A stretch of 64,000 bases of DNA, taken from assembly GCA_030066685.1 (NCBI GenBank), contig JASJBF010000002.1, positions 225,847 to 289,846 on the forward strand, written 5' to 3'. Source of the DNA: Kiloniellales bacterium (GTDB taxonomy: Bacteria > Pseudomonadota > Alphaproteobacteria > Kiloniellales > JAKSBE01). Under the pieces are notes generated by a model. It was not told the DNA's origin, ran no database searches, and saw only the letters and a program-made list of their open reading frames with translations. The translations under genes were made by a program, and so were the position numbers. Of this stretch, positions 1 to 64,000 are shown in pieces (positions within the stretch are counted from its first letter, which is position 1; the number at the start of each line of letters is the position of its first letter).

Positions 1-1076
1 TCGGCCTCGGCGCGACGGTCAGCGTCGAGAAGGGGGCCGGGCAGGGCGCGGCAATGACGGACGAGGCCTACAAGACGGCCGGCGCCAGCATCGCCAAGGA
101 CGCGAAGACCGCGCTTAACGGCGCCGACGTGGTGCTCAAGGTCCGTCGGCCCATGGCCGAGGGCGAAGCGAGCGACGAGATCGGCCTGATGCGCAAGGGC
201 GCCGTCGTCCTCGCGCTCTACGATCCCCTGCGCGACAGCGCCGGGGTCGAGGCGGCGGCCAAAGCGGGGCTCACGGCCTTCGCCATGGAGATGATCCCGC
301 GGATCACCCGGGCCCAGTCGATGGACGTGCTGTCCTCCCAGGCCAACCTGGCCGGCTACAAGGCGGTCCTGGACGCGGCGGCGGAGTTTGGCCGCGCCTT
401 CCCGATGATGATGACCGCGGCCGGCACCATCGCCCCGGCCCGGGCCCTGGTGATGGGCGCCGGCGTCGCCGGGCTGCAAGCCATCGCCACCGCGCGCCGC
501 CTGGGCGCCATCGTCTCGGCGACCGACGTCCGGCCGGCGGCCAAGGAGCAGGTCGAGAGCCTTGGCGCCAGCTTCGTCGCGGTCGAGGACGAGGAGTTCA
601 AGCAGGCCGAGACCGCCGGCGGCTACGCCAAGGAGATGAGCGAGGAGTATCAGAAGAAGCAGGCCGCGCTGATCGCCGAGACCATCGCCAAGCAGGACGT
701 CGTCATCACCACCGCGCTGATCCCCGGGCGGCCGGCGCCCAAGCTAGTCGACGAGGCCATGGTCAAGTCGATGAAGCCGGGCTCGGTGATCGTCGACCTG
801 GCGGTCGAGACCGGCGGCAACTGTACGCTGGCCCAGGCCGGCAAGGTGGTCACAAAGCACGGTGTCAAGATCGTCGGCCATCACAACGTGCCGGGTCGCC
901 TGGCGGTCGACGCCAGCGCGCTCTACGCCAAGAACCTCCTGAACTTCCTCAAGCTGATCATCGACGCCGAGAGCGGCGAGCTGAAGATCGATTGGGAGGA
1001 CGAGATCATCAAGGGCACCTGCATCACCCACGAGGGCAAGGTGGTCCATCCACAGTTGAGCGGGGAGACCGGCTGA
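1..1076 (+). CDS. pntAA: NAD(P) transhydrogenase subunit alpha part 1 (PntAA, dI domain); 5'-truncated by the window edge
   Basis: The frame is open from nt 3. The translation [52 protein letters not shown] aligns with E. coli PntA residues about 20-375. The next two genes are pntAB and pntB. Confidence 0.9.
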
Positions 1077-1077
1077 G

Positions 1078-1491
1078 ATGTCTGTCGACAGCTTCCAGGA
1101 AAAAGGCAAGGACGCCATCGAGAAGGCGCAGGAACTCAGCGATTTGGTCGAAGCCCTGGTCAGCGAAGGCACCCAGATGGCCATGACCACCGCGGCCGAA
1201 TATACCGGGCCCTCGCCCCTGGTCATCGGCCTGACCGTCTTCGTGCTGGCGGTCTTCGTCGGCTATCACGTGGTCTGGCGGGTGACGCCGGCGCTGCATT
1301 CGCCGCTGATGGCGGTCACCAACGCGATCTCTTCGGTGATCATCGTCGGCGCCCTGATCGCCGCCGGCCCGGCCAACCTGGGCTTCAGCGAGATCATGGG
1401 CTTCCTGGCGGTGACGCTGGCCTCGGTGAACATCTTCGGCGGCTTCATCGTCTCGCAGCGCATGCTGTCCATGTTCAAGAAGAAGAAATAG
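1078..1491 (+). CDS. pntAB: NAD(P) transhydrogenase subunit alpha part 2 (membrane dII portion)
   Basis: A 137 aa hydrophobic protein with [31 protein letters not shown] and [13 protein letters not shown] motifs. Its start lies 2 nt after the pntAA stop. Confidence 0.9.
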
Positions 1492-1504
1492 GGCGGAGCC
1501 GACC

Positions 1505-2896
1505 ATGACCGCAGATCTCTCCGCCCTGGCCTATCTCGTCGCCTCGGTCTGTTTCGTCCTGGCGCTGCGCGGCCTGTCGCATCCGGAGTCCAGCCGCTCC
1601 GGCAACATGTTCGGCATGGTCGGCATGGTCATCGCCATCGTGACCACCCTGCTGCTGCCCGGTGTGGTCAGCTACTGGCTGATTATCGTCGGGATCCTGA
1701 TCGGCGGCGCGATTGGCACCTTCATCGCGCTCAGGATCAACATGACCGCCCTGCCGCAGCTGGTCGCCGCCTTCCACAGCCTGGTCGGTCTCGCTGCGGT
1801 CCTGGTCGCCGCGGCCGCCTTCTATCAGCCGCAGGCCTACGGCATCGGCATCCCCGGCGACATCCACGTCAACAGCCTGATCGAGATGTCGATCGGCGCC
1901 GCCATCGGTGCGATCACCTTCACCGGCTCGGTCATCGCCTTCGCCAAGCTGCAGGGCGTCATGAGCGGCGCGCCGATCACCTTCACCGGCCAGCACCCGC
2001 TGAACGCCATCCTCGGCGTGGTCACGGTGCTGCTGGTCGCCTGGTTCTGCGTTGACCAGCTCGGCATCACCTTCTGGCTGATCGTCCTGCTGACCCTGGT
2101 GCTGGGGGTCCTGATCATCATCCCGATCGGCGGCGCCGACATGCCGGTCGTGATCTCGATGCTGAACTCCTATTCGGGCTGGGCCGCCTGCGGCATCGGC
2201 TTCACGCTCGAGAACAACCTGCTGATCATCACCGGGGCCCTGGTCGGCTCGTCCGGCGCCATCCTCAGCTACATCATGTGCAAGGGTATGAACCGCTCCT
2301 TCTTCAACGTCATCCTCGGCGGCTTCGGCGCCGAGGGCGGGGCGGCGGTGCAGGACCTTGGCGACAAGACGGTCAAGCCGGGCTCGGCCGACGACGCCGC
2401 CTTCATCATGAAGAACGCCGGCTCGGTCATGATCGTCCCGGGCTACGGCATGGCCGTGGCCCAGGCCCAGCACGCCCTGCGCGAGATGGCCGATCTGCTG
2501 AAGAAGGAAGGCGTTGAGGTGCGCTACGCCATCCACCCGGTGGCCGGCCGCATGCCCGGGCACATGAACGTCCTCCTGGCCGAGGCCAACGTGCCCTACG
2601 ACGAGGTCTTCGAGATGGACGAGATCAACCGCGACTTCGCCTCGACCGACGTATCCTTCATCATCGGCGCCAACGACATCACCAACCCGTCGGCCAAGAC
2701 CGACCCGGCCTCGCCGATCTACGGCATGCCGATCCTCGAGGTCGACAAGTCCCAGACCGTGCTCTTCGTCAAGCGCTCCCTGAGCCCGGGGTACGCCGGC
2801 ATCGACAACAGCCTGTTCTACGCCGACAACACCATGATGCTCTTCGACGATGCCAAGAAGATGTGCGAGCACATCGTGAAGGCCCTGGAACAGTAG
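1505..2896 (+). CDS. pntB: NAD(P) transhydrogenase subunit beta
   Basis: A 463 aa protein with N-terminal transmembrane helices and a C-terminal dIII domain (GYGMAVAQAQH, IIGANDITNP, MLFDDAKKMCE), typical of PntB. Confidence 0.92.
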   Translation: MTADLSALAYLVASVCFVLALRGLSHPESSRSGNMFGMVGMVIAIVTTLLLPGVVSYWLIIVGILIGGAIGTFIALRINMTALPQLVAAFHSLVGLAAVLVAAAAFYQPQAYGIGIPGDIHVNSLIEMSIGAAIGAITFTGSVIAFAKLQGVMSGAPITFTGQHPLNAILGVVTVLLVAWFCVDQLGITFWLIVLLTLVLGVLIIIPIGGADMPVVISMLNSYSGWAACGIGFTLENNLLIITGALVGSSGAILSYIMCKGMNRSFFNVILGGFGAEGGAAVQDLGDKTVKPGSADDAAFIMKNAGSVMIVPGYGMAVAQAQHALREMADLLKKEGVEVRYAIHPVAGRMPGHMNVLLAEANVPYDEVFEMDEINRDFASTDVSFIIGANDITNPSAKTDPASPIYGMPILEVDKSQTVLFVKRSLSPGYAGIDNSLFYADNTMMLFDDAKKMCEHIVKALEQ

Positions 2897-3079
2897 GTTC
2901 GACGGCCAGGGCTCGCCCTCTGGGCCGCCCGTCTTGGAAGACCGAGCAGCGCAGCACCCCCCAAATGGGGGCAGACAGCAGGTTTCCGCCTTGGGCAGGC
3001 TGTCATGAGGACAATTATCTTAGGTCCGGGCGGCCGGACGGGGAGGTTCGGCCCGCGCAGGGCCTGAGGGGAGGTCGGC

Positions 3080-4018
3080 GTGAAGACCCTGCGCTCCGCC
3101 GTGCTGATGCTCGCGGTTCCGCTTCTCGCCTTGGCGGGATGCCTTAAGGACGCCGTGGACGTCAGCCAGCTGGGCCTCGGCAAGGACGGTGGCATCTTCA
3201 GCCCCGGCGGCATCCTGAGCGGCGAGACCGAGTACGTCTACGCCGAGGCGGCCGAGATCCCGCCGGAGGTTCCGGCCCTGATGACCGCGGTGATGCTGCG
3301 GCTGCGCGGCGAGACCGGCGGCGAGGTGACGCGTCTGCTCTCGGTCTCCGGCAGCGAGGTTATCAGGCCAGAGGTGCGCTTCCGCTACCGGGGCTTCGCC
3401 GTCCGCAGGGTCCTGATCGACGACTTCGAGACGGACGACGGCAGGCCGGGCCAGCGTCGTCTGGCCGGCCGGCTCTATCTCGAAGATCCCATGGGACGCG
3501 CGACCTCGATAACCTTCGACCTCTCCTATGCCCTCTTGCAGCAAAAGCTGCACATCAGCGCGGCCTCCTGGTCGCCGACGCTGTCGCAGGAGCCGCGCTC
3601 GGCCCTCTACGTCGTGCCTCGCCAGGCCATCGAGCCGGAGCTGGACGGCATCGAGATGCGCTATCGGGAGCTCTATGCCCTGGTCCTGGACCGGGCGCTT
3701 CCCGTGGCGACCGGGGCGCCTCTCCCCCAGAGTGCGCAGGACTATCTGCTTTTCGTCTTCATCCAGGACCGCCTGGGACCGCGGGCCGAGCTGGACCTGC
3801 GGATCGGCGAGGAGCCCGAGCAAGGCGGCGGCTACTCGGGGGCCTCGTCGCTGATCGTCTTCCCGGAAGGCTGGGCGGTCGGCCTCATCGCCGGCCGCTT
3901 CGACCTGTCCAGGGAAGAGCCCTTGTGGGTGAAGGTCTTCTACAAGCCGCGGGCCTACGAGAGGCTCGACCTGATCGGCCTGTTCTCGATGCCGCCGCAG
4001 GTCGAGCCGGCCAGCTGA
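3080..4018 (+). CDS. hypothetical lipoprotein
   Basis: GTG start preceded by a GGAGG ribosome-binding site. Signal peptide with lipobox LLALAGC. No recognisable domain. The overlapping minus-strand ORF 3020..4192 was judged a GC artefact. Confidence 0.55.
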   Translation: MKTLRSAVLMLAVPLLALAGCLKDAVDVSQLGLGKDGGIFSPGGILSGETEYVYAEAAEIPPEVPALMTAVMLRLRGETGGEVTRLLSVSGSEVIRPEVRFRYRGFAVRRVLIDDFETDDGRPGQRRLAGRLYLEDPMGRATSITFDLSYALLQQKLHISAASWSPTLSQEPRSALYVVPRQAIEPELDGIEMRYRELYALVLDRALPVATGAPLPQSAQDYLLFVFIQDRLGPRAELDLRIGEEPEQGGGYSGASSLIVFPEGWAVGLIAGRFDLSREEPLWVKVFYKPRAYERLDLIGLFSMPPQVEPAS

Positions 4019-4063
4019 ATGGCGATGCGGCGCGGCGCGGGTCGCTCGAAGGAGGAAGGGAAG

Positions 4064-4945
4064 ATGAACGCTCCGGCAAAGCCCGCGATCGTCTTGCGCG
4101 GCCTGGCGGCCGCTGCGGCCTTGGCCGTCGGCCTCGCCGGGCAGGTCGCTTTGGCGAGCGAGGGCGGCGGCAGCGAAGGCGGCGGCAGTCAAGGCGGCGC
4201 CGGCGAGGCCGACGGGGAGGAAACCCGCGACTCCGGACCCTACTTCCTGGGCCGCGAAGCCGACCGCGCTCCGCCGGGCTTTACGAACCTGGTCCGGGCG
4301 ACGGCCGCCTTTCAGGGCTATTCGCTTTTTCTCAGTCCCGAAGAGGGTACGGCGCGGTTCCTCTTTGATCTGACCTACGGGCCCCTGATCGAGCTCGTGA
4401 CCGCGCTGAGCTTCCAGCAGCAGTTCGGCCCCCCGCGGGAATCCCAGGCCGCGCCACGGCAGAGCGACAAGACCGCTTCCAAGCCTTCGGGCTTCGTCCA
4501 GCTCGGCGAGGGTCTTTCGATGATCGAGCGCATCCAGATCAGCGAGAAGCTCGCCGGGATCCTGGGCCGCAAGGACGCCTTGTACGCCGAGGAAGACGGC
4601 GGCCTGCCGTATTGGATCTTCAAGGAGGATAGCGGCACGAACTCGAACGGCGCGAGCGAACCGGCACCACCGCGGATCATCTGGGAGGTCGAGGCGGCAG
4701 CCGGCGATGCCGCGAAGGGCGCGGGCAAGGCCAAGTTATCCGACGGGATGGATTCAGCAGCCAAGTCCAAGGCGAAGGCGGGCAGGGACTTCGACCGCAA
4801 GGCGCTCGACTACCTCGATGAGAACTACCTGTGGCTTCAGGAGAGGTTCGGTTCGAAGGACCCGGAAATTAGGGCCCGAAAGGCCAAGATGGCCGAGGAG
4901 AAAATAGAAGAGCTCAAAAAGAAGAGACAAAATCGGGGGCGGTGA
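4064..4945 (+). CDS. hypothetical secreted protein with a Lys/Glu-rich C-terminal helix
   Basis: ATG at 4064 preceded by GGAGGAAGG. Signal peptide AAAALAVGLAGQVALA. Gly/Ser-rich linker. Probably co-transcribed with the upstream lipoprotein gene. Confidence 0.5.
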   Translation: MNAPAKPAIVLRGLAAAAALAVGLAGQVALASEGGGSEGGGSQGGAGEADGEETRDSGPYFLGREADRAPPGFTNLVRATAAFQGYSLFLSPEEGTARFLFDLTYGPLIELVTALSFQQQFGPPRESQAAPRQSDKTASKPSGFVQLGEGLSMIERIQISEKLAGILGRKDALYAEEDGGLPYWIFKEDSGTNSNGASEPAPPRIIWEVEAAAGDAAKGAGKAKLSDGMDSAAKSKAKAGRDFDRKALDYLDENYLWLQERFGSKDPEIRARKAKMAEEKIEELKKKRQNRGR

Positions 4946-5254
4946 TCACCGGACACCATCGTGCAGGACGCAGTCGGACTATGTCATGCTCCCCGGGGAG
5001 GCAGGAGGCCCATGGCTGTTGCGATCGGTGCCGGCGGCTCCCGTCCTAGGGCTTTCGGGTCCGATCACCGCTCCGGGGCGTCCCTGACGCGGCGCCACCG
5101 CCCGCTATCCAGGAAGCGGATTTGACCGGAGCCTCCGCGAAGCCTCAGGATCACGCACACCAATAGCCGCCCGCACAATACGGGCGGCAGGATCCAATCC
5201 ATAGCTATTCATGACAAGGGATGCCCGGCAGGGCGCTCCTATCGCGTCAGCGCG

Positions 5255-5458
5255 CTAGAAGCCTTCGCGCTCCATGCGCTTGCGCAGCAGCTTGCGGTAG
5301 CGGCGCACCGCCTCGGCCTGCTCGCGCTTGCGGCGCTCGGAGGGCTTCTCGTAGGAGCGACGCAGCTTCATCTCACGGAAGATGCCCTCGCGCTGCATCT
5401 TCTTCTTCAGCGCGCGCAGGGCTTGGTCGACGTTGTTGTCGCGAACATGTACGTGCAC
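5255..5458 (-). CDS. rpsU: 30S ribosomal protein S21
   Basis: A 67 aa basic protein, [46 protein letters not shown], matching the S21 family. Confidence 0.9.
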
Positions 5459-5678
5459 GGCCCTTCAAGTCTCCTTCTGGACCTAGGGTTAAGCGAACAT
5501 TGCCGGGCTGGCGGCTGGTCGCCCCGGCATGCAGACGCAAAACAACGTCCGCGGCGGCCGGACCACGCCGGGGCCGGTGTGGTAGCACAGCCGCCGGGGC
5601 TTGGGAAGGCGAATCTTCGGCGGTTTTCGGACGCCGCGGCGGCTTTACCTTGGCCCCCCGGCTACTCATATTGAGCCC

Positions 5679-6272
5679 ATGGCCATTCTCAAGATCGCCC
5701 GCATGGGGCATCCCGTGCTCAGCCGCCCGGCCGCACCGGTCGACGATCCCGGGGCGCCCGCCATCCGCCGGCTGGTCGCGGACATGATCGAGACCATGGA
5801 GGACGCGCCGGGCACCGGCCTGGCCGCGCCCCAGGTCCATGTCCCGTTGCGCCTGGTGGTCTTCAAGGTGGAGGGCGCGCGCGCCAGCCGCGAGGACGGG
5901 CCCGAAGCGAGCGGACCAGGGGCGGACGGGCCCAGTGCGGACGGGGGCGGGGACGGCACGGTGCCGATGACCGTGCTGATCAATCCCGAGATCGAGCCCC
6001 TGGGCGAGGACAAGGCCCTCGGCTGGGAGGCCTGCCTCTCGGTGCCCGAGCTGGCCGGCGAGGTGCCGCGCTACACCGCGATCCGCTACCGCGGCCTGGA
6101 CCCGGACGGCCGAACGATCGAGCGCGAGGCCAGAGGTTTCCACGCTCGGGTGGTCCAACACGAGTGCGACCACCTGGACGGGATCCTCTACCCGCAGCGC
6201 ATGCTCGACTTGAAGAAACTGGTCTTCGCCTCCGAGCTGCGTCACCTGGGCGGTGCCGAAGCTGCGGACTGA
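5679..6272 (+). CDS. def: peptide deformylase carrying a low-complexity insertion
   Basis: Motifs GTGLAAPQV (motif I), EACLSVPE (motif II) and QHECDHLDG (motif III) are present. Start chosen at MAILKIAR (ATG 5679). The gene is divergent from rpsU. Confidence 0.88.
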   Translation: MAILKIARMGHPVLSRPAAPVDDPGAPAIRRLVADMIETMEDAPGTGLAAPQVHVPLRLVVFKVEGARASREDGPEASGPGADGPSADGGGDGTVPMTVLINPEIEPLGEDKALGWEACLSVPELAGEVPRYTAIRYRGLDPDGRTIEREARGFHARVVQHECDHLDGILYPQRMLDLKKLVFASELRHLGGAEAAD

Positions 6273-6292
6273 GCGCGGGAAGGAGAAAGTCC

Positions 6293-6931
6293 TTGGATAT
6301 CGAGACGACCCGGCGCCGGCTCCTGGACGCCACCCTGGACCACGTGCCCTTCGACGGCTGGTCCGTGACCGCGCTGCAGCGGGCGGCGGCCGACCTGGGC
6401 CTCGACGCGGCCACGGCGGTCAACGCCTTTCCCGGCGGCGCGGCCGAGTTGATCGCGTTCCACAGCGCCGAGGCCGACCGGCAGATGCTGGACGCGCTGC
6501 CGCCCCTGGACCTGCCGGGGATGCGGGTTCGGGATCGGATCGCCGCGGTGGTCCGCCTGCGTCTGGAGCAGAATGCCCCGCATCGCGAGGCGGTCCGGCG
6601 CGCCGTGGCATTCCTCGCCCTGCCGCAGAACGGCCCCTTGGCGCTGAAGTGCCTCTATCGAACGGTCGACGCCATGTGGTACGCCGCGGGCGACACCTCG
6701 ACGGACTACAACTTCTACACCAAGCGGCTGCTGCTCTCCGGGGTCTACAGCTCGACCCTGCTGTTCTGGCTGAACGACGAATCCGAGGGCTCCGCTGAGA
6801 CCTGGGCCTTCCTGGCGCGCCGCATCGACGAGGTCCTGAAGATCGGCGGCAGCCTGGGCAAGGGGGTCAAGGCCGTGCTGGATGTCCCCGACCGCCTGTT
6901 CCGTTTCCGCCCGGGAAGCATGCGGCGCTGA
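6293..6931 (+). CDS. COQ9-like protein (rpsU-divergently-transcribed family)
   Basis: TTG start at 6293, 7 nt downstream of AGGAGA. Sequence TTRRRLLDATLDHVPFDGWS..LKCLYRTVDAMWYAAGDTSTDYNFYTKR resembles the COQ9/TIGR02396 family typically found next to rpsU in alphaproteobacteria. Confidence 0.7.
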   Translation: MDIETTRRRLLDATLDHVPFDGWSVTALQRAAADLGLDAATAVNAFPGGAAELIAFHSAEADRQMLDALPPLDLPGMRVRDRIAAVVRLRLEQNAPHREAVRRAVAFLALPQNGPLALKCLYRTVDAMWYAAGDTSTDYNFYTKRLLLSGVYSSTLLFWLNDESEGSAETWAFLARRIDEVLKIGGSLGKGVKAVLDVPDRLFRFRPGSMRR

Positions 6932-7150
6932 AGATCCGGCTCCCGGCGACTCGCGCCTTTATCGAGGGCGGCCGCCCGGTCATCTCCCGGTCCGAGCCGA
7001 GCGGGGCCGGTCATGCCGAAACCCCTAAGCGTCGGGCAAGCAGAGCCTGTAGTCCTAGATCTTAGTCCATAACTTTAGAAGTGCCCAGGATCTGCGCAGT
7101 TCCCGGTTGAATATGCTGTACCCCAAAGGTTTGGTGTGTTCTAAGCTGGC

Positions 7151-7804
7151 GTGCAAGCAAGGGAGCCTTGCCAATTGAACCCGACTGCGACCACGTCCGG
7201 CAGCGAAGATCGCGACAGAGCGCGAACACCGGTTCCGACCGCGAGCGACCTCGCCGGCAAGGTCGTGGCGTACCTGACCGAGCGCGGCGAGGGGCAGCGC
7301 CTGGCGGCTTTCCCGGGCCTCGAGATCAAGGGGCTGGAGCTGGTCCTGGAGCCTTCGGAACAGGACCTCGCGGCGGACGAACTGAAGGCGGTGCTTCGGT
7401 ACTGGCAGGATCTGCCGCGTCGCGACGGGATCCCGGACGTGATCAAGGTCGAGCCGGACCGGCTGCTGTCCGCTCTGGGCTACCTCATGCTGATCGATTT
7501 CGGCGAGGCCGAGGACGACTTTCGCTACGCCCTCTACGGCAGCAAGATCGCCAAGGTCTCCGGCTTCGACATGACCGGCAAGAGCATCTGGGACATTCCG
7601 ACGACCTCGGCCGTCCAGGTCTTCTTCGCGGCCTGCTACATGGCCGTGGGCCGGCTGAAGCGCCCGATCTACAGCGTGCACGAAGCACCGCCGGCGATCA
7701 CGGTGAGCCACTGGCACCGCCTGATCCTGCCCCTTGGCAAGGACGGCGAGGTCAGGCGCTTGCTGGTCTGCAACGTCCCGATCAGCAAGGGCAAGCCGCT
7801 CTGA
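7151..7804 (+). CDS. PAS-like protein (PAS_5/DUF1457-type, alphaproteobacterial)
   Basis: Pattern WQDLPRRDGIP..LLSALGYLMLIDFGE..FRYALYGSKI..GFDMTGKSI is recalled from PF07310-type proteins. The true start may be internal. Confidence 0.5.
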   Translation: MQAREPCQLNPTATTSGSEDRDRARTPVPTASDLAGKVVAYLTERGEGQRLAAFPGLEIKGLELVLEPSEQDLAADELKAVLRYWQDLPRRDGIPDVIKVEPDRLLSALGYLMLIDFGEAEDDFRYALYGSKIAKVSGFDMTGKSIWDIPTTSAVQVFFAACYMAVGRLKRPIYSVHEAPPAITVSHWHRLILPLGKDGEVRRLLVCNVPISKGKPL

Positions 7805-7831
7805 AGGCCCGGCCTCCCAGGCGGCGTGGGC

Positions 7832-8161
7832 TTACAGGCCGTCCGGCTTCTCGATCACCAGGATGCGGGCCTCGCCCAGGGGATGGGCGACGTGCTCGTC
7901 GCCGGCTTCTGCGAAGCAGACATCGCCGGCCGCCAAGTGCTGCGCCTTCTCGATCCCGGCTTCCCGGTAGTGCATCTCGACTAGATAACTGAGTGCGCCC
8001 GAGACCGCGGCGCCATCTTTGACGTATGGGTCGCAGGGTTTGTCGACGAGAAGCGCTCTTAGGCGACTTCCCGCAATCAGCAGCTTTCCGGGCGTTCTGA
8101 ATTCACATTCGTTCCACAGGCCTCTAGTGGAGCACCAATCTGCTGGGGAATTAACCTTCAC
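7832..8161 (-). CDS. small cupin-domain protein
   Basis: Motif GDVCFAEAGDEHVAHPLGEARILVIE fits cupin motif 2 (GD..x..G..H..H). GC drops across the N-terminal part of the gene. Confidence 0.5.
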   Translation of the reverse strand: MKVNSPADWCSTRGLWNECEFRTPGKLLIAGSRLRALLVDKPCDPYVKDGAAVSGALSYLVEMHYREAGIEKAQHLAAGDVCFAEAGDEHVAHPLGEARILVIEKPDGL

Positions 8162-8201
8162 TTAACCATAACTAATTATCACCTTTTATCTGTCACGTCT
8201 A

Positions 8202-9242
8202 ATGGGTCATTCAAGAGCATGGCCTCTTCCAATGCTGCCGGTTGATTGGTGCAAGATGAAACTTCAGAAAGATGGCGATGCAAGCGATTTCGGCGTCGAC
8301 GGGGGCGCTGGCAAAACAGAAGCAAGGCTTCATCGGAAACTCGGACGCTACGTCCTGATAAGTTTACTGGAAGGCCAAAAATCCAGTCGTTTGGCAACAA
8401 TAACTCTTGGAATGTTGCTTCCGGTCATTGTATCGGGATGCAGTTTAGTGAACTCGAATAAGCTAATGCGTGCAGATGCATACGTCACGCAAGGTTCAGC
8501 CCAGATCAAAGATGGAAAAGTAAAAGACCCTATCAATCTGGACTCTTTCAAGTTTAATGTTGGGGATACGGAGTCAGCTTACTCAAAGGCATCGAAAGCA
8601 CAAAATGGTGTCGACCGGAACCGTCTGCAGAGCTTCCTGCTTCGCCTTTCCGACGTGAACTGTGCTCGATATGTCGACGACATGTATGCCAGGGTCGCGG
8701 CCAGAAAGGTCGTGCTGAAGTCAATTACCCTTTTATCGGGTAGCGCAGCTGCTGTCGTGTCGGGAGAGCTGGCAAAAAGTGTCCTTGGTGCCGTTAGCGC
8801 CGTCGCAACAGGTACCGACGCGATCCTGGACGCCGAGATATTGCAGAACCAGGTAATTACACTGGTGGCTACCCAAATAAATGCACAGCGCGCATCTATC
8901 GCTGCAGAAATTCGACGAAAACGTGAAGAGGCTGATCAGCAGGGGAACCAATCACTGGTAACTTATTCCCTGGAAGGCGCAATCCATGACGTCGATCGAT
9001 ATCATCAAGCTTGTGGATTCCTGCCGGCAATTGTAGAGCTGACCAAGGAGTCCCAAAGGGTCAGGGTTACAAAGGCTTCACTTGATGCGGAGCGCGGTAA
9101 ATTAATGAAGGAGAAGGACGATATTGACACAAGGATCCGGAATCAAACAAATCAAAATATACTAAAGATCGAAAATAGAAGGCTTGAGCAAATCGGTCGT
9201 AGGTTGGAAGAGATCGACATCCTGCTCAGGGTTGCGGAGTAA
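8202..9242 (+). CDS. ORFan lipoprotein/membrane protein with a C-terminal coiled coil, in an AT-rich island
   Basis: Hydrophobic segment with lipobox-like LPVIVSGCS. C-terminal heptad-rich region ..DAERGKLMKEKDDIDTRIRNQTNQNILKIENRRLEQIGRRLEEI. Local GC about 45% against a 66% background. Start codon uncertain. Confidence 0.45.
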   Translation: MGHSRAWPLPMLPVDWCKMKLQKDGDASDFGVDGGAGKTEARLHRKLGRYVLISLLEGQKSSRLATITLGMLLPVIVSGCSLVNSNKLMRADAYVTQGSAQIKDGKVKDPINLDSFKFNVGDTESAYSKASKAQNGVDRNRLQSFLLRLSDVNCARYVDDMYARVAARKVVLKSITLLSGSAAAVVSGELAKSVLGAVSAVATGTDAILDAEILQNQVITLVATQINAQRASIAAEIRRKREEADQQGNQSLVTYSLEGAIHDVDRYHQACGFLPAIVELTKESQRVRVTKASLDAERGKLMKEKDDIDTRIRNQTNQNILKIENRRLEQIGRRLEEIDILLRVAE

Positions 9243-9555
9243 ATTGCTTCGCGATGTATTGTGTTGTCTGTAGAGATGTAGCAACGGTCCTTTGCGGAGT
9301 GAGCGTGGTCTCAGGACCGGAAGAATCTCGTGATCATAGTTTGGTAGATGGCAATGTACTGCCGGATCAGGCCCGAGCGGAATGCCGGCAGAAGCCAAGC
9401 GCCAGTCTCAAAGCGCTAACTGAGCTTCAATGAACCTGGAAACCAGTAGCGCCAAGTCGCATCCCTTGTATCGCAAGTCAAAGCCGGCGGGCCGGTTTGA
9501 TAAGTGGATGTGACATTCCTGCTATCTTTCACCTATTGCTCTTGAGGCCGTAGGA

Positions 9556-10680
9556 TCAGTCTTTGGTTGTTGGCGACAGCCGGGTCACGTGGCCCATCTT
9601 GCGCCCGGGCCGGGCCTCGGTCTTGCCGTAGAGGTGCAGCTTCTGGTTCCGGTCGCTCAACTGCGCGCGCCAGGCTTGCGCCTCGTCGCCCAGCAGGTTG
9701 CGCATCACGGCGTCCGAGTGGTGTTCGCTCGACCCCAGCGGCAGGCCCATCACCGCCCGGACGACCTGCTCGAACTGCGAGGTGACGCAGGCGTCCAGGG
9801 TCCAGTGGCCGGAATTGTGCGGCCGCGGGGCCAGCTCGTTGACCAGGACCTCGCCGTCCTCGGTGACGAACATCTCCACGGCGAGCAGGCCGACCAGGTC
9901 GAGCGCCTCGGCGAGTCGCCGGGCGGTCGCCTCGGCCCGCTCGGCGACCAGGGCGTTGGTCCGCGCCGGCGCGATGGTGGTGCGCAGGATGTGGCTTTCG
10001 TGCTGGTTCTCGACCGGCGGGTAGTCGGCCATCTCGCCGTCCAGCCCGCGGGCGACGATTACCGAGACCTCCAGCTTGAAGTCGACGAAGGCCTCCAGGA
10101 TGCCCTGCGCCTCCGGATTGCCGCCGGCCATCTGGGCCCAGGCCGCGGCCGGATCGCTCTCCGCCTCCAGGCGCACCTGGCCCTTGCCGTCGTAGCCCAG
10201 CCTGGTGGTCTTGAGCACCGCCGGGGTGCCGAAGTCGCGCAGGTGGCGGGCCAGCGCCTCGGGGCCGTCGATGGCGGCGTAGCGGGCCGTCGCAATCCCC
10301 TGGTTGCCGCAGAAGTCCTTTTCGCGCAGCCGGTCCTGGCAGATCGCAAGGACCTCGGCGCCGGGCCGCACGGCGACCGAACGGGCCAGGATCTCAACGG
10401 TCCGCAGCGGAATGTTCTCGAATTCGAAGGTGACCACGTCGACCGCCTTTGCGAAGGCGGCCAGCGCCGCCTCGTCGTCGTAGGCGGCCCGGGTGAACAG
10501 CGGGGTCACCTGGCTGGCCGGGCAGTCCGCCTCGGGGCAGTAGATGTGGCTGCGATAGCCCAGGGCCGCCGCCGCCAGGGCGGTCATGCGGCCGAGCTGG
10601 CCGCCGCCCAGGATGCCCAGGGTCGCGCCGGGGGCCAGAGGGGCGGGCGCAGGCTCGGTCATGCTCGGGTCCTCAGGCAT
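9556..10680 (-). CDS. purK: N5-carboxyaminoimidazole ribonucleotide synthase
   Basis: ATP-grasp protein; [29 protein letters not shown] match PurK. Overlaps purE by 8 nt. Confidence 0.92.
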
Positions 10681-11170
10681 CGTCGGAAGGGGCCTCGGCG
10701 ACGCCCGCGCTCTGCCGGGAGCGCCAGTCGTCGAGCGCCTCGGCCACCGCGGGGTCCGAGAGCGCGATCACGGCCGCGGCCAGCAGCGCGGCGTTGATCG
10801 CCCCGGCCTTGCCGATCGCCAGGGTGCCGACCGGAATGCCGCCCGGCATCTGGACGATGGACAGCAGGCTGTCCATACCCTTCAGCGCCTGACTCTCGAC
10901 CGGGACTCCGAAGACCGGCAGCGGCGTGAGGGAGGCCACCATGCCCGGCAGGTGGGCGGCGCCGCCGGCGCCGGCGATGATGACCTTGAGCCCGCGGTCG
11001 CGGGCCGTGGTCGCATAGTCGACCATCCGTTTGGGCGTCCGGTGGGCGGAGACGATCCGGATCTCCCGGGCCACGCCCAGGGCGTCGAGGGTCTCCGCCG
11101 CATGACGCAGCGTCGCCCAGTCCGACTGGCTGCCCATGATGATCCCAACCGCCGCTTGGCCGTTCGACAT
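10673..11170 (-). CDS. purE: N5-CAIR mutase
   Basis: [44 protein letters not shown] aligns closely with E. coli PurE. Start chosen at MSNGQ. Confidence 0.92.
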
Positions 11171-11357
11171 CCACCCCTCGCATCCTGTCTGCCCCGCCAT
11201 CCGGCAGCGCCGGGCGCATTATTGGGAATTGCCGGGAGGGTGGCAAGCGGGCCGGCGGCCACCCGTGGGGAGGGTGCATTGCCGGGCCGTTTATCGTTTG
11301 CCAAGCCGCAGCGGCCCGCCCATAGTCTGGCCCGGAACGACCTGAATCTGGTGGATT

Positions 11358-12089
11358 ATGCGGGTTCGCGATAGCTCGTCTTCCCGAGGCCTGTCCGGCG
11401 TATCGGCCGGCAGGGAGCGTGCGGCCAAAGTGGCCGCCGAGGGCCTGGAGGCGCCCTCTGCGCCCCGGGACACCGCGACCCTGGCCGGAATCCCTGAGTC
11501 CGAGCTGACGCCCAAGGTGCGCACGGCCATCGACCGCCTGCTGTCGGACGTGGCGCACCTGCGCGAGGAGCTCGAGCTCGCCAAGCGGCGGATCCAGCAC
11601 CTCGAGGATCTGGCCGACCAGGACGTCCTGGTCCCGGTCGCGAACCGGCGCGCCTTCGTGCGTGAGCTTAGCCGCCTGATGGCCTTCGCCGAGCGCTACG
11701 GCACCCAGGGCAGCGTGCTTTACTTCGACGTCAACGGCATGAAGGAGATCAACGACAACCTCGGCCACAGCGCCGGCGACGCCGCGTTGCGCCACGTCGC
11801 CGAGGTCCTGCTCGGCAACGTCAGGGCCTCGGACATGGTCGGCCGGCTGGGCGGCGACGAGTTCGGCGTGATCCTGTCCCAGTCCGATCAGGAGGCGGCC
11901 AGGGCCAAGGCCGAGCGCCTGGCCCAGGCAATCCTCGCCCGGCCGCTCGAATGGGAGGGCCGGCGGCTGGACATCGAGATTTCCTTCGGCAGCTACAGCT
12001 TCGCGGGCGGCGAGAGCGTCGACGATGCCCTGGCCGCCGCCGATCACGCGATGTACCGGCACAAGAAGACCCGTGGCGGTGAGGACTGA
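11358..12089 (+). CDS. diguanylate cyclase (GGDEF domain) with an N-terminal coiled coil
   Basis: Active-site RLGGDEFGVIL plus YFDVNGMKEINDNLGHSAGD. Confidence 0.85.
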   Translation: MRVRDSSSSRGLSGVSAGRERAAKVAAEGLEAPSAPRDTATLAGIPESELTPKVRTAIDRLLSDVAHLREELELAKRRIQHLEDLADQDVLVPVANRRAFVRELSRLMAFAERYGTQGSVLYFDVNGMKEINDNLGHSAGDAALRHVAEVLLGNVRASDMVGRLGGDEFGVILSQSDQEAARAKAERLAQAILARPLEWEGRRLDIEISFGSYSFAGGESVDDALAAADHAMYRHKKTRGGED

Positions 12090-12123
12090 CCGCCGTCCTC
12101 GCACCGCCGGCGGTGACGCCGCC

Positions 12124-12330
12124 TCAGGCGATGATGTCGGGCAGAAGCCGGCTCTCCAACTGCAGGATCTGGTCCTTGAGCAGGAGCTTCCGCTTCTTCA
12201 GACGCTTGACCTGTATCTGGTCGAAAGGCGCCTGTTCCGAGATCCTGGCGATGACGTCGTCGAGGTCGCGGTGCTCACTCTTGAGCTGGCTCAGCCTCTC
12301 TCTGATCAACTCGATCTCGCGCTCTTCCAT
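12124..12330 (-). CDS. DUF465 (YdcH-like) small protein
   Basis: A 68 aa protein, MEEREIELIRERLSQLKSEHRDLDDVIA..DQIQVKRLKKRKLLLKDQI, matching the DUF465 pattern. A second copy lies at 15068. Confidence 0.65.
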   Translation of the reverse strand: MEEREIELIRERLSQLKSEHRDLDDVIARISEQAPFDQIQVKRLKKRKLLLKDQILQLESRLLPDIIA

Positions 12331-12487
12331 GCTAGCCGTGTACCAAAACACCCCCCTGGGCGGCACGGCCGACCGGGACTCCAAGTCTAGCCTTTTCCGG
12401 CGCCCGAGGGGAGTCCTCGGGTGGCGGTTGAACCGGCCGCGGCTTTGCCCGAGACTGCCTGCCGCACAGCAAGGTTAAGGGTGAGGT

Positions 12488-13573
12488 ATGGCAGCGGTGA
12501 AGCGGATCGGGCTCCTGACCAGCGGCGGCGATTGCGCCGGGCTCAACGCGGTGATCCGGGCGGTGGTCGAGCGCGCGGTGCAGGGCTACGGCTGGGAGGT
12601 GGTCGGCATCCACAACGGCACCGACGGCCTGCTGACCCGCCCGGTCGCCGCCGAGACGCTGGAGCTCTCGCGCTTCACCGGCGAGATCCTCCGCCGGGCC
12701 GGAACGATGCTCGGCACCACGAACAAGGGGGACCCTTTCGACTATGAGCAACCCGACGGCAGCCGGATCGATCTCAGCGACAGCATCCTCGAAGGCCTGG
12801 GGCAGCTCCGGCTCGACGCGCTGATCGGCATCGGCGGGGACGGCAGCCTGAGCATCCTGCGCCGTCTGGCCATCAAGGGCGGCATCAACCTGGTCGGAAT
12901 TCCCAAGACCATCGACAACGATGTCGGAGCGACGGAGATCTCGATCGGCCACTGGAGCGCGGTGCACGTCGCGACCGAGGCGCTGGACCACCTGCAGCCG
13001 ACCGCGGCCAGCCATTCCCGGGTCATGGTGCTCGAGGTCATGGGACGCGATGCCGGCCACATCGCCTTGACCGCGGGCATTGCCGGCGGCGCCGACGTGA
13101 TCCTGATCCCCGAACTGCCCTACCGGGTCGAGCGGATCGCCAACAAGATCGAGGAGCTCAAGGCCCAGGGCCGCAACTTTGCCCTGGTCGTGGTCGCCGA
13201 GGCGGTCAAGACTGAGGAGGGCACGGCGGTCCGCACCCAGCAGGCCGGCGGCAAGCAGACCTACGGCGGCATCGGCCACTACATCGGCCAGCGCATCGGC
13301 GAGGCGACCGGCGCCGAGACCCGGGTCACCGTCCTGGGCCACCTGCAGCGCGGCGGCCCGCCGACGGCGCGCGACCGCCTGATGGCCTCGGTCTTCGGGG
13401 TTCACGCCGTGGACCTGATCGCCGCGGGCCGCTTCGACCGCATGGTGGCCTGGCGGAACCGCGAGGCGATCGACGTCCCCCTGGAGGAGGCGGTGGCCCA
13501 TTATGCGGCTGTGGAGCCGGCAGGCGCGCTGGTCCAGACCGCGCGCGGCCTGGGGATCTCCTTGGGGGACTAG
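12488..13573 (+). CDS. pfkA: 6-phosphofructokinase
   Basis: Phosphofructokinase family motifs GLLTSGGDCAGLNA, IGIGGDGS, IPKTIDND and MGRDAGH. Confidence 0.9.
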   Translation: MAAVKRIGLLTSGGDCAGLNAVIRAVVERAVQGYGWEVVGIHNGTDGLLTRPVAAETLELSRFTGEILRRAGTMLGTTNKGDPFDYEQPDGSRIDLSDSILEGLGQLRLDALIGIGGDGSLSILRRLAIKGGINLVGIPKTIDNDVGATEISIGHWSAVHVATEALDHLQPTAASHSRVMVLEVMGRDAGHIALTAGIAGGADVILIPELPYRVERIANKIEELKAQGRNFALVVVAEAVKTEEGTAVRTQQAGGKQTYGGIGHYIGQRIGEATGAETRVTVLGHLQRGGPPTARDRLMASVFGVHAVDLIAAGRFDRMVAWRNREAIDVPLEEAVAHYAAVEPAGALVQTARGLGISLGD

Positions 13574-13577
13574 AGAG

Positions 13578-14111
13578 ATGGACGCGGCGCCGGCCAACCC
13601 CTTTTGGGACTTCTCGCTGGAGGTCTACCAGCGCCGCAACGTCGCCGGGCCCTGCATGGCGCTGCAGGACCGCCTGCAGCTCGACGTCAACCTGCTGCTG
13701 TTCTGCTGCTGGACCGGCGCCAAGGGCCACCAGCTGAGCGAGCAGCAGGTCAGGGAGGCGCTGGCGGCGACGGAAGTCTGGCAGGGCCAGGTGGTGGCGC
13801 CTCTGCGCCGCCTGCGCCGGCTTCTCAAGACCAGCCTGGACATGGCCCCGGCCCGGCGCCAGGCCTTCCGCGACAAGCTGAAGGACCTGGAGCTGGATGC
13901 CGAGCGGGTCGAGCAGGACATCCTGATCGAGACCGTGCCCCTGTCCCCCGGCGAGACCCGCGGCGCCGAGGTCGCCGCGCTCAACCTCTCCACCTATCTG
14001 CTGGTCAAGGGTGCCGACCTCGGCGACGCCGACCTGGCCGAACTCGGCAAGCTGCTCGACGCGGTCTTTCCGGAAGAGGCGGAGGGCAACCAGGAGCCAA
14101 AGCTGCTGTAA
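13578..14111 (+). CDS. DUF2390/TIGR02444-family conserved hypothetical
   Basis: ATG 13578. N-terminus MDAAPANPFWDFSLEVYQRRNV..LLLFCCW resembles TIGR02444 members. Confidence 0.55.
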   Translation: MDAAPANPFWDFSLEVYQRRNVAGPCMALQDRLQLDVNLLLFCCWTGAKGHQLSEQQVREALAATEVWQGQVVAPLRRLRRLLKTSLDMAPARRQAFRDKLKDLELDAERVEQDILIETVPLSPGETRGAEVAALNLSTYLLVKGADLGDADLAELGKLLDAVFPEEAEGNQEPKLL

Positions 14112-14336
14112 GACGCCTTTGGCAGAGGTCGGCAGGGCGGTTCGACCCGGCCCACAACCTCTCCTTCACCGACTCGGCGATGCGCAGTCCTAGCGTCGTC
14201 TTTATCTCAAAGTAGAAGAGTTTCCTGAGCTTAAGGGTGCGGCAATGCCGGAAGTGCAGGATCGAGGCGCGCGCGCTCAGCGGTCGGGAGGTCAGATTGT
14301 CAGAAAGGCGTCATTCCCCGGATGAAGGCTGAGGCC

Positions 14337-14957
14337 TCACCCCCGCTTGCCGCGCTTGAGGGCGCGGATCGGACGGGCGCCGTCGGCCTCGGGCTCGCCC
14401 CAGCGGCGGACCTTGCCGCTGTCCAGCCCGAATTGGTCCAGGACCCGCCCGACCGACTGGTCGACGATGTCCTCGATCCGCTCCGGGTTGGTGTAGAAGG
14501 CGGGCACCGGCGGGGCGATCACCGCGCCCATCTCGGACAGCGCCAGCAGGTTGCGCAGGTGGCCGCTGTGCAGTGGCGTCTCGCGCACCATCAGGACCAG
14601 CGGGCGCCGCTCCTTCAGGACCACGTCGGCGGCGCGGGTGAGCAGGGTGGTGGTGACCCCGGTCGCGATCTCGGCCATGCATTTCACGGAGCAGGGCGCG
14701 ATCACCATGCCGAGGGTCCGGAAGGAGCCGCTGGCGATGGCCGCGCCGATGTCGGCGACCGGGTGGCAGACGTCGGCCAGGGCCTGGACATCGGCCAGCT
14801 TGCGGTCGGTCTCGTAGGCCAGGGTCAGCTCCGCCGCCTTGCTGATCACCAGGTGGCTCTCGACCGGCAGGTCCCGCAGGGTCTCCAGCATGCGCAGGCC
14901 GTAGATCACGCCGGAGGCGCCGCTGAGGCCGACGATAAGGCGCTGGGATCCGCTCAT
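14337..14957 (-). CDS. ubiX: flavin prenyltransferase UbiX
   Basis: MSGSQRLIVGLSGASGVIYGLR..MVIAPCSVKCMAEIATG.. is typical of UbiX/Pad1 flavoproteins. The N-terminal extension in the ORF track was rejected. Confidence 0.88.
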   Translation of the reverse strand: MSGSQRLIVGLSGASGVIYGLRMLETLRDLPVESHLVISKAAELTLAYETDRKLADVQALADVCHPVADIGAAIASGSFRTLGMVIAPCSVKCMAEIATGVTTTLLTRAADVVLKERRPLVLMVRETPLHSGHLRNLLALSEMGAVIAPPVPAFYTNPERIEDIVDQSVGRVLDQFGLDSGKVRRWGEPEADGARPIRALKRGKRG

Positions 14958-15067
14958 GACACTGCCTGCCGCTCCGCCCCGTCGGGGTGCGCCATCGCTT
15001 GGCAAAGACGCTTTTCTGGGATTACCATGAAGCTTTCGTGAAACCTTGCAAAGGGAGTTGTGACCGG

Positions 15068-15238
15068 ATGTCCATGGACGATCACGTCCGCGCCCTGCGC
15101 GCAAAGCATGCCGCCCTCGAGCAGGAGATCGACGAGGAGAATCAAAGACCTCATCCCGACGACCTGCATCTCGCCGAACTTAAGCGCGAGAAGCTGCGGA
15201 TCAAGGACGAAATCGCCAAGTTCGGCACTCCCGCCTGA
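15068..15238 (+). CDS. DUF465 (YdcH-like) small protein, second paralog
   Basis: MSMDDHVRALRAKHAALEQEIDEENQRPHPDDLHLAELKREKLRIKDEI follows the same pattern as the 12124..12330 protein. Confidence 0.6.
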   Translation: MSMDDHVRALRAKHAALEQEIDEENQRPHPDDLHLAELKREKLRIKDEIAKFGTPA

Positions 15239-15278
15239 CGGCCTAGGCCGTCAGCCCCCGGCCTGACAGACGAGCCGC

Positions 15279-16169
15279 CTAGCGCAGCGGCGGGCGGCGC
15301 CGCCTCTCTGTACGCTCGCTCCAGCACAGGACCTTGGCCACGCTGAGCTTCTCGCGCAGGTGGTCGCCGTAGCCGGCGTAGTTGGAGGGCGCGACCTTGA
15401 CCTCGCCCGGGACCACGGGGGTGACCTCGGAGGCCGTGACCTCGGCCCGGTCCATGACCTCGGACAGGGAGCGGGGCGCCGCCGAGGTGACCCGGCCGCG
15501 CCGCGGCGAGGCGGCGATGGCGACCCCGACCACCGCGCCCTCCGCGGTCACGACCGGACCGCCCGAGAGCCCGCCCAGAGGCAGGTCGTTGCGCGGCGCC
15601 CGGTCGATCTCGGCCCAGAGGAGGCCGGGCTCGACCGAGCGCCGGCTGCGCACCTTGACCCGGCCCATGAGCTCACCGTAGACGTCGCCGGGCTCGCCCC
15701 TCGGGTAGCCCAAGTGGAAACCGTCCTGACCCTTGTAGAGTGGCCCCGCGGTCAGCGGCAGGGCCGGCGCGTTCATCCCGGTCTCGAGCAGCGCGACGTC
15801 GGCCCGGGGATGGGACACGATCTTCCGCACCCGGACCGCCTCCCGCGGCCCGGTCTGCAGCGCCACCTTGCCGCAGCCCCTGACCACGTGGCGGGCGGTC
15901 AGCCAGTGGCCCTGGCCGTCGATGGCGAAGGCGGTGCCGGAGCAGGATTCGGCGCAGGGGTCGGAATCGCTCAGCTTCAGGACCGGATCGCGGCGCGAGG
16001 GGCCGGGCAGGGGCTCTGCGCTCGGCCGCTCCGGCCGCCGCTCGGCCTCGGCAACCGCCGGCGGCGGGCCCGCCGGGGCCGGACGGCGCGGTCCGCTCTG
16101 CTCGGCGAAGCGAAGGAAGAGCGCGACCACGCCGAGACAGGTCACCAGGAGGACGAGGCGGCGGGCCAT
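15279..16169 (-). CDS. secreted trypsin-like (S1/S1C) serine peptidase
   Basis: N-terminal transmembrane/signal segment, then the catalytic triad context TARHVV (His), DVALLE (Asp) and GLSGGPV (Ser). Confidence 0.75.
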   Translation of the reverse strand: MARRLVLLVTCLGVVALFLRFAEQSGPRRPAPAGPPPAVAEAERRPERPSAEPLPGPSRRDPVLKLSDSDPCAESCSGTAFAIDGQGHWLTARHVVRGCGKVALQTGPREAVRVRKIVSHPRADVALLETGMNAPALPLTAGPLYKGQDGFHLGYPRGEPGDVYGELMGRVKVRSRRSVEPGLLWAEIDRAPRNDLPLGGLSGGPVVTAEGAVVGVAIAASPRRGRVTSAAPRSLSEVMDRAEVTASEVTPVVPGEVKVAPSNYAGYGDHLREKLSVAKVLCWSERTERRRRPPLR

Positions 16170-16178
16170 GGCCCGGGC

Positions 16179-16592
16179 TCAGCCCGAGACCGCCGCGGCG
16201 TTGATGCCGGCGACCGCCAGCTTGACCGCGACCAGGACCAGGGCGGGGCCGATCTCCCCGGCCTCGATGCGGGCCGGCAGGTCCCGCAGGATCAGGTCGG
16301 CGGCCTTGAAGGCGACCAGCTGGATCACCAGGGTCAGGGCGCCCCAGATCAAGATGTCCCACTCGCTGACGCTGTTGGCCATGCAGACCGCCAGGGGAAA
16401 GCCGATGCCTAGGATCGCGCCGGAGAGGGAGACCGCCGCCGCGACGTTGCCCTCGCGGATCAGCCGGAATTCCCGGTGCGGCGTGATCCAGACGTAGACC
16501 ACCACCCCGACGGCGAGCATCGCGGTGGTGATCGCGAAATGGGAAAGGAGGGTGGGAAACCCGGTGAAGAAGCTCTCGAGCACCGCGTCCAT
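16179..16592 (-). CDS. DUF350 membrane protein
   Basis: A 137 aa protein with four predicted transmembrane helices, starting MDAVLESFFTGFPTLLSHFAITTAMLAV. The long N-terminal extension of the ORF 16179..17678 was rejected. Confidence 0.6.
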   Translation of the reverse strand: MDAVLESFFTGFPTLLSHFAITTAMLAVGVVVYVWITPHREFRLIREGNVAAAVSLSGAILGIGFPLAVCMANSVSEWDILIWGALTLVIQLVAFKAADLILRDLPARIEAGEIGPALVLVAVKLAVAGINAAAVSG

Positions 16593-16663
16593 TGCGCCGC
16601 CTGCCTGCCTGGTTGCAACCGCGCCCAGGACGTAGCGCAGGCGGCGCCCGGGGTAAACAGCGC

Positions 16664-17761
16664 TCACGCCGCCGCGGCCGCCGCCTCGACACGCCCGAGG
16701 CGCTTCAGGAAGCGCAGGTGCGAACGGATCATCCCGAAGAAGCTGGTCTCCCGGATGACCAGGCCGTGCTTGCGCGCCGTCGCCCGGATGATCGGTGCCA
16801 GGTCCCGGTAGTGGACGTGGCTCACCTTCGGGAAGAGGTGGTGGGCGACGTGGCAATTTACGCCGCCGGCCAGAACAGCGGCGAGCCGGCTCTGCGGCGA
16901 CCAGTCGAGGGCCGTGGCGATGGCGTGCTCGGCCCAGTCGCCGGCCAGGCGGCCGTCCGCGGCGACCTTGGGAAAGTGGGTCTCCTCGGCGAAGTGGGTG
17001 CCGATCAGCAGGACCACGAAGGTCAGCGAGGCGATCCCGGTCATGACCAGGTAGCCGATGACGATCTGCCACCAGGGCAGCTCGATCAGCAGCAGCGGCA
17101 GGCCCAGGGTGAGAGTGAAGTAGATCGACTTGGCGGCGAAAAACTTCAGGGCTTCCGCGCGGGTCGGGCTGAGGCCGACCATGTTGGCCAGGCGGTCCTT
17201 GGTCAGGTAGACGAAGTCCTGCACGAAGATCGAGTGCAGGTTGACCAGGAGGTAGAGCAGGGGCGCATAGAGGTGCTGCAGGCCGTGGAACCAGCGCCGG
17301 GGATGGTTCGGGGTCAGGCGGATCAGGCCGTTGTGGTCGATGTCGGCGTCGCAGCCCTCGACGTTGGGGAAGACGTGGTGGGACTTCACGTGGCGCAGCC
17401 GCCAGAGCCGGCCGTCGACCCCGATCAGGCAGAAGATCGCGAACTGGATCGCCCGGTTCAGCCGCGGATGGGGCGTGAGCGCGTCGTGGGCCGCGTCGTG
17501 GGCGACGTTGATCCCGAGCAACAGGCCGGAGAGCCCGAAGACGACGGCCAGCGCGAGCAGCGCCAAGGGCGGCAACGGCAGGGTCAGGAGGGCGCCGTAG
17601 GCGGCCGCCCCGACGCCGGCGATGATGGCGGCCTTGGCCCAGAGCCGCCGGTCGGCGTAGGGCGAGGTGCCGGTCCACTGAAAGTAGGTCTGCACCTGCT
17701 GCCGGACCTCGCGAAAGAAGGCGGTTCCGCTGCCGCCCGCGAACTTGATCCTCATCGTCAT
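16664..17761 (-). CDS. membrane fatty-acid desaturase
   Basis: Histidine boxes HDAAH, HVKSHH and HVAHH plus multiple transmembrane helices. Start at MTMRIKFAGGSGTAFFREVRQQVQTYF, a typical desaturase N-terminus. Confidence 0.85.
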   Translation of the reverse strand: MTMRIKFAGGSGTAFFREVRQQVQTYFQWTGTSPYADRRLWAKAAIIAGVGAAAYGALLTLPLPPLALLALAVVFGLSGLLLGINVAHDAAHDALTPHPRLNRAIQFAIFCLIGVDGRLWRLRHVKSHHVFPNVEGCDADIDHNGLIRLTPNHPRRWFHGLQHLYAPLLYLLVNLHSIFVQDFVYLTKDRLANMVGLSPTRAEALKFFAAKSIYFTLTLGLPLLLIELPWWQIVIGYLVMTGIASLTFVVLLIGTHFAEETHFPKVAADGRLAGDWAEHAIATALDWSPQSRLAAVLAGGVNCHVAHHLFPKVSHVHYRDLAPIIRATARKHGLVIRETSFFGMIRSHLRFLKRLGRVEAAAAAA

Positions 17762-17866
17762 GGTATGATCCCCATGCTTTAAGGCACTGATCCAGATTGT
17801 AAGTGAATACTCACTTACAATCTGAGAAATGGACCCGTGGCAGGAGTTCTTCAAGCCCTTTCTTGG
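17706..17866. repeat. roughly 160 bp segment (desaturase promoter-operator and first about 25 codons), copy 1 of 2
   Basis: About 85% identical by eye to 19170..19330. Includes the palindrome TTGTAAGTGAATACTCACTTACAA. Confidence 0.8.
17797..17820. promoter_or_regulatory. 24-nt palindromic candidate operator (10-bp arms, 4-nt spacer) in the desaturase 5' leader
   Basis: TTGTAAGTGA-ATAC-TCACTTACAA is a perfect inverted repeat 36 nt upstream of the desaturase ATG. Confidence 0.5.
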
Positions 17867-18062
17867 CGTCTAGGAGACGATACTCAGGGCGGCTTGGCGC
17901 CCCTGGTAAACAAGGCTCATGCCGATGCAACTGCGGCTTCGGCCTCGCGACGCGAACGTAAGCCGGGCGCGGCCAGAGTTGCAGCGCGCCCGGTGGGTAC
18001 AGTTCAAGAAATCGCGCTCCAGCCTCATTGATTTTGAGCGAGAGTTCAGCGGAACTCGTCGA

Positions 18063-19223
18063 TTAGTCCAAGAGCGCTCGGGCCACGAGTCTGACGGTTT
18101 GAATGTGATACAGCTCTTTAGAGGCCGGCAGATACATGAGCCAGCGCCTGAGCCCGATACTCTTGAGCGGTCCCTCGAAAACCCTGCCGTTTATCTCGAA
18201 GCGGTAGCTCGAAGGACCGGGGTAAAAGCTTTCGGCTGGCACGAGAACAGTGTAGCCTTGGAGGGTCTCTTCCTTCGAAAAGACCGCTCCCGCTACTTCG
18301 TCGACTGGCATCGTGCCATAGGTTCGGTAAAGACCTCCGCAGAGCTCGTGAACCTCTTCGGCGATGACTCGGCAGCCGTAATACGGCGTACTGCGGCCAC
18401 GAACAACGCAGTGATTGATGCCCGAACACAGCAGGCCTTCCAGCGCCCGTCGCCTGTCCTCCTCGCCGTAAAGGTCCGAGTCCCAGACAATCAACGTCGG
18501 GGCCCGGTACTCTGCGAGGCTCTCCCTGGCCCCATCGATCTGACCCCAGAGCCGCTCGTCCGCGCTCGTCACCACGTAGCCGCGGAACACCTTCGGCTCT
18601 TGCTCGAGTAGCCAGGGCACTTCTGCGAGAAGGGAGGATTGGGACTCGAACTCCCCTGGTCTTGACCAGATCCAGTCGCCGGTGCCGAGACGCTTCGCTT
18701 CAAACCCTTTGAACCTGACCCGGGCATCTTTCTGGGCGTAGTAAGTGTCGGAGAAGTAGACTTCGGCCCGGGACGGCCGGTCGGGGTCATCGACCCAATA
18801 GACGAGAGGATAGTAACCCTCGGGGAAAGTGTCGTCCAAGCCACCTTGCCACCTCGAGCAGGCCGTCAGCGGTGACATCAGCAGGACGCCGCCCGTGGCC
18901 AGCTTCGCGGCAAAGGCTCGATTTCTGACGTTGAACAGATTGCCTGGCCCCGATCCGAAATTGTAGGGGAAGAAATCCGGCCCCTTCCGCACGCACTCGA
19001 CGACGCCGCCCAGAGACACGGCCTCGCCCTCGACCTCGAAGTCGGCACGAACGGAGTACCAGTGATAGGCCGGAGTGCCTCTTGCGCCGATACAGGCAGA
19101 GGTCAGAAGCAAGACCGAAAGGACAAGGATCGGAGACCGCAATCGGACCGTCCCGACCTTCGCCCTCACCTCGCGGAAGAAGGCGCTTCCGCTGCCGCCC
19201 GCGAACTTGATCCTGGTCGTCAT
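18063..19223 (-). CDS. chimeric hypothetical lipoprotein: desaturase-like 25 aa N-terminus fused to an unrelated secreted domain
   Basis: Begins MTTRIKFAGGSGSAFFREVRAKV (duplicated desaturase 5' end), then lipobox LLLTSAC and a roughly 330 aa domain of unknown function with lower GC. The plus-strand ORF 17919..18611 was judged spurious. Confidence 0.5.
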   Translation of the reverse strand: MTTRIKFAGGSGSAFFREVRAKVGTVRLRSPILVLSVLLLTSACIGARGTPAYHWYSVRADFEVEGEAVSLGGVVECVRKGPDFFPYNFGSGPGNLFNVRNRAFAAKLATGGVLLMSPLTACSRWQGGLDDTFPEGYYPLVYWVDDPDRPSRAEVYFSDTYYAQKDARVRFKGFEAKRLGTGDWIWSRPGEFESQSSLLAEVPWLLEQEPKVFRGYVVTSADERLWGQIDGARESLAEYRAPTLIVWDSDLYGEEDRRRALEGLLCSGINHCVVRGRSTPYYGCRVIAEEVHELCGGLYRTYGTMPVDEVAGAVFSKEETLQGYTVLVPAESFYPGPSSYRFEINGRVFEGPLKSIGLRRWLMYLPASKELYHIQTVRLVARALLD

Positions 19224-19330
19224 GGCATGGCCCCCATGTCCTCGCGCCCTGATCCGAAGTGTAAGTGAGTAATTACTTACAAAATCCGAAATGGGATGCC
19301 GGCCGGTGACCTTCAAGCCCTTTTTCGCTT
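19170..19330. repeat. roughly 160 bp duplicated segment, copy 2 of 2
   Basis: Aligns with 17706..17866. Palindrome variant GTAAGTGAGTAATTACTTAC. Confidence 0.8.
19258..19284. promoter_or_regulatory. palindromic candidate operator, second copy
   Basis: AAGTGTAAGTGAGTAATTACTTACAAAA with core GTAAGTAATTACTTAC, at the same relative position upstream of the chimeric gene's ATG. Confidence 0.45.
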
Positions 19331-19373
19331 CGGGGGCGGTCGCCGGGGGCCGCGGGGCGCCGCGGTCTTGCGA

Positions 19374-19745
19374 TCAGAAGAGCGACAGGCTGCGTCTGTA
19401 GGGACGGCCGTGCAGCAGGACGAAGCGGCTGCGCACCCGGCGGACTTCCAGCAGTTCGCAGTCGGGCAGGCGCGCGGCCAGGAAGGCCGTGGCCTCGAGG
19501 TAGTCGTCGGCGCGCAGGCGGTGGACCCGCGGTTTCCGCCGTTCGCGGCACGCGAGCTGCACCCGGTAGATACCGCCGGCCAGGTAGTGAGCCAGCTCCG
19601 CCTCGATGGGGCGGTGGATGTAGGCCGGGCCGGCGAGGATGCCGGAGACGTTGAGGTAGATCTCCAGGCCCAGGCCCCCGACCAGGATCAGCGCCATCAG
19701 CAGCCAGTGGCGCGGCTTCATCTTGTGCAGCGGGATCCGCTTCAT
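19374..19745 (-). CDS. small single-pass membrane protein, tandem paralog 1 of 3 (unknown family)
   Basis: N-terminal transmembrane segment, then the conserved C-terminal ..Y.......L.C.........LRADD...A.AFLAARLPDCE. Confidence 0.5.
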   Translation of the reverse strand: MKRIPLHKMKPRHWLLMALILVGGLGLEIYLNVSGILAGPAYIHRPIEAELAHYLAGGIYRVQLACRERRKPRVHRLRADDYLEATAFLAARLPDCELLEVRRVRSRFVLLHGRPYRRSLSLF

Positions 19746-19748
19746 CGC

Positions 19749-20087
19749 CTAGATCCGCTTCATCCAGGTGACCTCGCAGTCCGGGAAGCGCTGCGCCAGG
19801 AAGGCCAGGGCCTCCTCGGAATCGTCGGCGCGCAGGGTGTTGGCCCGCTTCCGCGGCGCATTGCGACAGGACAGGCTGACGTCGTAGCGATGGCCCACGA
19901 CCATGTAGAGGGTCTCCGTCCTCAGGCCCCGGTGCAGGTAGTCGCGGCCGTCGCGGACCCCGGTCACGCTGACCGCGAAGCCCAGGAAGAGGCCGCTGGC
20001 GAGCAGCAGGAGCAGGGCGGTGCCGAGGCCGCCCTTGCGGCCCCGGGAGCGGGATTTTCGGCGCTTGCGGCCTCTGCGGTCGCTCAT
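19749..20087 (-). CDS. small single-pass membrane protein, tandem paralog 2 of 3
   Basis: Arg/Lys-rich N-terminus, transmembrane segment, then ..GRDYLHRG..VSLSCRN..LRADD..ALAFLAQRFPDCEV. Confidence 0.5.
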   Translation of the reverse strand: MSDRRGRKRRKSRSRGRKGGLGTALLLLLASGLFLGFAVSVTGVRDGRDYLHRGLRTETLYMVVGHRYDVSLSCRNAPRKRANTLRADDSEEALAFLAQRFPDCEVTWMKRI

Positions 20088-20097
20088 CTAGGCGTTC

Positions 20098-20403
20098 CTA
20101 GCCGAAATCCATGGAATGCTTGACCCGGCAGTCCGGAAAGCGTGCCTTCAGATAGGCCTTGGCCTCGCCCCAGCGGCGCGCGCGCAGGCGCACCACCCGC
20201 AGCTGCGGCGGCGTCTCGCAGGCCAGGGTCGCGGACATGGTGTGGCCCCAGAGCCGGAAGCGGAACTCGTTGTAGAAGTCCCGCGAGACGTAGTCGCCGT
20301 CCCGCGTCAGGCCGGCGGCGGCCAGGGCCGCGCCGACGAGGTAGACCGTCAGCACCACGGCCGCCGCCGCGGCGACGCTCTTGGCCGGCTTGGGAATCCG
20401 CAT
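20098..20403 (-). CDS. small single-pass membrane protein, tandem paralog 3 of 3
   Basis: MRIPKPAKS.. transmembrane segment ..DGDYVSRD..ATLACE..LRARR..AKAYLKARFPDCRV. The long N-terminal extension in the ORF track was rejected. Confidence 0.5.
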   Translation of the reverse strand: MRIPKPAKSVAAAAAVVLTVYLVGAALAAAGLTRDGDYVSRDFYNEFRFRLWGHTMSATLACETPPQLRVVRLRARRWGEAKAYLKARFPDCRVKHSMDFG

Positions 20404-20438
20404 GGACCGGAGCCTAGCAGGCCCCATTTTCCATAGGG

Positions 20439-22124
20439 TTAAGCCGTTTGCGACCCCGCCTTCTCCCTGAGCACGAACTTCTGGATCTTGCCGGTGGAGG
20501 TCTTGGGGAGCTCGCCGAAGATCACGGTCCGGGGGCACTTGAAGTGGGCCAGGTTGTCGCGGCAGAAGGCGATGATCTCCTCAGCCGTGGCCTCGGCGCC
20601 CTCCTTCAGCTCGACGAAGGCGTAGGGGGTCTCGCCCCACTTCTCGTCCGGCTTGGCGACCACGGCGGCCAGCGCCACCGCCGGGTGCTTGTAGAGCACG
20701 CCCTCGATCTCGATCGAGGAGATGTTCTCGCCGCCGGAGATGATGATGTCCTTGGAGCGGTCCTTGAGCTCGACGTAGCCGTCGGGATGCCAGACCCCGA
20801 GGTCGCCGCTGTGGAACCAGCCGCCGGCGAAGGCGGCCGCGCTGGCCGCGGGGTTCTTGAGGTAGCCCTTCATGACGATGTTGCCCTGGAGGAAGACCTC
20901 GCCCAGGGTCTCGCCGTCCTTCGGCACCGGCGCCAGGGTCTCGGCGTCGGCGACCATCAGGCCCTCCAGCACCGGATAGTTGACGCCCTGGCGGGACTTG
21001 AGTGCAGCCTGCGCCTCGCCCGGCAGGCCGTCCCAGGCCTCGTGCCAGGCGCAGACCACCGCGGGGCCGTAGGACTCGGTCAGGCCGTAGACGTGGGTCA
21101 CCTTGATGCCCTGCTGCTCCATGGCGGCCAGGACCGAGGCCGGTGGCGGCGCGGCGGCGGTCATCATCTCGACCCGCTGCGGGAAGCCGGCGCGCTGCTC
21201 TTCCGTGGCGCCGAGGATCATCTGCATGACGATGGGCGCGCCGCAGAGGTGGGTCACGCCCTGCTCGGCGAAGGCCCGGTAGATCGCCCCCGCCTCGACC
21301 CGGCGCAGGCAGACGTGGGTGCCGGCCAGCGCCGTGATGGTCCAGGGGAAGCACCAGCCGTTGCAGTGGAACATCGGCAGGGTCCAGAGGTAGACCGGGT
21401 GCGGCGCCATGCCCCAGGTCAGGACGTTGCCCAGGGCGTTCAGATAGGCGCCCCGGTGGTGGTAGACCACGCCCTTGGGGTTGCCGGTGGTGCCCGAGGT
21501 GTAGTTGAGCGAGATCGCGTCCCACTCGTCGCCGGGCAAGGACCAGGCGAAGTCCGGGTCGCCCTCGGCCAGGAAGCCCTCGTAGTCCAGGCTGCCCAGG
21601 CGCTTGCCGCCGGGTCCCTGGGGATCGTCGACGTCGATCACCAGGATCTCGCGGTCGAGCTCGGCCAGGGCCGCTTCGATGACCGGTGCGAACTCGGTGT
21701 CTGTGATCAGGACCTTAGCCTCGCCGTGATCGAGGATGAAGGCGATGGCGGCGGCGTCCAGGCGGACGTTGAGGGCGTTCAGCACCGCGCCGGCCATGGG
21801 CACGCCGTGGTGCGCCTCCCACATCGGCGGCGTGTTGGGCGCCATGACCGCGACGGTGTCGCCCTTGCCGATGCCGCGCTTGGCCAGCGCCGAGGCCAGG
21901 CGCCGGCAGCGCGCGTAGGCCTCGGCCCAGCTCCGCGTCTCGGCGCCGTGGACCACGGCCGCGCGCTCGGGGAAGACCGCAGCGGTGCGCGGCAGGAAGC
22001 TCAGCGGCGACAGCGGCGTGTAGTTGGCCGGGTTCTTCTCCAGGTCGGTCTCGTAGGGCCTGCTGCCCGCCGTCGGGTCTTGGGTCACGGTCCGCTGCCT
22101 CCCGGTTCCGTCTTCATTCTGCAC
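20439..22124 (-). CDS. AMP-dependent acyl-CoA synthetase/ligase (medium-chain type)
   Basis: AMP-binding motif YTSGTTGNPKGV plus ..GYGLTE..GWFHSGD..PKTSTGKIQK. Confidence 0.88.
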   Translation of the reverse strand: MQNEDGTGRQRTVTQDPTAGSRPYETDLEKNPANYTPLSPLSFLPRTAAVFPERAAVVHGAETRSWAEAYARCRRLASALAKRGIGKGDTVAVMAPNTPPMWEAHHGVPMAGAVLNALNVRLDAAAIAFILDHGEAKVLITDTEFAPVIEAALAELDREILVIDVDDPQGPGGKRLGSLDYEGFLAEGDPDFAWSLPGDEWDAISLNYTSGTTGNPKGVVYHHRGAYLNALGNVLTWGMAPHPVYLWTLPMFHCNGWCFPWTITALAGTHVCLRRVEAGAIYRAFAEQGVTHLCGAPIVMQMILGATEEQRAGFPQRVEMMTAAAPPPASVLAAMEQQGIKVTHVYGLTESYGPAVVCAWHEAWDGLPGEAQAALKSRQGVNYPVLEGLMVADAETLAPVPKDGETLGEVFLQGNIVMKGYLKNPAASAAAFAGGWFHSGDLGVWHPDGYVELKDRSKDIIISGGENISSIEIEGVLYKHPAVALAAVVAKPDEKWGETPYAFVELKEGAEATAEEIIAFCRDNLAHFKCPRTVIFGELPKTSTGKIQKFVLREKAGSQTA

Positions 22125-22296
22125 AGGGTCGGGGGCATTCTAGCGCCCTTGCAGGCCGGGAAAACCCGCTCCCACGCCCGGCGCGTACTCTGTTTCCGCC
22201 TTAACCAAGACTTCAATTCTTGGTGAAATGACTTCGAAACTCGCCCATATTCCTTGTGTGGGCTTCTTCTTTCGGACGACAGGACGGGTTTGATCC

Positions 22297-23373
22297 ATGC
22301 AGGACTTCGACAGCGCGGTTCGCCAGGCCGAAGAACAAATCAAGATCGCGCAGGAAAAGACGCTGGCCGTGAGTTCGGTCTTCGCGGAGGCCGAGGTGGC
22401 CAAGGCGGAAAGCCTGCCTATCGATATCGAGAACGCCAGCCTGCAGGACGTCGAGACGCACAACGAGGCGATGAACGCCAACATCGCCGAGCTGATTATC
22501 GGCCTCGACGAGGTCACGGCCGGATTCTCCAAGGAATTCGAGGCGATGCGCGACAAGACCGGCTGGGAGACCATGGTCGGCTGGTTCTCCAGCGCCAAGG
22601 CGGACAGCCTGAGGGCCGAGCGGATCCGGGTCGCCAGCATCGACGACAACCTGCAGGACCTGATCGGCAAGTCCGACGTCATCGTCGCAATTTTGGACCG
22701 GCAGCTCGCCACCCTGAACGAGCAGAAGGGCAAGGTCGAGACGCGCCTGGAGCAGACCCTTGCGGAGCGCGAGCAGGCCGTCGCCGAGCTGGAAAGCGTG
22801 CGCGCGGAGCTGCAGGCCCTGGACCCCAAGATCATCGACCTGGAGAACCGCATTTCCATGGCCACCGACCCGGCCGAGCGGACCCAGCTCGAGACCGAGC
22901 TGGCCAACCTCAACACCCGCCACAACGAGCTGGTCCAGGCCGAGCAGGTCACCCTGGCGCGCTCCCAGACGCTCGAGAAGTACATCGAGAAGGGCAAGAC
23001 CTGGGTCGATTCTCTGCAGAATCAGGCGGCGACCCAGATGGTCCTGATCAACAAGCTGCAGACCGACACCAAGCAGCGTGTGGTGCTCTACGACGCCCTG
23101 ACCAAGTCGCTCAAGACCGCCCAGCAGCAGGAGGTCGCGCACCGGATCAACGAGATCGGCAGCCAGACCGACAAGGAGGCCCAGGCGGCCATGGCGGCGA
23201 TCGGCGCGGCGACCCAGGCCCGCATCGCCGACATGATGGAGGCCCACGAGGACAACATCGTCTTCGCCCGCAAGGTCCTGGAGGAGAAGGCCAAGGCCGA
23301 CGAGCGCTTCGCCCGGCGCTTCGCCCGGGTCGTCGAGAAGCACGACAAGAACCTCTACGGCCAGCCGTCTTGA
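22297..23373 (+). CDS. coiled-coil protein of unknown function, first gene of the AAA+ operon
   Basis: A 358 aa, almost entirely helical protein with many heptad stretches (LEQTLAEREQAVAELESVRAELQALD..). No family recognised by eye. Confidence 0.6.
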   Translation: MQDFDSAVRQAEEQIKIAQEKTLAVSSVFAEAEVAKAESLPIDIENASLQDVETHNEAMNANIAELIIGLDEVTAGFSKEFEAMRDKTGWETMVGWFSSAKADSLRAERIRVASIDDNLQDLIGKSDVIVAILDRQLATLNEQKGKVETRLEQTLAEREQAVAELESVRAELQALDPKIIDLENRISMATDPAERTQLETELANLNTRHNELVQAEQVTLARSQTLEKYIEKGKTWVDSLQNQAATQMVLINKLQTDTKQRVVLYDALTKSLKTAQQQEVAHRINEIGSQTDKEAQAAMAAIGAATQARIADMMEAHEDNIVFARKVLEEKAKADERFARRFARVVEKHDKNLYGQPS

Positions 23374-23614
23374 CCTTGCCTGGGCCAGCCATCGGAACAC
23401 AAGCCGGTATGGGTTGCCGATAGTGTCCCTAGCGAAGCCACCTCTCCTGCCGTCATCCCCGGACTTGATCCGGGGATCCATCGAGTCGCCGGTACCATGG
23501 ATTGCCGGGTCAAGCCCGGCAATGACAGCTGGAGACGTATCTCTCGGCGAGAGATCTCGGCGGGCACTTGGCCACCTGCCGTCGCCTGATTCAGAACCGC
23601 GAACGAGCTGCTAG

Positions 23615-24739
23615 GTGCCCGCTTCTGGTCTCGAAATAAGCGACAGCGCCGCCTGCCGCGGCTACTTCGGCAAGTTCAGCGAGATCACGCGCCACATCCG
23701 TGGCCTGGCCAGCGAGATGTCGCTGGACGGGAGGTCGAAGGGGCTGGCCGAGATCGAGGCCGAGGTCTTGGAGGGCTACCTGCGCAGCCTGTCCGGCAGC
23801 CTGACTGCGCTTTCGATCAAGTACCTGATGACAGGGCTGGTCGGCGGCCGACGTCCCGGGCCCCTGACCATCGACCACACCGACAGCGGCTTCCCGCAGT
23901 TCCAGGAGATCGTTCGGATGGCCGGCGACCGCGGCGAGGCCCAGTCGCGCTTGGCCGAGTTGCCCCAGCGCGCTGCCCTCAAGGCCGAAATGGTCGACCA
24001 CCTGCTGCAGCATCGCAGCCTGCCGCGCGACCTGCAGCTCGACATGAGCCGGCGGGTCTACTACGAGATGCTGAGCGAGGTGCCGCTCTTCCTGGCCCAG
24101 AACCCGCCGCAGCTCATGCCCTTGGGCACCCGGGATCCGGAGACCCGGGGCCACCTCTGCCACTGGGCGGTCTACGACACCCAGCGCAACCTGCCCAACG
24201 TCTACCTGATGCAGCTGGAGGACAGCGGCGAGCGCTCCCTGACCCAGGACCAGCGGCGCTGGCCTCTCGTGGCCGAGCACCTGCTGGCGCAGTCGCTGTC
24301 CAGCCTCAAGCTGCTGACCATCGCCCGCGGCTTCGATAAGGACTTCCAGGACATGCACCCGAAGGTGCTGAAGCGCTTCCACCTCGGGCCGATGTACGCC
24401 AACAGGCTGACCCGGCACTCCGACACCGTGCAGGACATCCTGGCCGAGAGCGACGACGAGCCGGGCCAGGACTGGGTGCTCTGCTGGACCGTCGAGACCC
24501 TGCGCGCCAAGGGCTCGAAGAAGACCTCGACCGGGCTCTTCGGCTCGGTCCGGACCGAGATCTACGACATCGACCCGCAGGCGCCCGAGGAGGTCGAGGC
24601 CGGCGCCTCGGCCATCGAGCGCTGCATGATCCTGCCCTACCGGCCCTATCAGCGCCTGGTCGAGCGCGACCTGCCGCAGTTGCGCTCGGTCCGCAAGTAC
24701 GTCGTCGGGCCCGACGGCACGATCCTGCGCCGGGCCTGA
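23615..24739 (+). CDS. hypothetical protein, second gene of the AAA+ operon
   Basis: A 374 aa soluble protein with no recognisable motif. Start codon uncertain (GTG 23615 or ATG 23717). Confidence 0.55.
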   Translation: MPASGLEISDSAACRGYFGKFSEITRHIRGLASEMSLDGRSKGLAEIEAEVLEGYLRSLSGSLTALSIKYLMTGLVGGRRPGPLTIDHTDSGFPQFQEIVRMAGDRGEAQSRLAELPQRAALKAEMVDHLLQHRSLPRDLQLDMSRRVYYEMLSEVPLFLAQNPPQLMPLGTRDPETRGHLCHWAVYDTQRNLPNVYLMQLEDSGERSLTQDQRRWPLVAEHLLAQSLSSLKLLTIARGFDKDFQDMHPKVLKRFHLGPMYANRLTRHSDTVQDILAESDDEPGQDWVLCWTVETLRAKGSKKTSTGLFGSVRTEIYDIDPQAPEEVEAGASAIERCMILPYRPYQRLVERDLPQLRSVRKYVVGPDGTILRRA

Positions 24740-24770
24740 CCGTGACTCACAAGAGGGGACCAGAGAGCGC

Positions 24771-26729
24771 ATGACCGCCACCGCGCTGATGGAGATCAAG
24801 GAAGCGGAGATCCGCAAGCACTACCCGCAGACCTACCAGCTGCTGGCCGGCTTCGACTATGCGCCGCGGATCGGCCGCGCCAGCGAGGCGCCCGCCGCGC
24901 GCCGCGGCCGCTCGCCCGGCATTCCCGGGCGCCGGGGCTTCCGCTCGACCACCCCGGGCCTGGCGAACTCCGGCGCGCCCTCGGGCGTGGTCTCGCTCTT
25001 GAACCGGATCCAGGGCATCGACTCCGAGGACCCGCTGCAGAGCGAAGCCCAGGTCCACGTCCTGCGTAGCCTCAGGCGTGCGCTGGCGGTCGCCGAGGCC
25101 GTGGTCGAGCTCTACGGCGAGCTGACCCCGCTCAACCAGCTCAAGCAGGCCAACAGCCAGGGCCGCCTGGCCGAGGCGCAGAAGGCGGAGTTCGCCGAGC
25201 TGCTGTCGAGCGCGGCGCTGATCGGCCTCTTCACCTTCGCCAACCTTCTGGGCTTCCTGGTCCGCAACGGCGGCGAGGCCGGAGGGCCGGAGATCGAGGT
25301 CGGCGAGGTCGAGGAGATCGTGCTCGACAACATCAACGTCGCGCTCAAGGGCGCGCTCTGGGAGCTCGACCAGAAGCTCGCCCGCTTCGCCGAGACCGAC
25401 GCCGAGCTGGCCGCCGCGGTCACCGCCTACGCCGAGCGGCTGATGGACGAGGCCGCCCTGCGCAGCAGTGGGGCCCGCCACCTGGAGGCCTTCGTCGCCA
25501 AGACCTACCGGGTCGAGGCCGACGACTTCCAGATCGACGGCTTCACGCCGGCGCGCCGGGCCGCCTCGACGCCGCTGGTCATGACCTTCAAGAAGCCGGA
25601 GGAGGTGATCGGCAACCACATCGCCAAGCACCAGTGCATGAAGCTGGCGAAGATGCTGATGGCCTACGACTTCACCCGCCAGCTCAACCCCTTCGTCGAG
25701 CTGGGCGGTTTCATCTTCACCTTCATGGGCGACGGCAAGCCGGGCACCGGCAAGACCACCCTGATCCAGATGCTCGGCGGCCTGCTGAACGACTACTGCC
25801 AGGCGGCCGGCTATCCCTTCCGCTACGAGAACCTGTCGTCGGAGTCGATCGATTCCTACCAGGGCAAGTCGGGCCAGAACGCCAAAGCCTTCATCCGCAA
25901 CGTCATGGATCCCCACGTCATCGGCTTCGGCACCATCGACGACATCGACCAGATCGCCGGCCGGCGCGGCGACCGCCAGTCCTCCTCGGGCCAGCAGGAG
26001 ATCACCGCGGTGCTGATGGAGTCCTTCAGCGGGGCCAACACCGTGGTCCGCGGCAACTGCAGCTTCGGCATGTTCTCCAACTACCCGGAGAACGTCGATG
26101 ACGCCCTCCGGCAGCGCGCCGGGGCCCGCTTCCTGGTCGACGGCCCGCGCAGCGAGGCGGACTACATCGACATCCTCCACCTGCTGCTCGGCAAGAACCA
26201 CGACATCGCCGTCGGCAAGCACGAGCTCTACGCCGCCCAGGAGATCCGCCGCGCCGTCGCGGCTTCCTACGAGCAGCACGGCCGGCCGGCGGAGGACCAG
26301 CTGGAGGCGGTCTTCGAGGCGGTCGCCAAGGCCCAGGGGCCGCTCGACACCATCGCCAAGCTCGGCCGCTACCTCAAGGCGATCCAGGACGTCGACCAGC
26401 GCTTCACCGGCCGCGCGGTCAAGAACATCACCGATGCCATAAAGGTCCGCGCCATGGACGTCGAGCTGCCCGACGAATGGATGGCGGAGCCGGTACTCTT
26501 CCTGCAGCAGGACTACGAAACAAAGCTCAAGATGATCGGCGAGCTGATGAACCCGATCACCCCGGAGATGGTCCTCCAGGAGATCAACCGCTACGCCGAC
26601 GCCGAGTTCCGCTACGCCAACGTCTCCGACGAAACGGCGGTCGACGGCATGGTCCGCGACTTCCACCTGCAGGCCGAGGCCAAGCGCCGCTATATCGCCG
26701 ATGTCGGCGGAGGCGAGGGGCAGGGCTAG
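24771..26729 (+). CDS. classic-clade AAA ATPase with a roughly 300 aa N-terminal domain of unknown function
   Basis: Walker A GDGKPGTGKTTL; Walker B region HVIGFGTIDDID; sensor-1/SRH FSNYPENVDDALRQRAGARF, comparable with TNRPDVLDPALLRPGRF of FtsH. Confidence 0.85.
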   Translation: MTATALMEIKEAEIRKHYPQTYQLLAGFDYAPRIGRASEAPAARRGRSPGIPGRRGFRSTTPGLANSGAPSGVVSLLNRIQGIDSEDPLQSEAQVHVLRSLRRALAVAEAVVELYGELTPLNQLKQANSQGRLAEAQKAEFAELLSSAALIGLFTFANLLGFLVRNGGEAGGPEIEVGEVEEIVLDNINVALKGALWELDQKLARFAETDAELAAAVTAYAERLMDEAALRSSGARHLEAFVAKTYRVEADDFQIDGFTPARRAASTPLVMTFKKPEEVIGNHIAKHQCMKLAKMLMAYDFTRQLNPFVELGGFIFTFMGDGKPGTGKTTLIQMLGGLLNDYCQAAGYPFRYENLSSESIDSYQGKSGQNAKAFIRNVMDPHVIGFGTIDDIDQIAGRRGDRQSSSGQQEITAVLMESFSGANTVVRGNCSFGMFSNYPENVDDALRQRAGARFLVDGPRSEADYIDILHLLLGKNHDIAVGKHELYAAQEIRRAVAASYEQHGRPAEDQLEAVFEAVAKAQGPLDTIAKLGRYLKAIQDVDQRFTGRAVKNITDAIKVRAMDVELPDEWMAEPVLFLQQDYETKLKMIGELMNPITPEMVLQEINRYADAEFRYANVSDETAVDGMVRDFHLQAEAKRRYIADVGGGEGQG

Positions 26730-26736
26730 GGACCCC

Positions 26737-28089
26737 ATGGACCGGCTGACCGAGAACAAGCTGATCTACGGCAACCTTTTCGAGGTTGGGACCGAGGTGC
26801 TGCAGAACCGCTACAACCGCGCCCTGCAGCTGCTCTACGGCCGGCAGACCGAGCTCCAGCGCTTCCGCATCGACCAGAGCGGCTTCTCGCCGGAGGTCGC
26901 CGAGGAGCTCGACGACCCCGAGTACCTCAACCCCCACGGCTGCAACCGCATGTTCATCCTGCTCACCCTGGAGCAGGCCTACCTGCCGCTGCTGGACGCT
27001 ACCTTCTCCTCCAGCCGGGCGATCCTTCAGAACTACATCGACGACAACCGCGAGGCGCTCTTTGCGCTCACCGCCCGCGACGCGGTCTTCGGCGAACTGG
27101 AGGACTCGGTGTACAAGATCAAGACCCTGGGCGACCTCACCTCGATCAAGCACATCCGGATCAGGGCGCGCACGCCGAGCCGCCTGATCACCAAGGCCAA
27201 GCGCCTGAGCAGCAAGATCGAGGCCTTCATGGAGAGCGAGACGGCCTGGTCCGACGACGAAGCCTTGCAGCAGATCATCCAACTCGCCGAGACGGTCGGG
27301 GATGTGCGCCGGCAGCCGGTGATCCCGGGCCGGACCGACTACGAGGAAGGCAACTTCTTCACCACCCACATGGGCGGGCTCTATGTCTTCAACTCGGCGC
27401 GCAAGCCGACCCTGATCTACTGCAGTCCCGACCAGCAGGGCAGCCGGGTCTACGAGGACAAGACCCTGGGCTTCCGGCACATCCCGGTGAGCGATCGCGC
27501 CGCGGTCGCACGCTATTTGAAGGAGGCCGATCTGGTCGAGCCCCTGGACGGGCTCAAGCACCTGGATCCCGCGGAGCTGCTGCGCGAGAAGCTGGAGTTC
27601 GTCGCCGTCGACCACGCCGCGCAGAACGACGCCCCGGGCGAGATCTGGGACTTCGAGCCCATGGCCCTGCGCCGCTACCTGCAGCGGAATTTCGACGAGC
27701 TGCCGGCCGAGTTCCACGACGTCCAGGGCGCGCTCCGCGCCCTGGAGCAGGGCGAGCCCGGCGGAGGCCTGGAGCCGGAGTCGCCGGGCTACTTCTATCT
27801 GCTGCGCTCGGCCCGTCACAAGGACCGGGATCTGGTGAACCATCTCTTGGCGCGGCTGACGCCGCTCGACTTCCGCCAGCTCTTCATCTGCAACAAGGAG
27901 CTCTTCTACGAGCTCTACGAGACCTGGAACGACCGCAAGCGTGGCTATGTTGCGGAATACCTCGCGCGGCACTATCAGGGGCGGGCGGCCGAGGTCTGGC
28001 GCCATCTCTACGGCCGGACCAAGGTGGCCGAGGGGCCCTGGGGCGCGCGGCCGGCGGGCGAGCGCTCCGTCATCCCGGAGGCGGGGTGA
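26737..28089 (+). CDS. hypothetical protein, fourth gene of the AAA+ operon
   Basis: A 451 aa soluble protein with GAGGGG 8 nt before ATG 26737. No recognisable domain. Confidence 0.55.
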   Translation: MDRLTENKLIYGNLFEVGTEVLQNRYNRALQLLYGRQTELQRFRIDQSGFSPEVAEELDDPEYLNPHGCNRMFILLTLEQAYLPLLDATFSSSRAILQNYIDDNREALFALTARDAVFGELEDSVYKIKTLGDLTSIKHIRIRARTPSRLITKAKRLSSKIEAFMESETAWSDDEALQQIIQLAETVGDVRRQPVIPGRTDYEEGNFFTTHMGGLYVFNSARKPTLIYCSPDQQGSRVYEDKTLGFRHIPVSDRAAVARYLKEADLVEPLDGLKHLDPAELLREKLEFVAVDHAAQNDAPGEIWDFEPMALRRYLQRNFDELPAEFHDVQGALRALEQGEPGGGLEPESPGYFYLLRSARHKDRDLVNHLLARLTPLDFRQLFICNKELFYELYETWNDRKRGYVAEYLARHYQGRAAEVWRHLYGRTKVAEGPWGARPAGERSVIPEAG

Positions 28090-28130
28090 TGCCCGCCGGG
28101 CCGCGCAGGTGAAACGGGGGATCGGAAGCG

Positions 28131-28412
28131 ATGCTGTGGGTCTGGCTTGTCCGTTCGCTGGGTGTCTTCGCCGTCCTGACGGTGATCTACATCGCGCTCT
28201 CGCTGTTCAAGCGCTGGGAGGAGCGGCGCCGGCTCGGGGCCGAGTACGACAGCCTCCACGCCGGGGGCGGCGCGACCGAGGCCCGCGACCTCTACATCCA
28301 GCGCGGCATCCACAGCTACAACAGCTCGCTCAGGCGCAAGCTGCTCTGGGGCGTCTACCTGGTGCCGCTGATGGTGCTCGCGCTTCTGATCCTGCTGGGC
28401 TACCTCAGCTAG
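28131..28412 (+). CDS. small 2-TM membrane protein
   Basis: A 93 aa protein with two hydrophobic helices flanking a basic loop (KRWEERRRLGAEYDSLH). Confidence 0.5.
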   Translation: MLWVWLVRSLGVFAVLTVIYIALSLFKRWEERRRLGAEYDSLHAGGGATEARDLYIQRGIHSYNSSLRRKLLWGVYLVPLMVLALLILLGYLS

Positions 28413-28446
28413 GGAGCGGCAGGGGGACGCGAAAGGAAAGGCTGGC

Positions 28447-29109
28447 GTGAAGATCGTAATCTGGATGCTGAAGCTGCTGCCGCTGGTGGCGGCGATCCTG
28501 TTCCTGCACTTCTACCTGCCGTCCAAGGACGTCGTGCGGATCGTCGACACCGACGTCAAGCGCATGGACGTGGTCTCCAAGGACTTCGTCGGCGAGGGCA
28601 AGGACGGCGCGCCGGCCCGGACCCGTGACGTGCGCTTCATCAACGCGGTCTGGCCCGACGGCAAGCCCCGGGTCTACCGCAACGAGGAGACGGACTGGAG
28701 CTTCCCCTGGTACTTCAAGTTCGATTCCGGGAACCTCCAGACCGAGGCCCAGGACCTGCGGTCGACCAAGAACGAGCCGATCTGGGTGGTGATCACCCAC
28801 TATGGCTGGCGCTTCGAGATCCTGTCGATGTTCCCCAATGCGGTCGAGATCGAGCGCGTCGAAGATCCGGACCACTTCCCGGTCCCCTGGTTCCGCATCG
28901 TCTTCTTCGTTCTCTTCGCTGCCTTGGCGCTCTGGCTCTGGTACCTTTGGCGCTGGTTCGTCGAGGTCCGCTGGAAGCCCTTCCTGGCCGAGCTGGCGAT
29001 CGACGACCGCTTCGAGAACGCCTCCAACGCATTCGGCCAGGTCTGGCGCTGGTTCAAGGCCAACCTCGGCGACCGCTTCGGTGGCCGGCGCAAGCCCGGA
29101 CGCGGCTGA
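28447..29109 (+). CDS. DUF1523-like membrane protein
   Basis: GTG start after AAGGAAAGG. N-terminal transmembrane segment then FLHFYLPSKDVVRIVDTDVKRMD, which resembles DUF1523 members from memory. A second transmembrane segment lies near the C-terminus. Confidence 0.6.
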   Translation: MKIVIWMLKLLPLVAAILFLHFYLPSKDVVRIVDTDVKRMDVVSKDFVGEGKDGAPARTRDVRFINAVWPDGKPRVYRNEETDWSFPWYFKFDSGNLQTEAQDLRSTKNEPIWVVITHYGWRFEILSMFPNAVEIERVEDPDHFPVPWFRIVFFVLFAALALWLWYLWRWFVEVRWKPFLAELAIDDRFENASNAFGQVWRWFKANLGDRFGGRRKPGRG

Positions 29110-29214
29110 GTCACGTGGCCATCTCGGCCTCGGCTTGATCGAGGTCAATAGCCCGGCGCGGCAGGGCGGCTAAGCTCGGCCTCGCTGGTCCAGGTTTCCC
29201 CGAGGGAGGGCAAA

Positions 29215-29589
29215 ATGCTGAAGCGCGGGTTCAAGGCGATGCTGGCCGAGGCGAACGCCGTGATCGAGACGGTCGCGGTGCACGATCTGCCCTATGCCCA
29301 GGAGGATAGCGATACGCTCCTGGTCGACGTGCGCGAGACGGTCGAGCGCGAAAGCGAGGGGCTGATCCCCGGCTCGCTCCATGCGCCGCGCGGCCTGCTG
29401 GAGTTCCACGCCGACCCCGAGAGCCCGATCTACAAGGAGGAGCTGACGCCCGACCGCCGGATCATCCTCTACTGCGGCACCGGCGGACGCTCGGCGCTGG
29501 CGGCCAAGACCCTGATGGACATGGGCTTTTCCGACGTCGCTTCGCTGGCCGGCGGCTTCGCCGCCTGGCGCAAGGCGAAGGACGACTAG
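29215..29589 (+). CDS. rhodanese-domain sulfurtransferase
   Basis: A 124 aa protein with active-site loop YCGTGGRS. Confidence 0.85.
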   Translation: MLKRGFKAMLAEANAVIETVAVHDLPYAQEDSDTLLVDVRETVERESEGLIPGSLHAPRGLLEFHADPESPIYKEELTPDRRIILYCGTGGRSALAAKTLMDMGFSDVASLAGGFAAWRKAKDD

Positions 29590-29942
29590 ACCGCGGGCGG
29601 TCGGCCAAACCCGATCGCTGGCCGGGCCTGGATCGGCCGCCGGCCTCCGGGTGGAGTCTGGCGGCCTGGTTGTTTCGAAGCCCCCTTGTCCGGCCCCCAC
29701 GGCGCTGGACTGGCTCGGCAGGACAAAGCTCTGCGCCCTCGCAACGGTGCTTCTCGCGGTGATCTCCCTGGCCGACCGGGCTCTCGCGAGACTCCGGCTT
29801 CCCCCGTCGTGGAATTGAAATCGCGCCCCGCCTCGGAGCGCGGCCCGCAGAGGATCGCTTTGCGCTGCATTCGAGGCCGGTATAGAAGGGTTCGGTGACG
29901 TCGTGGTGGCGTGGTGACCGACCGCCGGTCAGGGGGCGAGGC

Positions 29943-30443
29943 ATGCGACTCGAAAAGATCGAACAGAACGTCGGCTGGATCCGCATGATCAGCATTATTG
30001 CGGTCGTGGCCTCGGGCTTCGGCTCGCTGCTGATGTTCGTGATCGGTGCGGTCAAGGTCTTCCGGGCCTATGTCACCTATCTCGGGCCGGATCTGCTGAC
30101 GAAGAAGGTCCCGAACGAATCGGCGAACCTGGCCATCGCCCTGGTCGTGCAGGCGATCGACGCCTTTCTGATCGCGCTCGTCCTGCTGATCTTTGGGAAG
30201 GGGATCTACAGCCTCTTCGTGCACGAGCTCGACGACGATCACCCGAAGGTCAAGGGCTGGCTGGGCATCCAGAGCATCTCCCACTTGAAAGCCATTCTGG
30301 CGGAACTCGTGATCATCATCCTCATGGTGAAGTTCCTCGAGAGCGCGCTGCGGACCTTCGGCGGGTATCAGTGGGAGATGCTGATCCTGCCCTTGGGCGT
30401 CCTCATGCTGGCGGGCGCGGTCCGGCTCCTGGAATTGAGGTAG
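29943..30443 (+). CDS. YqhA/UPF0114 family membrane protein
   Basis: MRLEKIEQNVGWIRMISIIAVVASGFGSLLMF.. with four transmembrane helices resembles E. coli YqhA. Confidence 0.75.
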   Translation: MRLEKIEQNVGWIRMISIIAVVASGFGSLLMFVIGAVKVFRAYVTYLGPDLLTKKVPNESANLAIALVVQAIDAFLIALVLLIFGKGIYSLFVHELDDDHPKVKGWLGIQSISHLKAILAELVIIILMVKFLESALRTFGGYQWEMLILPLGVLMLAGAVRLLELR

Positions 30444-30900
30444 TCGCCTCTCTCGCCGGCAAGAAATCGCCGGGCGCAACATTTGAACTCTTCCCCAGTA
30501 TTATTGGAACAATTCTGTCTTTTTCTGGCTTGGATCCGATTCTGTCTTGAACCGGATTCGGCTCCGGCCTATAACCCGCGTCCGCCCGGACGACGGGCGG
30601 CCTTTGCAAGCAGTGGAAACGGCAATGACGCAAGAGTCATTCAACGAAAGCCGGCCATCAGGGCCGGAGGACACCAGGGCCTGACCCGGGCGTTTCCGCT
30701 CGTGTCTTGCCCGAGAGCGATCGACGAGAAAGGGCGAGACACATGAGACAATCCATCATGACATAGGCGAAAAGCCGGCACCCTTCGCTAGGTGACCGGG
30801 CTTCATTCCTTTGGTCATTTCCTCCGTGGTCCGGGCTCCGAAGGCCCGGCCGGCGCGCCCGGCGTCCGTAATGCGCCCCGCGTGTATCGAGTTTGACCGT

Positions 30901-30973
30901 GCCGATGTAGCTCAGTGGGAGAGCGCCGGGCGCGAGCGCCCGGAGGTCGCGGGTTCGAGTCCCGTCATCGGAA
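30901..30973 (+). tRNA. tRNA-like gene with a non-canonical anticodon arm; identity undetermined, possibly a pseudogene
   Basis: Canonical D arm (GCTC-AGTGGGA-GAGC) and T arm (GCGGG-TTCGAGT-CCCGT), and a 6/7 paired acceptor stem. The anticodon arm is CCGGG-CGCGAGCG-CCCGG (8-nt loop) or a 6 bp stem with a 6-nt loop. There is no U at position 33 and a G1-A72 mismatch. Confidence 0.5.
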
Positions 30974-30974
30974 C

Positions 30975-31047
30975 CCGAATGTAGCTCAGTGGGTAGAGCA
31001 CTGGACTGATAATCCAGGAGTCGAGGGTTCGATTCCCTCCATTCCGC
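30975..31047 (+). tRNA. tRNA-Ile (anticodon GAU)
   Basis: Cloverleaf: acceptor CCGAATG/CATTCCG (C2-C71 mismatch), D arm GCTC-AGTGGGTA-GAGC, anticodon arm CTGGA-CTGATAA-TCCAG, T arm GAGGG-TTCGATT-CCCTC. It starts 1 nt after the preceding tRNA-like gene. Confidence 0.75.
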
Positions 31048-31430
31048 AGCCTGAAACGCTGCTCCACCTTCTAAGTGGATGACCTTTTTTGAGGGTGCCG
31101 GAAGGGGGCCAGACCCCGAAGGGTTCCGCAGCTTCGGCGGCGGGCGCCACGGGGTCGGGCGCCACGGTGCCCTGTGCCGCGCGTCCCGCCGGCCTCTCCC
31201 GCCGCGGCGCGGCAACGGGCACGCCGGTCCGGTTCCGGGATCCTTCGGGAGCCCGCGGCGGCCGGCACCCTCGGCGCCGCCCCACGGCGGGCGGGTCCGG
31301 CGGCCGCACGGCCCGCGCCGCGGCGTCGGTGCCCTTCCGGTTGCCCCGCACAGCAAATGATTGATTTGGAACTTTTCTGTTCCCCCACGTGCAGAAAGAA
31401 GACGTGACGAGAGAAGAAAGGAGAAGACCG

Positions 31431-32570
31431 ATGGTCATGAAGACCGAACGGATTGCGGACACGGAGCTGGGTCTCCTGTACCGCGACCGGGTCTTCCAGA
31501 AGGTTCTGGGACCCGGGGTTCACCGCCGGCTGCCGAACATGTCGGTGCGTACCGAGGTCCGCAAGCTGGACCTGCGGGCGCTGCCGGTCCGCGATGCCGC
31601 GCTGGAGGCGCTCTACCTGACGCGTCCCGACGCGGTCGCCCAGCACTTCGCCGTGGCGGACGTGGCCGACAACGAGCTCGGCCTGGTCTTCGCCGACGGC
31701 AAGCTGGTCGACCTGGTCGGGCCGGGCGGGCGGGCCTTCTACGCCAAGAACCTGCGGCAGATCGACGTCCGCATCCTTGATGCCGCGGCCGAGGTCGAGG
31801 CGCCGAAGGAGCTGGTCGCGCCGCTGGCCCGGCTGAAGGACCAGGCTCTGGTCCTGCTGGTCGAGGTCCCGAGCGACCACGTCGGCCTGCTCTACGTCGA
31901 CGGCGTGCTCCAGCGGCAGCTCAAGGCCGGGCGCTACGCCTTCATCCGGGCGGCGCGCCGGGTCGATGCCGTGACCCTGGACCTGCGCCTCCAGACCCTG
32001 GAGGTGACCGGCCAGGAGGTTCTGACCAAGGACCGCATCGGCCTGCGGGCCAACGTGACGGCCGTGTTCCGGATCGCCGATCCGATCCAGGCCGTCTCGA
32101 TCACGGCGAACCTGCGCGACCACATCTACAAGGAGCTCCAGTTCGCTCTGCGTCAGGTGGTCGGCACCCGGACCCTCGAGGAGGTGCTGGGTGACAAGCA
32201 GGGCATCAACGCGGCGATCGCCGAGCGGCTGGTGCCGCAGCTGGCGGCCAACGGCCTGACGGTGACCTCCGTCGGTGTCAAGGACATCATCCTGCCCGGC
32301 GACGTGCGGGAGCTGATGAACCGGGTCATCGAGGCGGAGAAGACCGCGCAGGCCAACGTGATCAAGCGCCGGGAGGAGACCGCGGCGACGCGCTCCCTCC
32401 TGAACACGGCCAAGCTGATGGAGGACAACCCGATCCTCCTGCGGCTGAAGGAGCTGGAGGCGCTTGAGAAGGTCTCGGAGAAGGTCGGCAACGTCATCGT
32501 CGGAAACGGCATGGACGGTGTCCTCGACGACCTGGTCCGGATCAAGCCGCGCAAGCGAAAGGAGGACTGA
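31431..32570 (+). CDS. SPFH/band-7 (stomatin/prohibitin-like) domain protein
   Basis: C-terminal half ..LTKDRIGLRANVTAVFRIADP..TLEEVLGDKQGINAAIAERL..VGVKDIILPGDVRELMNRVIEAEKTAQANVIKRREE is a classic SPFH pattern. AAAGGAGA precedes ATG 31431. Confidence 0.8.
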   Translation: MVMKTERIADTELGLLYRDRVFQKVLGPGVHRRLPNMSVRTEVRKLDLRALPVRDAALEALYLTRPDAVAQHFAVADVADNELGLVFADGKLVDLVGPGGRAFYAKNLRQIDVRILDAAAEVEAPKELVAPLARLKDQALVLLVEVPSDHVGLLYVDGVLQRQLKAGRYAFIRAARRVDAVTLDLRLQTLEVTGQEVLTKDRIGLRANVTAVFRIADPIQAVSITANLRDHIYKELQFALRQVVGTRTLEEVLGDKQGINAAIAERLVPQLAANGLTVTSVGVKDIILPGDVRELMNRVIEAEKTAQANVIKRREETAATRSLLNTAKLMEDNPILLRLKELEALEKVSEKVGNVIVGNGMDGVLDDLVRIKPRKRKED

Positions 32571-32623
32571 ACTGGGGCCGGGACCTTCAGGGTTCCGGCC
32601 CCGACCGGTTCGGAAAGGGCGAG

Positions 32624-33343
32624 ATGCGCGAAGACATGTTCAAGATGATCGTCGAGCGACCGCGACGCGGGGTCCGCAGGGCGCACAGGGTCAAGTCGCG
32701 TCTCGACCCGCTGCCTGAGCGCACTAAGGTCGGCATGAAGCGGAGCGCCTTCGAACAGAAGGGAAGAATGAAGTGGTTGAACGAGAACCTTGCCCCGCTT
32801 CGGCGTTATCTGCGGAAGCAGCGCGGCCGGCCCTGGGACAAAGTCTACAGCGAGATCTGCGCACGGCTCGACACTCGCAGCACGGTCAAGCAGCACGTTC
32901 GCGACCATCTGCAGGACTTGATCGTGGTGAAGGCGATGGTGGCGAAGGATGGGGCGCTGTTGGAACTTGGACATTGGGGAGACCCTCGGCCGCTTCATGC
33001 CTCCCGATGCGAGCTCTACGTCGATCCTAGGGACGGGATCATCAAGGAGGTTGCCGCGCTGCGGCGAAAATTGGGTTTACCGATTTCCCGCAGAGCGCGG
33101 CGGCGGAGACCAGGGTCGAAGAGAAATGACGTCATACCGCTGGCCGAGTTCGAGGATCTCAAGCGGATCGACGGGATCTGGTACCGCCTGCGCTACCTGC
33201 CTTTGGCCGGAACGCTCCGGCCCGAGTGCGGCTGTCGGCGCTGCCGCCCTTTGCCCATCGACACGCGGCCCCTTGCGGAAAAGCGTCAGCTTTCGAAGGC
33301 CGAGCTCAGGCGCCGAGGCCTGAGCAACCAAGTCGCCGTCTGA
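32624..33343 (+). CDS. basic hypothetical protein
   Basis: A 239 aa Arg/Lys-rich protein with no recognisable domain. Could be shorter. Confidence 0.4.
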   Translation: MREDMFKMIVERPRRGVRRAHRVKSRLDPLPERTKVGMKRSAFEQKGRMKWLNENLAPLRRYLRKQRGRPWDKVYSEICARLDTRSTVKQHVRDHLQDLIVVKAMVAKDGALLELGHWGDPRPLHASRCELYVDPRDGIIKEVAALRRKLGLPISRRARRRRPGSKRNDVIPLAEFEDLKRIDGIWYRLRYLPLAGTLRPECGCRRCRPLPIDTRPLAEKRQLSKAELRRRGLSNQVAV

Positions 33344-33356
33344 CGCCGCCGCCCGC

Positions 33357-34658
33357 TCACGACGCTGAGGCGTGCTCCGGCGCCTCGGTTGCTTCGACCG
33401 CATCCTCCTCCGTCTCGTACTCGACCAGCAGTGGGTCGATCGGCATGGTGCCGGGGCTGGCGGCGAAGGTCGCCATCTGGCCCTCGTAGTCGGACTCCGG
33501 GGCCTCGCGCTGGAACATGCGGGCGAAGGCGAAGAGGCCGAGGCCGATCATGGCGAAGGCGACGAAGACGAAGAGCCCGCCCGGCCCCAGCCGGTCCATC
33601 AGCACGGAGGCGAGCGGCGAGGCGACCGCCGAGCCCAGGCTGAAGGTCAGAATCAGCGCCGCAGCGGCCGAGACGATGGAATCCTCGGGCAGCCAGTCGT
33701 TGGTGTAGGCGATGACGATGGCGTAGAGCGGGAATATCGCGGCGCCGGTAACCACGGCGCCCAGCAGCACGCTCTCCCAGGACAGCGGGCCGGACAGCGC
33801 CAGGCTGGCGAAGGCGGCGCAGCCGGCCCCACCCAGGGTCGCGGCCACGGCGATCACCTTGCGCCGGTCGAAGTGGTCGGACAGCCAGCCGATGGGGAAC
33901 TGGAAGACCAGGCCGGCGAGCAGGGCCGTGGTCATGAAGTAGGAGACCTGGTCCGCGCTCAGGCCGGCGCTGCTCCCGAAGACCGGCGCCAGGCCGACGA
34001 AGGCGCCCTGGGCCGAGCCGACGCAGAGGATGCCGATCATGCCCAGCGGGGTCTCCTTGTAGAGCCGCTTCAAGGTAAAGGCGTCGCGCTCGGTGGCCTC
34101 CGGGGTCGCGGGGACGCTCGCCCGGGTCATGGTGATCGGCACCAGGGCGAAGGAGACGATCATCGAGGCCAGGATGAAGAGGAAGAAGCCTTGCGCGTCG
34201 CCGAGGGTCGCCAGCATCGGCCCGATCGAGAAACCGCCGAAGACCGCGACCGCGTAGATCGACAGCAGGCGGCCGCGGACCTCGTTGCCGGCCTGGGCGT
34301 TCAGCCAGCTCTCGACCACGGTATAGAGGCCGGCGAAGCAGAAGCCGATGACGAAGCGGAAGGCGATCCAGGCCAGCGGCTCCGGCCAGAGCGGGTGCGC
34401 CAGGACCACGCCGGAGACGGTCGAGGCCAGGGCGGCAAAGGTCCGGATGTGGCCGATCGCGCGGATCAGGTTCAGGCAGTAGAGCGAGCCGGCCGCGAAG
34501 CCCAGGAAATAGGCCGCCGTGATCGCGCCCATGGCGTAGACCGAGAAGCCCTCGAGCCCGGCGCGCACGCCCAGCACCACGAACTGCAGGCTGTTGCCGG
34601 CCAGCAGCAGGGCGAAGCAGACGATCAGGGTCGTCACGTTGAGCAGCAAGTGGCGCAT
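33357..34658 (-). CDS. MFS transporter
   Basis: A 433 aa protein with about 12 transmembrane helices and MFS-like loops (GRLLSIYAVAVFGG, LGSAVASPL). Confidence 0.85.
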   Translation of the reverse strand: MRHLLLNVTTLIVCFALLLAGNSLQFVVLGVRAGLEGFSVYAMGAITAAYFLGFAAGSLYCLNLIRAIGHIRTFAALASTVSGVVLAHPLWPEPLAWIAFRFVIGFCFAGLYTVVESWLNAQAGNEVRGRLLSIYAVAVFGGFSIGPMLATLGDAQGFFLFILASMIVSFALVPITMTRASVPATPEATERDAFTLKRLYKETPLGMIGILCVGSAQGAFVGLAPVFGSSAGLSADQVSYFMTTALLAGLVFQFPIGWLSDHFDRRKVIAVAATLGGAGCAAFASLALSGPLSWESVLLGAVVTGAAIFPLYAIVIAYTNDWLPEDSIVSAAAALILTFSLGSAVASPLASVLMDRLGPGGLFVFVAFAMIGLGLFAFARMFQREAPESDYEGQMATFAASPGTMPIDPLLVEYETEEDAVEATEAPEHASAS

Positions 34659-34967
34659 CGGGTGGCTCCGGCTCGGCGCAAGTCTTTGGCCAGAGTTGGT
34701 TCAGACCGGAAACGGCCGCCAATCTGCGCCGGCACGGCCGGAAATGCTGTCTTGGGAGCGAAACCGGAGATGCCGTTTTGAGGCAATTCGATGGCGGCGC
34801 TGGCGCGGGGCAGACCCGGTTGACCCAGGTCAAGTACGCCTTGGCCGGCCGGGGCTATCTTCCCCTCCGGACTTTGCTTGCCTATGCTTTGGCCGTAAGG
34901 CCGGGGCAGGGGCGCTGCTGCAGCGATCCGGCGCAGAGCCGGCAAGAAAAGCAAGAGGAGGCAGGGG

Positions 34968-36860
34968 ATGAGCCGTTTCGACGAGGTGCAGGCGCGGTCG
35001 CTGTCCGATCCGGAAGGGTTCTGGGGCGAGGCGGCCCAGGGGCTGCATTGGGACAAGACCTGGGACCGGGTGCTGGACGACTCCAACCCGCCCTTCTACC
35101 GCTGGTTCCCCGGCGGCGTGCTCAACACCTGCTACAACGCCCTCGACCGCCACGCCGACGGCGGCCGCGGCGAGCAGGCGGCACTGATCTACGACAGCCC
35201 GGTCACCGACACGATCCGCAGCTACAGCTATCGCGAGCTGCGCGACCTGGTGGCCAGCTTCGCCGGGGCCATGGCCGCCAAAGGGGTCGGCAAGGGCGAT
35301 CGGGTCATCGTCTACATGCCGATGGTGCCGGAGGCGGCGATCGCCATGCTGGCCTGCGCCCGCCTGGGGGCCATCCACTCGGTGGTCTTCGGCGGCTTCG
35401 CGGCCAGCGAGCTGGCGACCCGGATCGACGACGCCAAGCCGAAGATGATCGTCTCGGCCTCCTGCGGCATCGAGCCGGGCCGGGTCGTGGCCTACAAGCC
35501 GCTGCTCGACAAGGCGATCGAGCTGGCCGAGCACAAGGTCGGGGCCTGCATCATCCTGCAGCGTCCGATGGAGCGGGCGGAGATGGTCCCCGGCCGCGAC
35601 CACGACTGGGAGGAGGTCGCCGCGACCGCCGCGCCTCACGACTGCGTGCCGGTGCTGGCGACCGACCCGCTCTACATCCTCTACACTTCGGGGACCACCG
35701 GGCAGCCCAAGGGCATCGTGCGCGACAACGGCGGCCACGCCGTGGCCCTGTACTGGAGCATGAAGAACATCTACGACGTCGAGCCGGGCGAGGTCTATTG
35801 GGCCGCCTCCGACGTCGGCTGGGTGGTCGGCCACTCCTACATCGTCTATGCACCGCTGCTGCACGGCAACACCACCGTGATGTACGAGGGCAAGCCGGTC
35901 GGCACGCCGGATCCCGGCGCCTTCTGGCGGGTGATCTCGCAGCACGGGATCTCGACCATGTTCACCGCGCCGACCGCCTTCCGCGCGATCCGCCAGCAGG
36001 ATCCGGAGGGCGAGCACATCGGCCGCTACGACCTCTCGAAGTTCCGGGCGCTGTTCCTGGCCGGCGAGCGCTGCGACCCGGACACCCTGCACTGGGCGGA
36101 GGAGAAGCTGCAGGTTCCGGTGATCGACCACTGGTGGCAGACCGAGACCGGCTGGGCGATCGCCGCCAACTGCCTGGGCATCGAGCAGCTGCCGGTCAAG
36201 GCCGGCTCGCCGACCCGGGCGGCGCCGGGCTGGGACGTCCGGGTCCTGGACAACGAGGGCCGGCCGGTCGGCCCCGGCGACATCGGTGCCATCGTGGTCA
36301 AGCTGCCGATGCCGCCTTCCTCGCTGCCGACCCTGTGGCAGGCCGAGGACCGCTTCCGCCAGGCCTATCTGACCGAGTATCCCGGCCACTACCAGACCGG
36401 CGACGCCGGCTACATCGACGAGGACGGCTACATCTTCGTCATGTCGCGCACCGACGACATCATCAACGTCGCCGGGCACCGGCTTTCGACCGGAGCCATG
36501 GAGGAGGTCCTGGCTGCCCACCCCGACGTTGCCGAATGCGCGGTGGTCGGCGTGCACGACAAGCTCAAGGGCCAGCTGCCGGTCGGCTTCCTGGTGCTCA
36601 AGGCCGGGGCCGAGCGCGAGGACGAGGAGATCGTCAAGGAAGTGGTCCAGATGGTCCGCAATGAGATCGGCCCGGTCGCGGCCTTCAAGCTAGCCACGGT
36701 GGTCAAGCGCCTGCCCAAGACCCGCTCCGGCAAGATCCTGCGCGGCACCATGCGCCAGATCGCCGACGGCGAGGCCTACAAGGTGCCGGCCACCATCGAC
36801 GACCCGGTGATCCTGGAAGAGATCACCGACTCCCTGCGCGGCATCGGCTACGGCGGGTAA
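34968..36860 (+). CDS. prpE: propionate-CoA ligase / acetyl-CoA synthetase family
   Basis: A 630 aa protein with AMP-binding YTSGTTGQPKG plus ..WWQTETG..YQTGDAGYIDEDGY..PKTRSGKILR. Confidence 0.85.
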   Translation: MSRFDEVQARSLSDPEGFWGEAAQGLHWDKTWDRVLDDSNPPFYRWFPGGVLNTCYNALDRHADGGRGEQAALIYDSPVTDTIRSYSYRELRDLVASFAGAMAAKGVGKGDRVIVYMPMVPEAAIAMLACARLGAIHSVVFGGFAASELATRIDDAKPKMIVSASCGIEPGRVVAYKPLLDKAIELAEHKVGACIILQRPMERAEMVPGRDHDWEEVAATAAPHDCVPVLATDPLYILYTSGTTGQPKGIVRDNGGHAVALYWSMKNIYDVEPGEVYWAASDVGWVVGHSYIVYAPLLHGNTTVMYEGKPVGTPDPGAFWRVISQHGISTMFTAPTAFRAIRQQDPEGEHIGRYDLSKFRALFLAGERCDPDTLHWAEEKLQVPVIDHWWQTETGWAIAANCLGIEQLPVKAGSPTRAAPGWDVRVLDNEGRPVGPGDIGAIVVKLPMPPSSLPTLWQAEDRFRQAYLTEYPGHYQTGDAGYIDEDGYIFVMSRTDDIINVAGHRLSTGAMEEVLAAHPDVAECAVVGVHDKLKGQLPVGFLVLKAGAEREDEEIVKEVVQMVRNEIGPVAAFKLATVVKRLPKTRSGKILRGTMRQIADGEAYKVPATIDDPVILEEITDSLRGIGYGG

Positions 36861-37262
36861 AAAAAGTGGCGCGTCCTTGCAGAGCGGGGGCTGGACGCGC
36901 CTAGTTCACAGGGAGTCATCGGGCCAAAGGGTCGTCAGGCCGCGGCCTTGTCCGGCACCTCCTCGGCGAGCAGGACTGTCAGGGCGCCGGCCCAGCCGTT
37001 GGCACGGCAGGCCCGCAGCGCGCCCTCCCGGCCGAGCTTGGCCCGAAGGTCCTGGGCCAGGTGCTCGTGGGGCGCCGGTGCCGCGATCTCGCGGCCGCCC
37101 AGGAGGCGCGGCGCGGGCCTTTGGATATTCGGTTTCAAGGTCGTCATCTCTCGGCTCGCGTCCCGGTTTTGGTTTGGGGCTCTGCGCTGCGGCTCGGTTG
37201 AAGCCTCCGGCGCCGCGTGGCAGCTTCTGTTCTCGATAACGAAACCGGGTGAGGGTTATTCC

Positions 37263-38039
37263 ATGCGCCTGAAGGACAAGGTTGCCGTCGTCACCGGTGC
37301 GGCGCGCGGCATCGGCCGCGCCTGCGCCGGGTGCCTGGCCGCGGAGGGGGCCAAGGTGGTGCTCTCCGACGTCGAGGAGGCGGGCGGCGAGGCGGCGGCC
37401 GAGGCGCTGCAGGCCGAGGGCGCCGAGGCGCTCTTCGTACCCTGCGACGTCGGCGACAAGGCGCAGGTCGAGGCCCTGGTCGAGCGCAGCGTCGCCGCCT
37501 ACGGCGGCATCGACACCGCGGTCGCCAACGCCGCCATCGTCAAGGCCGCCGACTTCCTCGACTTCACCGAGGAGGACTTCGACGAAGTGATCCGGGTCAA
37601 CCTCAAGGGCGTCTTTCTCACCGGCCAGGCGGTGGCCCGCCAGATGGTCGCCCAGGGGCGGGGCGGGACCATCGTCAACATGTCCTCGGTCAACGCGGTC
37701 ATGGCGATTCCCTCGATCCTGCCCTACGTGGTCGCAAAGGGCGGGGTCAACCAGCTGACCAAGGTCATGGCGCTCGCCCTGGCCGAGCATGGTATCCGGG
37801 TCAACGCCATCGGTCCCGGCTCGATCGCCACCGAGCTGGCCGCGTCCGTCCTCGCCGACCCGGAGAAACGCCGCGGCGCGCTTTGCCGCACCCCCCTCGG
37901 CCGCTTCGGCGAGCCTGAGGAGATCGGCAAGGTTGCGGTCTTCCTGGCCTCCGAGGACTCGAGCTACATCACCGGTCAGACCCTCTACCCCGACGGCGGC
38001 CGCCTGGCGTTGAACTACACCGTGCCGGTGCCGGAGTAG
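37263..38039 (+). CDS. SDR-family oxidoreductase
   Basis: TGAARGIGRA (TGxxxGIG cofactor motif), NAAI, and the catalytic YVVAKGG (YxxxK). Confidence 0.85.
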   Translation: MRLKDKVAVVTGAARGIGRACAGCLAAEGAKVVLSDVEEAGGEAAAEALQAEGAEALFVPCDVGDKAQVEALVERSVAAYGGIDTAVANAAIVKAADFLDFTEEDFDEVIRVNLKGVFLTGQAVARQMVAQGRGGTIVNMSSVNAVMAIPSILPYVVAKGGVNQLTKVMALALAEHGIRVNAIGPGSIATELAASVLADPEKRRGALCRTPLGRFGEPEEIGKVAVFLASEDSSYITGQTLYPDGGRLALNYTVPVPE

Positions 38040-38060
38040 GAAGAAGCCCGGCCACGAGAG

Positions 38061-38951
38061 TTAGTCGGCAGCAGCTTGGGGCTTCTGTCCGCCGATGGTC
38101 GTGCGGTGCAGGAGGCGGCGCTGGCCGTCGTAGTCGTTGATCGCAAGGTGCTGGGTCACCCGGTTGTCCCAGAGCGCCAGCGAACCCGGAGCCCAGCGGA
38201 AGCGGCAGGAGAACTCGGGCTTTGTGGCGTGGCCCTGGAGGAAGTCGAGCAGCGGCTTGCTCTCCTCGCGGGTCATGTCCTCGAAGCGCAGGGCGTAGAC
38301 GGGGTTGACGAAGAGCGCCTTGCGGCCGGTCACCGGATGCCGGAGGACCACGGGATGGGCGGTCTCGAAGTCGGCCTCCGGGTTGTCGCGGTCGATCCGC
38401 ATCGAACGGCTGAGGCGGAAGTTCGACAGCGCCTCGTTCCGGGTGCCGTAGTAGGGCGCGGCCGTGTGCATCGCCTTCATGCCCTCCAGCAGGGCCTGCA
38501 GGCCCGGCGAGAGGGTCTCGAAGGCCAAGGCCATGTCGATCCACAGGGTGTCGCCGCCGGTCTCCGGGACCTCGAGCGCGTAGAGGCAGGTCGCGGCCGG
38601 GGGCTCGGGCAGGAAGGAGAAGTCGGAATGCCAGGTGCCGCCGAAGGTCGAGATCTTGGCCTCGTCGGCCTCCTTAAGGACGACGATGATCTCGGGATGG
38701 TCCGGGTGCGGGGCGATGAAGGGCATGCGTTCCGGCACGCCGAAGCGGGCCGAGAAGGCGATCTGCTGCTCGGGGGTCAGCTTCTGGTCACGGAAGAAGA
38801 TGACCTTGTGCGCGGCGAAGGCGCGGTCGATCTCCGCCGCCTGCCGCTCGTCCAAGGGCTCGGCGAGGTCGACGCCGTCGATCTCGGCCCCCAAGGCGCC
38901 GGAGACCGGCTGGACCGTGATTCTGCGATAGGTGCTTGCGTCCTCGGGCAT
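38061..38951 (-). CDS. TauD/TfdA-family Fe(II)/2-oxoglutarate dioxygenase
   Basis: ..WHSDFSFLPEPPAATCLYALEVPETGGDTLW..RVTQHLAINDYDG matches the taurine dioxygenase pattern (HxD...H). Start at MPEDAS. Confidence 0.8.
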   Translation of the reverse strand: MPEDASTYRRITVQPVSGALGAEIDGVDLAEPLDERQAAEIDRAFAAHKVIFFRDQKLTPEQQIAFSARFGVPERMPFIAPHPDHPEIIVVLKEADEAKISTFGGTWHSDFSFLPEPPAATCLYALEVPETGGDTLWIDMALAFETLSPGLQALLEGMKAMHTAAPYYGTRNEALSNFRLSRSMRIDRDNPEADFETAHPVVLRHPVTGRKALFVNPVYALRFEDMTREESKPLLDFLQGHATKPEFSCRFRWAPGSLALWDNRVTQHLAINDYDGQRRLLHRTTIGGQKPQAAAD

Positions 38952-38991
38952 TTGGCTCCCCCGGCTTCCGGCGCGCCGGCGCCCGGCGGGA

Positions 38992-39456
38992 TCAGCCCTC
39001 GAGCCCGCCCCAGGTGCCGTTGTTGGCCTTGCAGGCGATGGATTGCACCACATGGGCCCGGCCGCCGGCCAGGACCTTCTGGGTCAGGCGCTTGCAGGGC
39101 CGGCCGTCGGGGCCACGGAAGGCCGAGTTGATGTTGAACTGGCCGCCGTTGCCGCTCAAGGGGTTGTACCAGGAGGTCTTGCCGCCCTCGGGCCGGCTCT
39201 CCAGGGCCTCGCCGGCGGCGTTGCGGAAGTGGCGCTGGTCTTGGTCGCTGAGCATGGCGTCGACCACGCCGCCGCCGAGCACGTCCCGGAACTGGTCCAG
39301 CATGGCCCAGCCGGCATCGCTGTCGGCGTAGACGAGGGCGGCGTCTTCGGCCGGGCCCGGGGTCGGAAGAGCCTCCCGGCTCGCCGACTGGCAGGCGGCG
39401 AGGCCGGCAAGGATCGCAAGCGCCAGGACGGCGCGGAACCGCGACATCTCGGGCAT
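38992..39456 (-). CDS. lipoprotein (lipobox LAGLAAC), unknown function
   Basis: MPEMSRFRAVLALAILAGLAACQ then a soluble Gly-rich domain of about 130 aa. The N-terminal extension in the ORF track was rejected. Confidence 0.6.
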   Translation of the reverse strand: MPEMSRFRAVLALAILAGLAACQSASREALPTPGPAEDAALVYADSDAGWAMLDQFRDVLGGGVVDAMLSDQDQRHFRNAAGEALESRPEGGKTSWYNPLSGNGGQFNINSAFRGPDGRPCKRLTQKVLAGGRAHVVQSIACKANNGTWGGLEG

Positions 39457-39467
39457 CTCCCTCTGGC

Positions 39468-40136
39468 TCAGCCTTCGAGCGTCGCTTCGCTGTCGGCGCC
39501 GGCCTCCGCGGGGACTTCGGCCGGCGCTTCGGCTGCAGGGGGCGCGCCGACCTCCGCCTGAAGCTTGGCCTCGGCCTTGGCGGCCTCCTTCTCGGCGGCC
39601 TTGCGGGCCCGCTCCGCAGCGCGCTGCGCCTTCTCGATCACCGCGTTCAGTTCGCCCTGGCCACAGAGGCCGAGCAGCACCGGATCGCGGGGCTGGATGT
39701 TCGCCATGTTCCAGTGGGTCCGCTCGCGCACCGCCTGAATGGTATTCTTGGTGGTGCCGATCAGCTTGCTGATCTGGGCGTCCGAGACCTCGGGATAGTT
39801 GCGCAGCAGCCAGGCCACGCCGTTGGGCTTGTCCTGGCGCTTGGCGACCGGCGTGTAGCGCGGGCCCTTGGTCCGCTTCGCCGGCTGCGGCAGGTCCTGC
39901 TTGGCGAGCCGCATGCGCGTCGTCGAGTCGCCCTGGCAGCGGGCGATCTCTTCCTTGGTCAGCTGACCGTTGGCGATGGGATCCAGGCCCTGCATCCCGG
40001 TCGCGATCTCGCCGTCCGCGATCCCCTGGACCTCGAGGGGGTGCAGACCGCAGAAGTCCGCGATCTGGTCGAAGGTCAGGGCGGTGTTCTCCACCAGCCA
40101 CACGGCGGTGGCTTTGGGCATAAGCGGCTTGGACAT
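39468..40136 (-). CDS. DUF1013-family protein (alphaproteobacterial)
   Basis: MSKPLMPKATAVWLVENTALTFDQIADFCGLHPLEVQGIADGE is recalled as the characteristic DUF1013 N-terminus. Lys/Ala/Glu-rich tail. Confidence 0.65.
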   Translation of the reverse strand: MSKPLMPKATAVWLVENTALTFDQIADFCGLHPLEVQGIADGEIATGMQGLDPIANGQLTKEEIARCQGDSTTRMRLAKQDLPQPAKRTKGPRYTPVAKRQDKPNGVAWLLRNYPEVSDAQISKLIGTTKNTIQAVRERTHWNMANIQPRDPVLLGLCGQGELNAVIEKAQRAAERARKAAEKEAAKAEAKLQAEVGAPPAAEAPAEVPAEAGADSEATLEG

Positions 40137-40297
40137 GCTTCCTCCATCGGCAGGCCGGCTCGAGCGCCGACCAAGCCCAGCGGGCCGGATTGCCCGCCGA
40201 TCACCCTCACGCTAAATGGGGGATAGCCGAAATATAGGCGCCGGGACCGGCCCTGGAAAGCCCGGAACGCCCGGAAGCCGCCGCTGTCTTGGAAGCG

Positions 40298-41293
40298 TCA
40301 TACGGTCAGGACGATCTTGCCGATGTGGCTGCTGCTCTCCATCAGGCGGTGGGCCTCGGCCGCCTCGGCCAGGGGAAAGGTCTTGTACATCACCGGCTTG
40401 ACGTCCCCGGACTCGAGCAACGGCCAGACCTTTTCCTTAAGGCTCTGGGCGATCGCCGCCTTGAAGTCGAAGGGCCGGATGCGCAGGGTCGAGCCGGTCA
40501 CCGTCAGGCGCTTCAGCATGATCGGCAGGAAGTTGACTTCGACCTTGGGGCCGTTGAGGAAGGCGATGAACACCAGGCGGCCTTCAGGCGCCAGGGCCTT
40601 GATATCACGCGCGATGTAGTCGCCCCCGACCATGTCCAGGATCAGGTCGACGCCTTCGCCGGTGGCCTCGGTCACGACCTCGACGAAGTCCTCCTCGCGG
40701 TAATTGATCGCCCGCTCCGCGCCCAGCTCCTCGCAGGCCCGGCATTTCTCGGCCGAGCCGGCGGTGGCGAAGACCCGGGCCCCGAAGCGCGCGGCCAGCT
40801 GGATCGCCGTGGTGCCGATGCCGCTAGAGCCGCCGTGCACCAGGAAGCTCTCGCCCGACCGCAGGCCGCCGCGGTCGAAGACGTTGGACCAGACGGTGAA
40901 GAAGGTCTCCGGCAGCGCGGCCGCCTCGGCCAGGCTCAGGCCCCGCGGCACCGGCAGGCACTGGCCGACCGGGGCCGTACAGTACTCGGCATAGCCGCCG
41001 CCGGCGACCAGCGCGGTCACCTGGTCGCCGCCGTGCCAGCCGGTGACGCCCGGCCCGGTGGCGACGACCTCGCCGGCCAGCTCCAGGCCGGGGATGTCGG
41101 TCACCCCCGGCGGCGGCGGATAGCCGCCCTTGCGCTGCAGCACGTCCGGCCGGTTGACCCCGGCGGCGGCGACCTTGATCAGCAGCTCGCCTTCCCCGGG
41201 CTTTGGCACCGGCCGAGTGCAGGGCACCAGGGCCTCGGGGCCGCCCGGCTCGGGGATCTCGATGGCGGTCATGCTGTCCGGTATCTGGTACAT
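40298..41293 (-). CDS. qor: NAD(P)H:quinone oxidoreductase (zinc-type alcohol dehydrogenase superfamily)
   Basis: ..GVNRPDVLQRKGGYPPPPG..GLELAGEV..HGGSSGIGTTAIQLA.. matches the Qor/MDR family. Confidence 0.85.
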   Translation of the reverse strand: MYQIPDSMTAIEIPEPGGPEALVPCTRPVPKPGEGELLIKVAAAGVNRPDVLQRKGGYPPPPGVTDIPGLELAGEVVATGPGVTGWHGGDQVTALVAGGGYAEYCTAPVGQCLPVPRGLSLAEAAALPETFFTVWSNVFDRGGLRSGESFLVHGGSSGIGTTAIQLAARFGARVFATAGSAEKCRACEELGAERAINYREEDFVEVVTEATGEGVDLILDMVGGDYIARDIKALAPEGRLVFIAFLNGPKVEVNFLPIMLKRLTVTGSTLRIRPFDFKAAIAQSLKEKVWPLLESGDVKPVMYKTFPLAEAAEAHRLMESSSHIGKIVLTV

Positions 41294-41380
41294 CCTGGTC
41301 TCCCCAAAGCTGGCGCGCTGCCGCCGATCTAGTATCATGCGAGCCGGGATGGCAAGCGCCGCATCTTCGAGGGGCCCGAC

Positions 41381-41563
41381 ATGGAACTGGAAGACCTTGA
41401 ACCCAGAACCAAGCAGCCGAAACCCAAGGACCTGGAAAGCCTCGGGGTCGAGGAACTGGAGGAGTATCTCGCCAAACTGGAGGCCGAGGCCGAACGGGTG
41501 AAGGAGAAGATTGCCGCCAAGAAGGCCTATCTCTCCGGCGCGGATTCGCTCTTCAAGAGCTAG
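41381..41563 (+). CDS. DUF1192-family small protein
   Basis: A 60 aa protein, ..LESLGVEELEEYLAKLEAEAERVKEKIAAKKA, typical of alphaproteobacterial DUF1192. Confidence 0.6.
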   Translation: MELEDLEPRTKQPKPKDLESLGVEELEEYLAKLEAEAERVKEKIAAKKAYLSGADSLFKS

Positions 41564-41775
41564 GCTGCGGTCCGGCGCCCGCGGCCCCGCAAGTAAAGCA
41601 ACCAGCCGAGCGCTCCCAGGATCAGCACGATCACCAGCCAGCCGACCCGCGGGCTGAAGGGACAGCGCGCGCCGGGCGGCATCCGCCAGGGCCCGCCCCG
41701 GGGCGACAGCGCCACGTGCGCGATCGGCAGCAGATAGAAGCCGATCAGGAAGGTCCAGGCAGCCAGCGGGTTCAT
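41560..41775 (-). CDS. possible small membrane protein
   Basis: A 71 aa protein with two hydrophobic segments. Weak support. Confidence 0.35.
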   Translation of the reverse strand: MNPLAAWTFLIGFYLLPIAHVALSPRGGPWRMPPGARCPFSPRVGWLVIVLILGALGWLLYLRGRGRRTAA

Positions 41776-41910
41776 AGCACGGCCATTCTGAGCCCCCGGA
41801 GTATCGGGTTCCAGCCCCTACGCCTCAATGTTGCGGCTGTTTCACTTTCTCTTGCCGTCCTTCGCGATTATGTAAGCCTCCACACGAGCGTTCAGGACAG
41901 GGAGAGTGGC

Positions 41911-42693
41911 ATGCTCAAAGGCAAGACGGCTTTGGTGACGGGATCGACCAGCGGCATCGGCTTGGGGATTGCCCGCGCCCTGGCGGGGCAGGGCAGCAAT
42001 ATCGTACTCAATGGACTCGGTGATGCCGCAGAGATTGAAAGCCTGCGCCATGAGATCGCCGAGCAGGCGGGGGTCGATGTCCGTTTCTCCGGTGCCGACC
42101 TCTCCAAGCCCGAGGAGATCGCGGCCATGGTCGAAGAGACGGAGGCGGCCTTCGGCGGGGTTGATATCCTGGTCAACAACGCCGGTATCCAACACACCGA
42201 TCCGGTCGATGCCTTTCCGCCGGAGCGCTGGGACGCGGTCATCGCGATCAACCTGACCGGCGTCTTTCACAGCATCCGCGCGGTCCTGCCCAGGATGCGC
42301 GCGCGCGACTGGGGCCGGATCATCAACGTCGCCTCGGCCCACGGCTTGGTCGCCTCGGTCAACAAGAGCGCCTATGTCGCCGCCAAGCACGGCGTCGTCG
42401 GCCTGACCAAGGTCGTGGCGCTGGAGACCGCCGAGGCCGACATCACCTGCAACGCGATCTGCCCCGGCTGGGTCCTGACCCCGCTTGTCCAAAAGCAGAT
42501 CGAGACCCGCGCGGAAGAGGAAGGCATCTCGGTCGAGCAGGCGGAGTACGACCTGCTAAGCGAGAAGCAGCCCTCGAAGAAGTTCGCGACCGTGGAACAG
42601 ATCGGCGAATTGGCGGTCTTTCTTTGCGGCCCGGGCGCGGCGCAGATCACCGGCACCACCCACTCGATCGACGGCGGCTGGACGGCGCAGTGA
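41911..42693 (+). CDS. bdhA: 3-hydroxybutyrate dehydrogenase (SDR)
   Basis: MLKGKTALVTGSTSGIGLGIA..NNAGIQH..SAYVAAKHG.. is a close pattern match to BdhA. Confidence 0.88.
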   Translation: MLKGKTALVTGSTSGIGLGIARALAGQGSNIVLNGLGDAAEIESLRHEIAEQAGVDVRFSGADLSKPEEIAAMVEETEAAFGGVDILVNNAGIQHTDPVDAFPPERWDAVIAINLTGVFHSIRAVLPRMRARDWGRIINVASAHGLVASVNKSAYVAAKHGVVGLTKVVALETAEADITCNAICPGWVLTPLVQKQIETRAEEEGISVEQAEYDLLSEKQPSKKFATVEQIGELAVFLCGPGAAQITGTTHSIDGGWTAQ

Positions 42694-42707
42694 GGGTCCT
42701 GCGCCAT

Positions 42708-43286
42708 CTAGGGCTCCGCGATCCAGGCCCTGACGATGTCGACGAAGGCCTCTAGGCGTTTGTCCGAGCGCTCGACCCGCGGGAGATGCACGAAGCCAGT
42801 GCGAGTGCCCGGGAAGGCTGTGGCCGCGAGGTGCGCCGCGGTGAAGAAGGCATGGTTGCAGACGTAGCCGCCGGCGTCGCGTGATAACTCCACCTCCTCC
42901 CCGAGGCCGCGGGCGGTCTCGGCCATGCGGCCGAGCGGCAGGGTGCTCCAGTAGCCGACGGGCGCTCCGGCAAGGATGCGCTGACCTTGCCGGACCTCGC
43001 CGTCGTTGTCGGGGGCCGCGGCATCGTTCAGGTTCAAGGCGACCTGCTCGAGACGGATCCGGACGGCCTCGCCGGCAAGGCCGAGCATCAGCGCTCTTCG
43101 CGGCCGATGTGCCCGGAGCAGATCGCCGATGCCGGCTTCGGCCCGCCGGTAGGAGGTCGGCAGCACGGCCGTCACGACGGCGGGGTCGCCCAGCGCGGCG
43201 AGCGCCGACACCACCAGCTCCGAAGGGTTGCAGCTCGCGCCGCCGAAGGGCTCGAAGCCCGTTACCAAGTTTGCCATGGTCGTCAC
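42708..43286 (-). CDS. pcp: pyroglutamyl-peptidase I (C15 family)
   Basis: LVTGFEPFGG..NPS..GGYVCNHAFF.. matches the pyrrolidone-carboxylate peptidase motifs. Confidence 0.85.
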   Translation of the reverse strand: MTTMANLVTGFEPFGGASCNPSELVVSALAALGDPAVVTAVLPTSYRRAEAGIGDLLRAHRPRRALMLGLAGEAVRIRLEQVALNLNDAAAPDNDGEVRQGQRILAGAPVGYWSTLPLGRMAETARGLGEEVELSRDAGGYVCNHAFFTAAHLAATAFPGTRTGFVHLPRVERSDKRLEAFVDIVRAWIAEP

Positions 43287-43398
43287 CCCGTAGCCGCAGC
43301 CAGCCCCGCGCTGATTCTAGTCAAAGTCCTGTAGTACTTTGCAGCCTATAGTATCACTCCGAACCAACATCGTTACTCGAACGGGGAAGCAGGGCAGC

Positions 43399-44319
43399 AT
43401 GAGCACCGAAACACGTGAGCCGAGGGAGCAGAGCTGGGTCGAGGCAGAGCTCGAGGACAGCTTCGACGAAGAGCTGGAGATGGAGATCGACGACGAGCGG
43501 ATCGCCAGAGAGCTCCGTACGATCACCGACCTCAAGCACACGTCGACCCTGGAGCGGCGCTTCTACTTCCACGAGCTGTTCCGCTTGCAGGCGGAGCTGG
43601 TGAAGCTCCAGGACTGGGTCGTGCAGACCGAGTACAAGCTGGTCGTCGTCTTCGAGGGCCGGGACGCGGCCGGCAAGGGCGGCGTGATCAAGCGCATCAC
43701 CCAGCGCCTGAACCCGCGGGTCTGCCGGGTCGTGGCCTTGCCTGCGCCGACCGAGCGCGAGAAGTCCCAGTGGTACTTCCAGCGCTACGTGCCGCATTTG
43801 CCGGCCGGCGGCGAGATCGTGCTCTTCGACCGCTCCTGGTACAACCGCGCCGGGGTCGAGCGGGTCATGGGCTTCGCGACCCCGGACCAGGTCGACGAGT
43901 TCTTCTACGATGTTCCGGAGTTCGAGCGGATGCTGGTCCGATCGGGCATCAAGCTCATCAAATACTGGTTCTCGATCACCGACCAGGAGCAGCAGCTGCG
44001 CTTCCTGATGCGAATCCACGACCCGATGAAGCAGTGGAAGCTGAGCCCAATGGACCTGCAGTCGCGCGTCCGCTGGGAGGACTACACCAAGGTCAAGGAG
44101 CAGATGTTCGAGCGCACGAACATTCCGGAAGCCCCGTGGTTCATCGTCGAGGGCAACGACAAGAAGCGGGCCCGGCTCAACTGCATTCATCACCTCCTGC
44201 AGCAGATGCCTTACCGGGAGGTGCCGCAGGCGCCGATCACGCTTCCCGATCGGGATCACAATCCGGACTACGAGCGCAAGGTTCTGCCCGACGAGCTCTA
44301 TGTCCCCCAGACCTACTGA
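43399..44319 (+). CDS. ppk2: polyphosphate kinase 2 family
   Basis: Walker A-like GRDAAGKGG plus ..FDRSWYNRAGVERVMGF..KYWFSITDQEQQLRF are PPK2 hallmarks. Confidence 0.88.
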   Translation: MSTETREPREQSWVEAELEDSFDEELEMEIDDERIARELRTITDLKHTSTLERRFYFHELFRLQAELVKLQDWVVQTEYKLVVVFEGRDAAGKGGVIKRITQRLNPRVCRVVALPAPTEREKSQWYFQRYVPHLPAGGEIVLFDRSWYNRAGVERVMGFATPDQVDEFFYDVPEFERMLVRSGIKLIKYWFSITDQEQQLRFLMRIHDPMKQWKLSPMDLQSRVRWEDYTKVKEQMFERTNIPEAPWFIVEGNDKKRARLNCIHHLLQQMPYREVPQAPITLPDRDHNPDYERKVLPDELYVPQTY

Positions 44320-44410
44320 GGTCTGGTCTGGGGGAGGGCGCGGACAGCAGACCTCGGTCGTTCGGAGAGGGCGCAGTCGGATAGGAAGGGCGTGCTGGGT
44401 CTCGCGATGA

Positions 44411-44815
44411 ATGAGATCGATAGACTGGACCCACCCGCATTGGCGGATCCCTCCGACTGGCTACGCGCAAGTGGTCACCGCTCCCGCGGACGCTCGGCTC
44501 GTCTTCGTGTCGGGTCAGCTCGGTGACCGTCCGGACGGCCGCAGGGCCCCGACCTTCGGGGCGCAGGTCGCCTGGAGCTTCGAGAACCTCGAACACGCGT
44601 TAAGGGCTGCCGGCGCCTCGCGCCGATCGGTGCTTCAGATCACGATCCTCGTCGTCGACCACGATTCCGGTCGCCTGCAAGTTGTTTCGGAAGCGCGGCG
44701 GCAATTCTTTGGAGAGCACAGGCCCGCGAGCACCTTGATCCCCGTTCCTCGCCTGGCCTGCGATTGGATGCTGTTCGAGATAAACGCCATCGCCCTCGCC
44801 GGCACGGCCGATTGA
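44411..44815 (+). CDS. RidA/YjgF-family protein
   Basis: ..YAQVVTAP..LVFVSGQLG.. and C-terminal ..TLIPVPRLA..EINAIA.. match the RidA pattern. Confidence 0.8.
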   Translation: MRSIDWTHPHWRIPPTGYAQVVTAPADARLVFVSGQLGDRPDGRRAPTFGAQVAWSFENLEHALRAAGASRRSVLQITILVVDHDSGRLQVVSEARRQFFGEHRPASTLIPVPRLACDWMLFEINAIALAGTAD

Positions 44816-44876
44816 GCAGTGACCCCTTGTCCCTTTGGCTCCGAGATTCGCTCTTGCGAGTTTCGGAAGCGGGACA

Positions 44877-45620
44877 CTAGTACCAGATCTCCATCCTCAA
44901 GCCCCTCGCATCGTGTAGCGGTTCTTCGGGCAGGCGGACGGCCTCGCCCCGGAGCATGCGGTGGGCGGCCAGGGCGCAGGCCGCGGCATCGATGACGTCG
45001 TCGGGCTGGACCTGCGCCCGCGGGAAGACGTCTAGCAGTCGCTGGATGCCCGGGAGTCCTGCGCCCGCAAGGAGCTGCAAGCGGGCCTCGCGGCCTTCCG
45101 CGCTGCGCTTGCCGGGCAAGGGGGCCCAGCCGTTCAGGTGGTGGAAGATCAGCTCCGGATGGGCCTCGCGGACGCGGTCCTGGTCCGCAGGGCCCAGAGC
45201 CTCGTCCAGCTCGCGGATCTTGGGCAGGATGTTCCAGCTCTGCTTGCTGAGGCCACAGCCCTCGCGGCGCCGGCCCTCGGCCTGGGCCTCATCCCAGGCG
45301 CCGCAGTCGAGCATGTAGCGGCGCGGGGCCGGGAAGACGCTGGACTTGCGCCCGCGCGGCAGCAGCCGCCGAGCCGCGACGTCGCAGCCGCGCGGCCCGA
45401 CATCGGCCAAGCCGATCGGCATGTCGACGGCGACCAAGGCGGCCAGGTCCCGCTCCGCGGCCAGCGCCGACCAGTCCGCCGCCAGCGCCGCCCTCAATTT
45501 GCCGGATTCCGGCTCCAGGATGACAGTGACCCAGCCGGCGCGACAGCCGTCGAGGCCCAGAATCTTTTTTTTTCCACAGATTTTCCCTCTCTGGGCATAT
45601 TTGGTTAAGAAATTAACCAT
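44877..45620 (-). CDS. DUF429-domain protein
   Basis: ..ILGLDGCRAGWV.. is the typical DUF429 start. The N-terminal roughly 20 aa, including the A9 tract, may be non-coding. Confidence 0.6.
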   Translation of the reverse strand: MVNFLTKYAQRGKICGKKKILGLDGCRAGWVTVILEPESGKLRAALAADWSALAAERDLAALVAVDMPIGLADVGPRGCDVAARRLLPRGRKSSVFPAPRRYMLDCGAWDEAQAEGRRREGCGLSKQSWNILPKIRELDEALGPADQDRVREAHPELIFHHLNGWAPLPGKRSAEGREARLQLLAGAGLPGIQRLLDVFPRAQVQPDDVIDAAACALAAHRMLRGEAVRLPEEPLHDARGLRMEIWY

Positions 45621-45737
45621 TTGTTAGGAACCGCTCACTATTTTGGGCAGTGACGGTATTGGTTCCTGTCCTCCCACGGGAGCCTGACACGTCGCTCTGA
45701 CGTGTATCCGTTCCTTGAATGCCTCCCTGTTGACTTG

Positions 45738-45775
45738 CCGCCCGGCCTCTTGGCCGGGCGGCCTTGTTTTTTTCT
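45738..45775 (+). terminator. Rho-independent terminator-like hairpin within the metY upstream region
   Basis: GCCGCCCGGCC-TCTT-GGCCGGGCGGC followed by CTTGTTTTTTTCTG. Confidence 0.55.
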
Positions 45776-46065
45776 GCGGGTTTTCCCTTATCCCAGAATC
45801 CATTCTTGACCACTTAGGGGCAGCACCATAGTGTCTTCCTCCACGGCAAGTTGACAGGTCGAGGCTTCAAAGAACAAGGAGGGCGTGAGCCGGCGAAAGC
45901 CAGGCTCAAAGCCCTCCAAGTTCTTTTGGAGCCAATTTTTTTTCCAGATCGTTCGGGACTTCCTCCGGCCCCTTCAGAGACGCACGGGCGGCGGCGCTGA
46001 CCCTGTGCGCCGGCGCTGGCCACTGCGACCGTTTCCTGTAAGGTGGCGCCAAGGGGAGATGCGCC

Positions 46066-47361
46066 ATGGCCGATCCGAAGTTTCTCAAGTTCGACACCCT
46101 CAGCCTGCACGCCGGACAGCGGCCCGACCCCACCACGGGCTCCCGGGCGGTGCCGATCTACCAGACCACCTCCTACGTGTTCCGCGACACCGACCACGCC
46201 GCGGCGCTCTTCAACCTGGAGCGGACCGGACACATCTACTCGCGGATCTCCAACCCGACCACGGCGGTCCTGGAGGAGCGGGTGGCGGCCCTGGAGCAGG
46301 GGGTCGGCGCGGTCGCCACGGCCTCCGGTCAGGCCGCCCTGCACCTCGCCATCACAACCCTGACGGGGCAGGGCGGCCACATCGTCGCTTCGGCCTCGCT
46401 CTACGGCGGCAGCGTGAACCTCCTGGCGCTCACCCTGCCGCGCTTCGGGATCGAGACCACCTTCGTCAAGCCGCGCGACCTCAAGGGCATGGAGGCGGCG
46501 ATCCGCCCGGAAACCGCCCTGATCTTCGCCGAGACCCTGGGCAATCCGGGCCTCGAGGTGCTTAACATCCCGGCGGTGTCGGAGATCGCCCACCGCGCCG
46601 GGATCCCGCTCCTGATCGACAACACCTTCGCCAGCCCCTTCCTCTGCCGGCCGGTCGAGTTCGGCTGCGACCTGGTCATGCACTCGGCGACCAAGTGGCT
46701 CGGCGGCCACGGCGTCGCGATCGGCGGCGTCATCGTCGACGGCGGCCGCTTCGATTGGGAGAAGAGCGGCCGCTTCCCGACCCTGACCGAGCCTTACGCC
46801 GGCTACCACGGCATCGACTTCGCCGAGGAGTTCGGCCCCCAGGCCTTCTGCATGCGGGCCCGGGCCGAGGGCCTGCGCGACTTCGGCGCTGCCATGAGCC
46901 CGGCCAACGCCTTTCACATCCTGCAGGGCGTCGAGACCCTGCCGCTCAGGATGGAGCGCCACGTCGCCAACACAACTGTCGTGCTGGAGTTCCTGCTCGA
47001 GAACGAGGCCGTTTCCTGGGTGTTGCACCCGATCCTGCCCAGCCACGAGGACCACGAGCTCGCCAAGCGCCTGCTGCCCAAGGGCGCCGGCTCGATCGTG
47101 TCCTTCGGCGTCAAGGGCGGGCGCGCAGCCGGCCGGCGTTTTATCGAGGCCTGCGGCCTGGCGTCGCACCTGGCCAACGTCGGCGACGCCAAGACCCTGG
47201 TCATCCACCCGGCCAGCACCACCCATCAGCAGATGGACGCCGCGCAGCTCGAAGCCGCGGGGGTCGGCGAGGACATGATCCGGCTCTCGGTCGGCTTGGA
47301 GGATCCCGGCGACATCGTCGAAGACCTGCGCCAGGCGCTGCGCGCCTCCCAGAAGAGCTAG
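46066..47361 (+). CDS. metY: O-acetylhomoserine aminocarboxypropyltransferase (sulfhydrylase)
   Basis: PLP enzyme: ..RISNPTT..HSATKWLGGHG.. (Lys in SATKW), and MetY-like over the full 431 aa. Confidence 0.92.
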   Translation: MADPKFLKFDTLSLHAGQRPDPTTGSRAVPIYQTTSYVFRDTDHAAALFNLERTGHIYSRISNPTTAVLEERVAALEQGVGAVATASGQAALHLAITTLTGQGGHIVASASLYGGSVNLLALTLPRFGIETTFVKPRDLKGMEAAIRPETALIFAETLGNPGLEVLNIPAVSEIAHRAGIPLLIDNTFASPFLCRPVEFGCDLVMHSATKWLGGHGVAIGGVIVDGGRFDWEKSGRFPTLTEPYAGYHGIDFAEEFGPQAFCMRARAEGLRDFGAAMSPANAFHILQGVETLPLRMERHVANTTVVLEFLLENEAVSWVLHPILPSHEDHELAKRLLPKGAGSIVSFGVKGGRAAGRRFIEACGLASHLANVGDAKTLVIHPASTTHQQMDAAQLEAAGVGEDMIRLSVGLEDPGDIVEDLRQALRASQKS

Positions 47362-47373
47362 GAACAGGGCCTC

Positions 47374-48162
47374 ATGGAGCTCGACGTCGACGGCCAGAGC
47401 GTCTTCGCGGCCACGGGCGGGCGGCCCTTCGACCCTAGCCTGCCGGCCATCATCTTCATTCACGGCGCCGGCCTGGACCACACCGTTTGGGCCCTGCAGA
47501 CCCGCTACTTCGCCCACCATGGCCACGCGGTCCTTGCGGTCGACCTGCCCGGGCACGGCCGCTCGGAGGGTGCGCCGCTCGAGACCATCCCGGCCCTGGC
47601 GGACTGGATCGGGCGCTTGATCGAGGCCGCCGGCCTCTCCGAAGCGGCCCTGGTCGGGCATTCCATGGGCGCGCTGGTCGCGCTGGACTGCGCCGCCCGC
47701 CACGGCGAGGCAGTGGCGGCGATCGCCCTGCTCGGCGCCGCGCCCGCCATGCCGGTCCATCCCGATCTGCTCAGCGCGGCCGAGGCAAACAGCCACCTGG
47801 CCTTCGACCTGGTAACCTCCTGGGGCCACGGGCCGGCGGGCCACCTGGGCGGCAACCTGGCCCCAGGCCTCTGGCTAATGGCCGGCGGCGAGCGCCTGCT
47901 GGAGACGGCCAAGCCGGGGGTGCTGTTCACCGACCTGCGGGCCTGCGCCGACTACGACGACGGGATGGCCTCTGCGGCTGCAGTCGCCTGCCCGGCGCTG
48001 CTGGTGCTGGGCGCCGAGGACCGCATGACCCCGGCCCGGGCCGGCCGCAAGTTGGCCGAAGCGATCTCCGGCGCCCGGGTCGAGGTCATCCCTGGCTGCG
48101 GCCACATGATGATGGCGGAGAAGCCGGACCAGACCCTGGATGCCCTCAAGACCCTTCTGTGA
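47374..48162 (+). CDS. alpha/beta hydrolase
   Basis: IFIHGAG..nucleophile elbow GHSMGA..C-terminal GCGHMMM. The gene is 12 nt downstream of metY. Confidence 0.8.
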   Translation: MELDVDGQSVFAATGGRPFDPSLPAIIFIHGAGLDHTVWALQTRYFAHHGHAVLAVDLPGHGRSEGAPLETIPALADWIGRLIEAAGLSEAALVGHSMGALVALDCAARHGEAVAAIALLGAAPAMPVHPDLLSAAEANSHLAFDLVTSWGHGPAGHLGGNLAPGLWLMAGGERLLETAKPGVLFTDLRACADYDDGMASAAAVACPALLVLGAEDRMTPARAGRKLAEAISGARVEVIPGCGHMMMAEKPDQTLDALKTLL

Positions 48163-48169
48163 GCCCTGA

Positions 48170-48607
48170 ATGATCGACAGCTCCGCCGAAGCCCGCGCCG
48201 GCTATCCCCACTTCCTGACCATCCCGACCCGCTGGATGGACAACGACATCTACGGCCACGTCAACAACGTGGTCTACTATTCCTACTTCGACACGGTCAT
48301 CAACGAGTACCTGATCCGCGAGGGCGGGCTCGACATCCACGACGCGGCGGTGATCGGGGTCTGCGCCGAGTCCGCCTGCCGCTTCCGGGATTCCTTCGTC
48401 TTCCCCGAACCGGTCGAGGCCGGGCTGCGGGTCGGCGAGCTGCGCAACCGGGCGGTGCGCTACGAGATCGGCCTGTTCAAGGCGGGGGCCGACACGGCAG
48501 CCGCGAGCGGGCACTTCGTCCACGTCTTCGTCGAGCGGGCCGGGATGCGCCCGACCGAGATCCCGGAACCGATCCGCGCAGCCCTGGCACGGCTGGTCGC
48601 CGGATAG
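48170..48607 (+). CDS. hotdog-fold acyl-CoA thioesterase (YbgC/4HBT-like)
   Basis: ..DNDIYGHVNNVVYYSYFD.. is the typical 4HBT catalytic region. Confidence 0.8.
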   Translation: MIDSSAEARAGYPHFLTIPTRWMDNDIYGHVNNVVYYSYFDTVINEYLIREGGLDIHDAAVIGVCAESACRFRDSFVFPEPVEAGLRVGELRNRAVRYEIGLFKAGADTAAASGHFVHVFVERAGMRPTEIPEPIRAALARLVAG

Positions 48608-48759
48608 CGATCTGCCGAGTTGGGCCCAAGGGCCCCGGTGGGCTCACCCTTCGACAAGGGGCGCCGCCCAGCGCTTCGCGCGGATGAAGGAGGCTGCCAG
48701 CTCGCTGTCCACCTTCACACCGAGCCTGTCGAAGTGGGAGGGTGGATTCCGAGTCGCCT

Positions 48760-49386
48760 CTACAGCTCGACCAGGTGGTTGGGCAGCTCGTCCGGATTGC
48801 GCGGCTCCGCCGGGAAGTGCTCGGCCAGCAGGGCGCCGCAGCGCTCGACGGCGTTCAGGAAGGCCTCGGCAGTCTGCTTGGCCCGGACCTTGGCCACGAA
48901 GTCGCGGACGATGCCGTCCCAGGATCCGGGCGGGACCCGGTCGTTAATCCCCTGGTCGGCCATAATCTCGACGTAACGCTCGGCCACCGACACGAAGATC
49001 ATGATGCCCGAGCGGCCCTCGGTGTGATGCAGGCCCTGCTCGACGAATTGCGCCCGCGCCAGGCGACCGGCCCGCTGCCGCTTCAAGGCCCGGGGGATCA
49101 GACGCATCTTGATCGGCTGCCAGCGGGTCAACAGGCCGAGGCCCAGGAAAACGACGATCTGGATCTCGTAGATCTGCAGAGCGGTGAGCGGCAGGTCCAG
49201 CAGCACCAGGGGCAGGGGGGTCAGAAGGGCGGTGCCGGCCGCCCAGAGCAGGGGCAGGAAGGGGTAGTCGTCCGCCTCCCGGGCGATGATGGTCACGATC
49301 TCCCCGGCCGTGCGGCTTTCCGCCTCCTGGATGGCCCGGGCGATCCGCGCTTTGTCTTCGTCCTTTATGAATTCCATGCTCACCAA
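48760..49386 (-). CDS. TPM-domain protein, cytoplasmic-facing membrane type
   Basis: ..EDKARIARAIQEAESRTAGEIVTIIAREADDY.. then two transmembrane helices. Part of the LemA-TPM-TPM triad. Confidence 0.7.
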   Translation of the reverse strand: MVSMEFIKDEDKARIARAIQEAESRTAGEIVTIIAREADDYPFLPLLWAAGTALLTPLPLVLLDLPLTALQIYEIQIVVFLGLGLLTRWQPIKMRLIPRALKRQRAGRLARAQFVEQGLHHTEGRSGIMIFVSVAERYVEIMADQGINDRVPPGSWDGIVRDFVAKVRAKQTAEAFLNAVERCGALLAEHFPAEPRNPDELPNHLVEL

Positions 49387-50192
49387 CTTCCCGATGACCC
49401 GCCGCCTCCGAAACTGCCGCCGCCGCCGCCGAAGCCGCCGCCGCCGCTAGAGCCCCCACTGCCGAAGCCCCGACCGCCCCAGCTACGGCTGCCCCGGCGA
49501 CGGTCGCCGTCATAGGTCCAGACTTGGCCGTCGTCATCGACGTGTCTCTTGCGGCGCCCTTGCCCTGCGGTGGCTCTATATTTGTAGTTCATGAAGAACA
49601 GAAGCAAAAACACAAAAAGAAAACCGCTGAGAGCCACAACTACAATAAAGCCGTCGGGATTGGCAGTTCTCGGAGCCTTGTGTGTCGGCGCCCTGTAGCT
49701 GCCCTGGATGGCCAGGAGCATGGCGTCAACCCCGGCCTCGATGCCGGCCTCGAAGTCGCCGCGCTTGAAGCGGGGCGTGATCTCGTACTCGATGATCGAA
49801 CGGGACAGGATGTCGGTCAGGTCGCCCTCCAGGCCGTAGCCGACCTCGATGCGGAGCTTGCGCTCCTTCGGGGCCACGATCAGCAGGGCGCCGTTGTCGC
49901 GCCCGGCCTGGCCGATCTGCCAGTGCCGGCCCAGCTCGACCCCGAAGCGCTCGATCGTATAGCCCTGGAGCGAGGGCAGGGTGACCACGACCACCTGGTT
50001 CGAGGTCTGCGTCTCGTGGGCTTCGAGTTGCTGCACCAGGCGCGCCTCGGCCGCGGCCGACAGGAGGTCGGCCCCGTCGACGACCCGTCCGGTTAGGGCC
50101 GGGAACTCGGGCGCTGCCGAGGCCGGCACAGCGGCCAGCAAGACAAGCGGCGGCAGCAGTCGGGAACCGGAGTAAATCACCTTGCCGATCAT
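49380..50192 (-). CDS. TPM-domain protein (YgcG-like) with a Gly-rich C-terminal tail
   Basis: Signal peptide, ..LTGRVVDGADLLS..QVVVVTLPSLQG..GALLIVAPKERKLRIEVGYGLEG.., a transmembrane segment, then GGRGFGSGGSSGGGGFGGGGGSFGGGG. Confidence 0.75.
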   Translation of the reverse strand: MIGKVIYSGSRLLPPLVLLAAVPASAAPEFPALTGRVVDGADLLSAAAEARLVQQLEAHETQTSNQVVVVTLPSLQGYTIERFGVELGRHWQIGQAGRDNGALLIVAPKERKLRIEVGYGLEGDLTDILSRSIIEYEITPRFKRGDFEAGIEAGVDAMLLAIQGSYRAPTHKAPRTANPDGFIVVVALSGFLFVFLLLFFMNYKYRATAGQGRRKRHVDDDGQVWTYDGDRRRGSRSWGGRGFGSGGSSGGGGFGGGGGSFGGGGSSGSW

Positions 50193-50785
50193 TGGAAGGA
50201 AACCTCGGGCGGCTCGCTGGAGCCCTCCGGGGCGCTGAAGGTCTCCTTCAGCTTGAGGTCGCTGTAGAGGATCGCCGCCCAGATCCGGCCTGGAAAGGTC
50301 CGCAGCTCGGTGTTGAAGGCCTGAACCGCCTGGATGTAGTCGCGGCGCGCGACGGCGATGCGGTTCTCGCTGCCTTCGAGGCTCGACTGCAGGGCCAGGA
50401 AGTTCTGGTTCGAGGTCAAGGTCGGATAGCGTTCGACCACGACCAGGAGCCGGGCCAGGGCCTGGCTCAGCGCGCCCTGGTTGGCCTCGAACTTCCGGAA
50501 GGCCTCCGGGTTCTCGATGATGTCCTTGGGAATGGTCATCTGCGCGACCTTGGCGCGCGCCTCGACCACGGCGGTCAGCACGTCGCGTTCCTGGCCGGCG
50601 AAGCCCTTGACGGTCTCGACGAGGTTGGGGATCAGGTCGGCACGGCGCTTGTACTGATTCTCGACCTCGGCCCAGGCCGCCTTGGCGGCTTCATCGCGTG
50701 TCGGGAGCTCGTTGACGCCGCAGGCGCTGAGCGAAAGCCCGAGCAAAAGGACCGCCAGGAGTCGGCTCGCGTGCCGCCATGCCAT
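50189..50785 (-). CDS. lemA: LemA-family protein
   Basis: Lipobox LSLSAC, then ..AWAEVENQYKRRADLIPNLVETVKGFAGQERDVL..VVVERYPTLTSNQNFLALQSSLEGSENRIAVARRDY, typical LemA. Confidence 0.85.
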   Translation of the reverse strand: MAWRHASRLLAVLLLGLSLSACGVNELPTRDEAAKAAWAEVENQYKRRADLIPNLVETVKGFAGQERDVLTAVVEARAKVAQMTIPKDIIENPEAFRKFEANQGALSQALARLLVVVERYPTLTSNQNFLALQSSLEGSENRIAVARRDYIQAVQAFNTELRTFPGRIWAAILYSDLKLKETFSAPEGSSEPPEVSFQ

Positions 50786-50964
50786 TCTTTGTCTCCCCCA
50801 GTTGCAAAAGCCTGCGCGCCGCGCGTGTCATAGCAGACGGTGCCGCGACCGTCGGCGCAACTTCTCCTCCTCCGGCCCGCCGCGACGGGGCCGTCACTCG
50901 GTTGTTGTCCGCTTGAAAAGGGCCCGGCCGGAGACCGGCCGGACCCCCGAAGATCTGGCCGCGG

Positions 50965-51432
50965 TCAGGCGGCCTTCTGCTCGATGGACTTGGTCTTGCC
51001 ACCGGCGGTCTTGATCGCGATCTGCCTGGGCTTCATGGCCTCGGGCACCTCGCGCACCAGGTCGATGTGCAGGAGACCGTTCTCGAGCCGCGCCCCGGTG
51101 ACCTGGATGTGGTCGGCAAGATCGAAGCGGCGCTCGAAGGCCCGGCGGGCGATCCCGCGGTGCAGGAACTTCTGCTCCGCGTCCCGCTTCTCGGCCTTGC
51201 CGGAGACGACCAGGATGCCGTCGCGGACCGTCACATCAAGAGCGTCCTCACCGAAGCCGGCAACCGCCATGGAGATGCGGTAATCATCCTCGCCCAGCTT
51301 CTCAATGTTGTAAGGCGGGTAGGAAACGGCTTGGTCGTCAACCCGGGTCGCGCTGTCGAGCAGCCTGGCCATGCGGTCGAAGCCGACGGTGGAACGGAAA
51401 AGGGGTGTCAGGTCAAAACTATGCATCGCCAC
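50965..51432 (-). CDS. small heat-shock protein (Hsp20/IbpA)
   Basis: MHSFDLTPLFRSTVGFDRM..YPPYNIEKLGEDDYRISMAVAGF..LHIDL is closely IbpA-like. Confidence 0.9.
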   Translation of the reverse strand: MAMHSFDLTPLFRSTVGFDRMARLLDSATRVDDQAVSYPPYNIEKLGEDDYRISMAVAGFGEDALDVTVRDGILVVSGKAEKRDAEQKFLHRGIARRAFERRFDLADHIQVTGARLENGLLHIDLVREVPEAMKPRQIAIKTAGGKTKSIEQKAA

Positions 51433-51693
51433 ATCCTCCTTGAGCGATATGGTTAAGGGTGGCCCGCCGTTTTCGGCCGGACCGATCCATGCTCATTCCG
51501 TCGGAGACCCTCCACGAGGCGTTCTCCAGGAACCTCTCTCAAGTGAGGAGGCGTTGCTTGTTTTTCAAGAGGTTCCGGGTCGATGGTCTAGATATCAAGA
51601 AAATGCTAATCAACCGGTCGCATATTTGTGGTATTTTTTATGAGACCCTAAGTATTAGATCTAAAATTCAGAGATTTTGATTGAGGTTTTGTT

Positions 51694-52098
51694 TTGCCCG
51701 ATCAGCAGACAGTGGTGGCGTTCTTCGACAGCACCTACGAGGAAGCCCTGGGCCTGGCCTGCGAGCTCCGGGATCGCATCGCGGCCAAGGGCGGCGAGGG
51801 CCGGCCCGAGCCCGAGGACTACCATGCCCGCCTCTACGGCAGCTGCGAATGCCTTCGCATGACCGCCCGCCTGACCCAGGTGATCGCTTGGTTCCTCGTT
51901 CAAAAGGCGGTTCACGCGGGCGAGCTGAGTCGGGAGGAGGCCAGGGCGAAGCACCGCCGGCTCGGCGGTCAGGCGGTCTGCAATCCGGATCGTGAGCTCA
52001 AGGATGCCGGCCTGCCGCCGGTGCTCGCCGATCTGCAGCGGCGCACGGGCGAACTCTACGCCCGCGTGGCGCGTCTGGATTCCATGATGAACGGGTGA
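51694..52098 (+). CDS. DUF1465-family protein
   Basis: TTG start. ..TYEEALGLACELRDRIA..SCECLRMTARLTQVIAWFLVQKAVHAGEL is recalled as the DUF1465 pattern. Confidence 0.6.
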   Translation: MPDQQTVVAFFDSTYEEALGLACELRDRIAAKGGEGRPEPEDYHARLYGSCECLRMTARLTQVIAWFLVQKAVHAGELSREEARAKHRRLGGQAVCNPDRELKDAGLPPVLADLQRRTGELYARVARLDSMMNG

Positions 52099-52121
52099 GG
52101 GCCGCGGAGCGGCGGCCCGGG

Positions 52122-52352
52122 CTACTTGTCGCCTTTGAGGCCCAGGCCCTGGAAGCGCTTGTTGAATTTGGCCAGCTGGCCGCCGGTGTCGACCAGGCGA
52201 TGGACGCCGGTCCAAGCCGGATGGGTCTTGGGGTCGATGTCCAGGCGCAGGCTGTCCCCGGCCTTTCCGTAGGTCGACCGGGTGGTGAAGGTGGAGCCAT
52301 CGGTCATGATGACCGTGATCTCGTGGTATTCGGGATGGATTCCGTCCTTCAT
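52122..52352 (-). CDS. rpmE: 50S ribosomal protein L31
   Basis: [33 protein letters not shown] is the L31 signature. Confidence 0.9.
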
Positions 52353-52597
52353 CGTCCTGCTCCTTTCGCAGCGGCGGGTGTATACCTGAGCCGGCAGCGC
52401 TTGGCAAGGACTGCCGCGCGGCTTTCTGGGCGGCCCATGGCCTTGTGGTTTCGCGGAATCATCGGCGGTCTCGAGGTTGCCGGGTGGCGGGCCTTGGGCT
52501 AGGGATAGCTGCCGTTTTTCGAGCCCGGAAGGACCATGCAGGCAAAGACCGACCGACAGCGCTCCAAGACCGCCGGCCGACCGCTGGGCGCGGCCGG

Positions 52598-54430
52598 ATG
52601 AGGGGTGCCGCCAAGGCCGGCAAGACGGAGGAGCGGCCGCGGAGCCGGCGCCTGGCCGAGCTCGGCCATCTCTGGCGCTATGTCCGCCGCTATCCCTGGC
52701 AGCTCGCCGGCGCCTTCGTCGCCCTGGTGATCGCGGCCGGCACGGTCCTGGCCATGGGTGTCGGCCTGCGCCGCCTGGTCGACGACGGCTTCGCCAGCGG
52801 CAACGCGGCGCTGCTGGACCAGGCGGTCTTCGTGCTCTTCGGCGTCACCCTGGTGCTCGCCGCCTCCAGCTTCGCCCGCTTCTACCTGGTCTCCTGGATC
52901 GGCGAGCGGGTGGTCGCCGACATCCGCATGGAGGTCTTCGACCATGTCATCACCCTGCCGCCCTCCTACTTCGAGATGACGCGCACGGGCGAGGTGATCT
53001 CGCGCCTGACCACCGACACCACGGTCCTGCAGGTGGTCGTCGATTCCACGGTATCGATCGCGATCCGCAACGCCCTGCTGCTGGTCGGCGGCACGGTCCT
53101 GCTGATCGTGACCAGCCCCAAGCTGACCGGTCTGGTCTTCCTGGTGGTGCCGCTGATCCTGCTGCCGATCCTGATCTACGGCCGGAAGGTCCGCCGCCTC
53201 AGCCGGATCACCCAGGACCGGGTCGCCGACGTCGGCGTCTACATCAACGAGTCGATCGGCGAGATTCGCACCGTCCAGGCCTTCGGCCACGAGCCGGAGG
53301 ACCGCAGGAGCTTCGCCGGCCGGGTCGAGGAGACCTTCCGTGCGGCGATCGCGCGGATTCGGGCGCGAGCCCTGCTGACCGCCGCGGTGATCATCTTCGC
53401 CTTCGGAGCGATCAGCGTGATCCTCTGGATCGGCGGGCATGACGTCCTTTCCGGACGCATCTCCGGCGGCGAGCTCTCGGCCTTCGTCTTCTACGCCGTC
53501 GTGGTCGCCGGGTCGATCAGCGCCCTGAGCGAGGTCATCGGCGACCTCCAGCGGGCGGCCGGCGCCACCGAGCGCCTGCTGGAGCTGCTGTCGACCCGAC
53601 CGGAAATCGCGGCGCCGGAACGGCCGCTGCCGCTGCCGCATCCGGCGTGCGGCGCGGTCGCCTTCCGCAACGTGGAGTTCCGCTACCCGGCGCGGCCCGA
53701 ACAGGCGGCGCTGCACGGCTTCGACGCCGAGATCCAGCCGGGCGAGAAGGTCGCCCTGGTCGGGCCCTCCGGCGCCGGCAAGACGACCGTCTTCCAGCTG
53801 CTGCTGCGCTTCTACGATCCTCAGGAGGGGGCGGTCCTGCTCGACGGCGTCGACCTGCGCGAGGCCGAGCCCGCGGCGCTGCGCGCGCGCATCGGCCTGG
53901 TGCCCCAGGAGCCGGTGCTGTTCTCCGCCAGCGTCCTGGACAACATCCGCTACGGCCGGCCCGAGGCTTCCGAGGCCGAGGTCCGGGCGGCGGCCGAGGC
54001 GGCCAACGCCCTGAGCTTCATCGACGAGCTGGCCCAGGGCTTCGATACCGACCTGGGCGAACGGGGCGTGCGGCTGTCCGGCGGCCAGCGCCAGCGTATC
54101 GCCCTGGCCCGGGCCGTGCTCCGCGATCCGGCGGTGCTGCTGCTGGACGAGGCGACCAGCGCCCTGGACGCCGAGAGCGAGCGCAACGTGCAGCAGGCGC
54201 TGGACCAGCTGATGACGAACCGCACGACCCTGGTCATCGCCCATCGCCTGGCGACCGTGCTCAAGGCCGACCGGATTTTGGTCCTCGACCAGGGCCGGAT
54301 CGTCGAGAGCGGCCGCCACGCCGAACTGGTGCGCCGCGACGGCCTCTACGCCCGCCTCGCCGCCCTGCAGTTCGAAGACGCGGAACTGCTGCGCGGCGAC
54401 GGCGCCCGGAACGAGGCGGCGACGGGGTAG
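52598..54430 (+). CDS. ABC exporter, fused permease/ATPase (MsbA-like)
   Basis: Six transmembrane helices, then Walker [10 protein letters not shown], signature LSGGQRQR, and Walker [12 protein letters not shown]. Confidence 0.88.
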
Positions 54431-54464
54431 TGGTCTCGGCGCTTCGCCATCTTCGGAGGCCGCC

Positions 54465-55472
54465 TCACGACAAGGCCTTGGCAAGGAACGGCAGGCTCGC
54501 GTCCATGCGGTAGTCGACCGACGAGTGGTTGTCGTCGAACTCCTCGTAGACGTGATCGACGCCGGCCGCGACGAGCTTTCGGTGCAGTCGGCGGGCACCG
54601 TAGACGAGATTGTATTGGTCGACCCTGCCGCAGTCGATCCAGAGCGCCTTCAGCGCCTTAAGGTCCTCGGCGTGGCGTTCCGCCAGGACGACGGGGTCCC
54701 AGCGCCGCCACGCGGCCCAGCGCTCCTCGATGATCTCGCAAGTCTCGGGATCGACCGGCAGGCGAATCCCGCAGAAGGCCTCCGGGTCCGGGTCGTAGGT
54801 CGCCGCCATCGCGAGGGTCATGAGGTTGTGGATGTCCTTGCCGTTCCACTTCGGCCCGGCCTCGAAGTCGGTGACGAACTTCTCGATCGACCCGTCCTTC
54901 TTGGCGAGCGCCCGCAAAAGGGTCGGCATCTCCGGCAGGTAACAGAGCTCGAAGGCCATGTCTCCGGAATGGCAGGCCGCGGCGGCCCAGCAGTCGGCAT
55001 GGCGCATGGCGTGTACGATGGCCCCATAGCCGCCGGAGGATTTGCCGAAGACGCCGCGCCGGCCGGTTCCGCCGCAGCCGAAGCGCCCCTCGATGGCCGG
55101 CAGCATCTCCTCGATCAGGAAGGTCTCCCAGTGCCCCATGGCCTCGGAGTCGATGTACTGGTTGCCGCCGAGGCGGGTGAAGCAGTCGGGAAAGGCGACG
55201 GCGACCGGGGGCATCTCGCCTTCGGCGATCAGGCGATCCAGACGCTCCGGCAGGTTCTCCCCGAAGTTCCTCCAGTTGACGTGCGACGGCCCGCTTGCGG
55301 TGAAGCCGACCAGATCGACCAGAAGCGGCAGGTCCCGGCCGTCGTGTCCATTGGGGAGGTAGACCACGACATCGCGCCTACTGGGATCGCCGAGCAGGTT
55401 CGACTTCAGGACCGAAGACTCGAGGCTCAGGCGATCAAGGCTGCCAGCCGGTGTCGTGTGGCTTCTGCGCAT
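54465..55472 (-). CDS. esterase (putative esterase / esterase D-like alpha/beta hydrolase)
   Basis: ..GKSSGGYGA (GxSxG) with an esterase-like context. Confidence 0.75.
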   Translation of the reverse strand: MRRSHTTPAGSLDRLSLESSVLKSNLLGDPSRRDVVVYLPNGHDGRDLPLLVDLVGFTASGPSHVNWRNFGENLPERLDRLIAEGEMPPVAVAFPDCFTRLGGNQYIDSEAMGHWETFLIEEMLPAIEGRFGCGGTGRRGVFGKSSGGYGAIVHAMRHADCWAAAACHSGDMAFELCYLPEMPTLLRALAKKDGSIEKFVTDFEAGPKWNGKDIHNLMTLAMAATYDPDPEAFCGIRLPVDPETCEIIEERWAAWRRWDPVVLAERHAEDLKALKALWIDCGRVDQYNLVYGARRLHRKLVAAGVDHVYEEFDDNHSSVDYRMDASLPFLAKALS

Positions 55473-55616
55473 CTAAGGAGTTCCCGTGTCTGGCGAGGTC
55501 CGGTCCACGACGAAGGCTGACCGTAGACCGGCCGCCCAGGGGGTAGGGGAGCCTAACCCGACAGGAGCGAAGGAGTCTCGCAAGAGCAGCCTGCGATCGC
55601 TGGAACGGAGCCTTCG

Positions 55617-56876
55617 CTAACGCTGGGTGAACTTCAGCTCGATGCGGCGGTTGCGGCGGAAGGCGACTTCGTCGCTGCCGCTGTCGATCGGCTGGAACTC
55701 GCCGAAGCCGGTGGCGGCCAGGCGCCGTGCCGGCACGCCCTCGCCGATGAGGAAGCGCACGACGGAGATCGCACGGGCGGTCGACAGCTCCCAGTTCGAG
55801 GGGAACTCCGCGGTCGATATCGGGCGCCGGTCGGTGTGGCCGTCGACCCGCAGCACCCAATCGATCTCGTCCGGGATCTCGCGGGCGATCTCGTTAAGGG
55901 TGTTGGCCAGGCGCGCCATCTGGACCCTGCCGCCCGAGCCGAGCGCGGCCGAGCCCGACCCGAAAAGAATCTCCGACTGGAAGACGAATCGGTCGCCGAC
56001 CACCTGGATATCCGGCCGCTCCCCCAGGACCTGGCGCAGCCGGCCGAAGAACTCCGAGCGGTAGCGCGCAAGCTCCTGGACCTTGGTCGCCAGGGCGACG
56101 TTGAGCCGGCGGCCGAGATCGGCGATCTGCACCTCCTGCTCCTTGTTCTTGGCTTCGCTCAGATCCAGCGCCTCGCTGAGCTGGGACAGCTGCTGGCGTA
56201 GTGCCAGGATCTGCCGGTTGAGCAGCTCGGCCGCCACCTGGGCCTCCTCGGTCAGGCTCTCCTGCTCGGACAGGCGGCCGGCCAGCCTCTCCTTCTCTTC
56301 CGCGGCCGAATCCAGCTCGCCCTGGGACGCCGCCAGCTGCGCGCGCAGGTCGTCCCTCAGGCTCTTAAGGATCGCCAGCTCGGCAAGCTGCGCCTCGATC
56401 TTCTCCTTGTCGGCCTCGATGGTCTTGTAGGCGTCTTCCAGCTGCCCGCTGACCTGGGAGCTCGAGGAGACCGCCTCGTCGAGCCGGGCCGAGAGGTCGT
56501 CGCGCTCCCGGGTCAGGAGCGAGAGCTGGTCTTTCAGCCGGTCGCGCTCCTCGGTCAGACCGGAGAGCTGGCTGCTGAGGCTCTCGCGCGCGGTCAGAGA
56601 GGTGTTCAGCTCCTCGGAGACCTCGTTGAAGTCGCTCTGCAGCCGGAAGCTCTCGGCCCGTTCCAGGGCCAGCAGCTCGCCCAGCTCGGCGACCTGGCGT
56701 TGCAGCCGCTCCAGGGCGGCGTCGCGGCCCGAGAGGGCGGTCGACAGGAAGTACTGTGCGATCATGAAGACCATGAGGACGAAGATCACCACCAGAAGCA
56801 GGGTGGAGAGCGCGTCGACAAAGCCGGGCCAGATGTTGACCGACCGCTGGCGGCCCCGGCGTTCCAGCGCGAACAT
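55617..56876 (-). CDS. MotB-like protein: transmembrane helix, roughly 230 aa coiled coil, and C-terminal OmpA/MotB peptidoglycan-binding domain
   Basis: N-terminus WPGFVDALSTLLLVVIFVLMV (MotB plug/TM type). C-terminus ..RVDGHTDRRPIS..SNWELSTARAISVVRFLI..NRRIELKF (OmpA-like). The start overlaps the upstream gene's stop. Confidence 0.8.
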   Translation of the reverse strand: MFALERRGRQRSVNIWPGFVDALSTLLLVVIFVLMVFMIAQYFLSTALSGRDAALERLQRQVAELGELLALERAESFRLQSDFNEVSEELNTSLTARESLSSQLSGLTEERDRLKDQLSLLTRERDDLSARLDEAVSSSSQVSGQLEDAYKTIEADKEKIEAQLAELAILKSLRDDLRAQLAASQGELDSAAEEKERLAGRLSEQESLTEEAQVAAELLNRQILALRQQLSQLSEALDLSEAKNKEQEVQIADLGRRLNVALATKVQELARYRSEFFGRLRQVLGERPDIQVVGDRFVFQSEILFGSGSAALGSGGRVQMARLANTLNEIAREIPDEIDWVLRVDGHTDRRPISTAEFPSNWELSTARAISVVRFLIGEGVPARRLAATGFGEFQPIDSGSDEVAFRRNRRIELKFTQR

Positions 56877-56879
56877 CGC

Positions 56880-58049
56880 CTAGCGGGCCTCCGTGTCCTC
56901 GGCCAGGGCGGCGATGGTGCGGGCCAGGAGGCGAATCTCGCTGCGGATCTCCTCGACCGCCTTGTTGCGGCCGCTGGCGGCTTCCTGCACGAGGCGGCCC
57001 ATGTGATGATCGAGGTTGCGCAGGTGGTCGCGGCTGGCGTCGTCCAGGCCGCCGACCCGCGTGCCGTTGACCTCGGCCAGCTGGGACAGCACTGGGCGCA
57101 GCTGGGCCTGGCTCTCGGCCAGGCGGGTCAGGATCGACTGCTCGCTGCGCAGCTGGTCGGTCAGGGTGCCCAGGCGCTCGGCCAGGACCTCGAGGCTGTG
57201 GTCCATGTTGAGCCGGCTCTCCTCGGACTTGGCCATGGTCCGCTGGAGCGAATCCAGGCTGTCGGCGGTCTGCTCGAGCAGCGCCTGGATAAAGGCCGGC
57301 ACCGGCTGGTCGCCGTCGGCCAGGGGTCCGCCGCCGGTCAGACGCGTGACCTCGGAGAGCCACTCCTCAAGCTCGTTGACGAAGCGGTTGTGAGCCTGGG
57401 CGGCCTGCAGCTCGAGGAATCCCAGGATCAGCGAGCCGGCGAGCCCGAAGAGCGAGGAGCTGAACGCCGTGCCCATGCCGGACAAAGGGGTCTCCAGGCC
57501 CTGCTTCAACTGGTCGAACATCGCCGTGGCGTCACCGGTGCCGCCGCTGAGGCCTGAGATCGTCGCACCGACCGCGCCAACGGTCTCCAGCAGCCCCCAG
57601 AAGGTGCCCAGCAGGCCCAGGAAGATCAGCAGGCCGATCAAGTAGCGGGACATGTCGTGGGATTCGCTGATCCGGCTCTGGATGCCGTCGAGCAGCGAGC
57701 GCATGGACAGCGCCGAAAGCCGGATCCGCCCGGTGCGCTCGCCCATCATGGTGACCATGGGGCCGAGCAGCTTGGGCGGCCGCTCATCGCTGGCCGCGCC
57801 CGGCATGACCAGGCTGCCGCTCTTCTCGCGGATCAGGCGTTGCAGCCAGTTGACCTCAGGGTTCAGCGCAATGACCTGCCGGAGGCTGTAGCCGATGCCG
57901 AACAGCAGGACGCCCAGGATCACCCCGTTAAGCACGGCATTCGCGCTGAAGGCTTCCTGGAGGCGGGGGTAGAGAACCGCGCAGATGGCGCCCACCACCA
58001 GCAAGAAGATCGCCATTCGGGTAAGGTAGCGGTAGGGCCGAGTGATCAT
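56880..58049 (-). CDS. MotA/TolQ/ExbB-family proton-channel protein with a roughly 140 aa C-terminal coiled-coil extension
   Basis: Hallmark LGLLGTFWGLL plus ..GMGTAFSSSLFGLAGSLILGF..; four transmembrane helices. Confidence 0.8.
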   Translation of the reverse strand: MITRPYRYLTRMAIFLLVVGAICAVLYPRLQEAFSANAVLNGVILGVLLFGIGYSLRQVIALNPEVNWLQRLIREKSGSLVMPGAASDERPPKLLGPMVTMMGERTGRIRLSALSMRSLLDGIQSRISESHDMSRYLIGLLIFLGLLGTFWGLLETVGAVGATISGLSGGTGDATAMFDQLKQGLETPLSGMGTAFSSSLFGLAGSLILGFLELQAAQAHNRFVNELEEWLSEVTRLTGGGPLADGDQPVPAFIQALLEQTADSLDSLQRTMAKSEESRLNMDHSLEVLAERLGTLTDQLRSEQSILTRLAESQAQLRPVLSQLAEVNGTRVGGLDDASRDHLRNLDHHMGRLVQEAASGRNKAVEEIRSEIRLLARTIAALAEDTEAR

Positions 58050-58329
58050 GTCTTTTCAGGCTTTGGCAGCTTCCAGATGGGTTCGGCGCCGGAGATCCCT
58101 GAGGCGACGGCCGGTGCCGCGAGAAGGCACGGCAATAGACGATGGCGCGCCCGACGACTCGGCGCCAAGGAAAGGATAGCAGATTCGGTCCGAGGAAAGG
58201 CCTCCAGAAACTTCAAGCCCCTTCCCTTGTTCACAAGGCGTCAGCCTGCCGACGCAGTGCGGCAGAACTGTGGCGCCTTCCCGCGGCAGCACCAGCCCAT
58301 CGCCTGGATAGACTGGCGCCGAAGCGGGT

Positions 58330-59679
58330 CTATTGGGACACGAGTTCGTAGTCGATCCGCTCCGCCGGACCGTCGGTCGACTGGTCCCCGAGGGGTCGCA
58401 GAAAGACCTTCTTGGCTTTGACGCCCCGCCTCTCCAGATAGCCTCGGGCGACCAGGCCTCGGTTCAAGGACATCCGCCGCGGGTCCCGGCCGGTCGCGTA
58501 GGCGCGGAACTCGACGCCCTCGGCCTCGGCGGCGAGCAGGCGTTCGGCCAGGCCGTCCAGCACGGCGCGCGCCTCGGCTGAGAGCTCCGTCGAACCGGCC
58601 TCGAAGAGGATCCGTCCCTCCAGGGGTACACCGGCCGGCGGTCGGGTCGCCACCTGTGGCTCGCCCACCCTTGGCTCATCGGGCTTCGAAGCGACGGCCC
58701 CGAGCCGTTCTTCCGGATCGGGGGCGGGCGCGGCCGGAGGCGCCTTTGTTGCCTGGACGGCTTTGGCGGTCGTCTCCGCGGCGACGGCGGGCGGGACCGG
58801 CGGCTCCGGCACCGGCGGTGCGGTGATCCTGCCGGGCCGCGGCGCCTGGGGCTCGGCGGCTTCGGCCAGCTCGTTCAGGATCGCAGCCGGGGCGGGCTGG
58901 GCGCCGACCGAGTCGGCGGGCGCCTCGACGGCCGGCGGCGGCAGGGCCGTGGGCGGCGGCTCCGGGGGCGCGGCCTTTGGCAAAGCTGCCTGGACGGCAG
59001 GAACCTCGATTTCGCCGAGGTCCTCCAGGGGCAGCGGTGCCGGGGCCGGCACCTCGAGGTCCGCAGCCTCCGGCGGGGGGGCATCTGCGGTCGCTTCGGC
59101 AATCGGAGCCGATGCTTCAGGCGGGGGCGTGTCTTCGATCAGGGCCGAACGGGCGATCGGTGCAGAACTGACAGCGGGCCTTGCAGGCCGCGGCGGGACA
59201 TCGCGCGGCTTGACGACATCGCGCGGCTTGACCACCGCCGGCTCGCTGGGGCGGCCGCGAGAGCGCGCGCCCTCGATCGCTTCGAGCTCCGAGGTCAGGA
59301 CACTCGGGGCCGGGGGCGCCTGTGCCGGCTGGGCCGGCCCGACCTGGCCAAGGGGCACGACGTAGAGGCGGCTCTCCAACTGCCAGGGCGGGGGCGTCTG
59401 CAGCGGCGCGCGTGGCTGCCGTTGGCTGCTTGGACCCGGGGTCGGCGGGTCCTTCTCGAGGCGCTCCAGAAGCCTGGTGTTGATGTAGACGTCGGGCGGC
59501 TCGGCCGGAGCGCCGCCGTCCTGGGCCAGGGCCGGCAGCGAGACCGGCGTCGACAGCAGGACCGTGAGCAGAAGCGCTCTTGCGGTTCGGGCGAAACGGC
59601 CGGAGCCGGGGGCGCGCCTCCTGGCTCCTTCACCGGCCCGCTCCGGCCGCCCTTTCCCCGGTCCTGCACGCTTCGGCAT
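58330..59679 (-). CDS. proline-rich periplasmic protein with a C-terminal OmpA-like domain
   Basis: Signal peptide, a roughly 300 aa Pro/Ala/Glu-rich low-complexity region, then ..ILFEAGSTELSAEARAVLDGLAERL..EFRAYATG.. Confidence 0.7.
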   Translation of the reverse strand: MPKRAGPGKGRPERAGEGARRRAPGSGRFARTARALLLTVLLSTPVSLPALAQDGGAPAEPPDVYINTRLLERLEKDPPTPGPSSQRQPRAPLQTPPPWQLESRLYVVPLGQVGPAQPAQAPPAPSVLTSELEAIEGARSRGRPSEPAVVKPRDVVKPRDVPPRPARPAVSSAPIARSALIEDTPPPEASAPIAEATADAPPPEAADLEVPAPAPLPLEDLGEIEVPAVQAALPKAAPPEPPPTALPPPAVEAPADSVGAQPAPAAILNELAEAAEPQAPRPGRITAPPVPEPPVPPAVAAETTAKAVQATKAPPAAPAPDPEERLGAVASKPDEPRVGEPQVATRPPAGVPLEGRILFEAGSTELSAEARAVLDGLAERLLAAEAEGVEFRAYATGRDPRRMSLNRGLVARGYLERRGVKAKKVFLRPLGDQSTDGPAERIDYELVSQ

Positions 59680-59777
59680 CTTCCCCGGCCGCGCTCCTTG
59701 CGCTTTAGATCCTTGATTCGTAACCTAATCCTGCAGGGCGGCCGGCGGCAAGTCCCGGCGGCGACAGCCTCCCGACG

Positions 59778-60569
59778 TCAGCTTTTGAGCAGCTTCATCA
59801 GCTCGGCATGCAGCTCGCCGTTCGCGGCGAGCAGGCTGCCGCTGTCCAGGGAGAGGCTGCGGCCGTTCATCTCGGTGACGAAGCCACCGGCCTCGCGCAC
59901 CAGCAGCCAGCCGGCCGCGAAGTCCCAGGCCGAGAGGCCCCACTCCCAAAAGCCGTCGAAGCGGCCGGCGGCGATGTAGGCGAGGTCGAGGGACGCCGTT
60001 CCCCAGCGCCGGACCCCCGCGGTCGCCGCCATGGCCCCGGCCAGTTCGCGGGTGAAGCGGGCGGCGTCGCCGTGGCCCTGGAAGGGAATGCCGGTGGCGA
60101 GCAGGCAGTCGCTCAGGCCGCGGCGGCCCGAGACCCGAAGCCGCTGATCGCCGAGGTAGGCGCCGACGCCCTTCTCGGCCCAGAACAACTCTTCCTTTAT
60201 CGGGTCGTAGACCACGCCGGCGGTGATCTCGCCGCGCTCTTCCAGGGCGATGGAGACGGCGAAGTGGGGCAGGCCATGCAAGAAGTTGGTCGTCCCGTCC
60301 AGCGGATCGACGATCCAGCGCTGTTCGGCCTCCGGGTTGTCGTGGCGCCGTCCGGATTCCTCCATCAGGAAGCCGAAGCCGGGGCGTGCCTTGGCGAGCT
60401 CCTGGCGCAGCGTTTCCTCGGCGCGCAGATCTGCCGCGGAGACGAAGTCCGACGGCCCCTTGCGGGAGACCTGCAGGTTCTCCACCTCGCCGAAGTCCCG
60501 TTTGAGGCCGCGCGCCGCCCGATCGGCGGCCCGGACCATGACGTTGATGACCGCCGATCGCCTGGGCAT
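59778..60569 (-). CDS. suhB: inositol monophosphatase family (SuhB-like)
   Basis: ..WIVDPLDGTTNFLHG..AFWEW..DFAAG.. match the IMPase motifs. Confidence 0.85.
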   Translation of the reverse strand: MPRRSAVINVMVRAADRAARGLKRDFGEVENLQVSRKGPSDFVSAADLRAEETLRQELAKARPGFGFLMEESGRRHDNPEAEQRWIVDPLDGTTNFLHGLPHFAVSIALEERGEITAGVVYDPIKEELFWAEKGVGAYLGDQRLRVSGRRGLSDCLLATGIPFQGHGDAARFTRELAGAMAATAGVRRWGTASLDLAYIAAGRFDGFWEWGLSAWDFAAGWLLVREAGGFVTEMNGRSLSLDSGSLLAANGELHAELMKLLKS

Positions 60570-60578
60570 CGGCTGCGT

Positions 60579-61145
60579 CTAGTCCTTGGCGCGTTCGACG
60601 TAGGACCCGTCCGCGGTGTTGACCACGACCCGGGTGCCGGCCTCGATGTGCGGCGGGACCAGAGTCCGCGTGCCGTTCTCCAGAACCGCCGGCTTGTAGG
60701 ACGAGGAAGCGGTCTGGCCCTTGACCACGGGATCGGCCTCGGAAATCTCCATCACCACGGTGTCGGGCAGCATGACGCTGATCGGCTCGCCCTCGTAGGA
60801 TTCGATGGTCACCTCCATACCGTCCTGCAGAAAGCGCATCGGCTCGCCGACCAGGTCCTGGTTCAGGGTGATCTGCTCGTAGCTCTCGTTGTCCATGAAG
60901 GTGAGCATCTCGCCGTCGGCGAAGAGGTACTGATAGGGCTTCTGGTCGAGGCGCACGCGCTCCACAGATTCCGAGGAGCGGAAGCGCTCGTTGAGCTTGG
61001 TGCCGTCGCGGATGTCCCTGAGCTCGACCTGCAGGTAGGCGCCGCCCTTGCCGGGCTGGGTGTGCTGGATCCGCACCGCCCGCCACAGGCGGCCCTTGTG
61101 CTCGACGACGTTGCCGGGGCGGATTGCGTTGCCATTGATCTTCAT
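60579..61145 (-). CDS. efp: elongation factor P
   Basis: [43 protein letters not shown].. is closely EF-P. The N-terminal extension in the ORF track was rejected. Confidence 0.9.
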
Positions 61146-61270
61146 TGGGTCTGTATCCGGGAAAACTCGGCTCTCGAAAAGCGCGCGGAAGCTAGCAGTT
61201 CGGCTCCCGCCAGGCAATTGCCGGAAGGCCCTCCGCGGGTGCTTTCCTGTGCTCTTGTTGAGATAGGAGA

Positions 61271-61690
61271 TCAGGGCCCGGATAGCCAGGCCCTGCAGGC
61301 GACATCGGGCGCCGCCTCGGCCGCAAGGTCGAGCGCCTTGAGGCGCCCGGTCACCAGCTCGATCCCTTCGCGCTCACAGATCTCGGCCAGCTGCTTCGCC
61401 GCCTTGCGCGAGCCGGTGAAGCGCAGGGCCGGCAGGCCCTGGTCGAGCGCGGCCAGCACCAGGCCCGGCTTGTCGCCGCAGTCGAGCAGGCCGGTGACCG
61501 GGACCCCCGGCCGCTCGGCCCGCGACGCCCGCAGCAGCTCGCGGAACCACAGGACTCCGGCGTAGCCGGCGGCCCCGGGCGCCGAGGCCAGGACCACGCC
61601 ACAGCCCGCCGCCTCGGCCGCCGCGAGGGCGATCCGGGCGTCTTCCAGACAATGCACGATCACGGCCTTTTCTTTCATCCCGGGCTGCAT
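61271..61690 (-). CDS. hypothetical protein
   Basis: A 139 aa ORF with balanced composition. The overlapping 61374..62048 frame looks like a GC artefact. No domain recognised. Confidence 0.4.
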
Positions 61691-61754
61691 ACATACAGCA
61701 GGAAACCCGGTTCGGGCCCATTATTATTTGCCGATGCAAGGAGGATCCGCCGCC

Positions 61755-62429
61755 ATGTCCGAGCATGAGATCAACGGCGACCTGTCCAAGCTCGCGGTTG
61801 TTCACACGGCCGACATGGAATGGCAGGCGAGCCCCAGTCCCAGCGTCTGGCGCAAGCGCCTGGACCTGAGCGGCCCGCTGGAGGCCGGGCGGGTGACCTC
61901 GGTGGTCCGCTACGACGCCGACAGCCGCTTCGCTCAGCACCCTCATCCGGACGGCGAGGAGATCCTGGTCCTCGAAGGAGTCTTCTCCGACGAGCGCGGC
62001 GATTACCCGGCCGGCACCTACCTGCTCAACCCCGAGGGCTTCAGCCACGCGCCCTTCTCGCGGGAGGGCTGCGTGCTTTTCGTCAAGCTACGCCAATACC
62101 CGGGCAGCGACCGGCGGCAGGTCACCATCGACAGCAAGGCCACCGACTTGCGGGACGGCGAGGTTGCCGGGCTGGAGGTCCTAGACCTCTACGGCGAGCC
62201 CAAGCACCCGGAGCGCATCCGCCTGCTTCGACTGGAGCCGGGCGCGATCCTCGACTCCCAGGTCTATCTGGGCGGCCAGGAGATCTTCGTCCTCGAAGGC
62301 GAATTGGAGAACGGCGAGCGCAGCTACCGGGCCGGCAGCTGGGCCCGCTACCCGGCCGGCAGCCGCCACGCCCTGACGAGCGAAGGCGGCTGCCTGTTCT
62401 ACGAAAAGACCGGGCATCTCGTGGTGTAA
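61755..62429 (+). CDS. cupin-domain protein (ChrR-like bicupin)
   Basis: GGAGGA before ATG 61755. Two repeats of a cupin-like HP..GEE..VLEG / ..GQEIFVLEGE.. core. Confidence 0.55.
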   Translation: MSEHEINGDLSKLAVVHTADMEWQASPSPSVWRKRLDLSGPLEAGRVTSVVRYDADSRFAQHPHPDGEEILVLEGVFSDERGDYPAGTYLLNPEGFSHAPFSREGCVLFVKLRQYPGSDRRQVTIDSKATDLRDGEVAGLEVLDLYGEPKHPERIRLLRLEPGAILDSQVYLGGQEIFVLEGELENGERSYRAGSWARYPAGSRHALTSEGGCLFYEKTGHLVV

Positions 62430-62457
62430 GCCCGGCCCGGCTTCAGAAGATGCCGCG

Positions 62458-63468
62458 TTAGATCAGCTTGCCGAGGGCGACCGCGGTGTCGCTCATGCGG
62501 TTGGAGAAGCCCCACTCGTTGTCGTACCAGGTCAGGACGCGCACGCAGGTGCCGTCCAGGACCAGGGTCTGGGTCAGGTCGAAGGTCGAGCTGGCCGGGC
62601 TGTGGTTGAAGTCGCTCGACACCAGGGGGGCGTCGTTGACGGCCAGGATCCCCGTGAGGCGATTGCTCTCCGCGGCCTCGACCATGGCCGCGTTGACGTC
62701 CTCGGCGGTCGTCTCCTTCTTCGCCTCGATGGTGAGGTCGACCAGGCTGACGTTCGGCGTCGGCACCCGGATCGCGGTGCCGTCCAGCTTGCCTTTCAGC
62801 TCCGGCAAGACCAGGCCCACGGCCCGCGCGGCGCCGGTCGAAGTCGGGATCATCGAGACCGAGGCGGCCCGAGCCCGGCGCAGGTCCTTGTGCAGGGTGT
62901 CGACGCTCGGCTGGTCGCCGGTGAAGGCGTGGATCGTGGTCATGAAGCCGTGCTCGATGCCCACGGTCTGGTCGAGCACCCAGGCGACCGGAACCAGGCA
63001 GTTGGTCGTGCAGGAGGCGTTGGAGACCACGTCGTGGTCCGCGGTCAGCCGGTCGTGGTTGATGCCGTAGACCACGGTCAGGTCGGCTTCGCTGCAGGGC
63101 GCGGAGACCAGCACCTTCTTGGCGCCGGCCGTCAGGTGCGCGCTCGCGGCCTCCCTGGAGTTGAAGCGGCCGGTGCATTCCATCACCACGTCGATGCCGA
63201 GATCGCCCCAGGGCAGCTTGGCCGGATCGCGTTCGCTGAGCACCTTCGTCTCGTGGCCGTCGACCTTGATCGCGGTCTCCATCGCCTCGACCTTGCCGGG
63301 GTAGCGGCCGTGGACCGAATCGTGCTTCAGCAGGTGCGCGTTGGCTTCGGCCGAGCCGAGGTCGTTGATCGCAACAAACTCGATGTCCGTGCGCTCGGCT
63401 TCCATGGCGGCCCGCAGCACGAGCCGGCCGATCCGGCCAAAACCATTGATCGCAACGCGTAGAGCCAT
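62458..63468 (-). CDS. gap: glyceraldehyde-3-phosphate dehydrogenase
   Basis: INGFGRIGR..SNASCTTNCL..WYDNEWG are the GAPDH signatures. Confidence 0.92.
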   Translation of the reverse strand: MALRVAINGFGRIGRLVLRAAMEAERTDIEFVAINDLGSAEANAHLLKHDSVHGRYPGKVEAMETAIKVDGHETKVLSERDPAKLPWGDLGIDVVMECTGRFNSREAASAHLTAGAKKVLVSAPCSEADLTVVYGINHDRLTADHDVVSNASCTTNCLVPVAWVLDQTVGIEHGFMTTIHAFTGDQPSVDTLHKDLRRARAASVSMIPTSTGAARAVGLVLPELKGKLDGTAIRVPTPNVSLVDLTIEAKKETTAEDVNAAMVEAAESNRLTGILAVNDAPLVSSDFNHSPASSTFDLTQTLVLDGTCVRVLTWYDNEWGFSNRMSDTAVALGKLI

Positions 63469-63528
63469 TCTCCTACTCCCTCGGCGGGTTGTCTGTCGGT
63501 CGGTTCGAGTTGATCGGCGGGCCCATGC

Positions 63529-64000
63529 TCAGGCGTAGCTGCCGAGGCTGGCCTGGCCGTTCGCACGGGCGCGCTCCAGAAAGGCCGCCTGGCCGGCCGC
63601 CAGGTTCTCGGCCTTGCCGCCCCAAGCCTTGAGCGGCGCCGCCTGGAGGGCCCGCCCGTAGGAGAAGCTGAGCTTCCAGGGCAGGCGCGCCAGCAGCTTG
63701 TTCATCGCGTTGAGGTGCAGGGTGGCCTGCTCGTCGCTTTGCCCGCCGGAGAGGAAGACGATGCCGGGGACCGCGGCCGGCACGCAGCGCTGCAGGGTCC
63801 GGACCGTGCGCCGGGCGACCTCCTCGACGCCGGCCTGCTCGGGGCAGTCGGCGCCGGAGACGACCATGTTGGGCTTCAGGAGCGTGCCCTCGAGGACGAT
63901 CTCCTGCTCGGCCAGGGCGGCGTAGACCCGGCGCAGCGTGGTCTCGGTCACCGTCTCGCAGGCGTCGATGTCGTGGCCGCCGTCCATCAGGACCTCGGGC
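63529..64000 (-). CDS. fructose-bisphosphate aldolase class I, C-terminal part (5' end beyond the window)
   Basis: ..[49 protein letters not shown] aligns with class I FBA. The frame remains open to the window edge. Confidence 0.85.

What the first reader, a model, noticed from the sequence alone, without database searches (positions are those of the whole stretch)
17706..19330. The promoter, operator and first 25 codons of the desaturase gene are duplicated and fused to an unrelated lipoprotein gene
Two roughly 160 bp segments (17706-17866 and 19170-19330) are about 85% identical. Each spans the upstream region and the first roughly 25 codons (MTxRIKFAGGSGxAFFREVR) of a minus-strand gene. 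In copy 1 the reading frame continues into a bona fide histidine-box membrane desaturase. In copy 2 it continues, after the shared N-terminus, into a lipobox (LLLTSAC) and a roughly 330 aa domain of lower GC (about 55-57%) unrelated to desaturases. This looks like a 5'-end and promoter capture that places a probably horizontally acquired gene under the desaturase's regulation and gives it a start codon. Alternatively it is the decayed remnant of a second desaturase copy.
Basis: seen in the sequence. Interest (0 to 1): 0.6.

Follow-up and report, generated by a model that had tools for sequence, protein, structure and literature searches.

The report
Desaturase promoter and start captured by foreign gene
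A roughly 165-base piece holding the promoter, repressor-binding site, ribosome site and first 23 or so codons of a fatty-acid desaturase gene is present twice, and the second copy drives and starts an unrelated, apparently imported envelope-protein gene; this is a clean natural example of a known way for bacteria to domesticate foreign genes, not a new kind of system.

Summary
Window 17706-17870 and 19168-19331 align at 81% identity (score 147; shuffles 21±2.5).

Each copy carries:
- a conserved -35-like CTTGAAG;
- a palindromic operator, TGTAAGTRA-N4-TYACTTACA, found only at these two sites in 64 kb;
- a Shine-Dalgarno sequence, the ATG and about 23 codons.

Copy 1 continues into a histidine-box desaturase. 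Copy 2 continues in frame into a signal peptide with a lipobox and a 340-aa domain. That domain belongs to an uncharacterised family and has low GC3 (0.73 against 0.90-0.96 in neighbours).

The shared N-terminus is universal in desaturases and absent from other members of the captured family, so the direction of capture is clear. A related contig (L017) has the same locus with one module and no lipoprotein gene: it is the window minus one 1462-bp unit. A remnant of the desaturase 3' end lies downstream of the lipoprotein gene.

A diverged paralogue (P0002, 49% identity) keeps the same in-frame junction. In Pelagibius the same operator precedes both a TetR gene and the adjacent desaturase, which points to a DesT-like repressor. 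Co-regulation is inferred, not shown.

This is a known kind of event. Interest is moderate.

The parts
17706..17870 (-). Module copy 1, the desaturase's own 5' region: -35-like CTTGAAG (17849-17855), palindromic operator (17798-17819; perfect 14-nt arms at 17793-17824), SD GGGGA (17769-17773), ATG (17759-17761), codons 1-~19 (MTMRIKFAGGSGTAFFREV; homology continues to about codon 23 at 17693).
16664..17761 (-). Membrane fatty-acid (acyl-CoA type) desaturase, 365 aa, with three histidine boxes.
   Evidence: Pfam PF00487, E=4e-30. Orthologues at 84-90% identity. Histidine boxes read from the translation.
19168..19331 (-). Module copy 2: -35-like CTTGAAG (19311-19317), operator (19260-19281), SD, ATG (19221-19223), codons 1-~19 (MTTRIKFAGGSGSAFFREV; homology continues to about codon 23 at 19155).
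18063..19223 (-). Chimeric gene, 386 aa. Desaturase-derived residues 1-~23, then a signal peptide with a lipobox-like LTSAC (Cys44, 19092-19094), then a 340-aa periplasmic domain of an uncharacterised family. GC3 is 0.73.
17951..19155 (-). Foreign segment that replaced the interior of a desaturase copy: signal peptide, mature domain and a 111-bp 3' flank (17951-18061) with a GC-rich hairpin.
   Evidence: The 5' limit is where module homology ends. The 3' limit is where 94% identity to L001:1-111 ends and the desaturase remnant begins.
17885..17945 (-). Remnant of a desaturase 3' end: last codons, TGA and about 40 nt downstream. The core 17896-17924 matches 16643-16671 at 24 of 29 positions.
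   Evidence: Best local match of the spacer to the whole desaturase gene plus downstream region: score 33, shuffles 21 +/- 2.2, 0 of 500 reaching it. The motif occurs only at these two sites. It is colinear with the desaturase 3' ends of L007 and L008.
19374..20538 (-). Three tandem paralogous small membrane-anchored genes (19374-19745, 19749-20087, 20098-20538 as the longest ORF). They lie upstream of the module, are part of the variable region, and are absent from L007 and L010.

Best explanation
One copy of a tandemly duplicated desaturase unit had its interior replaced by about 1.2 kb of foreign DNA. The unit ran from about 110 nt upstream of the ATG to about 40 nt past the stop. The foreign DNA encodes the signal peptide, mature domain and 3' flank of an uncharacterised periplasmic (lipo)protein.

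The 5' junction is in frame after about codon 23. The imported gene therefore inherited the desaturase's promoter, operator, ribosome-binding site, start codon and a short, positively charged cytoplasmic N-terminus. That N-terminus now serves as an extended n-region ahead of the hydrophobic segment and lipobox. If LspA cleaves at Cys44, the borrowed residues are removed, which would make the fusion harmless to the mature protein.

Both genes carry the operator T(G/A)T(G/A)AGT(G/A)A-N4-TCACTTACA just downstream of a conserved -35-like CTTGAAG. In Pelagibius the same operator precedes a TetR-family gene and the adjacent desaturase. The most likely mechanism is repression of both promoters by an unlinked DesT-like TetR repressor, so the envelope protein would be co-expressed with the desaturase in response to lipid or acyl-CoA state.

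Shown: the duplication, the in-frame chimera, the direction of capture, absence of the unit in relatives, conservation of promoter elements in all copies, and the operator-TetR association in a relative.

Inferred: the order of events, transcription from copy 2, translation from the module ATG, lipoprotein processing, the identity of the repressor, and the signal it senses.
For: - Repeat significance and anatomy.
- Desaturase identity.
- The N-terminal motif is native to desaturases.
- The captured family (155 representatives) has variable, unrelated N-termini.
- L017 equals the window minus one 1462-bp unit, with a single module: small genes, module, desaturase, DUF350.
- L007 and L010 have the AMP-binding gene followed directly by the desaturase.
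- L012 is an independent contig 100% identical over both copies.
- 3' desaturase remnant.
- The foreign segment's 3' limit coincides with the end of the 94% match to L001.
- Low GC3 of 0.73.
- P0002 keeps the same junction, reading frame and Cys44 at 49% identity.
- The -35-like box, operator, SD and ATG are conserved as islands while the rest of the upstream region has drifted to 57-71% identity.
- The operator lies upstream of both the TetR gene and the desaturase in Pelagibius L014, and these are the only two sites in 13 kb.
- The hairpin strength of the palindrome varies from 5 to 27 bp among relatives, so it is a protein site and not a conserved RNA structure. Rfam found nothing.
- DesT precedent: PMC10634369.
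- Promoter capture of transferred genes by duplication or deletion: PMC6614815.
Against: - There are no expression data.
- The consensus sigma-70 scan finds no promoter in the region. The -35/-10 assignment rests on conservation only.
- No TetR orthologue is present in the 64-kb window, and no regulator gene lies within about 10 kb on either side.
- The L014 TetR is a generic family member, not specifically DesT.
- The operator is not found upstream of two other desaturase homologues, L015 and L016.
- A TTG at 19140-19142 could serve as an alternative start in this genome.
- The lipobox has Thr at -3 and the Cys is at position 44, later than usual.
- The borrowed peptide evolves nearly neutrally in the lipoprotein copies (dN/dS about 0.7 on 23 codons), so the peptide itself is probably a passenger.
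- The 3' remnant is short (24 of 29 core positions).
- Most comparison contigs are short metagenome fragments of 0.6-3.5 kb.
Confidence: 0.75

Rival explanations
1. Campbell-type integration. A circular 1462-bp DNA carrying [module, lipoprotein gene, flank, desaturase 3' remnant] was derived from a strain in which the lipoprotein gene had replaced the interior of the only desaturase copy. It integrated by a single homologous crossover within the module of an intact desaturase locus, which produced the flanking direct repeats.
For: The product structure and the 1462-bp period are exactly what a single crossover would give. Related populations do carry damaged desaturase alleles with the module retained (L019 and L020, internal deletion of about 770 bp). 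The two module copies are as diverged from each other (77%) as from other strains' modules (74-78%). That fits import from another strain.
Against: No allele of the form module, lipoprotein, remnant, DUF350 without an intact desaturase was found. The end product cannot be told apart from tandem duplication followed by replacement. The functional outcome, 5' capture, is the same.
Confidence: 0.3
2. The shared segment upstream of the lipoprotein gene is an inert relic. The gene is transcribed and translated from its own signals, starting at TTG 19140-19142 to give MRSPILVLSVLLLTSAC. The in-frame continuity with the module ATG is accidental.
For: The TTG start gives a textbook-length lipoprotein signal peptide of 17 residues. 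The borrowed peptide evolves almost neutrally.
Against: Only 18 nt separate the end of module homology from that TTG, with no room for a promoter. Any transcript must start in or upstream of the module. P0002 preserves the open frame and the same spacing to Cys44, but its only internal TTG gives a signal peptide with no charged n-region. The -35-like box, operator, SD and ATG are conserved in both lipoprotein-linked copies while the surrounding bases drifted. Native family members also have N-terminal tails of 20-45 residues before the hydrophobic segment.
Confidence: 0.12
3. The two-copy arrangement is an assembly or binning artefact of a metagenome-assembled genome.
For: The source is a MAG. 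Several related haplotypes coexist in the same sample series.
Against: A separately deposited metagenome contig (L012, JAAUXY010026319.1) is 100% identical over 3469 bp spanning both copies. The copies are only 81% identical, too diverged to cause repeat-induced misassembly. A second variant (L001) independently shows a module fused to a paralogous lipoprotein gene.
Confidence: 0.03

Closest known systems
Promoter capture of silent or horizontally transferred genes by tandem duplication or deletion. Examples: experimental activation of a transferred gene in E. coli (PMC6614815), and the rnk-citT duplication of the long-term evolution experiment as cited there.
   Same: A duplicated segment places a resident promoter in front of a gene that lacks suitable expression signals. 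The parental gene stays intact. The junctions look illegitimate or microhomology-type.
   Different: Here the capture is a natural, fixed event with intermediates visible in related populations. It includes the operator, the SD, the start codon and about 23 codons, giving a translational chimera. The captured segment sits inside the remains of a whole duplicated gene, with both its 5' and 3' ends retained.
DesT-controlled desCB desaturase operon of Pseudomonas aeruginosa: a TetR-family repressor whose DNA binding is modulated by saturated versus unsaturated acyl-CoA (PMC10634369).
   Same: An acyl-CoA-type desaturase gene has a palindromic operator in its promoter. In the relative Pelagibius a TetR gene lies immediately upstream with the same operator in front of it, suggesting autoregulation. 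An acyl-CoA synthetase gene is adjacent in the window.
   Different: The TetR of L014 is only a generic family match to DesT (E=3e-7 among about 100 TetR structures). No regulator gene is in the window. The ligand is unknown. I could not compare the operator sequence with the DesT site. The regulon here includes an unrelated envelope protein.
Variable surface lipoprotein gene families that share a conserved 5' cassette (promoter plus signal peptide), such as the Mycoplasma vsp and vlp families. This comparison is from my own knowledge and was not checked here.
   Same: Diverged lipoprotein genes (window gene and P0002, 49% identity) share a much better conserved 5' expression and leader region. 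They appear to occur in tandem (L001).
   Different: The shared 5' region derives from a metabolic enzyme gene and is also used by that enzyme. There is no evidence of phase variation, site-specific recombination or repeats in the mature domain.

Membership tests
Membrane fatty-acid desaturase (Pfam PF00487), copy-1 gene | Match to the family profile above the curated cut-off | tested here: met
   105.9 bits against a cut-off of 29.7, E=4e-30, residues 67-339
Membrane fatty-acid desaturase (Pfam PF00487), copy-1 gene | Three histidine boxes (HX3-4H, HX2-3HH, HX2-3HH) | tested here: met
   HDAAH, HVKSHH and HVAHH read from the translation
Membrane fatty-acid desaturase, copy-2 gene | Desaturase domain after the shared N-terminus | tested here: not met
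   No PF00487 hit and no Pfam or NCBIfam hit at all. Only residues 1-~23 are desaturase-derived.
Bacterial lipoprotein (signal peptidase II substrate), copy-2 gene | Positively charged n-region, hydrophobic h-region of 7-15 residues, and a lipobox [LVI][ASTVI][GAS]C | tested here: inconclusive
   The n-region has 7 Arg/Lys. The h-region is about residues 31-43 (hydropathy). The lipobox is L-T-S-A-C with Thr, not L/V/I, at -3. Cys is at position 44, later than the usual 15-35. P0003 has the canonical LISGC, but many family members have no Cys at all.
Bacterial lipoprotein (signal peptidase II substrate), copy-2 gene | Lipidation and cleavage at the Cys | not testable with these tools
   Needs globomycin sensitivity, palmitate labelling or mass spectrometry
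Chimeric gene by partial duplication with promoter capture | A duplicated 5' segment of a resident gene, with promoter elements, joined in frame to an unrelated ORF, while the parental gene remains intact | tested here: met
Chimeric gene by partial duplication with promoter capture | The ancestral state without the duplication exists in relatives | tested here: met
   L017 has a single module and no lipoprotein gene. L007 and L010 lack the whole island.
Chimeric gene by partial duplication with promoter capture | The captured gene is expressed from the captured promoter | not testable with these tools
   Only indirect support: conservation of the -35-like box, operator, SD and ATG in both lipoprotein-linked copies
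DesT-like TetR-controlled desaturase regulon | Palindromic operator in the desaturase promoter | tested here: met
   17798-17819 and 19260-19281 are the only two sites in the window, with 0 expected. The core RAGTRA-N4-TCACTY is conserved in 7 related promoters.
DesT-like TetR-controlled desaturase regulon | A cognate TetR-family gene linked to the desaturase and carrying the same operator | tested here: inconclusive
   Met in Pelagibius L014: TetR at 5257-5823, operators at 5216 and 5967. Not met in the window: no TetR orthologue by tblastn. The rest of the genome is not available.
DesT-like TetR-controlled desaturase regulon | Repressor binding modulated by acyl-CoA saturation | not testable with these tools
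   Biochemical property (PMC10634369, for DesT)

The most novel reading that the evidence does not exclude
The 5' module would not be a one-off accident but a reused, selected adaptor. A lipid-state-responsive promoter and operator, together with a start and a short cytoplasmic leader, would be propagated in front of successive, rapidly diverging members of an uncharacterised periplasmic protein family with no solved-structure homologue: the window gene, P0002, and tandem units in L001. Envelope composition would then be remodelled together with membrane desaturation. In the strongest form, the retained desaturase N-terminal peptide itself would confer a second, post-transcriptional level of co-control, for example shared membrane targeting or turnover.
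Probability: 0.1. Interest if true: 0.7.

Novelty: new member of a known kind. Interest (0 to 1): 0.38.

Why it matters
The locus documents, in natural populations, how a horizontally acquired gene can obtain a complete and regulated expression front end in one step. The front end comprises promoter, operator, ribosome site, start codon and a topologically compatible N-terminus, all borrowed from a resident gene. The locus also preserves several stages: a single-module ancestor, the chimera, a diverged second chimera, and deleted alleles.

It yields a testable prediction that an uncharacterised envelope protein is co-regulated with membrane desaturation through a TetR-type operator. It also flags a widespread protein family of about 155 cluster representatives with a confident predicted fold and no solved homologue. 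The mechanism itself, promoter capture through duplication, is already established experimentally.

Tried and rejected
- **RNA element in the shared 5' region.** Rfam found nothing. Folding of five homologous leaders gives hairpins from 5 to 27 bp with z-scores from +1.2 to -10. There is no conserved RNA structure, so I read the palindrome as a protein operator.
- **Consensus sigma-70 promoter and terminator scan.** It found none in 16500-20600 and is uninformative for this high-GC alphaproteobacterium.
- **Regulator next door.** Pfam scans of 20 neighbouring genes found no transcription factor. tblastn of the Pelagibius TetR against the window found nothing.
- **Module scan of 185,579 species genomes.** Zero hits.
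- **Module scan of metagenomes.** Only 4 contigs, all the same lineage.
- **Plasmid search for the captured domain.** No match.
- **Recombination breakpoint at the lipobox between the window gene and P0002.** The sliding identity shows a gradient and no sharp break, so I make no cassette-swap claim. L013 hints at one, but it is a 594-bp, possibly chimeric scaffold.
- **Operator decay in the lipoprotein-linked copies.** Rejected, because the genuine desaturase operator of L017 has the same GTAA left half.
- **Gene conversion between the copies.** Not supported. The copies are as far from each other as from other strains' modules.
- **DesT operator sequence.** I could not retrieve it from the searchable literature.
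Full report
**1. The observation**

On the minus strand, window 17706-17870 and 19168-19331 form a direct repeat with a period of 1462 bp.
- The repeat finder reports 168 nt at 77% identity without gaps.
- A gapped local alignment gives 131 of 162 identical positions (80.9%) and a score of 147. 300 dinucleotide-preserving shuffles gave 20.7 ± 2.5, maximum 31.
- Identity is 87% over the first 23 codons and about 70% over the 100 nt upstream.

Each copy contains, in order:
- a CTTGAAG box (17849-17855; 19311-19317);
- a palindrome TGTAAGTRA-N4-TYACTTACA (17798-17819; 19260-19281), with perfect 14-nt arms in copy 1;
- a GGGG(A/G) Shine-Dalgarno sequence;
- an ATG (17759-17761; 19221-19223);
- codons for MT(M/T)RIKFAGGSG(T/S)AFFREVR.

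The palindrome pattern occurs at only these two places in 64 kb, with none expected by chance.

**2. The two genes**

Copy 1 continues into a 365-aa PF00487 desaturase (E=4e-30). It has histidine boxes HDAAH, HVKSHH and HVAHH.

Copy 2 continues in frame into:
- a hydrophobic stretch at about residues 31-43;
- LTSAC with Cys44;
- a 340-aa domain with no Pfam or NCBIfam match.

GC3 of the copy-2 ORF is 0.73, against 0.90-0.96 for nearly all neighbours. Regional GC falls to 56-64%. Both fit foreign origin.

**3. Direction of capture**

In about 120 desaturase homologues down to roughly 50% identity, the N-terminus carries the same motif: K/R-I-K/R-F, 5-7 residues, F-Y/F-R-x-V/L-K/R-x-R-V. The segment is therefore native to desaturases.

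The captured protein's relatives are few in the word-indexed search, with 3 beyond itself. An exhaustive profile search finds 155 cluster representatives. Their N-terminal tails are variable and unrelated to desaturases, and are followed by a hydrophobic segment and the conserved P-x-Y-x-W-Y-S-V-R-A-D-F-E-V start of the domain.

The only other protein with the desaturase N-terminus is P0002 (MTTRIKLAGGNGTDLFREVRAQ...). It is 49% identical to the window protein and has the same junction position and Cys at residue 44.

**4. Comparative genomics of the locus**

Metagenome contigs from the same lineage (84-93% DNA identity in flanking genes) show the locus in several states.

| Contig(s) | Arrangement |
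|---|---|
| L007, L010 | acyl-CoA synthetase gene, about 325-bp spacer, single module, desaturase, DUF350 gene; no small genes, no lipoprotein gene |
| L017, L018 | synthetase, three small paralogous genes, single module, desaturase, DUF350; this is the window minus exactly one repeat unit |
| Window, L012 | two modules; L012 is an independently deposited contig, 100% identical over 3469 bp spanning both copies |
| L019, L020 | small gene, module to about codon 11 joined to the last third of the desaturase (internal deletion of about 770 bp) |
| L021 | small gene followed by DUF350; desaturase absent |
| L001 | 111 bp that are 94% identical to the window lipoprotein's 3' flank (18061→17951), then a 5'-truncated small gene, a module, and P0002; module-lipoprotein units therefore occur in tandem there |

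The chimera is thus lineage-specific and embedded in a rearrangement-prone locus.

**5. A desaturase 3' remnant**

I aligned the 190-bp spacer between the lipoprotein stop and copy 1 to the whole desaturase gene plus its downstream region. The best match is the desaturase stop-codon region: 17896-17924 against 16643-16671, 24 of 29 positions, score 33. Shuffles gave 21 ± 2.2, and 0 of 500 reached the observed score.

The motif TGAGCNNTGTTTACCNNGGGCGCC occurs at only these two places. The spacer is colinear over about 60 nt with the desaturase 3' ends of L007 and L008. The remnant begins where the 94% match to L001 ends, at 17951.

The unit therefore reads:
- desaturase 5' end, from -110 to codon ~23;
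- 1.2 kb of foreign DNA (19155→17951);
- desaturase 3' end, comprising the last codons, the stop and about 40 nt.

An intact promoter and desaturase follow.

I cannot tell whether a tandem duplicate was hollowed out or a hollowed-out allele integrated by a single crossover. The two module copies are about as far from each other (77%) as from other strains' modules (74-78%). The event is therefore not recent, and the copies are not being homogenised.

**6. Are the captured signals used?**

- Across seven related module sequences the upstream region has drifted to 57-71% identity. The CTTGAAG box, the operator core RAGTRA-N4-TCACTY, and the SD, ATG and first six codons stay conserved, including in both lipoprotein-linked copies.
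- Only 18 nt separate the end of module homology from the one possible internal start, TTG 19140-19142. Transcription must therefore begin in or upstream of the module.
- P0002 has no equivalent internal start with a charged n-region and keeps the frame open from the module ATG.
- The borrowed peptide evolves almost neutrally in the lipoprotein copies (dN/dS about 0.7 over 23 codons). The mature domain is under purifying selection (about 0.23). The peptide is probably a tolerated passenger: a positively charged cytoplasmic tail ahead of a hydrophobic segment. That is the same topology it has in the desaturase, and it resembles the 20-45-residue tails of native family members.

**7. The operator**

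The palindrome's hairpin potential ranges from 5-6 bp (L001, L007) to 27 bp (L008). Only the half-site core is conserved, and Rfam finds nothing. It is therefore a protein-binding site and not an RNA structure.

In Pelagibius sp. (L014; desaturase 51% identical) a TetR-family gene lies immediately upstream of the desaturase. TAAGTGA-N4-TCACTTA occurs exactly twice in 13 kb, once in front of the TetR gene and once in front of the desaturase.

This is the arrangement known for DesT and desCB in Pseudomonas, where acyl-CoA saturation modulates repression (PMC10634369). The L014 protein is only a generic TetR match.

The window holds no TetR orthologue and no regulator near the locus. Two other desaturase homologues, L015 and L016, lack the operator. 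Co-repression of both window genes by an unlinked DesT-like repressor is therefore an inference.

**8. The captured protein**

With a 44-sequence alignment AlphaFold2 gives a confident model (pLDDT 90.4, pTM 0.89). The model is mostly β with a few helices.

**9. Comparison with what is known, and verdict**

Promoter capture of transferred or silent genes by duplication or deletion, often at microhomologies, is established experimentally (PMC6614815). This locus is a natural instance with three extra features:
- it is a translational chimera that also takes over the operator;
- both ends of the donor gene copy survive;
- intermediates and a diverged second chimera are visible in related populations.

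It is a new member of a known kind. Interest is moderate at 0.38. Regulation remains to be shown.

Noticed in passing
window 30900-31047 (+): Two abutting tRNA genes. tRNA-Ile(GAT) lies at 30975-31047. It is preceded by a tRNA-like gene (Rfam tRNA, 53.9 bits) that ARAGORN reads with a four-base anticodon 'cgag' in an 8-nt anticodon loop. Alternatively the loop is 6 nt if C-G closes it.
   Followed up: partly
window 19374-19745, 19749-20087, 20098-20538 (-): Three tandem paralogous small genes, 33-42% identical. Each has an N-terminal hydrophobic segment and a conserved C...LRADD..EA.AFL..RFPDC motif, and none has a Pfam hit. A search of 5.8 billion proteins found only four homologues, all from the same lineage. 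The genes are present or absent among related contigs.
   Followed up: partly
L008:77-134 (relative of the desaturase locus): The operator sits inside a perfect palindrome with 27-nt arms. Its 3' arm covers the Shine-Dalgarno sequence. The predicted RNA hairpin is -64 kcal/mol with z = -10. This is much longer than in any other relative.
   Followed up: no
window 18063-19088 (-) and proteins P0125-P0271: The captured domain belongs to an unnamed family of about 155 cluster representatives, each about 350-400 aa, anchored by a TM segment or lipobox. It has no Pfam model. The AlphaFold2 model is confident (pLDDT 90) and has no significant match in the PDB.
   Followed up: partly
L019:593-605, L021:343-405 and window 16179-17761: The desaturase appears dispensable in this lineage. 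One related contig has an internal deletion of about 770 bp that joins codon ~11 to the last third of the gene. Another has lost the gene and its module entirely, while keeping the flanking small gene and DUF350 gene.
   Followed up: partly
L013 (TARA scaffold, 594 bp) 351-512: A stretch 91% identical to the P0002 gene starts exactly at the lipobox Cys codon. It is flanked on both sides by unrelated sequence of 40-50% GC and has a different N-terminus. This is either a cassette-like exchange of the mature domain or a chimeric assembly.
   Followed up: partly
window 7805-9555: A stretch of about 1.75 kb has no ORF passing the GC3 filter used for gene calling and no Rfam hit at gathering threshold.
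   Followed up: no

Follow-up and report, generated by a model that had tools for sequence, protein, structure and literature searches.

Gene organisation of the locus

The window, the whole stretch of 64,000 nucleotides from a Kiloniellales bacterium (contig JASJBF010000002.1) that was analysed, carries six consecutive genes on its + strand, here called g1 to g6. ORF calling reproduced all six reading frames at the coordinates given in an initial annotation made from the sequence alone. The first gene, g1 (22297-23373), encodes an all-helical coiled-coil protein of 358 aa and is followed by g2 (23615-24739, GTG start), encoding a soluble protein of 374 aa from an unnamed family, and by g3 (24771-26729), encoding a classic-clade AAA ATPase of 652 aa. 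Downstream are g4 (26737-28089), encoding a soluble DUF6638 protein of 450 aa, g5 (28131-28412), encoding a protein of 93 aa with two TM segments, and g6 (28447-29109), encoding a DUF1523 membrane protein of 220 aa. The spacers between the genes are 241, 31, 7, 41 and 34 nt, from g1-g2 to g5-g6. For g4 a longer alternative start is found at 26701; the start at 26737 was kept since the orthologues and the NCBI call P0241 agree on it. A scan for hydrophobic segments showed TM segments in none of the four proteins encoded by g1-g4, which are thus regarded as soluble. The GC content of the six-gene region is 0.645-0.69 compared to 0.676 for the whole window, bearing out the earlier statement that it matches the host.

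Conservation and distribution

Orthologues of all six genes were identified by tblastn in 80 fetched loci, always with order and strand kept and each of conserved length (g1 in 75 loci, g2 in 77, g3 in all 80, g4 in 71, g5 in 51 and g6 in 68). The loci originate from Kiloniellales-like, Rhodobacterales, Stappiaceae/Cohaesibacter, Afifellaceae and Hyphomonadaceae-like genomes and span at least four alphaproteobacterial orders, and the AAA gene g3 is present in at least 552 species genomes. Across orders the median identity is ~64-66% for g1 and g3 versus ~42-44% for g2, g4 and g6.

A core consisting of g1-g4 recurs in four bacterial phyla: it was also detected in S. meliloti, in Vibrio, in one MAG each of Flavobacteriales and Patescibacteria, and on one unassigned contig. 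In four of these five loci all four core proteins were confirmed by blastp, and in the Patescibacteria locus the core genes were called from a g2 match together with Pfam labels and two alignments (A5 and A6). The Patescibacteria core sits on a contig of about 1 Mb and the Vibrio core on large low-GC replicons of roughly 0.9 Mb that occur in more than one species. The genes flanking the cluster are different in every lineage, the Vibrio cluster adjoining mfd and the Sinorhizobium cluster tdk, and no protease or chaperone gene was seen consistently linked among the loci. In none of the 80 loci was a rhodanese or UPF0114/YqhA gene detected less than 7 kb from the AAA gene; the two are not conserved neighbours, and the co-regulation with the cluster that had been suggested for them finds no support.

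Searches of phage sequences gave no match to the module, a PHROGs search revealed nothing beyond AAA-level matches, and only 11 of 72,556 plasmid records match, each of them a replicon of at least 0.4 Mb. The synteny across orders, the host-like GC and the absence of phage and small-plasmid matches together show that this is a conserved chromosomal module and no recent island, as the initial annotation had proposed.

The AAA ATPase

The protein encoded by g3 consists of a helical N-domain of roughly 300 aa, one AAA module and a conserved C-terminal domain. Its assignment to the classic clade is confirmed by a match to Pfam PF00004 (47.2 bits with a cutoff of 21.2, residues 322-455) and by its PDB relatives, which include fidgetin-like 1, katanin, Vps4, Msp1 and spastin. 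The Walker A motif GKPGTGKTT and the SRH string reported earlier are both present. The sequence GKPGTGKT is invariant in 21 close and six distant homologues, and comparison across phyla, using homologues 24-51% identical (alignments A1 and A5), revealed further invariant positions. These are Y363-Q364-G365 and S367 in the aromatic pore loop 1 (S-Y-Q-G) and, in the SRH, the sensor-1 residue N437 and the Arg fingers R449 and R453. The SRH aligns to that of fidgetin-like 1 and has a Vps4/fidgetin-like form, ALRQRAGARFLVDGP being aligned to AARRRFQKRLYIALP.

In the Walker B motif, GTIDDID, the residues D390-D391 are invariant and an Asp takes the position of the catalytic Glu of hhhhDE; the distant homologues also have DD here (VDDAE, ADDAE). 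The same change from Glu to Asp is carried by NSF D2 and can mean slow or no hydrolysis, and because of it the g3 ring could work as a switch or scaffold that depends on nucleotide, instead of as a motor. The intact pore loop and Arg fingers suggest that g3 is most likely a hexameric unfoldase or remodeller.

The AAA module finds its PDB relatives with E-values from 1.8e-7 to 1e-2, a marginal similarity over about 170 residues. Fidgetin-like 1 is the top match (E 1.8e-7), and the ranking of the best matches mixes YME1, Rpt4 and VAT with katanin, Vps4 and Msp1, Afg2 also being among them; a profile search of PDB gave YME1 alone (E 6.5e-4). Residues 1-320 contain no Pfam domain and no MIT domain, and a profile of the N-domain retrieved nothing from PDB at E<=5. 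The C-terminal domain of 190 aa is conserved and unique to the g3 family, and protease, TM anchor, MIT and OB domains are all absent from g3.

The soluble partners g1, g2 and g4

The best-conserved component is g1, with a median identity of 66.5% across 74 loci and homologues in more than 4500 clusters (identity 68-100% among the 120 matches listed). Near-invariant are the C-terminal half and the C-terminal tail KHDxNLYG (alignments A2 and A6), of which the motif H-x3-[YF]-G persists even in distant homologues. An AF2 model of low confidence (pLDDT 62.7) is all-helical and forms a long hairpin. When this model was run through Foldseek against PDB only generic coiled coils were retrieved, none at E<0.01, and ESCRT-III, PspA and Vipp1 chains were absent from the top 50 matches. 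Neither Snf7 nor PspA_IM30 of Pfam matches g1 or 24 of its homologues (E<=5), TelA (PF05816) likewise has no match in g1 or 24 family members, and hhalign gave probabilities of 1.9% against E. coli PspA and 0.4% against a verified PspA_IM30 protein from one of the loci (L074). Homology of g1 to PspA, ESCRT-III or TelA thus finds no support, a TelA-like fold having been offered earlier as a guess. Weak coiled-coil matches were obtained to JetC/MukB-like proteins (E 0.0015), Rad50 and MukB.

In most loci g2 is located directly upstream of the AAA gene, and it belongs to the same cluster in all loci examined. Its alignment (A4) contains invariant blocks such as LKLLTIAxGFDxDFxDxHPK, and phmmer found 407 clusters at E<=1e-3, with identities down to 24%; Pfam and PDB contain no match to g2. 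The protein encoded by g4, initially described as having no recognisable motif, is a full-length DUF6638 (PF20343, E 3e-120, profile positions 1-422 of 439); it has a named family, to which no function is assigned. Its N-terminal part is alpha/beta and its C-terminal part helical, the model has no fold match in PDB, and no mention of DUF6638 was found in the literature searched. The conserved core of four is completed by g4.

Membrane partners

Two hydrophobic segments are found in g5 (residues 1-28 and 69-93) and two in g6, one N-terminal and one C-terminal. The protein encoded by g6 is a full-length DUF1523 (PF07509, E 2.1e-60, profile positions 1-175 of 176), and both genes are thus what the initial annotation took them for, a 2-TM protein and a DUF1523-like protein. 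According to the positive-inside rule g6 probably has an N-terminal TM segment, a periplasmic domain of roughly 115 aa, a second TM segment and a cytoplasmic basic tail rich in Trp and Arg; the basic central loop of g5 is probably cytoplasmic. The g6 profile has no PDB relative, and DUF1523 is merely listed in the literature searched, as a family of unassigned function.

In those Stappiaceae-type loci where g5 was not detected, the gap between g4 and g6 is just 15-56 nt, too short for it. Nor was it found in the Sinorhizobium, Vibrio, Flavobacteriales or Patescibacteria loci. Genes for membrane proteins are located inside or beside the cluster in every lineage but Vibrio, where no clear membrane partner was found. 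In Rhodobacterales and Hyphomonadaceae small ORFs with 3-4 TM segments, often in tandem, lie between the AAA gene and the DUF6638 gene, one family of them in 20 loci and another in 7. The Sinorhizobium cluster has DUF2333, the Flavobacteriales cluster DUF4328 and another TM protein, locus L087 a TM protein of 54 aa and the Patescibacteria locus five TM proteins. Hence g5 and g6 are lineage-specific membrane partners in whose place other lineages have different membrane proteins, and what evolves as a unit is not a fixed set of six but the four soluble genes, joined by membrane partners that can be exchanged.

A promoter-like element upstream of g1

A promoter-like element, GTGAAA-N15-CCCATAT, is located at 22223..22250 on the + strand and ends 47 nt before the ATG of g1. 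It is degenerate in the window, with GTG in place of TTG and a spacing of N15. A related form, [T/A/G]TG-N17/18-CYYATNT, was found 38-53 nt upstream of g1 in 34/75 orthologous loci (shuffle mean 0.7), a count that overstates the independent support because many of the motif-bearing loci are closely related Ruegeria. No such motif was found upstream of g2 or g4 in the orthologous loci. In the same genomes this motif also lies in front of Hsp20 genes, in 8 loci, and of a PspA/IM30 gene, in 2; an Hsp20 gene is located within 7 kb of the cluster in 8 loci, and a PspA/IM30 gene near it in 3. The RpoHI/II signature of R. sphaeroides has TTG at -35 and TAT at -12 (PMC10673084), which the element family upstream of g1 resembles. 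Since it also resembles the elements of the Hsp20 genes, heat-shock control (RpoH, sigma-32) is possible, and the element hints at RpoH control of the module. The Vibrio cluster has a sigma-70-like promoter instead.

Proposed function of the module

The reading preferred here, with a probability of about 0.45, is that of a remodelling machine of the AAA type, so far undescribed, which would act close to the membrane in stress or housekeeping and would be no defence island. The engine would be g3, a single-ring AAA and most likely a hexameric unfoldase or remodeller that may thread its substrates. The long hairpin of g1, which is as conserved as g3, would support it structurally or be its substrate; it could be a scaffold or polymer that undergoes assembly and later dismantling, polymer formation being pure inference, and the invariant C-terminal tail of g1 may serve as a docking or engagement tag. 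As obligatory cofactors or adaptors g2 and DUF6638 would complete a machine on the cytoplasmic side of the inner membrane. Small membrane proteins specific to each lineage, in the window the 2-TM protein and DUF1523, would tether the machine or be what it acts on. The machine would probably belong to the heat-shock or envelope-stress response and not to phage defence. The roles other than that of ATPase are assigned through guilt by association, because g1, g2, g4, g5, g6 and the N-domain of g3 are without characterised homologues.

A soluble quality-control unfoldase or disaggregase of the heat-shock regulon, with g1, g2 and g4 as adaptors and the membrane genes incidental or secondary, is an unlikely alternative with several observations in its favour. 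These are the RpoH-like element shared with Hsp20 genes, the nearby Hsp20 genes, the threading pore loop of g3, the solubility of all four core proteins and the Vibrio cluster lacking an obvious membrane partner. However, membrane genes of different families recur between g3 and g4 or between g2 and g3 in independent lineages, a high-turnover unfoldase would not usually have an Asp-Asp Walker B, and no protease or chaperone gene is consistently linked.

That the module is a highly diverged true ESCRT-III/PspA-Vps4 system, with g1 homologous to ESCRT-III/PspA and g3 orthologous to Vps4/CdvC, appears improbable. The Vps4/fidgetin-like SRH, the PDB matches to Vps4, katanin, spastin and Msp1, the hairpin model of g1, the PspA/IM30 gene near the cluster in 3 loci and the known bacterial PspA/Snf7 operons with classical AAA ATPases (PMC11237479) would all agree with it. 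The profile, hhalign and Foldseek results for g1 speak against such a homology, as do the N-domain of g3 with no MIT-like or other PDB relative and the proteasomal and FtsH-type AAAs scoring equal to Vps4. The ESCRT-like logic put forward earlier, a coiled coil, a Vps4-like AAA and a membrane, may still hold as an analogy, and the homology of g1 finds no support.

Just as improbable is an anti-phage or conflict system with the AAA as sensor or switch and the membrane proteins as abortive-infection effectors. An ATPase with uncharacterised proteins and small TM proteins recalls many defence systems, the genes found between g3 and g4 vary, and in Vibrio the module sits on large low-GC replicons that occur in more than one species. 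When searched against PADLOC-DB 2.0 the module gave only a weak, AAA-level match to TRIP13 (E 1.8e-6), a weak one to IetA and coiled-coil-level matches to JetC and NsnC, and no family match at all for g2, g4, g5 and g6, nor one above the coiled-coil level for g1. Defence systems are normally patchy and fast-evolving, whereas these core proteins share 64-70% identity between alphaproteobacterial orders, with the gene order kept in at least 552 species genomes; the host-like GC, the lack of phage and small-plasmid copies and the core kept on the Patescibacteria contig argue in the same direction.

A nucleoid or DNA machine, with g1 as an SMC/MukB/Rad50-like coiled coil and g3 as its loader or remodeller, is very improbable: the weak JetC/MukB-like, Rad50 and MukB matches and the neighbouring mfd and tdk would suit it, but the matches are typical coiled-coil noise far under family cutoffs, an ABC head, hinge and DNA-binding domain are all absent, and flanking genes differ in every lineage while membrane partners recur. 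That six unrelated housekeeping genes merely lie side by side, for which only the 241 nt between g1 and g2 and the missing annotation speak, is hardly credible given the order and strand conserved in 80 loci and the core across four phyla, and independent housekeeping genes without synteny, named beforehand as a refuting outcome, are themselves refuted by the synteny data.

Comparison with known systems

The Pfam searches, structure prediction with Foldseek and neighbourhood survey that the initial annotation had recommended revealed conserved synteny and no named system, in line with its own statement, there being no match in Pfam, NCBIfam, PADLOC, PHROGs or PDB beyond the ATPase domain. The remodelling machine proposed above would thus be a conserved chromosomal machine so far undescribed, with no solved structure that matches beyond that domain.

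NSF D2-type rings have a Walker B of hhhhDD and not hhhhDE, as in g3. Unlike them, g3 keeps the pore-loop aromatic and both Arg fingers in a single AAA module, and no SNARE-like partners were recognised beside it. With fidgetin-like 1, katanin, spastin, Msp1/ATAD1, FtsH/YME1 and proteasomal Rpt it shares the Walker A, the aromatic pore loop 1, sensor 1 and two Arg fingers; it differs from them in having no protease, TM anchor, MIT or OB and in its own C-terminal domain of 190 aa.

From Vps4 it differs in the N-domain of about 300 aa without MIT and in the Asp-Asp Walker B, and g2 and DUF6638 are extra genes without counterpart in Vps4/ESCRT-III. The g1 protein shows no detectable homology to ESCRT-III or PspA and is longer (358 aa), the arms of its modelled hairpin exceeding those of ESCRT-III. 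In organisation, Vps4/CdvC with ESCRT-III and the bacterial PspA/Snf7 operons carrying a classical AAA+ ATPase (PMC11237479) are nevertheless the closest known systems, and they have in common with the module a single-ring classic-clade AAA with a helical N-domain and a Vps4/fidgetin-type SRH, encoded beside an all-helical hairpin or coiled-coil gene, together with membrane proteins in the operon and a stress-response flavour.

Organisation of the gene cluster

An ORF listing of the window confirmed the six plus strand genes put forward in the initial annotation; g1 (22297-23373, 358 aa) encoding a coiled-coil protein, g2 (23615-24739, 374 aa, GTG start) of an unnamed family, g3 (24771-26729, 652 aa) encoding a classic-clade AAA ATPase, g4 (26737-28089, 450 aa) of the family DUF6638, g5 (28131-28412, 93 aa) encoding a 2-TM protein and g6 (28447-29109, 220 aa) of the family DUF1523. 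For g4 the start at 26737 was preferred over an alternative ATG at 26701, on the basis of the orthologues and the NCBI gene call P0241. The window derives from a Kiloniellales-like alphaproteobacterium, with P0121 and P0241 as 100% identical proteins in a Kiloniellales MAG. The spacers are, in order from g1 to g6, 241, 31, 7, 41 and 34 nt, and since an acyl-CoA synthetase gene is located upstream on the opposite strand g1 begins the transcription unit. The GC content of the gene region is 0.645-0.69 compared with 0.676 for the whole window.

The spacer between g1 and g2 (23374-23614) is unusually long when compared with the about 35-95 nt of compact orthologous loci and contains an inverted pair of GGRTCAAGYCCGG units, 23459-23471 on the minus strand and 23507-23519 on the plus strand, ~48 nt apart, an arrangement that looks like the insertion of a short palindromic intergenic repeat in the operon. 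With up to two mismatches allowed the 13-mer GGRTCAAGYCCGG occurs 14 times in the window (5.2 expected). An Rfam scan for RNA elements gave two adjacent plus strand tRNA genes (30901-30973 and 30975-31047, 53.9 and 68 bits) and nothing else; they lie directly downstream of the UPF0114 gene and end the co-directional gene run. Directly upstream of the acyl-CoA synthetase gene, at 19374-20538 on the minus strand, three small ORFs (123, 112 and 146 aa) follow one another in tandem. They have in common a hydrophobic N-terminal segment and, at the C-terminal end, the motif ...LRADD..EA.AFL..RFPDCEV..., and look like a paralogous gene triplet. Between 8001 and 10000 the GC content falls to 0.547, with 0.64-0.71 in the rest of the window, and this stretch may be a foreign insertion.

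Conservation in Alphaproteobacteria

When one genome was scanned for each species, relatives of g3 were detected in at least 552 genomes, and the best 80 loci were taken for comparison. These originate from Rhodobacterales, Stappiaceae/Cohaesibacter, Afifellaceae, Hyphomonadaceae-like genera (Hellea, Algimonas, Litorimonas and Robiginitomaculum) and unclassified Alphaproteobacteria. When searched by tblastn with the proteins of the window, g3 was found in 80/80 of these best loci, g2 in 77, g1 in 75, g4 in 71, g6 in 68 and g5 in 51, with gene order and strand identical throughout and contig ends accounting for most misses. Together with the host-like GC content this bears out the conserved chromosomal module proposed earlier. 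The accompanying suggestion that the downstream rhodanese and YqhA (UPF0114) genes might be co-regulated was not supported, as neither was found near the module in any of the 80 best loci, and these two genes and SPFH were rejected as members of the unit since they are not conserved neighbours; among the 80 loci SPFH and acyl-CoA synthetase genes were present only in the closest relative of the window.

The median identity to the window protein was 66.5% for g1 and 63.6% for g3, followed by g2 (43.9%), g6 (42.3%), g4 (41.7%) and g5 (39.0%). The near-equal, high medians of g1 and g3 indicate that both change very slowly and at a comparable pace, and their identity of 64-70% between alphaproteobacterial orders suggests a central, unstudied role in the biology of the cell.

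Variation is found around the membrane proteins. The search did not detect g5 in Stappiaceae-type loci, where the 15-56 nt between g4 and g6 are too short for it. In Rhodobacterales and Hyphomonadaceae-like loci the gap between g3 and g4 is 150-2400 bp and usually holds one to three plus strand ORFs, often in tandem, of ~100-130 aa with 3-4 predicted TM segments (for example 8917-9611 in L025, 5615-6563 in L067 and 9237-9862 in L018, three of the orthologous loci, all plus strand). They belong to at least two families, found in 20 and 7 loci. A first impression that this variable DNA was random cargo, made up of unrelated insertions, was discarded, because such multi-TM genes explain it better in most loci, with real insertions in a few. 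In the window, with a spacer of just 7 nt, no such gene fits between g3 and g4.

The soluble core in other lineages

A phmmer search with g2 against 1.84 billion cluster representatives gave 407 clusters with identities down to 24%, and all full-length matches were 340-415 aa long; ten distant members carried no Pfam domain. Distant core loci were located through the genomic context of g2 members and tblastn matches in a plasmid collection. A Flavobacteriales MAG (L083) has the order g1-like, g2-like, RimB-like, two further genes, AAA, DUF4328, DUF6638 and a TM protein, and an unassigned contig of 41% GC (L087) has g1, g2, a 54 aa TM protein, AAA and DUF6638. The order in Sinorhizobium meliloti (L089) is tdk, g1, g2, AAA, an inserted DUF559 gene with ISRm16, DUF6638, DUF2333 (TM) and fhs, and in Vibrio parahaemolyticus and V. 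vulnificus replicons of ~0.9 Mb (L090) it is g1, g2, AAA and DUF6638, then mfd. All four core proteins were confirmed by blastp in these loci. A 958 kb contig of a Patescibacteria MAG (L092) carries three TM proteins, g1-like, g2-like, AAA, DUF6638 and two TM proteins, assigned by the g2 match, Pfam labels and the distant alignments of g3 (A5) and g1 (A6).

The four soluble proteins g1-g4 have been inherited together across four phyla, and every lineage but Vibrio has membrane proteins, from one family or another, within this core or next to it. As the same core is accompanied by varying membrane families, the soluble core is the constant part and its membrane partners are interchangeable.

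In S. meliloti Ak57 (CP090106.1) the DUF559 endonuclease gene and the ISRm16 transposase, inserted after the AAA gene and ahead of DUF6638, occupy 8914-10659. Although labelled pSymB, this record is 3.7 Mb long and contains tdk, choVW and fhs, and is probably the chromosome. SMc02733 may be the AAA gene of this species, judging from the gene order beside choXWV and tdk. Among the fragments from a ChvI DNA-binding screen, the intragenic fragment F9 (S. meliloti 1021 chromosome 2587012-2587177) lies inside SMc02733 (PMC3687685), and a literature search with the tags SMc02731-36 gave nothing beyond this fragment. The Vibrio core (CP099927.1 and related records) resides on replicons of ~0.88-0.94 Mb annotated as plasmids, with 37% GC in the fetched stretch, and the AAA proteins of V. 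parahaemolyticus, V. vulnificus and V. metschnikovii form a single cluster at 90% identity, which suggests a shared megaplasmid or chromid rather than the core Vibrio genome.

The AAA ATPase

In Pfam g3 matched PF00004 (AAA) and no other family. A profile of the g3 family gave one marginal match in PDB, the AAA module of YME1 (E 6.5e-4), and a phmmer search of PDB with the AAA module ranked fidgetin-like 1 first (E 1.8e-7), followed by YME1, Rpt4, VAT, katanin, Afg2, Vps4, Msp1, Pex6 and spastin. Alignments of close homologues (A1) and of distant homologues at 24-51% identity (A5) showed invariant Walker A (G-x-PGTGK[TS]), pore-loop-1 (Y-Q-G-x-S), sensor-1 (N437), R449 and R453, and several positions are also invariant in the family-specific C-terminal domain of ~190 aa. 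The SRH VDDALRQRAGARFLVDGP was aligned by phmmer to LDEAARRRFQKRLYIALP of fidgetin-like 1 and is, we assume, of the Vps4/katanin-style form and not of the 'PGRFD' form.

Walker B of g3 is D390-D391, not D-E, in every homologue of both alignments (IDDID in the window, VDDAE and ADDAE in distant homologues). Judged by these motifs, the AAA module retains every ring-assembly and substrate-threading element bar the canonical catalytic Glu. The D2 domain of NSF has Asp at the catalytic Walker B position and hydrolyses ATP very slowly, so by analogy the invariant Asp-Asp of g3 may mean slow turnover, a caveat to a motor model.

The N-terminal 300 residues have no relative in Pfam, and a profile of this domain had no credible match in PDB. 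A TM helix at residues 144-165 was considered and rejected on account of moderate hydrophobicity and polar residues in distant homologues; the segment is probably a buried helix. An apparent fusion of AAA and DUF6638 in the protein P0247 was likewise discarded as Rosetta-stone evidence, its sequence being full of frameshifts and the fusion therefore an assembly artefact.

Partner proteins

The 120 closest clusters of g1 homologues are 68-100% identical and 356-371 aa long, with a nearly invariant C-terminal half ending in K-H-D-x-N-L-Y-G. The tail H-x3-[YF]-G is kept in homologues from Sinorhizobium, Vibrio, Flavobacteriales and Patescibacteria (A6). An AF2 model is all-helical (residues 49-94, 101-188 and 192-354), with a mean pLDDT of 62.7 and confidence limited to the central hairpin. 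Homology of g1 to ESCRT-III, PspA or TelA was rejected on the results of Pfam, hhalign and Foldseek. A Pfam scan of 24 g1 homologues (E<=5) gave coiled-coil noise only and no TelA, PspA_IM30 or Snf7. With hhalign the g1 profile reached a probability of 1.9% against an approximate sequence of E. coli PspA and 0.4% against a Pfam-verified PspA_IM30 protein encoded in L074, a locus with its own PspA gene. Foldseek against PDB gave nothing below E 0.01, the matches being generic coiled coils (MukB, SH3BP5, MSMEG_4306, CT398, SteB and chemoreceptors). A functional analogy of g1 to ESCRT-III or PspA is untouched by these tests of homology.

Pfam assigned g4 to DUF6638 (E 3e-120) and g6 to DUF1523 (E 2e-60) and showed nothing meaningful for g1, g2 and g5; NCBIfam had no match for any of g1-g6, and PDB profile searches with g1, g2, g4 and g6 gave nothing credible. 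Strongly conserved blocks were seen in the g2 alignment, for example HWAVYDSQxNLP and LKLLTIAxGFDxDFxDxHPKxLRRxHxGPMYS, and Pfam and PDB profile searches found no relatives of known function. That g2 and g4 are paralogues was rejected by hhalign (probability 0.2%). The structure predicted for g4 is good (pLDDT 80.2, pTM 0.75), with a modelled alpha/beta N-terminal part and helical C-terminal part, and no fold match was found in PDB. DUF6638 is not mentioned in the literature searched, and papers that mention DUF1523 do so only in listing the family.

Apart from the moderately hydrophobic helix in the N-domain of g3, g1-g4 have no TM-like segment. Two such segments occur in each of g5 and g6, those of g6 being N-terminal and at residues 143-170. 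The positive-inside rule would place the basic loop of g5 (40 residues) and the Trp/Arg-rich, basic tail of g6 on the cytoplasmic side and the ~115-residue domain of g6 on the periplasmic side.

Promoter regions

When analysing the region upstream of g1, an element [T/A/G]TG-N17/18-C-Y-Y-A-T-N-T was identified 38-53 nt upstream of the ATG in 34/75 loci, many closely related Ruegeria being among them (for example TTGAAA-N14-CCTATAT and ATGTAAA-N14-CCTATCT), shuffled sequences giving 0.7 on average and 2 at most. No such element was found upstream of g2 or g4 in any of these regions. In eight of the same loci TTGAAC-N17-CCCATGT precedes a gene for a 155 aa Hsp20 protein, and in two the g1-type motif precedes a PspA/IM30 gene (both identified by Pfam). 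The alphaproteobacterial heat-shock consensus is CTTG-N17-18-CYTATNT. In Rhodobacter sphaeroides the RpoHI/RpoHII signature is reported to be TTG at -35 and TAT at -12 (PMC10673084). The g1 element fits both, and a heat-shock-like promoter sequence is present in many members of the module.

In the window the copy reads GTGAAA-N15-CCCATAT (22223-22250) and in the closest relative, L001, GTGCAA-N15-CCCATAT; the strict TTG-N17-CYYATNT has no match in the window, where the promoter copy is thus degenerate. A looser version is found upstream of g1 in S. meliloti, and a sigma-70-like TTGACA-N16-TAATAT upstream of the Vibrio core. From these promoter sequences we infer, with moderate support, RpoH control of the module in Rhodobacterales and Hyphomonadaceae-like genomes; for the window they point to it weakly. 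EcfG and LexA boxes were found upstream of g1 in 0-1/74 loci and a full CtrA box in 3/74 only.

In the Rhodobacterales loci L018 (771-1235), L027, L034, L035, L037, L051, L056 and L079 the Hsp20 gene is located a few kb or less upstream of g1, as is a PspA/IM30 gene in L074 (2668-3339, minus strand), L078 and L052; a TTGAAC-N17-CCCATNT-type element is found ahead of those Hsp20 genes and, in L074 and L078, of the PspA gene. Seven loci (L005, L006, L013, L025, L031, L049 and L053) have an RpoH-like motif within g5 itself, where the codons specify D-A-R-D-A-Y-V, some 100 nt ahead of the start of the DUF1523 gene; it could serve as an internal g6 promoter or result from constraint on the coding sequence. 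In the window a terminator-like hairpin (22243-22263, plus strand), GCCCATATTCCTTGTGTGGGC with a T-rich run after it, overlaps the putative -10 and the g1 5' leader. This could be an attenuator or have arisen by chance; 7 such sites were found in the region, with 4.3 expected.

Discussion

The reading we favour, with a probability of about 0.45, is membrane-proximal remodelling by the AAA ATPase. A g3 hexamer would engage g1, possibly via its invariant C-terminal tail, and remodel a g1 scaffold or polymer; alternatively g1, g2 and g4 would be adaptors and the targets of g3 would be small inner-membrane proteins. By either route the machine would aid membrane or proteome maintenance under stress. 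Tentative as a whole is a fuller version of this, an ancient membrane-maintenance machine conserved from Patescibacteria to Proteobacteria, in which a Vps4/Msp1-like AAA ring at the inner membrane cyclically remodels a non-ESCRT g1 polymer or extracts small membrane proteins, with g2 and DUF6638 as novel-fold cofactors, under heat-shock control and as an independently evolved analogue of ESCRT-III/Vps4 or PspA.

A purely soluble quality-control unfoldase, as the soluble core of Vibrio might allow, is rather unlikely given the membrane genes that accompany the core in all other lineages. True homology to ESCRT or PspA, to which the Vps4 match of g3 would be suited, is improbable after the searches with g1. 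Equally improbable is a defence system; PADLOC gave matches to TRIP13 (1.8e-6) and IetA at the AAA level and to JetC and NsnC at the coiled-coil level, all of them noise, and no known defence system, PHROGs gave AAA-level matches only and phages had no match for g1. The module is not mobile, only 11 of 72,556 plasmid records matching it, all of them replicons of at least 0.4 Mb or mislabelled chromosomes. A DNA-associated role, which MukB among the structural matches of g1 might recall, is very improbable, these matches being generic coiled coils. Chance adjacency of the genes is dismissed by the constant order and strand. The remaining weight falls on an explanation not yet imagined.

Should the module remodel membranes or extract membrane proteins, it would be a new branch of bacterial envelope homeostasis beside PspA/Vipp1 and FtsH, and would offer AAA research a natural motor with an Asp-Asp Walker B. 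The g3 family is present in hundreds of species of four phyla, including the ~1 Mb Patescibacteria contig and S. meliloti, and the module is directly testable since its carriers include tractable organisms (S. meliloti, Ruegeria and other Rhodobacterales, Roseibium, and Vibrio strains with the ~0.9 Mb replicon).

As the initial annotation had noted, the gene set matches no named system, Pfam, NCBIfam, PADLOC, PHROGs and PDB showing none beyond the AAA module. Few molecular motors are understood as well as the classic-clade AAA ATPases, and the motor of g3 is of this known kind of remodeller; the system surrounding it is without a described counterpart. What is new around the motor is the set of three core partners outside any characterised family, among them DUF6638 with its confidently predicted structure of a fold unmatched in PDB, and membrane partners that are exchanged from lineage to lineage.

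Follow-up and report, generated by a model that had tools for sequence, protein, structure and literature searches.

A proton-driven membrane motor with a long coiled-coil stalk as the most likely product of a widespread alphaproteobacterial three-gene family

Three adjacent genes in a Kiloniellales (Alphaproteobacteria) MAG, here named U, A, and B, belong to a family widespread in Alphaproteobacteria, whose most likely product is a membrane motor driven by protons, with an unusually long coiled-coil stalk to the cell wall. The explanation that we favor, at somewhat better than even probability, is that A and B form an envelope machine with a housekeeping function, which Alphaproteobacteria inherit vertically and which is based on an ion-driven unit of the ZorAB/MotAB type. 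Its physiological role is most likely maintenance of the cell envelope, division site, or pole, rather than motility, nutrient uptake, or phage defence. B already has an NCBIfam equivalog (PRK09039); new here is the variation of the B stalk from 167 to 728 aa, nearly always by whole heptads.

The analyzed window is a stretch of 64,000 nucleotides. Its list of ORFs contains three co-directional genes of 449, 389, and 419 aa, exactly as given in the preliminary description of this DNA. The genes and their features are as follows.

58330..59679, minus strand: upstream gene U, an ORF of 449 aa, proline-rich, predicted to be secreted, with a C-terminal OmpA-like domain
59524..59679, minus strand: U residues 1-52, predicted Sec signal peptide; the sequence itself shows a basic N-region, then a hydrophobic core and the site ALA|QD
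59458..59490, minus strand: U residues 64-74 (VYINTRLLERL), conserved motif close to the N-terminus of the mature protein, with the consensus V-x-V-D/N-x-S-V-L-D-x-L
58333..58647, minus strand: U residues 345-449, OmpA-like domain with AYA-x-G in place of the canonical GHTD and the R-R-L-S-L-S-R-A helix retained
56880..58049, minus strand: A subunit, an ORF of 389 aa, channel protein with the MotA/TolQ/ExbB/ZorA fold
57405..57641, minus strand: A residues 137-215, TM3-loop-TM4 core, with G145, G148, T149, G152, P188, M192, F196, and G202 invariant in alignments
56883..57404, minus strand: A residues 216-389, predicted cytoplasmic helical tail with the tip motif EIRSEIRLLARTIAALAE (AF2 helices, periodicity)
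55617..56876, minus strand: B subunit, 419 aa, MotB-like, of the NCBIfam PRK09039 'peptidoglycan-binding protein' family
56748..56831, minus strand: B residues 16-43, transmembrane helix WPGFVDALSTLLLVVIFVLMVFMIAQYF with the invariant Asp21
56025..56744, minus strand: B residues 45-284, periplasmic heptad coiled-coil stalk (AF2 helices, periodicity, heptad-quantised length)
55620..56009, minus strand: B residues 290-419, MotB-type OmpA-like peptidoglycan-binding domain that keeps GHTD and LSTARA

The stop codon of A (TAG) and the start codon of B (ATG) are separated by 3 nt, and GGAGG sits within the 3' end of A, ahead of B; thus, close coupling of the two genes, earlier proposed as translational, is plausible. 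The GC content of the locus is that of the remaining window. Within approximately 8 kb on either side, the neighbours are genes for TPM, LemA, Hsp20, DUF1465, L31, an ABC exporter, an esterase, IMPase, EF-P, a cupin, and GAPDH. As the preliminary description had noted for the vicinity, this region is free of flagellar, Tol, Ton, gliding, and Zorya effector (ZorC/D/E) genes, and genes for TolB, Pal, CpoB, and TonB-dependent receptors are absent from the locus.

The A-B pair is a vertically inherited, core, and syntenic chromosomal module across Alphaproteobacteria, so its earlier designation as an orphan is misleading. In the neighbourhood comparison, which retrieved 82 loci by their homology to A, B adjoins A in every one, and from Kiloniellales to Sinorhizobium the genes keep the sequence EF-P, IMPase, (U), A, B, ABC transporter, L31, DUF1465, Hsp20. 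The A family comprises 553 clusters (50% identity) at E<=1e-30, and more than 600 GTDB species genomes are among the matches listed. Distant members show only about 35% pairwise identity, yet residues of the proton-relay type remain invariant.

Modelling assigns A the fold of the A subunits of 5:2 ion motors, with ZorA slightly closest. The AF2 model (pLDDT 85.7) has four transmembrane helices followed by helices at residues 252-330 and 337-388; these make up approximately 137 aa of the C-terminal helical tail of about 170 aa, in good agreement with the coiled coil of roughly 140 aa described before. Hydrophobic periodicity of the tail is 3.5-3.6 residues, exceeding that of shuffled sequences, and the tip motif is carried by 79 of the 82 A homologues. 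The motif FLGLLGTFWGLL, cited in the earlier assignment to the MotA/TolQ/ExbB channels, is present. The best Foldseek match is ZorA (8vvn, 20-21% identity), which is also the sole stator matched by the full-length sequence profile (E=7.8e-5), and PADLOC ZorA1 matches A with E=2.5e-14. The NCBIfam models of TolQ, ExbB, MotA, and PomA do not match A, and Pfam MotA_ExbB scores 14.9 bits, under its gathering score of 22.9; the pair thus keeps its proposed place outside TolQR and flagellar MotAB. When the profile is restricted to the transmembrane core, no solved structure is matched significantly. Homology of A therefore rests on the fold and the PADLOC profiles. Because ZorA is the nearest solved relative, the tail is best viewed as a short Zorya-type tail.

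B is assigned to NF006543 (PRK09039) with 475 bits at a cut-off of 305 and also matches PADLOC ZorB3 (E=1e-24). Its three parts agree with the first description of a transmembrane helix, a coiled coil of about 230 aa, and an OmpA domain. Asp21 is invariant in the alignment, and the motif WPGFVD that contains it is found in all 81 B sequences examined (the window and 80 B ORFs of the loci); a segment at the place of a plug follows the helix. The AF2 model shows a continuous helix at residues 17-185 and a second one at 204-284. The stalk of about 240 aa has a periodicity of 3.50 residues, with 70% hydrophobic residues at a/d positions vs. 37% overall. The C-terminal domain matches Pfam OmpA with E=1.5e-14, and in PDB it comes closest to MotS and MotB (E=6e-22 to 1e-20).

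Stalk length across 185 B homologues spans the whole range given above, and 152 of them fall into a single class of length modulo 7, the steps being 7, 21, and 35 residues. If straight, such stalks would measure approximately 25-108 nm, exceeding the periplasmic width, estimated as about 20-35 nm; thus, a simple geometry of reaching up to the wall cannot hold. One B homologue has a weak crescentin-like (Rod_CreS) Pfam match.

The product of U contains 18% proline. Its own score against Pfam OmpA, 18.9-23 bits, is under the gathering threshold of 27.2, but all 29 homologous C-terminal domains match OmpA (PF00691; best E=1.6e-16), and their profile retrieves solved OmpA-like domains from PDB (E=2.2e-10), so that the early reading of U as a proline-rich OmpA-domain protein stands. 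An AxA|Q pattern is repeated in the homologues. The N-terminal motif, possibly a docking element, satisfies a strict regular expression in 19 homologues and appears in visibly similar variants in most of the remaining ones. U homologues lie directly upstream of A in about 50 of the 82 loci, and several overlap the A start by 4 nt. Rhizobiaceae and some other lineages are devoid of U, which is a recurrent yet dispensable third member. Since Rhizobiaceae lack both U and the tail-tip motif of A, neither is essential to the core function.

A possible mechanism can be outlined. The fold and knowledge of the family suggest a pentameric A ring around a B dimer in the inner membrane. Protons would pass via Asp21 of B and a polar track of TM3 and TM4 of A; the conservation, including invariant T149, is observed, and the function in proton transfer is putative. 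B would be fixed to peptidoglycan by its MotB-type domain atop a continuous parallel coiled coil of about 240 aa; this analysis shows the domain and the heptads, and binding is predicted. With B fixed, proton flow may, in the way proposed for ZorA, turn the A ring and the cytoplasmic tails of about 170 aa that are predicted on it, and the conserved tail tip could be the site of coupling to a partner encoded outside the locus. U, with its N-terminal motif, proline-rich linker, and non-canonical OmpA-like domain, appears to be co-transcribed in most non-rhizobial lineages. It probably helps to anchor or position the periplasmic part, given that its adjacency is conserved.

The only experimental hint is provided by Komagataeibacter hansenii, a non-flagellated alphaproteobacterium in which the adjacent genes 'motA' and 'motB' specify products of 348 and 321 aa, the former with four transmembrane helices, and the latter with one and an OmpA domain (Jacek et al. 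2018-2019; PMC6570709, PMC6315621). Judging by organism, adjacency, lengths, and topology, these probably belong to the same family as A and B. Overexpression yields elongated, chained cells, and GFP fusions, including one at the C-terminal, predicted periplasmic end of MotB, are polar or bipolar (PMC6570709). Disruptions are viable and alter cellulose texture (PMC7347698). Jacek et al. read the genes as motility genes (PMC6570709, PMC6315621). The phenotypes, obtained by overexpression or disruption, concern the texture of the cellulose and the length of the cells.

Among known systems, type I Zorya (ZorAB; PDB 8vvn, 8qyd) is similar in the transmembrane fold of A, with ZorA closest by sequence (16-21% identity in structural alignments), in a helical coiled-coil tail that follows the final transmembrane helix, and in the N-terminal transmembrane Asp and OmpA-like peptidoglycan-binding domain of B. 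Together with ZorA1/ZorA3 and ZorB1/ZorB3 of PADLOC as the best defence-library matches, this could suggest a minimal anti-phage system, ZorAB without linked effectors. We consider that highly improbable. The PADLOC match is limited to positions 108-287 of the 683 in the ZorA profile, and no ZorC-, ZorD-, or ZorE-like gene adjoins the pair. The A tail of about 170 aa contrasts with hundreds of residues in ZorA, whose profiles and chains total approximately 680-1060 aa, while ZorB profiles and chains, at 215-293 positions overall, are far shorter than B with its coiled coil between membrane and peptidoglycan-binding domain. The flagellar stalk is far shorter as well, and the double coiled-coil architecture is indeed as unusual as had been claimed. 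Defence systems are expected to be patchy and island-borne, whereas A-B is core, syntenic across orders, and of host-like GC, and its locus adds a secreted OmpA-like partner. An accessory or alternative flagellar stator, implied by the public names of homologues ('flagellar motor protein MotA', 'chemotaxis protein MotB'), is distinctly improbable. MotAB, PomAB, and MotPS share with A-B the adjacent, closely coupled genes, the four transmembrane helices of A (with the TM2-TM3 loop and C-terminal tail predicted to be cytoplasmic by analogy with MotA), and the transmembrane Asp, plug-site segment, and MotB-type domain of B, the latter being nearest to MotS/MotB. However, the MotA family models do not match A, MotA and PomA rank under ZorA, TolQ, and ExbB in every fold and profile comparison, and the B stalk is many times longer. 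The TM2-TM3 loop of about 75 aa, in which AF2 places two short helices in addition to the TM2 and TM3 extensions, is too small for the FliG-binding torque interface, which in flagellar stators consists of four or five helices (PMC12505986). The family is apparently present in non-flagellated Komagataeibacter (PMC6570709), and synteny is with housekeeping genes. Flagellar genes adjoin the pair in only one organism among 85 loci, a distant one (L084/L085) with fliK, flgD, and flgE at approximately 0.9 kb.

The GldLM/PorLM motor, of the 5:2 type also proposed for A-B, drives type IX secretion and gliding. Type IX secretion genes are absent from the A-B locus, and GldL from the fold matches of A; the likeness is in the long, dimeric periplasmic extension of the B-like subunit, GldM. 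GldM differs in that it is thought to rotate and does not consist of a coiled coil with a peptidoglycan-binding domain at its end. A housekeeping envelope role, plausible for A-B, and a proline-rich periplasmic protein encoded beside the motor recall TolQR-TolA-Pal and ExbBD-TonB. Thus, the motor might be a periplasmic force transducer that energises U or the B stalk, with peptidoglycan and outer-membrane attachments pulled or remodelled and the output in the periplasm. U is proline-rich like TonB, has a globular C-terminal domain, and shows both conservation and, in many lineages, tight coupling to A, and the chained, elongated K. hansenii overexpressors resemble tolQR overexpression according to their authors (PMC6570709). 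Still, this explanation is unlikely. B is of the MotB type with an OmpA domain and not ExbD/TolR-like, and the AxA|Q pattern indicates an apparently secreted U instead of a TonB/TolA-type membrane anchor, so that U could not sit in the A ring as TonB and TolA do. Moreover, U is missing from Rhizobiaceae and other lineages, the Tol and Ton partner genes are absent from the locus, and the conserved cytoplasmic tail of A would be left without a role. Quite unlikely, too, is a loss of motor activity that left a passive structural tether from the inner membrane to peptidoglycan or a scaffold in the periplasm. The very long and variable coiled coil of B and the Rod_CreS match suggest a structural element, but Asp21 of B and G148, T149, and P188 of A are invariant even among the distant members, which argues for retained channel function.

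Three open reading frames in the same direction on the minus strand make up the locus, and the open reading frame listing places them at the coordinates reported in the preliminary description. The three genes, together with one related locus (L001) considered below, are as follows.

58330-59679, minus strand: U, upstream proline-rich OmpA-like protein, 449 aa
56880-58049, minus strand: A, subunit with the MotA/TolQ/ExbB/ZorA fold, 389 aa
55617-56876, minus strand: B, MotB-like subunit, 419 aa
7932-10069 of Sinorhizobium meliloti CP090106: related locus L001

The stop codon of A is TAG, the start of B follows 3 nt further, and a GGAGG sequence lies within the end of A; a gap of 280 nt lies between U and A. 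The GC content of the locus (0.68-0.72) is in line with the rest of the window. A database protein identical to A comes from a Kiloniellales MAG, which places the organism in the α-Proteobacteria.

The pair had been called an orphan, a label that no longer holds, as in 82 loci A and B constitute a core, syntenic family rather than a sporadic one. Clustered at 50% identity, the A family counts 553 clusters at E<=1e-30, and a pattern scan in which each GTDB species was represented by one genome matched at least 600 species genomes. The best 80 of these matches come from Kiloniellales, Rhodospirillales, Azospirillum, Thalassospira, Defluviicoccus, Acetobacteraceae, and Hyphomicrobiales; the family was confirmed in Rhizobiaceae (Sinorhizobium, Shinella), Rhodospirillales, Kiloniellales, and Acetobacteraceae. 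B directly follows A in every one of the 82 loci retrieved through homology to A, usually at a spacing of 3-25 nt. Many loci share the gene order EF-P, IMPase, (U), A, B, a convergent ABC exporter, L31, DUF1465, and Hsp20. Identity of A declines across loci together with that of its neighbors, as expected under vertical descent.

Several variations of this neighborhood can be observed. An esterase-family gene (PF00756; 54465-55472, minus strand) lies between B and the ABC exporter in the window; this insertion at an otherwise conserved junction is found only here and in the closest relatives, L003 and L004. The DUF1465 (PF07323) gene of the conserved neighborhood is located at 51694-52098 on the plus strand. 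RcdA, which in Caulobacter acts as an adaptor in the degradation of CtrA, belongs to this family, and CC3295 is presumably rcdA. The CC3295 protein (169 aa) is listed among the signature proteins specific to α-Proteobacteria (PMC1182365). Among 85 loci, flagellar hook genes adjoin the pair in a single organism (L084/L085, 3303-10171), where a distant member of the family (37% identity) is encoded about 0.9 kb from the divergent fliK, flgD, and flgE genes, with a DUF456 gene in between. In another distant locus (L083, 6333-9006; A homolog of 34% identity), the MotB-like subunit is absent after the A homolog, which is followed by the gene of a soluble protein with an MCP-signal-like domain and then by that of a STAS-domain protein; A subunits of this kind may have another set of partners there.

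The A subunit scores below the gathering threshold of Pfam PF01618 (MotA_ExbB; 14.9 vs. 22.9 bits, E=0.022), for which precomputed matches are present in occasional homologs only. The NCBIfam TolQ, ExbB, and MotA models do not match A (for MotA, no hit at E<=0.1), and ZorA_2 reaches 24 bits against a cut-off of 100. The PADLOC profile ZorA1 matches A at E=2.5e-14 over profile positions 108-287 of 683; the match takes in TM3 and TM4 and reaches the first part of the tail formed by the C-terminal helices. An AF2 monomer model built from 44 diverse homologs (pLDDT 85.7) has four transmembrane helices in the characteristic fold of the superfamily. The TM2-TM3 loop (residues 61-135, about 75 aa) adds only two short helices to the extensions of TM2 and TM3, and two long helices (252-330 and 337-388) form the C-terminus. 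Foldseek ranks the type I ZorA of Shewanella first (8vvn, 20-21% identity); TolQ and ExbB come next, and MotA and PomA are lowest among the motors. Similarly, the only stator found in PDB by the full-length A profile is ZorA 8vvn (E=7.8e-5). Since a profile of the transmembrane core alone gives nothing significant against PDB, the placement of A is based on the fold, the PADLOC profiles, and the region that begins at TM3 and extends into the tail. A can thus be assigned to the A-subunit fold of 5:2 motors as a divergent clade of its own, marginally nearest to ZorA.

In A, residues G145, G148, T149, G152, P188, M192, F196, and G202, which cluster in TM3 and TM4, are invariant in the alignments, as are the motifs GLLGTFWGL and PLxGMGTAFS, which correspond to the Gly-rich/polar track of the last two transmembrane helices. 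The tail of about 170 aa has a hydrophobic periodicity of 3.5-3.6 residues, and members of the A family all have nearly the same length, about 380 aa. The motif at the tail tip, EIRSEIRLLARTIAALAE, is present in 79 of 82 homologs and was lost in Rhizobiaceae, where the A tail (L001, L002) is also shorter. No association was found between this motif and the presence of U. In S. meliloti, the orthologs of the pair are LZK74_31000 and LZK74_30995. The L001 replicon, CP090106, is labeled as plasmid pSymB, yet it is 3.7 Mb long and carries core genes; probably, it is a mislabeled chromosome.

The B subunit passes the NCBIfam equivalog NF006543 (PRK09039, "peptidoglycan-binding protein"; 475.2 bits vs. 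a cut-off of 305) and exceeds the cut-offs of the sister models NF006544 and NF006545 as well. PADLOC ZorB3 also matches (E=1e-24), mostly over the OmpA domain. The N-terminal transmembrane helix contains the sequence WPGFVD(21)ALSTLL with an invariant Asp in WPGFVD. Asp21 occupies the position of the proton-binding Asp of MotB-type proteins. In the AF2 model, one helix extends from the transmembrane segment to residue 185 and, after a low-confidence break, is followed by a second helix (204-284) and an alpha/beta domain. The latter retains GHTD and LSTARA and has MotS 9ljk (E=6.4e-22) and MotB 6ysf (E=1e-20) as its best PDB matches.

The periplasmic coiled coil, or stalk, of B has a sharp periodicity of 3.50 residues, with 70% of a/d positions hydrophobic compared to 37% overall. 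We measured its length in 185 B homologs from the transmembrane Asp to the conserved YRSEFF motif immediately preceding the peptidoglycan-binding domain. Stalks range from 167 to 728 residues, and a single residue class modulo 7 accounts for 152 of the 185 sequences. Of the 49 distinct lengths, 26 belong to this class, as do 46 of the 67 B sequences that came from loci and not from the protein search. No modulus other than 7 produces such clustering of lengths. The frequent steps are 7, 21, and 35 residues, and the spacing from YRSEFF to GHTD is 74 residues in all 185 proteins. This heptad-stepped stalk length is a new structural regularity of the B family. A stalk folded as a hairpin is unlikely, since lengths shift by odd multiples of 7 residues, which favors a coiled coil that is parallel and uninterrupted. 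Taken as straight rods with a rise of about 0.15 nm per residue, the stalks would measure approximately 25-108 nm across the family and 37 nm in the window protein. Such lengths surpass the estimated width of the periplasm; hence, a simple arrangement of the stalk at right angles to the membrane is not possible.

In the third protein, U, a basic N-region is followed by a hydrophobic core with an ALA|QD site; read by eye from the sequence, this part looks like a cleavable signal peptide. Soon after the predicted cleavage site it has the motif VYINTRLLERL (V-x-V-D/N-x-S-V-L-D-x-L in the homolog consensus), followed by a proline-rich linker of about 280 aa and a C-terminal domain; the whole protein is 18% Pro. 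The window protein scores below the PF00691 gathering threshold (18.9-23 vs. 27.2 bits), and all 29 homologs tested match this family (best E=1.6e-16). A profile of the U-family C-terminal domain finds the solved domains of YiaD, MotY, YfiB, and Pal at E=2e-10 to about 1e-5. The GHTD Asp is replaced (AYA-x-G) and the Arg helix is kept; thus, at the family level the domain appears to be OmpA-like, and its binding to peptidoglycan is uncertain. A U-like gene precedes A in approximately 50 of the 82 loci, in several of which it overlaps the A start by 4 nt. Rhizobiaceae and some other lineages have no such gene, and in these the IMPase gene is directly upstream of A. Linker length in U and stalk length in B show a Pearson correlation of 0.48 driven by one outlier, and the Spearman coefficient of 0.25 is not significant.

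How these proteins relate to the known motors can be considered system by system. The proline-rich nature of U and the TolQ-like fold of A speak for a periplasmic transducer of the Tol/Ton kind. However, B is of the OmpA/MotB type and not of the ExbD/TolR type; the TolA/TonB partner is membrane-anchored, whereas the signal peptide of U looks cleavable; U is missing from some lineages; and the cytoplasmic tail of A is conserved. We therefore consider this reading unlikely. As the preliminary description had it, the pair falls outside TolQR/ExbBD, and no Zorya effector, Tol, or Ton genes were seen among the Pfam assignments of the neighbors within about 8 kb. An accessory flagellar stator is implied by the public gene names, and a MotB-type anchor is common to the family and flagellar stators. 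Nevertheless, profile and fold rankings of A, its small cytoplasmic loop in place of a torque domain, the gene context, and the probable presence of the family in aflagellate bacteria all speak against this explanation and leave it a very small probability. The suggestion that the pair lies outside flagellar MotAB was likewise borne out, as no curated MotA model matched A, even though B has a MotB-type peptidoglycan-binding domain.

In its proposed working the A-B family is most like ZorAB, with which it would share a peptidoglycan-anchored unit with a tail. It departs from Zorya in its effectors, its distribution, and the length of its tail. Within about 8 kb of the window locus there are no effector genes, whether ZorC/ZorD (type I), ZorE (type II), or others, and the window neighbors that recur in the 82 related loci include no Zorya-related genes. 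ZorA profiles and chains have about 680-1060 aa, compared with about 380 aa in A, whose tail is short, and the synteny of the family is that of a core locus. Hence, a minimal Zorya defense system is the least credible explanation. A passive tether is also quite improbable, as the channel residues are invariant among members of about 35% pairwise identity.

By analogy with the MotAB, ExbBD, TolQR, and ZorAB structures, A and B may form an A5B2 assembly in which protons would pass via Asp21 of B and T149 of A. If B is fixed to peptidoglycan, the A ring and its tails would rotate, the tail tip could couple to a cytoplasmic partner, and U might help with periplasmic anchoring. Our best guess for the role is maintenance of the envelope, the division site, or the pole, because of the housekeeping synteny and the published work on "motA/motB" of Komagataeibacter hansenii. 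In this non-flagellated bacterium, overexpression of the adjacent genes yields elongated, chained cells (PMC6570709). Their products have 348 and 321 aa, four and one transmembrane helices, respectively, and an OmpA domain, and the GFP fusions are polar or bipolar (PMC6570709). The localization should be read with caution, as GFP was attached to the C-terminal, predicted periplasmic end of MotB. Disruption mutants are viable and have altered cellulose texture (PMC7347698). Judging by the sizes, topology, and BLAST partners given for these proteins, we infer that they belong to the same family as A and B; a search started from an Acetobacteraceae homolog yielded only closer relatives.

A more specific conjecture, which we hold to be doubtful, is that the sensor module of Zorya has its housekeeping counterpart, and perhaps also its evolutionary origin, in this family. 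The motor would then be a rotary unit powered by protons and plugged under normal conditions. Via a long, rigid, heptad-tuned stalk it would sense how the inner membrane and the wall are mechanically connected, and it would signal inward by turning a short ZorA-like tail with a conserved tip that binds a partner. If true, this would define a new class of mechanosensing or envelope-surveillance motors in most α-Proteobacteria.

Ion-driven 5:2 motors with assigned outputs are of five kinds: the flagellum, Ton, Tol, gliding/type IX secretion, and Zorya. The A-B family would extend this set with a distinctive combination of a ZorA-like tail, an apparently secreted partner, and a stalk of great length with a putative peptidoglycan anchor. 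The family is real, occurs widely, has a distinctive architecture, and lends itself to experiments; what we say on its function and mechanism is inferred. It offers a non-defense relative in which to study how ZorA-type tails transmit rotation, and its heptad-stepped stalks form a natural series for asking how stalk length matters. α-Proteobacteria are not known to have Braun's lipoprotein; if the role is envelope or division maintenance, the family bears on the coupling of envelope layers in these bacteria. It is already known as sequences and not as a system, B being named PRK09039 and A mislabeled MotA, and our results correct the widespread labels "flagellar MotA" and "chemotaxis MotB". 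Except for the studies on "motAB" of Komagataeibacter, we found no open-access paper that names or characterizes the family. A recent survey lumps the non-flagellar homologs together as heterogeneous "generic ion transporters", and the A-B architecture is not described there (PMC12505986). The papers on Mesorhizobium motA and Azospirillum FlcA do not specify which paralog was concerned.

Elsewhere in the window, the region 8001-10000 is the sole stretch of low GC content (0.55 vs. about 0.68). It contains an open reading frame (8202-9242, plus strand) adjoining purK, whose 346-aa product has a hydrophobic segment and, at its C-terminus, a helical part rich in Lys and Glu. Just upstream, at 8151-8165, is a perfect CtrA-box-like TTAA-N7-TTAA, the only exact one in the window; none is found near the motor locus. 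At 30900-31047 on the plus strand, two tRNA-like genes abut with zero spacer. The first matches the Rfam tRNA model (53.9 bits) and is assigned no identity by ARAGORN, which places a four-base anticodon, "cgag", in an odd loop. The second gene is tRNA-Ile(GAT).
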